Assembly: GCA_046497275.1 (NCBI GenBank)
Contig: JAWOFX010000149.1
Coordinates: 1 to 24,088 of the forward strand
Length of the DNA stretch: 24,088 nucleotides
Source: Promethearchaeia archaeon
GTDB taxonomy: Archaea; Asgardarchaeota; Lokiarchaeia; Sigyniarchaeales; SOKP01
Direction of reading: 5' to 3'
Part shown: positions 1 through 24,088 of the stretch, piece after piece
Numbering within the stretch: the stretch's first letter is position 1
How the letters are laid out: every line of letters begins with the position of its first letter
Notes under the pieces: model-generated
Told to the model about the DNA's origin: nothing
The model's input: only the letters and a program-made list of their open reading frames with translations
Databases searched by the model: none
Translations under genes and position numbers: made by a program

Positions 1-2580
1 CCTGAGGAATTAGTATTTCATCTTTTTAATGATGGGAGTGGGAATTATACTATGCAATTAGATACTGGAGAGATGGAGGTAAAAGATGAAGATTATACTT
101 TCCTATTTAATGTTTCAGCTGTAGGGTATGATTTTAAAGAAATTAGATTAAATTTCACTGTTCTTATAGCACAAACAATGATTTCTAATGCTAATTTTTC
201 ACATCCTTTAAGCGTTGATTCGGGAGATAACCAAACACTAAACTTTTATCTCAACGACACAGATAATAATAAACCTGTAATAGGACTCACGACAAGTGAT
301 ATAATAGTAATTAATCGTTCTAGCGGACTAGAATGGAATGTAGGATTTAAATGGAGTCTTTATGAAGATGGAGGCGGATATTACAAATTAAATATTAGTA
401 TAAGTGGATTGAAGATTGGTTGGTATTATCTCAAAATAAATGCTTCCAATATCCCCAATTATAATTGGACGACGTACGATTTTGATTTTTATCTTATTGG
501 AAACGAAACTCAAATTAATTTGCACTATTTCTCTGATGCTGGAGGATTATTGCCACGAGAAGACCCTAATAATTACACATGTTTTATTGAAAGTGATTTA
601 TTTATTGAATTTAATATTACATTCGTAAATTATGAAGAATATGATACGGTAAATATTGATTCCACAGCAAATATCTCAATTGGTTATTTAAATTTAATCA
701 ATCCTAGTATTTTTGGATATTTAACAGACCATCCAACTCAACCTATAACTGGTAGTGGGATTTACACAGGATATGTTCGCACCTCGGATTTATCGGTGGG
801 GTTTTATAGCATGAATCTTACAATTGAATCAGATATTTATGAAATCGAGCCAATTTTCTTCAATTTAACTGTTAGGAGCAAATATCAAGTAAACATTTCA
901 ATATTAAGCCAACCTACAGAAGTTACTGCGGGAAATGAAATTTCAATCACCCTCAAAGTTCAATATAACAATGATAGCGAATGGATTTCATTAACTAATA
1001 GGCAAATTGCAATAACACCATATTTTGATGGTGAAGCTTCCAATATATTTTATAAAATCTCAGATGCTAATGGAGAAATTATTTTTACGGTAACTCCCGG
1101 AACGAATGTCAAAAATATGTCAATTCAAATAGAATTACCTGGAACCTATAATTACACAGCAGCATCTATAAATATTTCGAATATCAAGATTAATCCTGCC
1201 TTCTCAATAGAAGATATTTTACCTTATATTATAATAGGCATAATCGGACTCTTAGCTGTAGCTATATCAGTAATGGCATATCGAAAGGTAATAGTTCCTA
1301 AAAAGCAAGCAAAACAGAAGGTTCTTACTGAAGTAAAAACAATGTTCGAAGATGCGGTGAATTTAGAACATATCTTAGTGCTTTATAAGGGGAGTGGTAC
1401 TTGTGTCTTCTTCAGATCGTTTGGATCTGAAAAAATTGATCCTGATCTTATTAGTGGATTTATTTCAGCAGTATGTTCTTTTGGAAGAGAAGTAGAATCC
1501 CAGAAAGCTCTGAACGAGATTAAGTACGGAGATAAGATGCTCCTTTTAGCAGATGGGGAATATACAAGAGTTGCATTAGTTTTAAGCAAGAGTGCGTCTC
1601 TTATTTTACGGGAGCATTTAAAGAATTTCATCAATGATTTCGAACAGAAATATTCGGATGCATTACCTAAATGGCGCGGTCAACTCACCGTTTTTAAAGA
1701 TGCTAGTCATCTTGTCGATGAGAATTTTCATACATCAATAATACTTCCACATAAATTGCAATATGAGCTTTCAGATGTTAAAAAATTGAGAAACTCCCAA
1801 AGTAGAGGGATTTTATCACTTGCACAAGATGTGAAACAAGAAGCTGGGCGAGATTTCTTCTTTATATCGGCATTATTAGATAAAGCTATAAAGGAGACTA
1901 AAATGGGTGTCGCTGAAATCTTTATAGGCATAAAAGAATTAAGAGATAATGAGTTATTAGTTCCGATTGATATTTCGACTTTAGAAAAGAAACCAATCAC
2001 ACCTCAAGAACGATCCTCAATTGAAAGGAAATTAAGGGAGATTCCAGATATATCTGACGCAGAGCGGCAAAAGATAATTCAGGAATTAGAGGAAATGAAA
2101 CCAGAGGAACGAGAAGCCTATATAGCCAGCCTAAAGGAACGGGCAGAGATAATATCAGCTCCAGTTAAATCAAGAGTTGGAGAAAAAGTTATTGAGGATG
2201 AAAAACAGGCTAAACAAGAAATCAAATCAATTCTTAAAAAAGCAAAGAAAGAGCGAGGAGTTCATAGTTATGAAAAAGCTATAGAACTTTACAAGGATGC
2301 GGGAATAATTGCTAATAACTGGGATATGAATAAAATTCTAGACGAAATACAAGATTTCATTCGAATTACTCAAATTGATCAATATAGACTGGAGATGATG
2401 GGGTTTGAAAAAGACGCTCAGAAAGCTGCAAAAGTAGAAGATTTTGATAGAGCTTCAAAATTATACAAACGAGCATCAAAATTGGCTTCGGAAATCTTCA
2501 AATTAGGAGTAAATGAGATGCAAGACACCGTCAAAGACTTAACTAAAAAATCAAAGGAATATGAAAAATTAATCGAATAA
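1..2580 (+). CDS. 5'-truncated large single-pass membrane protein: repetitive beta-sandwich (Ig-like) glycosylated ectodomain, TM helix, cytoplasmic longin-like domain, winged-helix-like region, C-terminal TPR/MIT-like helical repeats
   Basis: Frame is open from base 1 (PEELVFHLFNDGSGNYT precedes the ATG at 52), so the true start lies upstream of the window. Hydrophobic segment ILPYIIIGIIGLLAVAISVMAY (nt 1216-1281) is followed by basic RKVIVPKKQAKQK. There are 20 N-x-S/T sequons before the TM and none after. LEHILVLYKGSGTCVFFRSFG...DPDLISGFISAVCSFGRE...EIKYGDKMLLLADGEYTRVALVL fits the longin-like beta-beta-alpha-beta-beta-beta-alpha-alpha pattern. Confidence 0.8.
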   Translation, partial: PEELVFHLFNDGSGNYTMQLDTGEMEVKDEDYTFLFNVSAVGYDFKEIRLNFTVLIAQTMISNANFSHPLSVDSGDNQTLNFYLNDTDNNKPVIGLTTSDIIVINRSSGLEWNVGFKWSLYEDGGGYYKLNISISGLKIGWYYLKINASNIPNYNWTTYDFDFYLIGNETQINLHYFSDAGGLLPREDPNNYTCFIESDLFIEFNITFVNYEEYDTVNIDSTANISIGYLNLINPSIFGYLTDHPTQPITGSGIYTGYVRTSDLSVGFYSMNLTIESDIYEIEPIFFNLTVRSKYQVNISILSQPTEVTAGNEISITLKVQYNNDSEWISLTNRQIAITPYFDGEASNIFYKISDANGEIIFTVTPGTNVKNMSIQIELPGTYNYTAASINISNIKINPAFSIEDILPYIIIGIIGLLAVAISVMAYRKVIVPKKQAKQKVLTEVKTMFEDAVNLEHILVLYKGSGTCVFFRSFGSEKIDPDLISGFISAVCSFGREVESQKALNEIKYGDKMLLLADGEYTRVALVLSKSASLILREHLKNFINDFEQKYSDALPKWRGQLTVFKDASHLVDENFHTSIILPHKLQYELSDVKKLRNSQSRGILSLAQDVKQEAGRDFFFISALLDKAIKETKMGVAEIFIGIKELRDNELLVPIDISTLEKKPITPQERSSIERKLREIPDISDAERQKIIQELEEMKPEEREAYIASLKERAEIISAPVKSRVGEKVIEDEKQAKQEIKSILKKAKKERGVHSYEKAIELYKDAGIIANNWDMNKILDEIQDFIRITQIDQYRLEMMGFEKDAQKAAKVEDFDRASKLYKRASKLASEIFKLGVNEMQDTVKDLTKKSKEYEKLIE

Positions 2581-2581
2581 A

Positions 2582-2589
2582 TTTTTTTT
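2582..2589 (+). terminator. Putative archaeal U-tract terminator of the membrane-protein gene
   Basis: T8 run immediately after the TAA at 2578-2580, with further T-rich runs, in a convergent intergenic region. Confidence 0.4.
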
Positions 2590-2694
2590 AATCTTATTTT
2601 TACTTTTAATTATTTATGAGTGTTGGAATAAGTGAAAATTGCTATCTATTTCTTTATTAAAGAATCTTTTACAAAGGACAGAAAATAAAGGAAA

Positions 2695-4026
2695 TTAGTC
2701 AGTAATACCATTTCCTGTGATACTGAATACTGCCTCTCCTTCTGGGAGATGAGGTGCGTCAACGATTTTTGCTACTCTTTGTTCTCCTTTCCCCTTTCTT
2801 AGATAAATACGGATCGTAGAACCATGAGCGATTATATTCCCACCAGCGGCTTGTAATGGATTGCCATAAAATACATCAGGTTTAGCTTGAACTTGATTTG
2901 TTACTACAATAGCTAAATCTGGGTAAATATCACATAATCGAAGTAAATCGTGCAGATGCTGATTAAGGATTTGTTGACGATTTGCGAGGGTCCCACGACC
3001 AATATATTCACTTCTAAAATGACCTATTAATGAATCAATTACAATGAGTTTTACATTTTTTTCTTTTATGATATTTACAGCTTCTTTAGCAAGTAAGATT
3101 TGGTGATCTGAATTATATGCTCGTCCAAACACTATATTTTTTAAAACCGTATTATAATCTAAATCAAGACCTTCTGCCATCTGAATTATTCTCTCAGGTC
3201 GAAAAGTACCTTCAGTGTCGATATAAAGAGCAGCACCTTCAATCCCTCCTTTTTCTTTAGGAAGTTGCACATTAACGCATAATTGATGCATTATTTGAGT
3301 TTTACCCGTACGAAATTCTCCAAAAAACTCAATCATTGACCCAGTTTCAACCCCTCCCGCAAGTAGATTATCTAATTCTTGACTTCCCGTAGTTATTCGT
3401 GCGATATTTTTCCGAGTTTCCCATAAAGTTTGGGCAGATTTAAACCCAACATTTAATTTCTTCATAGCTTGCTTTATGAGTTTCTCGGTCGTTTTATCTC
3501 CGAGTCCACTATCTTCTTTAATTATAGAAGGAGGAGTATATGCAATTGCTTCAAGACTATTAAAACCTGCTTTTATAAGTTTTCGTAGAGTCGCATCTCC
3601 TACTCCTGATAAATCCTTAACTTGTTCTATACATTCTTCCATGGTTCTATCATCCCCCCCATAAATTTCTATGTCTCCTTCATCATCTTCATCTTCGTCA
3701 TCGTCTTCCTCGTCATCGTCTTCCTCGTCTTCGAATTCCTCTTCCTCTCTCATTTCTTCAAAATCGTCATCTATCTCTTCATCATAATCTTCAAATTCTT
3801 CAAAATCTTCTCCATCCTCAATTTCATCATCTTCTAATTCTTCATTTGCTATTTCATTCTCTTTAGAATCTTCTTCTTCGTCAACTTGTGGAACTTGAGC
3901 ATATTTTAGATGGTCCTTATAGATTTGTCCTTTTACGTGATTTCGATCGCATTCTGGGCAATAATAAGGATCACCCATTTTAAAATCATCATTATTCATT
4001 TCTACTGCCTTAGCCAAATAAATCAC
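2695..4026 (-). CDS. radA: DNA repair and recombination protein RadA (Rad51/RadA family) with atypical N-terminal Cys2His2-like module and long acidic tract
   Basis: HhH domain ([27 protein letters not shown]), FxxA polymerisation motif (GFKSA), Walker [30 protein letters not shown], Walker [29 protein letters not shown]. The start codon is uncertain: GTG at 4026, or a downstream TTG/ATG. Confidence 0.97.
3695..3724. repeat. Exact 15-bp tandem duplication (tcgtcatcgtcttcc x2, partial third copy) inside the radA acidic tract
   Basis: Read directly at 3695-3709 and 3710-3724; encodes EEDDD twice on the minus strand. Confidence 0.85.
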
Positions 4027-4053
4027 TTAAAATTTAGTGTATTTTTTATACTT

Positions 4054-4071
4054 TAATCTTATATAAGATTA
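4054..4071 (-). promoter_or_regulatory. Probable radA TATA box (TTATATAA) embedded in a perfect 18-bp palindrome TAATCTTATATAAGATTA
   Basis: The palindrome is read directly. Its core (4059-4066) lies 33-40 nt upstream of the GTG at 4026, a plausible archaeal TATA position. Confidence 0.55.
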
Positions 4072-4164
4072 TAAAATTAGAGCGTTATTTTAAGGTAAAT
4101 AGAGTGGTAATTTTCAAATTTATTAAGTAATTAATAAAACCACAAATGAGAAAAAATGGTGTGT

Positions 4165-4527
4165 TTAAGAAATGCTTTTTAGCTGTTCTGCTACTTTCCG
4201 CATTTCAATGAAACATATATCCATACGCGCATCAATATTCAAACACACGGCTATTATTAAATCTGGTCCTGCATCCATCACCGCAAAATTGCCCTCGTCG
4301 CCTTGTAAAATACACACATCCAAAAGTCCTGATCTAAGCTCATTAAGAACCCTCTCAGCCACTGATAATATGGCAGCAGTCATCGCTGCAAGTTTAATTT
4401 CAGATATTCCTTCTTCCAATATGGAGTTTACAATTAATCCTTCTTGTGAAACTATTGCCGCAGATCGTACTCCATCAATATTATCTAAAAGACCTTGTAA
4501 TAGGTATTGAAATTGTTCTTCAGTCAT
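4165..4527 (-). CDS. Roadblock/LC7 (MglB/LAMTOR-like) domain protein
   Basis: 120 aa with IDGVRSAAIVSQEGLIVNS, LAAMTAAILSVAERVLNEL, ILQGDEGNFAVMDAGPDLIIAV and a C-terminal helix: the typical Roadblock alpha-beta-beta-alpha-beta-beta-beta-alpha pattern. Confidence 0.92.
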   Translation of the reverse strand: MTEEQFQYLLQGLLDNIDGVRSAAIVSQEGLIVNSILEEGISEIKLAAMTAAILSVAERVLNELRSGLLDVCILQGDEGNFAVMDAGPDLIIAVCLNIDARMDICFIEMRKVAEQLKSIS

Positions 4528-4720
4528 TTTTCGATAAAAAAAATATATTGATTAATTGTAATAATTTAATAATAATTATCTAATTTTAATGTGTGCTTTA
4601 TTAATTTAGTAAGATCTAATGATAATTAAAAATTATAAAGCGTAATTAATAAAAAGAAAATCAAATATATAGCTTAAAGAGTGAAATTAGTAGCATAAAT
4701 ATATATTAGGTGAAAAAAAA

Positions 4721-5956
4721 TTGAATATAGGGTTAAATCTTGAATATCATCCAAGATTAAAAGAAAGATTATTAACCAAAAATATAGAAAGAGTTAATCA
4801 GAATAAAGAGCATTGGCAAAAGCCATTTTTTACTGATACAAGCTCCTATTTGGATTTAGAGGAAATTAGAGAAATATCCTCGAAATTTATGAAGGAAGAG
4901 TTTAAAAATGTAATAGTTCTTGGAACAGGAGGTTCTATTCAAACATTTTTAGCATTAAGCCATTTATCGAAGAAACGAATTTTTCCCATAACGAGTTCAA
5001 GAGCTATTGAACTTAGAAATTGTCTAGAAAATACAAGTTCAAATGATTCTATCGTAATTCCCATTTCTAGGAGTGGAGAAACCTTGGATATAAATTCCAC
5101 AATAGGTTTCTTTATTGAAAAGGGATATAAATTCTTAGGTCTTTCATCGCGAGGGAAAATGAATGAATTGTTAAAAAAAGTATCCGCTCCAATTATGGAC
5201 GTACCTGATCTTTCTGGTCGATTTGCTGCCTCTATAACTAACGTGGCAATAGTTCCCGCTTACATCTCGGGTATTGATATTGACACTTTTTTAGAAGGAT
5301 TAAAACAAGGGTATGATGAATTTATGACTTTTCGCAACAATCTGAGTTTAGAATTGGCCAGTTTTATTTATCAATTATATATGAAAGGATATGAAGTGGT
5401 ATTTTCAATGCCATATTCAAAAAATCTTGAAGGAAGCATTGGATTATTCGTCCAAGAGATTTCAGAAAGTACTGGAAAAGAAGATAAAGGATTAATAGGG
5501 GCATATCAAGAATCTCCACTTAGTCAACATTCGGTTTTAGAGTATATATTGGGAGGGACTAAAGGTGCGGTTATCCCTGTAATTTTTACTTTAGAAAGTG
5601 AATTTGGAGATTTAACATTAAAATCTTCAATAGAATATATCAATGGAAAGTCTGCCCAAACGGTTATAAACTATCAAGCTGATGCAACTTTCCAGGCTAT
5701 GATTGATCAGGAAGTGCCATGTGCTAAAATAACGTTAAAAAATCCAAGTGAAAAAAATATCGGGAATTTGATTTCATTTATCCAATCAACAGTATATTAT
5801 TTATGCTTGCTTCTTGATGTAAATTGGTCAAACAATCCGAAAGTAAATATTGGGAAAAAAATCTGTAATAAGGCCCTGAAAGAAAATCTTTCTGAACAAA
5901 AAAGAAGGAAAAATCGTCAAGAATTAGCAGAAAAGAAATTTCACAGTTTTTATTAG
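4721..5956 (+). CDS. pgi: Glucose-6-phosphate isomerase (PGI superfamily, SIS fold)
   Basis: VLGTGGS, ISRSGET, SGRF, QEISESTGK (catalytic Glu), SQHS (catalytic His) and NPKVNIGK (catalytic Lys region). The TTG start is preceded by SD-like AGGTGA. Confidence 0.82.
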   Translation: MNIGLNLEYHPRLKERLLTKNIERVNQNKEHWQKPFFTDTSSYLDLEEIREISSKFMKEEFKNVIVLGTGGSIQTFLALSHLSKKRIFPITSSRAIELRNCLENTSSNDSIVIPISRSGETLDINSTIGFFIEKGYKFLGLSSRGKMNELLKKVSAPIMDVPDLSGRFAASITNVAIVPAYISGIDIDTFLEGLKQGYDEFMTFRNNLSLELASFIYQLYMKGYEVVFSMPYSKNLEGSIGLFVQEISESTGKEDKGLIGAYQESPLSQHSVLEYILGGTKGAVIPVIFTLESEFGDLTLKSSIEYINGKSAQTVINYQADATFQAMIDQEVPCAKITLKNPSEKNIGNLISFIQSTVYYLCLLLDVNWSNNPKVNIGKKICNKALKENLSEQKRRKNRQELAEKKFHSFY

Positions 5957-6007
5957 ATAAAATAATTAATCAAACTAGCGTAGGTTAGGATTCTTAAAAA
6001 AAGAGAT

Positions 6008-7429
6008 CTAAGCGATAAATGCATCATATAGGACATTTACAGCGTCTTTACAATCTTTTCTCTCAATAATAATAGTTATATTCAACTCTGAAGATCCTTG
6101 TGCTATTGCTCTCACATTTATTCCATTCTTCCCTAAAGTAGTGAAAACTCTTCCAGCAATTCCGGGAGTTTGCAACATACCAGCACCTATCACTGCGATT
6201 AATGAGATATCGTTATCAATTTTTATACTAAACCATTGTTTCCCAAACCAATCAGAATTTCGTAATAAAAAACTCACGGTCATTGAATCTTCTAAATCAA
6301 TTCCAAAGGTGATGTTATTTTCTGAAGAGCTTTGGGAAATAAATTTGATGTTTATATTATTATCACCTAATATATTAAACAATTTAGCAGCAGTCCCAGG
6401 AAGCGAAATCATCGTCCCGCTTTCAATAGTTACCATGGACAATCTATTTATTGATGCGATAGCCTTAATGACTTTATTTCCCACATTAACTTCTTTTGTG
6501 ATTGTTGTATAATCAGAGGCATTAGGGTTATTGAAAGGTCGAATTTCTGAAGGGATGTTTCTTTTTTCATTTACATCTAAACAAAGTGGATGTAAAACTT
6601 TAGAACCGAAAAATGCCAATTCTTTTGCTTCTAAATATGAAATATTTTTTAATAATGACGCTTTGCTGGAGATTTTAGGGTCGGCATTTAGAAAGCCCTC
6701 AACATCTTTCCAATAAATGACTTTACTGTTGAACTTAGGAGCCAAACAATACGCAATAACTGCAGCAGTTAAATCTGTACCCCCTCGACCGAGAGTTGTA
6801 ATTTTTTTATCTTTAGTCGATCCATAAAAACCAGTTACACACACTAAATCGCAATTATTTGAATTTATCAAAGGTTTTACCTTTTGATGTATTAATTCTT
6901 CCGATTCATCGAGTAATGGTAAAGCTCTTCCAAAATTATCATTAGTGAGTATAATTTCATCTGCTGAGATAAATTTTGATTTTATACCAATAGAGTTCAG
7001 ATATTTGGAAACTATTAAGGTACTTAATTTCTCTCCATATGAGATTATAAGATCTTGTATATCTAAGCTAGGACGTAATAATCGGACTACTCTTCCTAAT
7101 TGAGTCAGATCATTAATATTAGTCTCCAAAAAATTAAGTGTATCTTCATATTCAGGTTTTTCTTTTTCTATATTCTTATTTATGAATTTAAGATGAAGTT
7201 TTTTTATTTCTTCGATAATCGCTTTACATTCGGGTCCATCGCTGCAAGATTTATTATAAAACTCTATCAATTTATCGGTTATACCCTTAAATGCGGAAGT
7301 GACAATTATTAATTTTGTTTTTTTCAAATAATTCTTTAGAATCTTAGTTGTTTTCGAAAGTGATTTCGCATCTTGGAGACAAGAACCTCCAAATTTCATA
7401 ACTGTCAAATCGGTTTTATGTTCACTCAT
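6008..7429 (-). CDS. lysC: Aspartate kinase with two C-terminal ACT domains
   Basis: KFGGS, IISYGEKLS, TTLGRGGTDLTAA, WKDVEGFLNADP, SYLEAKELAFFGSKVLHP; ACT repeats ...PGTAAKLFNILGDNNINI and ...PGIAGRVFTTLGKNGINV. The start is placed at ATG 7429 (MSEHKTDLTVMKFGG) rather than 7498, because the extra 23 codons resemble AT-rich promoter DNA. Confidence 0.93.
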   Translation of the reverse strand: MSEHKTDLTVMKFGGSCLQDAKSLSKTTKILKNYLKKTKLIIVTSAFKGITDKLIEFYNKSCSDGPECKAIIEEIKKLHLKFINKNIEKEKPEYEDTLNFLETNINDLTQLGRVVRLLRPSLDIQDLIISYGEKLSTLIVSKYLNSIGIKSKFISADEIILTNDNFGRALPLLDESEELIHQKVKPLINSNNCDLVCVTGFYGSTKDKKITTLGRGGTDLTAAVIAYCLAPKFNSKVIYWKDVEGFLNADPKISSKASLLKNISYLEAKELAFFGSKVLHPLCLDVNEKRNIPSEIRPFNNPNASDYTTITKEVNVGNKVIKAIASINRLSMVTIESGTMISLPGTAAKLFNILGDNNINIKFISQSSSENNITFGIDLEDSMTVSFLLRNSDWFGKQWFSIKIDNDISLIAVIGAGMLQTPGIAGRVFTTLGKNGINVRAIAQGSSELNITIIIERKDCKDAVNVLYDAFIA

Positions 7430-7600
7430 TTTAATCAATGTAAATGGTAAAGTAATCTTGATATAGTAAAATAATTCAAAATTATAAGAGTTTATCATTT
7501 ATGTTTCTGAAAAATAGGATGTGATTGTTAAAGTGATTCCAAATATATTGAAATACCCTTTTTTAAAATCAAAATTAGAAAAATAAGGATATTAGAGTAT

Positions 7601-8695
7601 TTACCATAAAAATGGTAAACCCCAATATGCATAATCAAATATTGCGATCAATATAACAAATCCGGCGGCAAATATAGAGACTATAAACGTCAGAGAATGT
7701 TTATTTAGAGTAATATTCCATTTTTTATCAGAAAGATTCATTTCAAACGAAAATACGTTTTCATTGGTATTGATATGACCATAAAAAATGAGGGGAGCCA
7801 AATAGCGTATATAAAATCTGGACCACCATATTATAGTCACCATTAAAATGATTGAAATAAAGAGAAGATCGATAAAATCGAATTTCTTAATTTTATAGGT
7901 AAAAATGATCAACAAGAGTAAAAAAGGTAATATTTTAATATAAATTGGTACCGCAGAAGTAATAGAATGACCACTTAGCCAACTAAAATAAAGATCTAAA
8001 TAGTTTGGTAAATATAAAATTGGGCTTATTAAGAAAATAAATATTGGAATTCCTGAGTAGAAAATAAATTTTTTCATCTCTTTCCAATTTTTTTCTTTTA
8101 TTTGTTTAAGAAATATAAAGAATATTATAGGTACAGTATACCATTTAACACATGAAGACAAAGCTGAAAAAATATAGAAAAATGATTGGTCTTTTTTATT
8201 ATAATAATAAAGCGCCAATAATAAGAATATATTAAAAAAACTATCAGTTATTCTATACCCACTTTGAATGCCTCTAAAAACGTAACTAAAATAGTAAAAA
8301 GGGTTTAATAAGAAAAACCCAAAAATAATTTGATAATTTGGAATTTTAAATTTTTTTAAAACAAGATAAAACAAATATGTTGTTATGATTTCGATTAAAA
8401 ATGAATAAAAGAAGAAAATATATAGATTATTAAAAGAGAGAAACCTCAAAATGAATAAAAAGTAAATTGAAAGGGGAGGATATGCTAATTCTGTGTCACT
8501 CCAAATCCATTCACCAGATAAAATTGAATCTACATCAAAAAAATTAAGATGAACATCTCCAAAAGAATAGATTCCTAAGGGGGAAACAAAACTTTGCCAA
8601 TTATAATATAGTAATGCGATAATTCTGGATGCAATCCCAATAAAAACCAAAATATTAAAAAAGATCTTCTTATTATTTTTCATTTCTATTTTCAA
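7601..8695 (-). CDS. Multi-pass GT-C fold glycosyltransferase (GT87/DUF2029/PIG-M-like), polyprenyl-phosphate-sugar dependent
   Basis: Many hydrophobic helices; Asp in the first loop (FGDVH), LAYPPLS, LLNPF, DSFFNIFLLLAL, KWYTVP. An alternative start is ATG at 8683. Confidence 0.7.
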   Translation of the reverse strand: MKIEMKNNKKIFFNILVFIGIASRIIALLYYNWQSFVSPLGIYSFGDVHLNFFDVDSILSGEWIWSDTELAYPPLSIYFLFILRFLSFNNLYIFFFYSFLIEIITTYLFYLVLKKFKIPNYQIIFGFFLLNPFYYFSYVFRGIQSGYRITDSFFNIFLLLALYYYNKKDQSFFYIFSALSSCVKWYTVPIIFFIFLKQIKEKNWKEMKKFIFYSGIPIFIFLISPILYLPNYLDLYFSWLSGHSITSAVPIYIKILPFLLLLIIFTYKIKKFDFIDLLFISIILMVTIIWWSRFYIRYLAPLIFYGHINTNENVFSFEMNLSDKKWNITLNKHSLTFIVSIFAAGFVILIAIFDYAYWGLPFLW

Positions 8696-8929
8696 GTGTA
8701 TTTTTAAATATTAAAAAATCAATAGAAATTAATAAAATCCGACTACTTAAAAAAGTATAATATCTAACTAAAACTTTCATAAAATCAAAAGAATTTAAAA
8801 ATTTATTTCAGATCCTAATTTTTATTAATATAACTCAAATTTGACTTTTCTATTTAAAATAACCAGATATAAATTAAAAAGTTTCTAAGGATTTATTCCT
8901 GAAAAATCTAAAAAACCATCCTCAATATC

Positions 8930-10192
8930 ATGAAAAAAGTAGAATTAATGGCTCCAGCAAAAAATTTTAAAGCCATAAAAGCGGCAGCAGATTATGCAGA
9001 TTCAGTATATTTTGGAATAGAAAAATATAATATGAGAATGCGATCTGAAAATATCAATTTAAAAGACTTATGGAAAATTGTCGCCTTCTGTAAGGAAAAA
9101 AATCTAAAGACCTATCTTACTACAAATATACTTCTGTATGATGATGAGTTGCAGGAAATGGAAAATGTTATAGAATCTGCACAAAATGCGGGAATAGATG
9201 CAGTTATTGTGCATGATTTAGCCGCCTTGGAAATCGCAAAAAGATTAAAAATTCCATTTCATATCTCAACTCAATGTAATGTTTCTAATTCTCTTTCTGC
9301 GAGATTCTATGAAAAACTGGGAGCAGAAAGAATAATCTTAGCTCGTGAATTGTCTTTGGAGAAAATAAAAGAAATTAAGAGAAACATAATCTCAGCTCAA
9401 ATAGAAGTATTTATTCATGGTGCAATGTGCACTTCTGTAAGCGGAAGATGTTATTTCTCTCAAGATATCTGTGGAACTCCAGAAAAGTCAGCGAATAGAG
9501 GGAACTGTGTCCAACCATGTCGAAGAAGATGGTGGGTTAAGGATATAGATAATAATGAATATATTTATGATGGAGTTCGTTTTATGAATTCCAGAGATCT
9601 TTGCACAATTGCGTATATCCCCGATTTAATTGAAGCTAAAATTGATGCCTTTAAAATAGAAGGGAGGATGCGGCATCCTCACTATGTAGAAATAGTAACT
9701 AAAACATATAGGGAAGCTATTGATGCATATTATGACGGAACATTCACAAAAGAGAAAGTAGGATGGTGGGTTACCGAACTTAAAAAAGTATATAATAGAG
9801 GATTTACCCCAGGATTTTATTTCAAACGTCCCACTGAGGAGGATCACCAACATAATTATCCTTATAATCTCTCTCATTATAGATATATAAAAGTGGGAGA
9901 TATTGTTGAATATAATCCCGATAGCAAAATGGCAACTATTCGTTTAGGAAATGGATATATTCAAAAAAATTCAGATATCATAATCATGGGCAAACAATCG
10001 GATACTTATATTCATCAAAAAGCTGGTCGATTGCAATATAAAGGAAAAATAGTAAATAAGACCCCTCGAGGAACCAAACAAAATAAAAAATTAGTACAAA
10101 TGAAAGTAAAAGAGGAACCAGAGACTAATGGCAATGATAAAGTCTATATCTTTACCAATAAAACCTATAGAAAGCAGAAGTATTCCTTTTAA
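8930..10192 (+). CDS. Peptidase U32 family Fe-S protein (TrhP/PrtC-like long form with C-terminal beta-barrel); probable O2-independent hydroxylase rather than a protease
   Basis: ELMAPA, DSVYFG, HISTQ, ILARELS, HGAMCTSVSGRCYFS, NRGNCVQPCRR (four conserved Cys), RDLC, FKIEGR, VYNRGF. Confidence 0.92.
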   Translation: MKKVELMAPAKNFKAIKAAADYADSVYFGIEKYNMRMRSENINLKDLWKIVAFCKEKNLKTYLTTNILLYDDELQEMENVIESAQNAGIDAVIVHDLAALEIAKRLKIPFHISTQCNVSNSLSARFYEKLGAERIILARELSLEKIKEIKRNIISAQIEVFIHGAMCTSVSGRCYFSQDICGTPEKSANRGNCVQPCRRRWWVKDIDNNEYIYDGVRFMNSRDLCTIAYIPDLIEAKIDAFKIEGRMRHPHYVEIVTKTYREAIDAYYDGTFTKEKVGWWVTELKKVYNRGFTPGFYFKRPTEEDHQHNYPYNLSHYRYIKVGDIVEYNPDSKMATIRLGNGYIQKNSDIIIMGKQSDTYIHQKAGRLQYKGKIVNKTPRGTKQNKKLVQMKVKEEPETNGNDKVYIFTNKTYRKQKYSF

Positions 10193-10250
10193 AAAATTTG
10201 AATAATCTTGAATTTAACTATTATAGGGAATCTTTTAATTTAATTTTGAA

Positions 10251-11984
10251 TCATAAGATTATTTTTACTCCTCTTTCTCTTATTTTATCAAGAATTGGTA
10301 GATTTTCAGTGATATTATTCTTTTCTATATTGAAATGTTTGAGACATGCCATATCTTCTAAGGCTCTTGGAATATTATCAAGTTTATTTGCTTTGATTAG
10401 TAAATATTCAAGATTTTTTAAAGCTCCTAAAGATTCGGGTAAGAAGGATATTTCATTATTACTTAAGTTAAAATATTCTAGGTCTTTTAAAGCACTAATC
10501 GTCTCAGGAATGTTTTCTAAATGGTTATAATATAGATATAAAAACTTAAGAGAAGTTAAGTTCCCAATTGAATTTGGAATATTCGTTAGCAGATTCTTTC
10601 CGCTATCTAAGGTCTCTAATTTTTCTAATTTCCCAATAGATTCTGGGATTTTTTTTAACCTATTAAAACCCATTATTAAATTTCGTAAATTTTCTAATTT
10701 GCCTAAGCAGTTAGGTATTTGCTCTAATTGGTTTTTAGAGATATCTAGTTCTCTTAATGATCTCAAATCACATATACTTTCAGGTAATTCTTCTAAAAGA
10801 TTACTACTCAAATCAAATATAGTTAATCTATCAAGTTGCCCTGTAGAATCTGGTAATGTGGTTAATTTATTATCATATAAATCTAATTCACTAAGAGAAC
10901 TAAGATTTCCTATTGTATCTGGTAAAAACTCTATATGATTTTGATTTAATTTTAATGATTCCAAATATTTTAAATTGCCAATCGAGGAGGGTAAACTTTT
11001 CAATTTATTATTACTAGCCCAAAAATATTTGAGTAATTTTAATTTTCCTATTGATTCTGGCAAATGTGTAATTTTATTGTTTTGTATATCAAACCTTAAT
11101 AATGATTTTAATCTCCCAATTGTTTGAGGTAATGAATTAATTTCATTATTCCCTAAACTTAAATTCTCCAATTTATCTAAAAATCCAATTGATTCGGGTA
11201 TATCTTCCAAATTATTAGAATTAACTCCTAAATATTTAAGTTTTTTTAAAGATCCTATTGAATCGGGAAGACTTTTCAATTTATTACCCTTCAGAAAACA
11301 TGATGATAAAAAATTTAAAGACCCAAATGATTTAGGAAGTTGGATTAAATTATTCTTTCTGATATTTAATCTTTTCAAAGATTTAAAAAAACCAATCGAT
11401 TCAGGTAGAGTTTTTAAATTATTATTTCCAAGATAGAGAAATTGTAAGTTCTTTAATGCACCTATAGAAGTGGGTAATTTATTAATTTCATTATCATTGA
11501 GGTTCAGGAATTTTAAATTGTTTAGATGGATTATTGATTCTGGAATTTCACTTAATTTATTTCCACTAAGATTAAAATATTCAAGAGATTTTAAATTTCC
11601 AATATTCTTTGGGATATGCATGATATAATTTGTTTCGATATTTAATTCCACCAAATTCTCAAGAAATATAATAGAATCAGGAATTGAATTTAGTCTATTT
11701 TCACTTATATCAAGCACTTTAAGAGATTTTAATGAACTAATTGTATCAGATAAAATATTAATATTATTTCCTCTCAGATGTAACTCTTCAAGATGCTCTA
11801 ATCGTTCTACCCCTTCGGGAATAGTATCCAAACCACAGGAAAATAAGCATAATCCTTTAACTTTATTATTTTTAACTTGAACTCCAATAGTATACGATTT
11901 TAATTCTCCAACTAATGGAATATTCCCTCCAATTTCAATCTCAAGATCTTTTAAAATTTCCTTTTCTTGCGTTGGGAGATCCAT
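10251..11984 (-). CDS. Stand-alone leucine-rich repeat protein, about 23 tandem 23-aa LRRs
   Basis: Strict 23-residue period LxxLxLxxNxLxxLPxSIGxLxx from about aa 42 to 577, with short N- and C-caps. No TM, signal peptide or catalytic domain is visible. Confidence 0.95.
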   Translation of the reverse strand: MDLPTQEKEILKDLEIEIGGNIPLVGELKSYTIGVQVKNNKVKGLCLFSCGLDTIPEGVERLEHLEELHLRGNNINILSDTISSLKSLKVLDISENRLNSIPDSIIFLENLVELNIETNYIMHIPKNIGNLKSLEYFNLSGNKLSEIPESIIHLNNLKFLNLNDNEINKLPTSIGALKNLQFLYLGNNNLKTLPESIGFFKSLKRLNIRKNNLIQLPKSFGSLNFLSSCFLKGNKLKSLPDSIGSLKKLKYLGVNSNNLEDIPESIGFLDKLENLSLGNNEINSLPQTIGRLKSLLRFDIQNNKITHLPESIGKLKLLKYFWASNNKLKSLPSSIGNLKYLESLKLNQNHIEFLPDTIGNLSSLSELDLYDNKLTTLPDSTGQLDRLTIFDLSSNLLEELPESICDLRSLRELDISKNQLEQIPNCLGKLENLRNLIMGFNRLKKIPESIGKLEKLETLDSGKNLLTNIPNSIGNLTSLKFLYLYYNHLENIPETISALKDLEYFNLSNNEISFLPESLGALKNLEYLLIKANKLDNIPRALEDMACLKHFNIEKNNITENLPILDKIRERGVKIIL

Positions 11985-12244
11985 TCTTTAATTCCAATAT
12001 TTGTAATTTTTTTAATAATCCGAAGAAATCTTTTCCTATATTTAAAACAATAATAATATTTGATATTTATATGTTTTTTAGTTATGATTTTAAAGTCACT
12101 CTTTTCTCTTTTTTTCAAGTTTATATATTATTTTGACATAAATCTTCTTAAAGAATTTAAAATTAAAACTAATTAATTTTATAGATTTAATTTCTACTCG
12201 ATTTTTCAAAAAATTTAAATTTTTTAAAATAAAGGCTTAAAAAT

Positions 12245-12649
12245 ATGAAAGAAAACGAAAAACAAAATCTTTATGAAACATTTAATGCTGTAATTGAAAG
12301 TATTATTGAGGAGAAGAGAACCATCGATAAATATGAGGATTTATTGGATGGATTTGATGGAAGAGTGAATATGGGGCTTCAAATGGAAGATGATTATTAC
12401 TTATGGTTAAATTTGGTGGGGAAGGATGGAGAAATTAGCTTATCACGTGGTAGATTAGATGATTATGATTTGGAAATAATGGCAGCTCCAGAGGATTTGA
12501 TGTATTTCTCAAACGGAGAAAATTCTCTATTTCATATGCTCCTTAAGAAAAATCAGTTTGGAGAGAGAAAACTCAGATTTTCAAAAGGAACAACAGGTCA
12601 CAATTTTGGACTTCTATTGAAATTACCAAAAATATTGGTTTTAGATTAA
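12245..12649 (+). CDS. Divergent SCP2 (sterol carrier protein 2)-like lipid-binding protein
   Basis: Pattern LLDGFDGRVNMGL...WLNLVGKDGEISLSRG...YDLEIMAAPEDLMYFSNGE...KLRFSKG...LLLKL resembles the SCP2 fold, with short insertions. Confidence 0.6.
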   Translation: MKENEKQNLYETFNAVIESIIEEKRTIDKYEDLLDGFDGRVNMGLQMEDDYYLWLNLVGKDGEISLSRGRLDDYDLEIMAAPEDLMYFSNGENSLFHMLLKKNQFGERKLRFSKGTTGHNFGLLLKLPKILVLD

Positions 12650-12741
12650 AAAATATTGTTTTCTTTTCTTATTTTATTTTAATGTGGGAAGTGGTTGATT
12701 AGTTTAAAAATTGTTAATTTAAAATAAGTAGATAGAGAGAT

Positions 12742-13872
12742 TTATTGTTTTAATTTGTTTAATCTTAAATCAGAAATTACATCCGTAAGTTTTTCCAACA
12801 TATCTTCTAAATCCTTTAGCGTAATTTCTCCCATGTGCCCGATTCTGAATGTTTTATTAGCAAGTGAACCATATCCATTTACAATTCTATAGCCTTTTGA
12901 TAACATCTTCTCAACCATTTTAGAATAATCAAGGTTTAGAGTATTTTTCATGGTAGATACCGTGTTGGATTCATATCCCGTTTCAGAAAACATTTCTAAA
13001 TTCATGTCTCGTGCCCAAATTCTTGTTCTCTTTCCTAATTGGGTATGACGTCTAAATCGCTCTTCTAGGTTCTCTTGATTTAAAATATAATCTAATTGTG
13101 CAACTAATGCTCTTATATGTGGTATTGGAGGAGTAGTGGGAGTTTGATTAGATTTATTTTTTTTAAGAAAATATTGAAAATCAAAATAAAACCCTCTATT
13201 TTGAACGTTTTCTGCTTTATTGAATGCATCTTTTGATATAGAAGCCACTGCTAATCCAGGGGGAAGTGCTAAACATTTCTGCACTGATGCTAAACACACA
13301 TCAATTCCTAATTTGTCTACCCCAATTTTCACTCCTGCCATGGAGGAGGTTGCATCTATACAAACCAATGCGCCATAATCTTTAATAATTGGAACTATTT
13401 CTTCCACAGGATTATAAACGCCTGTAGAAGTTTCATTAGATTGAAGGAACACCACACTATATTTATCCTCTGATAAAAAATCTTTTACGAGTTCTGGTTT
13501 AAGGGCTTTACCCCATTCAACCCCCCTTTTTATCGCCTTTTTTCCATTCATCTCTCCTATACTATGCCATCTATCCCCAAAAGCTCCGATAGATAAAAAT
13601 AGTCCTTTTTCATCGTTTTTTAATAGGTTTCTCACACAAGCTTCCATAATTCCGCTTGCACTTGATGTGAAAATAATACACTCATTATCAGTAAATAAAA
13701 GTTTTTGAAGGTCTTGTTTTACCTTATTATGCATCTCTTCATAAGGTTTGGAACGGTGAGTATCATTTGGTTTGGCTAGTTCGTTTAAAATACGCTCTGG
13801 AACGTACACCGGTCCAGGAGTAAATAATTTTAATTGTGAGCCTTCTTCCTCATTAAAATGAATATCAACCAT
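12742..13872 (-). CDS. Class V PLP-dependent aminotransferase (alanine-glyoxylate/serine-pyruvate/archaeal phosphoserine aminotransferase family)
   Basis: LFTPGPV, NETSTGVYNP, IDATSS, SVQKCLALPPG (PLP Lys), PTTP, FRIGHMG. Confidence 0.93.
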   Translation of the reverse strand: MVDIHFNEEEGSQLKLFTPGPVYVPERILNELAKPNDTHRSKPYEEMHNKVKQDLQKLLFTDNECIIFTSSASGIMEACVRNLLKNDEKGLFLSIGAFGDRWHSIGEMNGKKAIKRGVEWGKALKPELVKDFLSEDKYSVVFLQSNETSTGVYNPVEEIVPIIKDYGALVCIDATSSMAGVKIGVDKLGIDVCLASVQKCLALPPGLAVASISKDAFNKAENVQNRGFYFDFQYFLKKNKSNQTPTTPPIPHIRALVAQLDYILNQENLEERFRRHTQLGKRTRIWARDMNLEMFSETGYESNTVSTMKNTLNLDYSKMVEKMLSKGYRIVNGYGSLANKTFRIGHMGEITLKDLEDMLEKLTDVISDLRLNKLKQ

Positions 13873-13967
13873 ATTATCTCAAATAAGAAAAATATACAAT
13901 AAATATAATTTTTTCTAAACTAAAGATTTATCAAATTGAAACATTCGTTTTATTAAATTTTAGGTTT

Positions 13968-14612
13968 TCAACGATATTTTTCTTTGATTCGATTATCTTG
14001 AAAAGTGTAATAATAAGTTCGTTGGTCGATCTCATTATTTTTCTTATCTAATTGAAAAAGAGTTGTCTTAATATTATTAATAGAAGGTGAAATTGTTATG
14101 GTTATAAAAGAAGGAATTCCACTGGCGATAAAAGACCATGCTCCCGTAACGCTGCCTGGATTTAGGAGTAAGATTCCATTCTTCGTGAGAAAGATTTCTT
14201 CTTGATGGGTATGACCAGAGATTAAAATATTAAAATTTTTATTTTCTGCCAGTTTTTCAAGCTGGTGATGATTTCCTCGTTCTTGGATTTGATCTCCGTG
14301 CGTTAACCCTATATTTAACATATTATGAGGACGGTTTTCCATCTGAATAACCAAATCTTGATAAATGGGGGCATCTCTATTACCCGCATAATAATCCATG
14401 TTTCCCATCACAATAAACACATCATTTTTTGTCTTAGATTTAAGAAAATCAAGAAAATCATGATAATCTATTAAATCTCCTGTAAAAAAAGTATAGTCAA
14501 ATAGATTTGGAGAAGTTAACTGAGATATCTTATCTAAAATTTCTTCTGGAATAGTTTTTGCTCTTCTTGGTATATGAAGATCCCCTATAGCAAGCAAAAA
14601 ATATTTGGTCAT
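13968..14612 (-). CDS. Vps29-like / YfcE-MJ0936 family calcineurin-like metallophosphoesterase
   Basis: GDLHIPRR, TGDL, VMGNMD, IGLTHG, ILISGHTH, NPGSVTGA, IPSF. It lies 24 nt downstream of tyrS on the same strand. Confidence 0.88.
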   Translation of the reverse strand: MTKYFLLAIGDLHIPRRAKTIPEEILDKISQLTSPNLFDYTFFTGDLIDYHDFLDFLKSKTKNDVFIVMGNMDYYAGNRDAPIYQDLVIQMENRPHNMLNIGLTHGDQIQERGNHHQLEKLAENKNFNILISGHTHQEEIFLTKNGILLLNPGSVTGAWSFIASGIPSFITITISPSINNIKTTLFQLDKKNNEIDQRTYYYTFQDNRIKEKYR

Positions 14613-14636
14613 AATTAAATTACCTTTTCAAATAAC

Positions 14637-15737
14637 CTAAGAATGGTATTTTTTATATTCTTTTTGAACAAATTCATATAATTTTTTAGCTTTTTCATTT
14701 GTTTCGAAGTGTTTTCTAACAGGTTCAAGGAATTGATCAATATATTGGGCTACTGCAGGCTTTAAATCTGGTGGATTTAATTCTCCTTGTACATAGCCAT
14801 GTTCTAACTCTTGGTAAGATTCAAATTCCACATCTCCTCCATACTTTTCGGGTCTTTCAATATAAAATGTATCAACCAATTCAAAGATAATATATTTACA
14901 GTACTCAAGTATTGGATTATCTAAGGCTTGTTCTGGTGGGCAATAGGCTTTGTTTATTTTTCTCTGAATATCCTTAGAACTGTCCAGCATAAAAATCGCT
15001 GAATCCGGATTGGATTTTGACATTTTTAGTTGAATTACGCGTTCTACACCCTCAGCATCACTATCTGGAGGGTGTAATAATCCCATGAGCATATGATGAT
15101 GGATGGCTATAGGTTTTGGTCTATTTAAGTCTGGTGCTACCTCACGTGCAAGCATATTAACCCTTCTCTGATCCAATCCCAGTTGACATATATCTGCATT
15201 TAAATAAAAAATATCAGCCGCTTGCATTAACGGATATAAGATTTGAGAAGCGGATAAGGCTTCACTTTCATTCCTGCCCATAATCTGAGTACATCTAATC
15301 ACTCTATTTAAAGTGTTTTTTATAGCGATTTTCAAGACTAATTCCCAATATTCAGAATTTTTGACTAATTCAGAAGCATACACAAATTCCACTTGACTCA
15401 GATCCATATCGCATACTTTCCAAACTTCAATAAAAAAGTCCCCTACTTTTTTGATTACATCAAGATCGCCTCCAAATTTCTGATTTGCTGCTGCATGCCA
15501 GTCTGCTACTAGAAACTTAAATTTAACCCCTGCTTTGGTGAGTTTATTTACATTTATAGCCCTTAATAACCCTTGCGCGATGTGGATGTTTCCAGAAGGC
15601 TCAAATCCATCATATGCGATAATTTCTTTATTATGCTCTTCCTTCCATTTTAACATTTCTTTCAAATCATCTAATTCAATAATTTCTTCGCCAACTTGCT
15701 TAAGCAAATCCAATTTTTCATCTATTGTTAAAGACAT
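14637..15737 (-). CDS. tyrS: Tyrosine--tRNA ligase, archaeal/eukaryotic type
   Basis: YDGFEPSGNIHIAQG (HIGH-like), ADWHA, YPLMQAADI, GLDQRRVNMLARE, KMSKS. Confidence 0.97.
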   Translation of the reverse strand: MSLTIDEKLDLLKQVGEEIIELDDLKEMLKWKEEHNKEIIAYDGFEPSGNIHIAQGLLRAINVNKLTKAGVKFKFLVADWHAAANQKFGGDLDVIKKVGDFFIEVWKVCDMDLSQVEFVYASELVKNSEYWELVLKIAIKNTLNRVIRCTQIMGRNESEALSASQILYPLMQAADIFYLNADICQLGLDQRRVNMLAREVAPDLNRPKPIAIHHHMLMGLLHPPDSDAEGVERVIQLKMSKSNPDSAIFMLDSSKDIQRKINKAYCPPEQALDNPILEYCKYIIFELVDTFYIERPEKYGGDVEFESYQELEHGYVQGELNPPDLKPAVAQYIDQFLEPVRKHFETNEKAKKLYEFVQKEYKKYHS

Positions 15738-15854
15738 GGTATTATATCTCCGAACTAATATAATCTATTTAATATTTAAATTGATAAAATGTTTATGTTT
15801 CCTTTAATATCTTGCTTAAAGTTTAAAAAACGATTTAATGGAGGATTCCACTAC

Positions 15855-15886
15855 AAAAAAATTTAATTTTGATTCGGTTTCAAAAT
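15855..15886 (-). terminator. Possible ppdK terminator (7-bp stem followed by T7 on the minus strand)
   Basis: attttga-ttcggtt-tcaaaat at 15866-15886, with A7 at 15855-15861 on the + strand. The stem is AT-rich and weak. Confidence 0.3.
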
Positions 15887-15930
15887 AAAAATTATAATTA
15901 ATATACTGAAAGGTGAAAATTATTTTATTC

Positions 15931-18660
15931 TTAAGCTTTAACCGAGATTTCTTCTTTTTTTGTTTTCTTGCGATTTTTGGATTCTAATGCCGCTTGTGCT
16001 GCTGATATTCGCGCAACAGGTATCCGATAGGGAGAGCATGATACATAATTTAAGCCTATTGAACTGGCAAAATGAATAGATTGTGGTTCTCCTCCGTGTT
16101 CACCACAGATTCCGCATTTTAGATCTGGTCTAGTTCTGCGTCCTTTCTTTATTGCCATCTTCATTAATTCCCCGACTCCTTTTTGGTCTAAAATTTCGAA
16201 AGGGTTTTCCTGTAAAATTCCTTTGTTTAAATATATCGGTAAGAATTTGCTTTCAGCATCATCCCTTGAAAAACCATACGTCATTTGTGTGAGATCATTT
16301 GTCCCAAAACTGAAAAATTCTGCCTCCTCTGCGATCTCGTCTGCGGTAAGGGCAGCTCGAGGAATTTCTATCATAGTACCAAAAGAATATTCTAATTCCA
16401 ACTCATATTTCTCAATAGTCTCTTTTGCAACTTTTTTTAACTCATCCTTTACCAATTTTAATTCAGAGATCATACCAATCAATGGGATCATCACTTCTGG
16501 TTTTACATCAATCCCTTCTTGTTTCAATTCGCATGCTGCTTGGAATATTGCTTTAACTTGCATTTCATTTATCTCAGGCCATACAATTCCTAAACGGCAT
16601 CCTCTTAGACCCATCATAGGATTCTCTTCGGAAAGAGATCGTATTAAGGTAATATATTTTTGTTTTTCTTTTAATTGTTGATCAAGGGGGCTTATATCTA
16701 ATAATGATTGTGAAAGAGAATTGGTCATTTTTAATTCTTGTGTTTCTAGAAGCACTTCTGAAAGATGTGGAAGAAATTCATGTAAAGGTGGATCCAATAA
16801 TCTAATGGTGACTGGTTTTCCATTCATTATTTTAAAAATTTCATAAAAATCTCCTTTTTGCATAGGTAAAATCTTATCAAGTGCATCTTTCCTTTCTTCT
16901 TTTGTTCTCGCTAATATCATTTGTTGAACTACTGGTAATCGTTCTTGTGCCATAAACATATGCTCAGTTCTTGTAAGCCCAATGCCTTCTGCTCCGAAAT
17001 CTAAGGCTTTTTGAGCGTCAATTGGTGTATCAGCATTAGCTCTTACCCCAATTGTTCTAATTTCATCCGCTAATTCAAGAAGTTCAAGAAATTCTCCCTT
17101 GATTTCCGGTTCTATTAAAGGAACTTTTCCTTCAATTACTCTTCCCATGGTTCCATCGATTGTTACATAATCACCCTCCTTAATTACTGTCTCACCAATA
17201 CTAAATTGTTTCTTCTCGCTATTTATTTCAATATCTTGAACCCCAACCACTGCAGGCTTTCCCATTCCTCTTGCTACTACTGCAGCGTGGGAAGTTTTAC
17301 CTCCAAATTGTGTTAAAACTCCAGATGAGGCATATAATCCATGAACATCTTCAGGTTTAGTTTGCGGTCGAACTAAAATGATCTCATTTTCACTTTCATT
17401 CGCTAATTGCTCAGCCGTATCCGCATCAAATATAGCGATTCCTGAAACTGCTCCAGGAGAGGCGTTAATTCCATGAGCAAGCACATGTACTATTGCATTT
17501 TCATCTATACTCTTAAACAGAAGCTTTGAGATCTTGTTCGCATCAACACTCATTATTGCCTCTTCTTTAGAGATTAATCCTTCTTTTGCCATATCCACAG
17601 CAATTTTTACTGCTGCTGAGGGGGTTCTCTTTCCATCTCGTGTTTGTAGGATGAACAATTCACCATCTTCAACAGTGAATTCAATATCTTGCATATCATT
17701 ATAATGTTGTTCTAGTTTTTCTAAAGTCTCAATTAATTCATTGTAGACCTCTGGAAAGTCGTCTTTCATATCCTCTATTCTTTTGGGAGTTCTTATACCA
17801 GCAACTACATCTTCTCCTTGTGCATTTCTCAGATATTCACCAAATCTTTTCTTTTCTCCAGTTGAGGGGTCTCGTGAAAACGCGACTCCTGTTGCTGAAT
17901 CCCACCCTTTATTACCAAACACCATTGTCTGTATATTCACTGCCGTTCCAAAATTAGGAATATTATTAATTTTTCGATAAGTTATAGCTCTCTTATTGTT
18001 CCATGATTTGAAAACTGCCTCAATAGAGAGGAATAACTGATCAAATGGATCTTGAGGGAAGGGTGATCCTATTTCTTTTTCATAGAGTGCTTTATAATCT
18101 GCTATAACCATTTGGAGATCTTTTACCTCTAAATCGGTATCTTTTGCGTTTCTTCCCATTTTTCTCTTATAACTGTTGAGAATTCTCTCAAATTTCTCAT
18201 CACGTATTCCCATCACAACATCCCCAAACATTTGAATAAATCGTCTATAAGAATCATAGGCAAAACGGGGATTATTTGTTTGTTTCGCTAAACCTAATAC
18301 ACTTTCGTCATTTAACCCTAGATTCAACACTGTGTCCATCATTCCTGGCATTGACATCGGTGCGCCCGATCTTACACTAACTAGTAATGGATTATTTGTG
18401 TCACCAAATTTCTTACCTGTCATATCTTCTAATTTTTTAAGATAATCTAACACAGTGGGTTTTAATTTTTCCATCGTTTCTCTGGGGTATTCAAAATAAT
18501 TTAAACACGCTTCTGTTGTAATAACAAAACCAGGAGGAATATTAAGCCCCATATTTGTCATTTCTGAAAGATTTGCGCCTTTCCCTCCAAGCAAGCTTTT
18601 TAATTCTTTCTTTCCTTCAGAAAATCCGTATACATATTTTCCTTTTTCCGTGGTTGCCAT
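15931..18660 (-). CDS. ppdK: Pyruvate, phosphate dikinase
   Basis: LLGGKGANL, LLVSVRSGA.MSMPGMMDTVLNLG, QGEDVVAGIRTP, GGKTSHAAVVARG (phospho-His), RTEHMF, IRLLDPPLHEF, SFGTNDLTQ, GICGEHGG. Confidence 0.98.
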   Translation of the reverse strand: MATTEKGKYVYGFSEGKKELKSLLGGKGANLSEMTNMGLNIPPGFVITTEACLNYFEYPRETMEKLKPTVLDYLKKLEDMTGKKFGDTNNPLLVSVRSGAPMSMPGMMDTVLNLGLNDESVLGLAKQTNNPRFAYDSYRRFIQMFGDVVMGIRDEKFERILNSYKRKMGRNAKDTDLEVKDLQMVIADYKALYEKEIGSPFPQDPFDQLFLSIEAVFKSWNNKRAITYRKINNIPNFGTAVNIQTMVFGNKGWDSATGVAFSRDPSTGEKKRFGEYLRNAQGEDVVAGIRTPKRIEDMKDDFPEVYNELIETLEKLEQHYNDMQDIEFTVEDGELFILQTRDGKRTPSAAVKIAVDMAKEGLISKEEAIMSVDANKISKLLFKSIDENAIVHVLAHGINASPGAVSGIAIFDADTAEQLANESENEIILVRPQTKPEDVHGLYASSGVLTQFGGKTSHAAVVARGMGKPAVVGVQDIEINSEKKQFSIGETVIKEGDYVTIDGTMGRVIEGKVPLIEPEIKGEFLELLELADEIRTIGVRANADTPIDAQKALDFGAEGIGLTRTEHMFMAQERLPVVQQMILARTKEERKDALDKILPMQKGDFYEIFKIMNGKPVTIRLLDPPLHEFLPHLSEVLLETQELKMTNSLSQSLLDISPLDQQLKEKQKYITLIRSLSEENPMMGLRGCRLGIVWPEINEMQVKAIFQAACELKQEGIDVKPEVMIPLIGMISELKLVKDELKKVAKETIEKYELELEYSFGTMIEIPRAALTADEIAEEAEFFSFGTNDLTQMTYGFSRDDAESKFLPIYLNKGILQENPFEILDQKGVGELMKMAIKKGRRTRPDLKCGICGEHGGEPQSIHFASSIGLNYVSCSPYRIPVARISAAQAALESKNRKKTKKEEISVKA

Positions 18661-18915
18661 TTTAAATTTTTAACCTTTTAAAAAGTAAATTTGAATTTGA
18701 ATATTTATAGAATATGAATGTATTTGTAATTATGACATTCGCATGCTGATAAATTTTAATTTATATTTATTAATTTTGCTTTAAAAATAAAAATTATTGT
18801 TTATATAGCCAATGTATATGCTTTCCTAAATAATTTTTATATAAAATATTTAGAATATGTAATAATTGGAATTTTTTTTATTTTTAACAAATTTAATTAT
18901 TTTAATAAGCAAGAG

Positions 18916-19719
18916 TTATTTGAATATATCACTCAATTTCCATATCCCTTCGATTATTAAATCTGGTACATACTCGCTATTTCTTATCATCTCAAGGGAA
19001 CTTTCTCCAGATAATACACAACAAGTAGTTATTCCCGCATTCAATCCCATTTTAATATCTGTGTAAAGACGATCTCCAAACATTACCGCGCTGCTTGGGA
19101 GAATATCTAAATTTTCAAGCTTAAAAAGCAACATCTCTTTATTAGGTTTTCCAAATACTCGAGGCATTCTTTCTGTCGCTTTATAAAGAAGGGCTGCGAT
19201 CCCACCTGCATCTGGAATATATCCTCTCTCTGTTGGACATCTATTATCCAAATGCGTGGCAATATAGGGGATATCATCAAGAAGTAAATAAGAAGCTTTT
19301 ACGAGTCTGTCATAAGTTAACTCTTGGTCAAATGCTAATACTAAAATCTCAGGATTTTCTTCCGTAAGCTGAAATCCTTCCCGTTGGAATTCTTGTTTTA
19401 ACGATTTAGTCCCCATTAGGAAAATTCTGGTGAATCCTTCTTTTTTTAGATAATTAATAGTTGGATGTTGAGATAAAATAATATGATCTTTATCAACATC
19501 TAACCCATATTTATTTAATTTTTTAATATAATCTGAAGTAGACTTGCTTGAATTATTGGAGAGGAAAAAGAAATGTCTATGATCGTTTTTTTTCAATATA
19601 TCAATCAATTCCAAAACCCCATCAAACAACTGGTCTCCTAAATAGACCGTTCCATCTAAATCAAAAAAAAAGACGCGTTTTTCCTTTAAAATTGAGAGTT
19701 CTGAATTACTTGATATCAT
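18916..19719 (-). CDS. HAD superfamily subfamily IIA hydrolase (NagD-like phosphatase)
   Basis: FFDLDGTV (motif I), LSNNSSK (II), GKP (III), GDRLYTDI (IV). Confidence 0.94.
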   Translation of the reverse strand: MISSNSELSILKEKRVFFFDLDGTVYLGDQLFDGVLELIDILKKNDHRHFFFLSNNSSKSTSDYIKKLNKYGLDVDKDHIILSQHPTINYLKKEGFTRIFLMGTKSLKQEFQREGFQLTEENPEILVLAFDQELTYDRLVKASYLLLDDIPYIATHLDNRCPTERGYIPDAGGIAALLYKATERMPRVFGKPNKEMLLFKLENLDILPSSAVMFGDRLYTDIKMGLNAGITTCCVLSGESSLEMIRNSEYVPDLIIEGIWKLSDIFK

Positions 19720-19780
19720 TGTGTAAGTTTAAAAAAAATTAATAGTTTGATTTTAAAAAAATAATAAAAAAAGATTTAAA

Positions 19781-20182
19781 TTAATAAAATTCTGTCTCTA
19801 TTACTGTAGTGCTGTTCACTAATTCTTGAGCTGCCTTTGTTGCTCGCATAACTTTAGCCATATTACCTTGTAATTTGAATTTTCCGCTCATTAACCCTTG
19901 AATTGGATCTAATTCTTTATTTAACACTTTTAACCAGTTTTCATAAGGACCAGAAAAAATAAACTCAGCATCACTCTCTTCTCCCTCTTCCAAAATCCTC
20001 GCACCAGTACAATCCCCATGATTTAATCCAACAAACATTCTGACTTTTTTATCTAAATTGCCACTTGGTTCAATTACGAAAACAAAATCACCTTCCCACC
20101 AAGATGCAGCTTCCTTATAATCAGAATTGTTATTAATTGCCTCACAATAGGCTTTCGCCCATTCATTTGTAGCGAATAACAT
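19781..20182 (-). CDS. SCP2 sterol/lipid-binding domain protein
   Basis: F.TNEWAKAYCEAIN, WEGDFVFVI, LNHGDC, FIFSGPYENW, LDPIQGLMSGKFKLQGNMAKVMR. Confidence 0.9.
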   Translation of the reverse strand: MLFATNEWAKAYCEAINNNSDYKEAASWWEGDFVFVIEPSGNLDKKVRMFVGLNHGDCTGARILEEGEESDAEFIFSGPYENWLKVLNKELDPIQGLMSGKFKLQGNMAKVMRATKAAQELVNSTTVIETEFY

Positions 20183-20359
20183 TTTTATCTCATCTAATTA
20201 TTTTTTTTATATTTTTTCAAATCTTTTAATTTAATATTATAATTAAGCATCAGTAAATAAAAAAAGATTTCAAAAATTTACCTAAAAAAAAATATTAATG
20301 TTTAATAAATATCTCTACTTTAAATATAAAATAAGAAAAATAGGTCTAAAAAATTAAAT

Positions 20360-21511
20360 TTAAACCCCAATACCGATTGTGTTTCCAATTCCAGCAATTA
20401 TAATTTTTGAACCTTCTTTTGTGCGTGTTCTAATTGCATCTTTAATTTTGTTTAGAAATTCCGGAACGGAGCGGGTTATAGATCGATTCATAGTAGTTAT
20501 AGCATCTTCCAATGACTCTTTACAAATTAAAGCATCAATAGGAACAGTTTTACCGGTGGAGGATTCTTCTATATAATATTTTTCTACTCCAATTCCTCCA
20601 ATAGCAGCTCCAACCCCTATTGCTACTTCTCCACTTTTTTCACTTTCCAACTTCAATCCCGCATCGATCATTATTATTCTTGATATCTTATCTCCATGTT
20701 GCTCAATAAGCTTCTTTATTGCAGTTCCTGGCTTCCCAACAGTTCCCCCAGGACCTTTTGCGCGAACCACAAAGACGGTTCTTCCCTCGAATTCGAACTC
20801 TTGGTATATAGTGTGTTTTGCAATATCCACAGCTTCCACTTCTTTTTCACCATTAATATCTCTCACAAGACTTCCTACTACCATCGGACCTAATGCATCA
20901 CCGATTGGACTTCCTTCTGAAAAAGCCTTTACAGCATTATAATAAGATTTCGCCATAGCCATAATTAAAGTTAATTGCATAGCGATCTGCATCAATAATA
21001 ACATAGATTTCGATTTCTTACCTAAAATCAAGTAATGTTTAACTAACCTATAGACAAAATCGACTGCCATTGTTGCTTCTAATAAATTTTCCAAATTCTG
21101 GCGTTTTATCTCGTCAGCATTAGGAGCTAATTTAAACACCTCATCTTCATAACGATTATCCCTTACATCGATGATATGATCAAATTTAGGAACGATTCCA
21201 TAGGGATCAAGATTAACAGGAGCAATTGTAACGAATGTCATAAAATCCTCAAGCTTTAGCATTAAATCTTTATCAGTTTCTTTTTCCTTCGCGAATTTTT
21301 TAAAATCAGTTAAAAGTGTCTGTTTCGATTCTTCACGCCAATTTTTTAATTTTTCTAGTGCAGATTCAATTTCTTTACTTGCCTTCCATGCTTGGAGTTT
21401 TTGTCCGTAAAACATAGATACAAAAATAAGCCCAAAGAAGAGTAAATTAAATATTATACTCAGCGGACTTGTTTGATCTGTTGTGCCAAATAGCATTAAA
21501 AGTATCGTCAT
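20360..21511 (-). CDS. DUF1512-family archaeal membrane-anchored protein; C-terminal domain with GPR/YyaC/HybD-like motifs
   Basis: N-terminal TM (SIIFNLLFFGLIFVSMFYG), helical middle containing LDPYGIV, then GDALGP, AKGPGGTVGKPG, IIMIDAGLKLE, GVGAAIGGIGVEK and terminal IIIAGIGNTIGIG, recognised as DUF1512 signatures. Confidence 0.85.
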   Translation of the reverse strand: MTILLMLFGTTDQTSPLSIIFNLLFFGLIFVSMFYGQKLQAWKASKEIESALEKLKNWREESKQTLLTDFKKFAKEKETDKDLMLKLEDFMTFVTIAPVNLDPYGIVPKFDHIIDVRDNRYEDEVFKLAPNADEIKRQNLENLLEATMAVDFVYRLVKHYLILGKKSKSMLLLMQIAMQLTLIMAMAKSYYNAVKAFSEGSPIGDALGPMVVGSLVRDINGEKEVEAVDIAKHTIYQEFEFEGRTVFVVRAKGPGGTVGKPGTAIKKLIEQHGDKISRIIMIDAGLKLESEKSGEVAIGVGAAIGGIGVEKYYIEESSTGKTVPIDALICKESLEDAITTMNRSITRSVPEFLNKIKDAIRTRTKEGSKIIIAGIGNTIGIGV

Positions 21512-21634
21512 TTTATTTTTTTTTAACCTTTTCGTAAATAAATACCGAATTTGATATTTTTATAATAAGAAAATTTATTTAATCATATATTTTTTTCTAT
21601 TATAAGTTAAGTGTAAAAGAACTGAAATTTTAGC

Positions 21635-22054
21635 ATGATCGAAGAAGAAGAGGAAGATGTTTTAGAAAAGGAAATCTCCTGGAAAAAAATAATTAAACAC
21701 ATTATTGTTGTTGCTTTATTGATATTAGGAGTTTTGATTATCTATGGCGGAATTGGTCCTGATCCAATTATGAGTTACTTTCTCGGCTTCACTCTTGTAT
21801 GTGTCGCAACGACCATTCTTCAATACCCTCAAAAAGAAGATAAACCTTTAAAACAAACTCTTACGATTTTAAAATGTAATAGGTGCGATTTTACAGAAGT
21901 TCGGCATTATGAGGATGGAGATTTTGTTTATAAAATAGATGGCCCTTGCGAAAAATGCGAGGGGAATTTAGAAATTACTAAAATCTATTCTGTGAAATTG
22001 AAAAAACCAACCATTCCTTCTGAGAAAGAAAAATCTATCTCAAAAAAGACCTAA
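21635..22054 (+). CDS. Small 2-TM membrane protein with a C-terminal Cys4 zinc ribbon
   Basis: TM1 about aa 19-38, TM2 about aa 44-62, C81-x2-C84-x20-C105-x2-C108 (KCNRC...GDFVYK...PCEKC). Confidence 0.8.
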   Translation: MIEEEEEDVLEKEISWKKIIKHIIVVALLILGVLIIYGGIGPDPIMSYFLGFTLVCVATTILQYPQKEDKPLKQTLTILKCNRCDFTEVRHYEDGDFVYKIDGPCEKCEGNLEITKIYSVKLKKPTIPSEKEKSISKKT

Positions 22055-22126
22055 GTTTAAAAACATTTTTGAATTCTTAATTTATTTTAATAATTATCTC
22101 TAACTAAAACTAAGTTTAATATCATA

Positions 22127-22573
22127 ATGTTTAATCTAGTCGGATTAGGAGGTACGTTTGATCATCTCCATAAAGGACATAAATTATTAATTAAAACTGC
22201 TTTAGAGGTCTCTCATCATATTGTTATAGGTTTGGCAACCTCCCAACTTCTAAAAAATAAAAAATACGCATCAAATTTACAAGATTATTCAATGCGAAAG
22301 AAACATCTTGAAAATTATATCAGAACTTTCGCCGAGCTTGATCGCGTTGAGATTGTCGAGCTAAATGAGCCTTATGGACCCCCTATTAGAGAAAAAAAAT
22401 ATGAGGGAATTGTTGTGAGTCAGGAGACTTATTCAACCGCTATAAAAATTAATGAAATTCGAAAAGAAAAAGGATTTGATCCGCTAATAATCATTGTAAT
22501 TCCAATTATAAAAGATGAGAGTAATAAAAAGATAAGCTCTACGGAAATAAGAAAGACAAAAAGTTACATATGA
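22127..22573 (+). CDS. coaD: Phosphopantetheine adenylyltransferase, archaeal/eukaryotic type
   Basis: GGTFDHLHKGH (HxGH), PYGP, IVVSQET, INEIR.EKG..PL, KISSTEIR. Confidence 0.92.
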   Translation: MFNLVGLGGTFDHLHKGHKLLIKTALEVSHHIVIGLATSQLLKNKKYASNLQDYSMRKKHLENYIRTFAELDRVEIVELNEPYGPPIREKKYEGIVVSQETYSTAIKINEIRKEKGFDPLIIIVIPIIKDESNKKISSTEIRKTKSYI

Positions 22574-22591
22574 AACATTAAAGAATATTTA

Positions 22592-23389
22592 CTATTTTTT
22601 ATAATTGTCTTGCTTTATACATTTAAAAACAGTCTGCCAACAATAAGGTTTGAATAAATCTATTTTTAGAAGGGGTTTTTCGATAGATTCAAGAAATTCA
22701 TAGGTATATTTGTATATTTTTGCATTTTTCACCATCTTTCTGAATACATATGCTAAGGGAGAAAGAAGATTATATTCATAATGGTCAATATTTCCAAAAA
22801 TCAATTCTGCTCTTCTTAAATCCTCCATTTTCAGAGGATGTTCATGGTGTGTTCGAGCATTAGGAGAGAGATATTTTCTATTAAATTGAACAATTGGATT
22901 TTTCTTTAAAGGCTCAAGAAAAAGTATAAATCCATTGGGTTTTAATAGATTATAACAACTTTTGAAAAACAATCTTAAATTTGGTAAATGGTGTATTGCC
23001 CTGAAGCCTGTAATTATGTCAAATGTATTATTATCAAAGTCTGGTATTTGAGCATTCATAACCTCAAATTGAACTTTAATTCCTAACCTTTTCGATTCTT
23101 TTTTACAAAAATTTATGTAGTTTTCAGATAGGTCAATTCCTATAACATCCGCTTGTTTATTGGAAAGATAAAAAGATAAAAAGCCACTACCACAACACAC
23201 ATCTAATATTTTCTTATTTTTAACAGACCCGATCAATTCAAGATATTTACGATTTACATCTTGAAAAAAACTAGTTCTACTTAAATTAATACTATCTAAG
23301 TTCTGGAGGTTTTTTTTTCCATAATATTTTTTCTCTTCAGAAAAAATTTTATAATACTTATTTAAGAGGGTTTCTCTTTTATTTTCCAT
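22592..23389 (-). CDS. Class I SAM-dependent methyltransferase
   Basis: ILDVCCGSG (motif I), VIGIDLS, FDIITG...IHH, LLKPNGFILFLEP. Confidence 0.9.
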   Translation of the reverse strand: MENKRETLLNKYYKIFSEEKKYYGKKNLQNLDSINLSRTSFFQDVNRKYLELIGSVKNKKILDVCCGSGFLSFYLSNKQADVIGIDLSENYINFCKKESKRLGIKVQFEVMNAQIPDFDNNTFDIITGFRAIHHLPNLRLFFKSCYNLLKPNGFILFLEPLKKNPIVQFNRKYLSPNARTHHEHPLKMEDLRRAELIFGNIDHYEYNLLSPLAYVFRKMVKNAKIYKYTYEFLESIEKPLLKIDLFKPYCWQTVFKCIKQDNYKK

Positions 23390-23795
23390 GTTTGTTATTA
23401 TTTGAAAATTATGAACTTCTATAAATATTATTGTATAGTTTTACCCAAATGAAATATTGAATAAATTTAAATATTTTGTGATTCAACTCAGACCAAAAAA
23501 CCTTTTTAAAAATTATAAATTTTATTTAGTGAATTATATAAGGATTCCTTATGATTATTTTTGATAAATATATTCAGAACAATCAATTATTAGAGAAATC
23601 TCCTTCTAATTTTAATTCTTCACACTTCTTTAATCCGCCAAGGGAATAGTCCTATGTTTATTGCCTTGGCTGCGGGAATTTTGAATTTTTCAATATACAA
23701 TACAGCAATTTTTCTTATAGTAGAGGTTAAAATCTTTTCTAATTGATGGTGACAATATCTAATCGTGCTCTACTTAATGATAGTATAATGTAAAT

Positions 23796-23810
23796 CCAAA
23801 AATTTATATA
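23796..23810 (+). promoter_or_regulatory. Candidate BRE/TATA for pheS
   Basis: ccaaaaa-TTTATATA about 55 nt upstream of the ATG; an alternative TATA-like run is at 23831-23837. Confidence 0.3.
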
Positions 23811-23864
23811 GATTAATAATTTAGAGAAAGTATATATCAATATACCACTTTTGCATTTCTTAAA

Positions 23865-24088
23865 ATGACAATCAAACTTGAAAAACAAACTATTGAAATA
23901 TTTAAGGCACTGAAAAAGAAAAAATCAGATGAGATTAGCGCATCTGAATTTGCTGATGATCTTGGGATAGATTATATTGTTTTAATGTCTGCTATAAATG
24001 AATTAAAAAAATATGATCTGGCAGATTTCAAGGAAATTGAGATTTTTCAAGTAAGTTTAAATGAGGAAGGGAGATCTTATTTGAAAGA
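23865..24088 (+). CDS. pheS: 3'-truncated phenylalanine--tRNA ligase alpha subunit, N-terminal winged-helix region (not in the supplied ORF track)
   Basis: Own translation from ATG 23865: MTIKLEKQTIEIFKALKKKKSDEISASEFADDLGIDYIVLMSAINELKKYDLADFKEIEIFQVSLNEEGRSYLK, open to the window edge. The end matches the L[T/N]EEG..Y..[GxPE] motif of archaeal/eukaryotic PheRS-alpha. Confidence 0.8.
   Translation, partial: MTIKLEKQTIEIFKALKKKKSDEISASEFADDLGIDYIVLMSAINELKKYDLADFKEIEIFQVSLNEEGRSYLK

Follow-up and report, generated by a model that had tools for sequence, protein, structure and literature searches.

A RadA paralog of a Lokiarchaeial family with an N-terminal CCHH finger module and an acidic linker

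In the 24,088-nucleotide stretch of DNA from a Promethearchaeia archaeon analysed here (contig JAWOFX010000149.1, referred to as the window), a gene on the minus strand encodes a RadA paralog in which a small zinc-finger-like module and a long acidic linker precede the recombinase proper. Comparison of orthologous loci indicates that this feature is real and lineage-wide. New here are the accessory finger of this RadA paralog, of a kind not described before, and a family of non-classical CCHH modules with a predicted beta-beta-alpha fold, and no description of such a RadA architecture was found in the literature searched. Taken as a whole, the finger is probably a zinc-dependent targeting tag, gained once, on the acidic tether of one of two RadA paralogs, a reading that we favour with moderate confidence.

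A RadA with an extra N-terminus

The minus-strand ORF 2695..4026 (443 aa counted from GTG at 4026) encodes a RadA and was matched by Pfam Rad51 (E 1.8e-94) and HHH_5; its features are listed in Table 1. The protein passed both NCBIfam RadA equivalogs, NF003301 (454.8 bits, cut-off 259) and TIGR02236 (433.4 bits, cut-off 361), and aligned to the solved RadA chains 1pzn (E 1e-104) and 2bke. With canonical archaeal RadA (NF003301/TIGR02236; 1pzn, 2bke, 1t4g) it shares the HhH domain, the FxxA motif and the ATPase core, in which Walker A and the other core motifs line up with those of the canonical RadA paralog. The FxxA motif serves polymerisation in RadA/Rad51 filaments. Judged by these motifs and models, the protein is a bona fide, full RadA and apparently catalytically intact. 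The equivalog matches span residues 134-443 only, and every solved RadA/Rad51/Dmc1 chain aligns only from residue 111-140 on. Therefore, the first ~130 residues are extra in comparison with canonical archaeal RadA, and they comprise a short head, then the finger motif and then the acidic tract, a disordered linker.

An earlier note on this DNA, made from the sequence alone, had described a C-x2-C-x3-H-x8-H motif at 3898-3966 (-), ahead of the acidic tract, as a Cys2His2-like module added to the core recombinase. The motif is indeed encoded at exactly this position (residues 21-43, GTG numbering), and it lies outside RadA/Rad51 proper, as the note had held. That the finger is an addition was also confirmed; the notion of a single core recombinase has to be amended. 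A point in which the gene differs from canonical archaeal RadA is that a close paralog, a RadA of 326 aa, accompanies it in the genome.

Table 1. Features of the finger-bearing RadA gene in the window (residues in GTG numbering)
Feature	Position in the window	Strand	Details
Finger-bearing RadA paralog gene	2695..4017	-	440 aa from TTG at 4017; stop 2695-2697
TATA-box-like element	4037..4050	-	A/T-rich box then ACAC, ~33 to 20 nt before the start; in most of 30 loci
GTGAT element	4022..4026	-	5-9 nt before the start codon; kept in most orthologues
Probable start codon TTG	4015..4017	-	Start codon at the aligned site in 30/30 orthologues
Zinc-finger-like module	3898..3984	-	F15-A43; putative ligands C23, C26, H30, H39
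First Cys (C23)	3958-3960	-	End of strand 1 in the predicted fold
Second Cys (C26)	3949-3951	-	Turn in the predicted fold
First His (H30)	3937-3939	-	End of strand 2 in the predicted fold
Second His (H39)	3910-3912	-	Middle of the helix in the predicted fold
Acidic low-complexity linker, finger to HhH	3667..3882	-	73% Asp/Glu
HhH N-terminal domain	3466..3624	-	Pfam HHH_5, residues 135-187, E 6.7e-08
Polymerisation motif G-F-K-S-A (FxxA type)	3433..3447	-	G194 F195 K196 S197 A198 invariant in alignment A1
RecA-fold ATPase core	2698..3414	-	Pfam Rad51, residues 205-443

The four ligands, on whose conservation the earlier note had staked the module, are invariant. C, C, H and H recur at identical spacing in 30/30 orthologous loci fetched, in which Tyr, Arg and Gly at three more positions are invariant as well, and no exception to Y, C, C, H, G or H was seen across 38 aligned copies of the module (alignment A3). 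Synonymous codons replace one another at the invariant sites (TGT/TGC for Cys, CAT/CAC for His, four different codons each for Arg and Gly), indicating that selection acts on the protein. The adjacent acidic tract, unlike the ligands, varies freely in sequence and length. Rows of a further alignment (A5) were picked by the C/C/H/H pattern, so that the invariance there arises partly by construction; the independent evidence is alignment A3 and the count of 138/150 exact spacings given below. Chance can be excluded, since the pattern C-x2-C-x3-H-x8-H occurs just twice in the 3.13 million residues of the six-frame ORFs of the window's own 3.85 Mb genome, once in the finger-bearing RadA and once in a 97 aa protein on contig C150, both of them true copies of the module. 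These comparisons indicate that the finger module is part of the translated protein and that purifying selection on it is strong. When the first 48 residues were used as query against 400 genomes of the phylum, this head was present in 117/134 genomes of the window's own family, nearly always as the front part of an open frame of 405-460 aa, and a profile scan of the genome collection with alignment A1 matched Promethearchaeota MAGs only.

The translation start is most likely TTG at 4017 rather than GTG at 4026, as judged from the orthologues. At the aligned site the 30 orthologues carry TTG (18), ATG (11) or GTG (1), 19-21 codons ahead of the first Cys, and just upstream of it a stop closes the frame in 30/30. 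The ESM Atlas record of the protein likewise begins at TTG 4017; counted from there, the ligands are C20, C23, H27 and H36 of a 440 aa RadA. GTG at 4026 is an unlikely start, since in several orthologues a stop follows the aligned GTGAT or the element does not share the reading frame; the GTGAT element may instead be Shine-Dalgarno-like or promoter-proximal. Starts at M10 and M17 (GTG numbering) were rejected, Met not being conserved there in the orthologues. If translation began further downstream, for example at M132, as the earlier note had allowed, the finger motif would lie outside the protein in an upstream frame that is open by chance or mis-called. The weak first codons annotated here, GTG and TTG, would suit such a start, but it is at odds with the start codons and stops just described, with residues that stay invariant while their codons change synonymously, and with the presence of the same finger in about 140 other proteins. 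Comparative evidence thus refutes this reading, to which we assign almost no probability, and the M132 start was rejected.

The TATA-box-like element upstream of the start (Table 1) is a putative promoter by its sequence and position. At 4165-4527 (-), 138 bp upstream of RadA and on the same strand, is a gene for a 120 aa protein with a Roadblock/LC7 domain (Pfam E 6.6e-13); the location of the conserved promoter-like box between the two genes suggests that RadA has its own promoter. The output of a bacterial-type promoter scan was at chance level, which is irrelevant here, the model being bacterial and the host an archaeon.

Predicted fold of the finger and its wider family

Two AlphaFold runs, with 38 and 131 sequences, gave the same topology of strand, tight turn, strand and helix. 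The predicted elements are a strand at 18-20, a strand at 25-27 and a helix at 31-40, with a core pLDDT of 82-84 in the 131-sequence run, and the confidence of the model is moderate. In this model the two Cys and two His, placed as listed in Table 1, are inferred to coordinate a single zinc ion within a beta-beta-alpha fold. Such a fold, as predicted, would be that of classical C2H2 fingers (Krueppel/TFIIIA-type, PF00096), with which the RadA finger has in common the "PY-x-C-x2-C" knuckle, the aromatic residues on either side of the first Cys and the classical x12 spacing from the second Cys to the helix His. Nevertheless, the RadA finger departs from the classical pattern C-x2-4-C-x12-H-x3-5-H, in that no His follows 3-5 residues after the helix His. 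The position of the missing His is A, I or V in RadA orthologues, and A in 44% and K in 23% across the finger family. The fourth ligand of the RadA finger corresponds to the first helix His of the classical finger, and the third, an invariant His spaced x3 from the second Cys, closes the predicted strand 2 and takes the place of the core Phe. In addition, the RadA finger occurs as a single copy and not in arrays. With the last His absent and the core Phe replaced by an invariant His, the finger is not a classical C2H2 finger; on the predicted model, it is a C2H2-related fold with re-wired ligands outside the classical family. The description as Cys2His2-like therefore applies to the fold as predicted and to no more than that, since the finger fell short of the classical spacing and of the Pfam thresholds.

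No Pfam, PHROGs or NCBIfam model covers the finger; the C2H2 matches in Pfam were sub-threshold only, below the gathering scores of zf-C2H2_jaz (12.5 bits, cut-off 22.6) and ZNF451 C2H2 (14.8 bits, cut-off 30), with E values of 0.17 and 0.028. Foldseek searches of the PDB with both AlphaFold models returned nothing at E <= 0.001, the top rows being all C2H2 fingers and none significant, and VIA-align found no match at Z >= 2 against 48,161 chains. This null result is expected of a domain of only ~30 residues and is not evidence of a new fold. In a PDB profile search, the match was limited to the "PY-x-C-x-x-C" knuckle of Krueppel-type eukaryotic C2H2 arrays, and homology to these arrays was rejected because the Cys knuckle alone matched. 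Leads from the ESM Atlas were limited to weak ones of C2H2 type (score 0.93, few features in common). Most copies of the finger are basic, with a conserved R and a K/R near the junction of strand 2 and the helix; in the window's genus the finger is about neutral and not strongly basic.

A similar logic, a small N-terminal zinc module before a RecA-fold recombination ATPase, is found in bacterial RadA/Sms (TIGR00416). Bacterial RadA/Sms, a helicase of the DnaB type, has a C4 finger, a KNRFG motif and a Lon-like C-terminal domain, and its finger mediates interaction with RecA. In contrast, the finger of the window is CCHH and not C4, and the finger-bearing RadA showed no match to TIGR00416 at E <= 1e-5 and no Lon-like domain. 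The two are analogous, not homologous.

The earlier note had pointed to other host proteins as a place to look for the motif, and such hosts are numerous. A profile of 23 finger copies gave 172 matches at E <= 1e-3 against 1.84 billion cluster representatives, and among the matches listed 138/150 have the exact spacing. A few more of those listed carry an insertion of 1 or 2 residues ahead of the helix. Eukaryotic C2H2 arrays, matched in multiple stretches through the knuckle only, account for about 7, and these were not counted as homologues. Most true matches are 60-260 aa long; the finger is N-terminal in 91/130 and C-terminal in 30/130, and many have no acidic tract. Pfam analysis of 40 larger finger proteins identified HIRAN in 6/40, ParB_N in 2/40, LRR in 2/40 and MUG113/T5orf172 in 1/40, and two of the HIRAN fusions come from genomes of sister families in the same order as the window. 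Many finger proteins are unnamed or "hypothetical" among those with a source record. On this distribution, the finger is a mobile domain family that has no curated model and is found by itself, N- or C-terminally in small proteins, or fused to other domains. The family appears to lean towards DNA-end and replication proteins, not exclusively so, given that its partner domains include LRR proteins.

Some individual members of the family deserve description. In the 97 aa stand-alone protein of contig C150 (L035:1443-1733 (+)), the finger is N-terminal and is followed by a conserved C-terminal domain; its gene adjoins thioredoxin-like and transposase-like genes. Genes of 86-120 aa resembling it occur in many genomes of the window's family, and a scan of the genome collection with the 97 aa protein itself gave no match. 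A relative of 213 aa (L040) has an acidic/low-complexity linker between the finger and its second part. On IMGVR_UViG_3300032046_000018, a viral contig of 71 kb and higher G+C, the gene for a finger protein of 204 aa (L081:6001-6615 (+)) is the immediate upstream neighbour of one for a family B DNA polymerase. A divergent finger-bearing RadA of 465 aa, with the finger at its very first residues, is found on IMGVR_UViG_3300029288_000001 (224.8 kb; L080:3694-7398 (+)), a contig that is classed as viral and may be of chromosomal origin; the gene adjoins a DNA methyltransferase-like gene that is apparently split by a large intein/homing-endonuclease-like insert.

Duplication of RadA in the window's family

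The window's own genome contains four genes of the Rad51 family. Besides the gene of the window (contig C56), with its order of finger, acidic linker, HhH and ATPase core, these are a canonical RadA of 326 aa on contig C46, 67% identical to the finger-bearing RadA over the core, a 379 aa paralog on contig C13 (L003:1216-2355 (-)) in which the HhH domain is C-terminal, and a RadB-like gene of 271 aa on contig C69. Of the family's 41 high-quality genomes, 40 contain the short RadA, 35 the finger type and 2, both of genus g2, a fingerless orthologue of it, and 4 show no finger-type gene. The finger is thus dispensable in some lineages, because the g2 orthologue exists without it and 4/41 genomes do without the finger paralog. 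In sister families of the order there is a single main RadA, whose long, low-complexity N-terminal extension is Lys-rich, then acidic, and carries no finger; therefore, only the finger is new, and the acidic N-terminal extension is older.

In a quick IQ-TREE of 49 RadA cores, rooted on RadAs of other classes, all RadAs of the window's family formed one clade (SH-aLRT 97), within which the short RadAs (support 100) and the finger-bearing RadAs (98) formed separate clades, and the fingerless g2 orthologue was the sister of the finger clade (support 89). The tree places the duplication at the root of this Lokiarchaeial family and indicates that the finger was gained once, on one RadA paralog. The simplest history consistent with these sequences is that an ancestral RadA with an acidic extension was duplicated, after which the extension disappeared from one copy and the finger was added to the other once g2 had split off; alternatively, the finger may have been gained earlier and lost in g2. 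That the finger paralog is a degenerate side copy was rejected. It passes the RadA equivalog cut-offs, as does the short paralog, and it evolves more slowly: its core is more conserved than that of the short paralog in 15/15 genome pairs (mean identity 81.7 vs 73.8%), pairs that are not independent.

Two RadA clades have been described for some of the Asgard archaea, the support being weaker in the case of Lokiarchaea (PMC12722695, 2025), in a paper that contains 0 occurrences of zinc finger or N-terminal extension. The duplication reported here resembles these clades, and Rad51/Dmc1, in that a RadA-type gene was likewise duplicated and two conserved paralogs were retained in one lineage. It is independent of Rad51/Dmc1, being internal to one Lokiarchaeial family in the tree. 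A duplication retained across a family, in which one copy carries a putative zinc tag on an acidic tether, is a natural experiment in the specialisation of recombinase paralogs, and the two RadA paralogs and the fingerless g2 orthologue are directly comparable in strand exchange.

Further variation was seen around the RadA domains. The C13 paralog is permuted, with the ATPase core (Pfam Rad51 49-285) followed by an acidic linker and a C-terminal HhH (HHH_5 324-374), and its orthologues across the family are open frames of ~410 aa with ~41% identity to canonical RadA. In genus g2 (genomes G149 and G147), the short RadA (L075:1307-2557 (+), L076) has an extra N-terminal HhH, giving two HHH_5 stretches, and the orthologues of the finger-bearing RadA (L077, L078) keep the acidic tract without the finger. 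From these sequences, domain gain and loss in the window's family appear to be concentrated at the N-terminus of RadA. Beside the RadB-like paralog on contig C69, a 207 aa protein (L004:544-1167 (-)) has an N-terminal C-x2-C-x9-H-x-C pattern, unlike the RadA finger type.

Possible roles of the finger and its acidic tether

In the mechanism that we propose, the finger would bind one zinc ion and, carried on a flexible acidic tether (36-95 residues and 38-75% Asp/Glu in the orthologues), would form a small zinc-dependent address tag. It would contact DNA or a DNA-bound partner and so set where and when the finger paralog loads, giving this paralog an address or control distinct from that of the tag-less short RadA. 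A targeting tag is favoured because the finger recurs on several DNA-metabolism effectors, has a basic junction between strand 2 and the helix, and occupies a terminal position. From the partner domains HIRAN, ParB_N and T5orf172, a DNA- or protein-targeting role is plausible. As for what is bound, nucleic acid is the leading candidate, though we would not give it an even chance; a protein partner seems somewhat less likely, and the remaining probability falls to purely intramolecular regulation or something else.

One rival reading is that the finger is a protein-protein module, docking RadA, HIRAN and ParB-like proteins on one hub without any contact to DNA. Candidate hubs would be a ubiquitin-like modifier, PCNA, RPA or a chromatin protein, by comparison with UBZ, NZF and PIP-type tags. 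Single beta-beta-alpha fingers of repair proteins often bind protein, as UBZ domains do, and the RadA finger is likewise single and not part of an array; the same tiny finger on several unrelated effectors, LRR proteins included, fits the pattern of a recruitment tag, and a ubiquitin-bound NDP52 finger was among the non-significant Foldseek rows. However, the finger does not resemble UBZ families in sequence, structure searches gave it no significant match, and its conserved basic residues suit nucleic-acid binding equally well, so that we hold docking without DNA contact to be unlikely. A second rival is that finger and acidic linker together act as an intramolecular regulator, keeping the paralog auto-inhibited until a signal arrives: the acidic tract would mimic DNA on the HhH and L1/L2 surfaces, and the finger would anchor or release it. 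An acidic tract of the composition given above always lies between finger and HhH, contains a semi-conserved amphipathic motif and is older than the finger in the order, and the combination of finger and acidic/low-complexity linker recurs in the unrelated 213 aa protein. In contrast, the finger is present in many proteins that have no acidic tract, and the fingerless g2 orthologue retains the tract, indicating that the tract works without the finger. Auto-inhibition is accordingly the more improbable of these two rivals, with a low but appreciable probability.

Beyond the targeting tag on RadA itself, a bolder and rather doubtful extension is that the finger serves the DNA-damage or replication-stress response of Lokiarchaeia as a recruitment code specific to the lineage. 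If so, a shared tag would bring the RadA paralog, HIRAN, ParB-like and GIY-YIG-like proteins, and viruses, to one DNA structure or hub, in analogy to the UBZ, PIP and BRCT tags that organise eukaryotic repair, and the RadA duplication would be an independent archaeal analogue of recombinase subfunctionalisation. The finger, which has no Pfam or NCBIfam model, connects RadA with HIRAN and other DNA-end-handling domains. Its ligand, whether DNA, a modifier or a hub protein, would once defined annotate more than 100 metagenome proteins and could reveal how Lokiarchaeial hosts and their viruses direct repair factors.

The amphipathic motif of the acidic tract is found in many orthologues (window 3700-3830 (-); loci L013-L034), where acidic residues surround a Leu/Ile-x-x-Ala-Phe core, and it is degenerate in the window's genus. 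Judged by its sequence, it could be a putative short docking motif.

Follow-up and report, generated by a model that had tools for sequence, protein, structure and literature searches.

The RadA recombinases of Asgard archaea are the closest prokaryotic relatives of eukaryotic Rad51 and Dmc1. In eukaryotes, separate mediators keep recombinases off duplex DNA and load them onto RPA-coated single-stranded DNA (ssDNA), partly by way of acidic DNA mimics. Acidic tails that fold onto the DNA-binding surface of their own protein and recruit partners are also known from the C-terminal tip of SSB, T4 gp32, T7 gp2.5 and HMGB1. Such tails are disordered and often contain a terminal or embedded aromatic residue (for the SSB C-tip and RecO, see PMC13489159). 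For an autoinhibitory polyanion on a recombinase, the closest precedent in mechanism is the negatively charged C-tail of RecA: it touches basic residues in the ATPase core, and its presence inhibits DNA binding as well as filament formation and strand exchange (PMC13076628). RadA and Rad51 proteins can carry charged tails at their N-terminus: many archaeal RadAs begin with a basic-then-acidic tail (M-x-K-K-K and then an acidic run), P. furiosus RadA (1pzn) has a disordered tail upstream of its helix-hairpin-helix (HhH) domain, with 27 residues before the aligned region, and in yeast Rad51 (S. cerevisiae, residues 1-66) the N-terminal domain is preceded by an acidic E-D-E-A-Y-D-E-A-A-L stretch. 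A reconstructed Rad51/Dmc1 ancestor has an acidic, low-complexity N-terminal region of 33 amino acids (bioRxiv 10.1101/2025.02.19.639135), and two RadA clades occur in some Asgard lineages (PMC12722695).

The window (the whole 24,088-nt stretch of DNA analysed here) comes from a Lokiarchaeial genome and encodes a RadA paralogue with a long polyacidic arm at the position occupied by these RadA/Rad51 tails, directly upstream of the HhH domain. Like the RecA tail of E. coli and K. pneumoniae, the arm is a flexible, negatively charged terminal extension of a RecA-family recombinase; however, the RecA tail is C-terminal, short, non-homologous and lacks a zinc-finger head, whereas the RadA arm is N-terminal, 72-85 residues long and contains 53 acidic residues. 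The tails of SSB, gp32, gp2.5 and HMGB1 share its disorder and acidity but are C-terminal, much shorter (except for the ~30-residue HMGB1 tail) and attached to non-enzymatic binders; the RadA arm, unlike these, is an internal linker joining two DNA-related modules. DSS1/Sem1 is similarly acidic, disordered and punctuated by aromatic residues, acts in homologous recombination and is called a DNA mimic, yet DSS1 is a protein in its own right, bound to OB folds in BRCA2, and has no sequence-family match to the RadA arm. None of the other RadA and Rad51 tails named above comes near 53 acidic residues in 72 or carries a zinc finger, and mutual homology of these tails is not established. A literature search on the acidic N-terminal region of Asgard RadA returned nothing on the extension, and it is not described in the Asgard RadA phylogeny papers (PMC12722695 and bioRxiv 10.1101/2025.02.19.639135). 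The arm is a member of no described family and is comparable to the charged regulatory tails on RecA-family recombinases.

The gene occupies positions 2695..4017 on the minus strand. The longest open frame (2695-4026, 443 codons, stop codon at 2695-2697) opens at a GTG at 4026, from which the sequence-only reading had numbered the acidic tract as residues 49-120. A TTG at 4017, giving M-A-K-A-V-E and a protein of 440 residues, is the likely start because most orthologues have the MAKA start, and the tract accordingly becomes residues 46-117. A TATA-box-like TATAAAAAAT lies ~24-33 nt upstream of this TTG (4041..4050, minus strand); the position of this putative promoter element suggests a leaderless or near-leaderless transcript that starts at the extension. 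Counted from the TTG, the protein consists of the head (residues ~10-40), the linker (41-125), the HhH domain (126-190), the FKSA motif (192-195) and the ATPase core (202-440). The whole protein has a net charge of about -54 and a pI of 4.4; the core alone has a pI of 6.7, and the zinc-finger head is roughly neutral.

Profile searches assign the protein to archaeal RadA (NF003301/TIGR02236; PF08423 plus HhH), above the curated cut-offs. NF003301 matched with 454.8 bits (cut-off 259, E = 1.4e-136) over profile positions 5-315 of 316 and residues 134-443 of the 443-codon frame, TIGR02236 with 433.4 bits (cut-off 361, E = 4.9e-130), and Pfam found Rad51 (1.8e-94, residues 205-443) and HHH_5. Since NF003301 covers 311 of its 316 positions within residues 134-443, the tract, originally placed inside RadA, sits instead in an N-terminal extension of ~125 residues. 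The HhH domain (3448..3642, minus strand) aligns with P. furiosus 1pzn, S. solfataricus 2bke and the N-terminal domain of human RAD51 (1b22). It is followed by the interdomain linker with the F-K-S-A polymerisation motif (FxxA; 3433..3444, minus strand), in which G191, F192 and A195 are invariant, and by the RecA-fold ATPase core (2698..3414, minus strand), delimited by Pfam Rad51, invariant columns and alignment to 1pzn and 2bke. Walker A (GEFRTGKT, 3298-3321), Walker B and the L1 and L2 DNA-binding loops are intact. Across 98 orthologues GEFRTGKT, the LIVIDS-type Walker B, L1 (...RQQ), NQVQ...GGN..AHG and GFKSA are invariant or nearly so, and the Walker, L1, L2 and FxxA segments can be aligned with 1pzn and 2bke residue for residue. 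Judged by these alignments, the RadA portion is complete, canonical and predicted to be filament-competent.

At the other end of the arm is a C2H2-like zinc-finger head (C-x2-C-x3-H-x8-H; 3898..3966, minus strand), with Y18, C20, C23, H27, G30, Y33 and H36 invariant in the 98-orthologue alignment. AlphaFold2 (AF2) predicted it with a pLDDT of ~77-82 as a beta-hairpin and a helix, as in classical zinc fingers, and a Pfam search with the head alone gave only a sub-threshold match to zf-C2H2_jaz (E = 0.18). We also considered whether this zinc-finger module is always paired with an acidic tail; this was rejected, as a stand-alone homologue in the same genome (L005:1510-1803) has a basic tail.

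The tract itself (3667..3882, minus strand) comprises 72 codons, of which 31 encode Glu and 22 Asp. This recount agrees with the 53 acidic residues (73.6%) counted by the sequence-only reading, and the residue string quoted there is present. The aromatic and aliphatic residues said to punctuate the tract are also found in the translation, and only two residues, one Lys and one Arg, are basic. Its acidity was therefore described correctly; what had been missed was the role of the region as a linker between a zinc-finger head and the core, and the short motif described below. Given a genome-wide Asp+Glu frequency of 12.2% (all long frames), the binomial tail for 53 of 72 is ~5e-33. In a scan of the 3.85-Mb assembly (98.9% complete) that took in every stop-to-stop frame of 100 codons or more, the tract ranked first in acidity among 72-residue windows, and at least 36 acidic residues in 72 were reached by only six frames genome-wide. 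Acidic extensions are also seen on other nucleic-acid-binding proteins of the same genome. The DNA of the tract consists of imperfect codon repeats of the GAA/GAT/GAC type, whose periods are 6, 9, 15 and 42. The plus-strand open reading frames at 3476-3664 and 3622-3837 are a Phe/Ile-rich mirror of the acidic codons and are read as artefacts.

Homologues were collected with a word-indexed search of 5.8 billion proteins, which returned more than 100 full-query matches of 403-457 residues from NCBI, JGI, ENA and Logan assemblies, annotated as RadA of Promethearchaeota/Lokiarchaeota and of other Asgard metagenome-assembled genomes (MAGs). The head, linker and core layout is present in all full-query homologues. 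Within 98 aligned orthologues, the mean pairwise identity is 72% for the head and 86% for the core but 31% for the linker, which has no invariant column. Their linkers are 60-108 residues long (mean 74, SD 8.7), with 35-68% Asp/Glu, 0-6 Lys/Arg and a net charge of -19 to -63. The sequence-only reading had asked whether the tract is absent from close relatives; it is present, spelled differently and equally acidic, the nearest relatives being 91-94% identical in the core and ~50% identical in the tract, with 10-20 gapped positions, in independent assemblies. Pooled over the 98 orthologues, the linkers contain 21% Asp, 31% Glu, 8.5% Asn, 3.2% Lys and 0.4% Arg; Gly, Pro, Ser and Thr are all much scarcer than in the folded core, whereas Phe (3.1%) and Tyr (2.0%) are about as frequent as there, and Ile and Leu are common. 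Such a make-up is, on sequence grounds, unlike that of a generic flexible spacer and unlike AT-biased drift. The scarcity of Lys would point to selection on charge, because a change from Glu to Lys takes a single AT-favoured transition in a genome of ~30% GC. It appears that negative charge and exposed hydrophobic or aromatic side chains have been selected for, and positive charge selected against. Composition, and not sequence, would be what is selected in the arm, including its low content of Gly, Pro, Ser and Thr and the one amphipathic motif described below.

AF2 was run on the protein of the window with the 98-sequence alignment, and a second time on an orthologue with the consensus form of the motif (P0065). 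The pLDDT was below 50 at residues 43-121 and above 85 for most of RadA; the linker of P0065 was likewise below 50. With the orthologue alignment, this delimits the whole disordered linker, from the head to the RadA N-terminal domain, as residues 41-125 (3643..3897, minus strand). Low predicted order, extreme Asp/Glu content and conserved composition without conserved sequence together identify it as an intrinsically disordered polyacidic tract. Column statistics revealed one amphipathic acidic motif in the orthologues, with the consensus Y-DDE-x-E-L-I-E-A-F-x-E-L-E (the first position being aromatic) and key columns that are 88-92% hydrophobic and 94-97% Glu. The strict form is found in 59 of the 98 orthologues, and the copy in the window's own protein (3751..3786, minus strand) is degenerate. 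AF2 placed a low-confidence helix on the motif in both proteins (residues 83-91 in that of the window, 57-68 in P0065), and an amphipathic helix would agree with the i, i+4, i+7 spacing. Mimicry of the FxxA/BRC-like polymerisation motif was tried as a general explanation and rejected, FxxA being present in 4 of the 98 linkers and absent from that of the window; the pattern [LIVMA]-F-[DE]-E was found in 23 of 98 linkers, not including the window's.

The distribution of the long form was surveyed across the phylum. Among 201 genomes, only those of the window's own Lokiarchaeial (Promethearchaeota) family gave full-length matches that begin at residues 1-5, and 33 of the 41 genomes of this family have the long form. 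Most of these also carry a canonical RadA, 331-346 residues long and 64-67% identical. The genome of the window encodes a canonical RadA (C46, 326 residues), a RadB-like gene (C69) and a third RadA-like gene (C13), in which an acidic linker at the C-terminus is joined by a second HhH. A survey of tract length across Asgard RadA proteins had been proposed with the original reading: the long zinc-finger form holds for most of the family, and other lineages of the phylum have short acidic-aromatic tails or mixed Lys/Glu tails on RadA. In a maximum-likelihood tree of RadA cores the zinc-finger/acidic clade is monophyletic (100/99). Its sister clade (93/90) consists of one genus of the same family, with a Lys-rich head followed by an acidic tract of ~45 residues, without a zinc finger; the short RadA paralogues form a separate clade (100/99). 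In the sister family, the single RadA likewise combines a Lys-rich head with an acidic segment. Because related Asgard RadAs pair a Lys-rich head with an acidic tract, the charged arm is probably older than the zinc finger, and, judging from these sequences, an acidic tract stays coupled to a cationic or DNA-type head even though the type of head changes. Extreme acidity is not obligatory, since a divergent orthologue (G180, locus L019) has a shorter linker of mixed charge.

A wider survey took the best 150 cluster representatives out of 1.84 billion proteins, and the start of the HhH domain could be placed in 122 of them. The median RadA N-terminal extension in these 122 was ~13 residues, many being of the short 'M-x-K-K-K then acidic' type. 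A contig search with the extension as the query gave one confirmed locus (L044, a Promethearchaeota MAG), the patterns being dominated by low-complexity acidic words. By this comparison of sequences, RadA/Rad51 proteins widely carry a charged tail at the N-terminus that has received little study, and the tract is an extremely expanded form of it.

The retention of composition rather than sequence in relatives suggests that the arm probably regulates the binding of DNA or of a partner. By analogy with the RecA C-tail and the tails of SSB, gp32, gp2.5 and HMGB1, we favour a specific form of this, in which the arm is a cis-acting polyanionic regulator of DNA binding and filament nucleation, and we give this reading a probability of roughly 0.45. 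The disordered arm would tether the small C2H2-like head to a canonical RadA and act in cis as a nucleic-acid-mimicking polyanion, rivalling DNA for the protein's own DNA-binding surfaces, namely the zinc-finger head, the HhH domain and the L1/L2 loops. It may thereby hold back double-stranded DNA binding and the spontaneous nucleation of filaments, until it is displaced by ssDNA, by Mg2+ or by a partner. Once a filament has formed, the arms would make up an anionic brush with ~53 negative charges per protomer, disfavouring duplex binding and bundling, and their acidic-aromatic patches could also serve as docking sites for basic or OB-fold proteins, for example RPA or histones. Against this reading, the AF2 monomers of the window's protein and P0065 gave no confident docking of the arm or motif on the core, as judged from pLDDT, which was below 50 in the linker. 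No compensating basic charge was found in the cores, with a mean net charge of -2.1 in the acidic-arm clade vs -1.7 in the short paralogues. As the head is roughly neutral, the 53 negative charges of the arm far exceed any intramolecular partner. The three functional alternatives discussed below are not mutually exclusive with the cis-regulator model.

A passive role is unlikely, but it is compatible with several of the features above. The arm could simply set the head at a distance, prevent bundling or aggregation, or raise the protein level as a solubility or protein-homeostasis element, with no specific binding. Its sequence is unconserved and its length loosely constrained, it is predicted to be disordered, the tandem codon repeats (periods of 15 and 42) suggest growth by slippage, and the L019 orthologue has a mixed-charge linker. 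In yeast Rad51, the disordered first 66 residues mainly affect the level of the protein and checkpoint phosphorylation (PMC7470947). The acidic extensions on other proteins of the genome would also be in keeping with such a role. A spacer would, however, be expected to be rich in Gly, Ser, Pro and Thr, or in Asn and Lys in an AT-rich genome, yet those residues are depleted and Lys and Arg are almost excluded, Phe, Tyr, Ile, Leu and the amphipathic motif are retained, and the tract is the most acidic segment of the genome. The occurrence of acidic extensions on other nucleic-acid-binding proteins of the genome also counts against the cis-regulator model, since the pattern could partly be a habit of the lineage and not a recombinase-specific device.

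Quite unlikely, in our view, is that the arm works in trans as a built-in DSS1-like mediator, an ssDNA mimic that loosens RPA through its OB folds so that RadA loads itself. The Asp/Glu runs interspersed with Phe, Tyr, Ile and Leu, with aromatics at folded-core frequency, do resemble OB-fold-binding acidic tails, the conserved amphipathic motif resembles a docking peptide, and the genome encodes an RPA70-like protein at G000:C34, around 35132-35521. DSS1 itself is a small acidic DNA mimic acting with BRCA2 in RAD51 loading (PMC11329725, PMC7641332). Yet hmmscan of the tract against Pfam-A at E<=10 matched no family, including DSS1/Sem1 (PF05160), although a weak match may have been masked by HMMER's composition filters. 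The motif is degenerate in the very protein of the window and strict in no more than the 59 orthologues counted above; nor was it seen again among the genome's other proteins of replication or repair, where a search for it as a shared hub-binding peptide gave one spurious match only. More speculative again, and rather improbable, is a broader version in which the arm is a cis-tethered DSS1-like mediator that pries RPA or histones off DNA; the 'cationic head + polyanionic arm' arrangement would then date back to the ancestor of the order and might be related to the acidic N-termini of eukaryotic Rad51/Dmc1.

The sequence-only reading had proposed a DNA mimic or a histone-chaperone-like arm, invoking the histones of Asgard archaea. 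Five histone-fold proteins are indeed encoded in the genome, and the part of the proposal that describes a polyanionic regulatory arm is compatible with a disordered, conserved arm on an intact recombinase; homology to chaperones is not supported, since Pfam detected no chaperone domain (nucleoplasmin, NAP) in the protein, whose folded modules are the zinc-finger head and RadA only. An arm that captures archaeal histones displaced during homology search or strand invasion, as in nucleoplasmin, Nap1 and FACT, is very unlikely. With these proteins it shares long Asp/Glu runs and interspersed aromatic residues, the latter being typical anchors in acidic histone-binding elements, and a filament would present a dense anionic brush. 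The arm differs from them in having no chaperone fold or family match and in its context, a recombinase. Short acidic or mixed RadA tails are common in archaea without obvious tracking of histone possession (among solved RadAs, 27 residues in P. furiosus and almost none in M. voltae and S. solfataricus), and any polyanion binds histones in vitro, so that histone binding would discriminate weakly.

An artefact, either a mis-assembled low-complexity insert, as the original reading had allowed, or an untranslated frame whose real start is the Met before the HhH domain, would fit the Met at residue 126, where canonical RadAs begin, and the GAA/GAT-type repeats, but is hardly credible and was rejected, as ~125 codons stay open in a 30% GC genome, the TATA-like box lies just upstream of the extension and not of the internal Met, and all 98 orthologues, which derive from many independent assemblies and sources, have the invariant zinc-finger head in one reading frame with the core. 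A single frame kept across a tract of hypervariable length means that net insertions and deletions were all multiples of three, and this in-frame conservation excludes non-translation and assembly artefact as far as sequence alone can. The tract is very probably a real, translated, compositionally conserved disordered arm.

Returning to the reading of the arm as a cis-acting polyanionic regulator, what we have at present is a well-documented sequence feature with a role that we deduce from it. An Asgard RadA that carries its own conserved polyanionic arm together with a DNA-type zinc finger would be a simple system in which to study how charge might let a Rad51-type filament regulate or load itself. 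Long acidic disordered regions of the eukaryotic style would then have been in use on core DNA-repair enzymes as early as in Asgard archaea.

A Lys-rich head and an acidic tract are found together in RadAs that carry no zinc finger. The sister clade of the zinc-finger RadAs, drawn from one genus within the same family as the genome of the window, has a Lys-rich head without the finger, followed in its members at loci L018 (G040:C17) and L043 (G144:C12) by an acidic tract some 45 residues long. Equally, the single RadA of the sister family (loci L007-L010) starts with a Lys-rich head of the M-A-K-K-K type and continues into an acidic segment. The combination of cationic head and acidic arm therefore seems to be older than the zinc finger. 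Within the zinc-finger clade, the long-branch member at locus L019 (G180:C21) has a shorter linker of mixed charge (Lys/Glu/Asp); it is a natural 'relaxed' variant and would serve well as a comparison protein.

Two further proteins of the window's own genome share parts of this architecture. A stand-alone protein of 97 aa (L005:1510-1803 on contig G000:C150, plus strand) starts with the same C-x2-C-x3-H-x8-H finger as the RadA head, 41% identical over 37 residues, although the tail after the finger is Lys-rich where that of the zinc-finger RadA is acidic. A third RadA-like paralogue of 379 aa (L003:1216-2355 on contig G000:C13, minus strand; ~40% identical) has the reverse arrangement to the zinc-finger RadA, with an acidic, Asn-rich linker at the C-terminal side and then a second helix-hairpin-helix module.

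The zinc-finger RadA gene lies outside any DNA-repair operon, and it appears to have a promoter of its own. Its neighbours within the window encode a Roadblock/LC7 protein (4165-4527, minus strand; Pfam 6.6e-13), proteins of 842 aa (52-2580) and 411 aa (4721-5956), both on the plus strand and without a Pfam match, and an aspartokinase (6008-7498). Antisense to the acidic tract are two Phe/Ile/Val-rich plus-strand ORFs of 62 aa (3476-3664) and 71 aa (3622-3837); both mirror its GAA/GAT codons, and it is almost certain that neither is a gene.

Four frames of this genome, identified by eye, are listed as coming next in acidity after the RadA tract: a uS2-like ribosomal protein gene with a Lys-rich and acidic N-terminal extension (G000:C33:46972-47838, plus strand), an L31e-like gene whose N-terminal extension is acidic (G000:C122:7902-8372, plus strand), a Spt5/NusG-like gene with an acidic C-tail (G000:C73:12281-13081, minus strand) and an unknown of 758 aa that contains a poly-Glu run (G000:C161:240-2516, minus strand). 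Acidic extensions on nucleic-acid-binding proteins may be a habit of this lineage.
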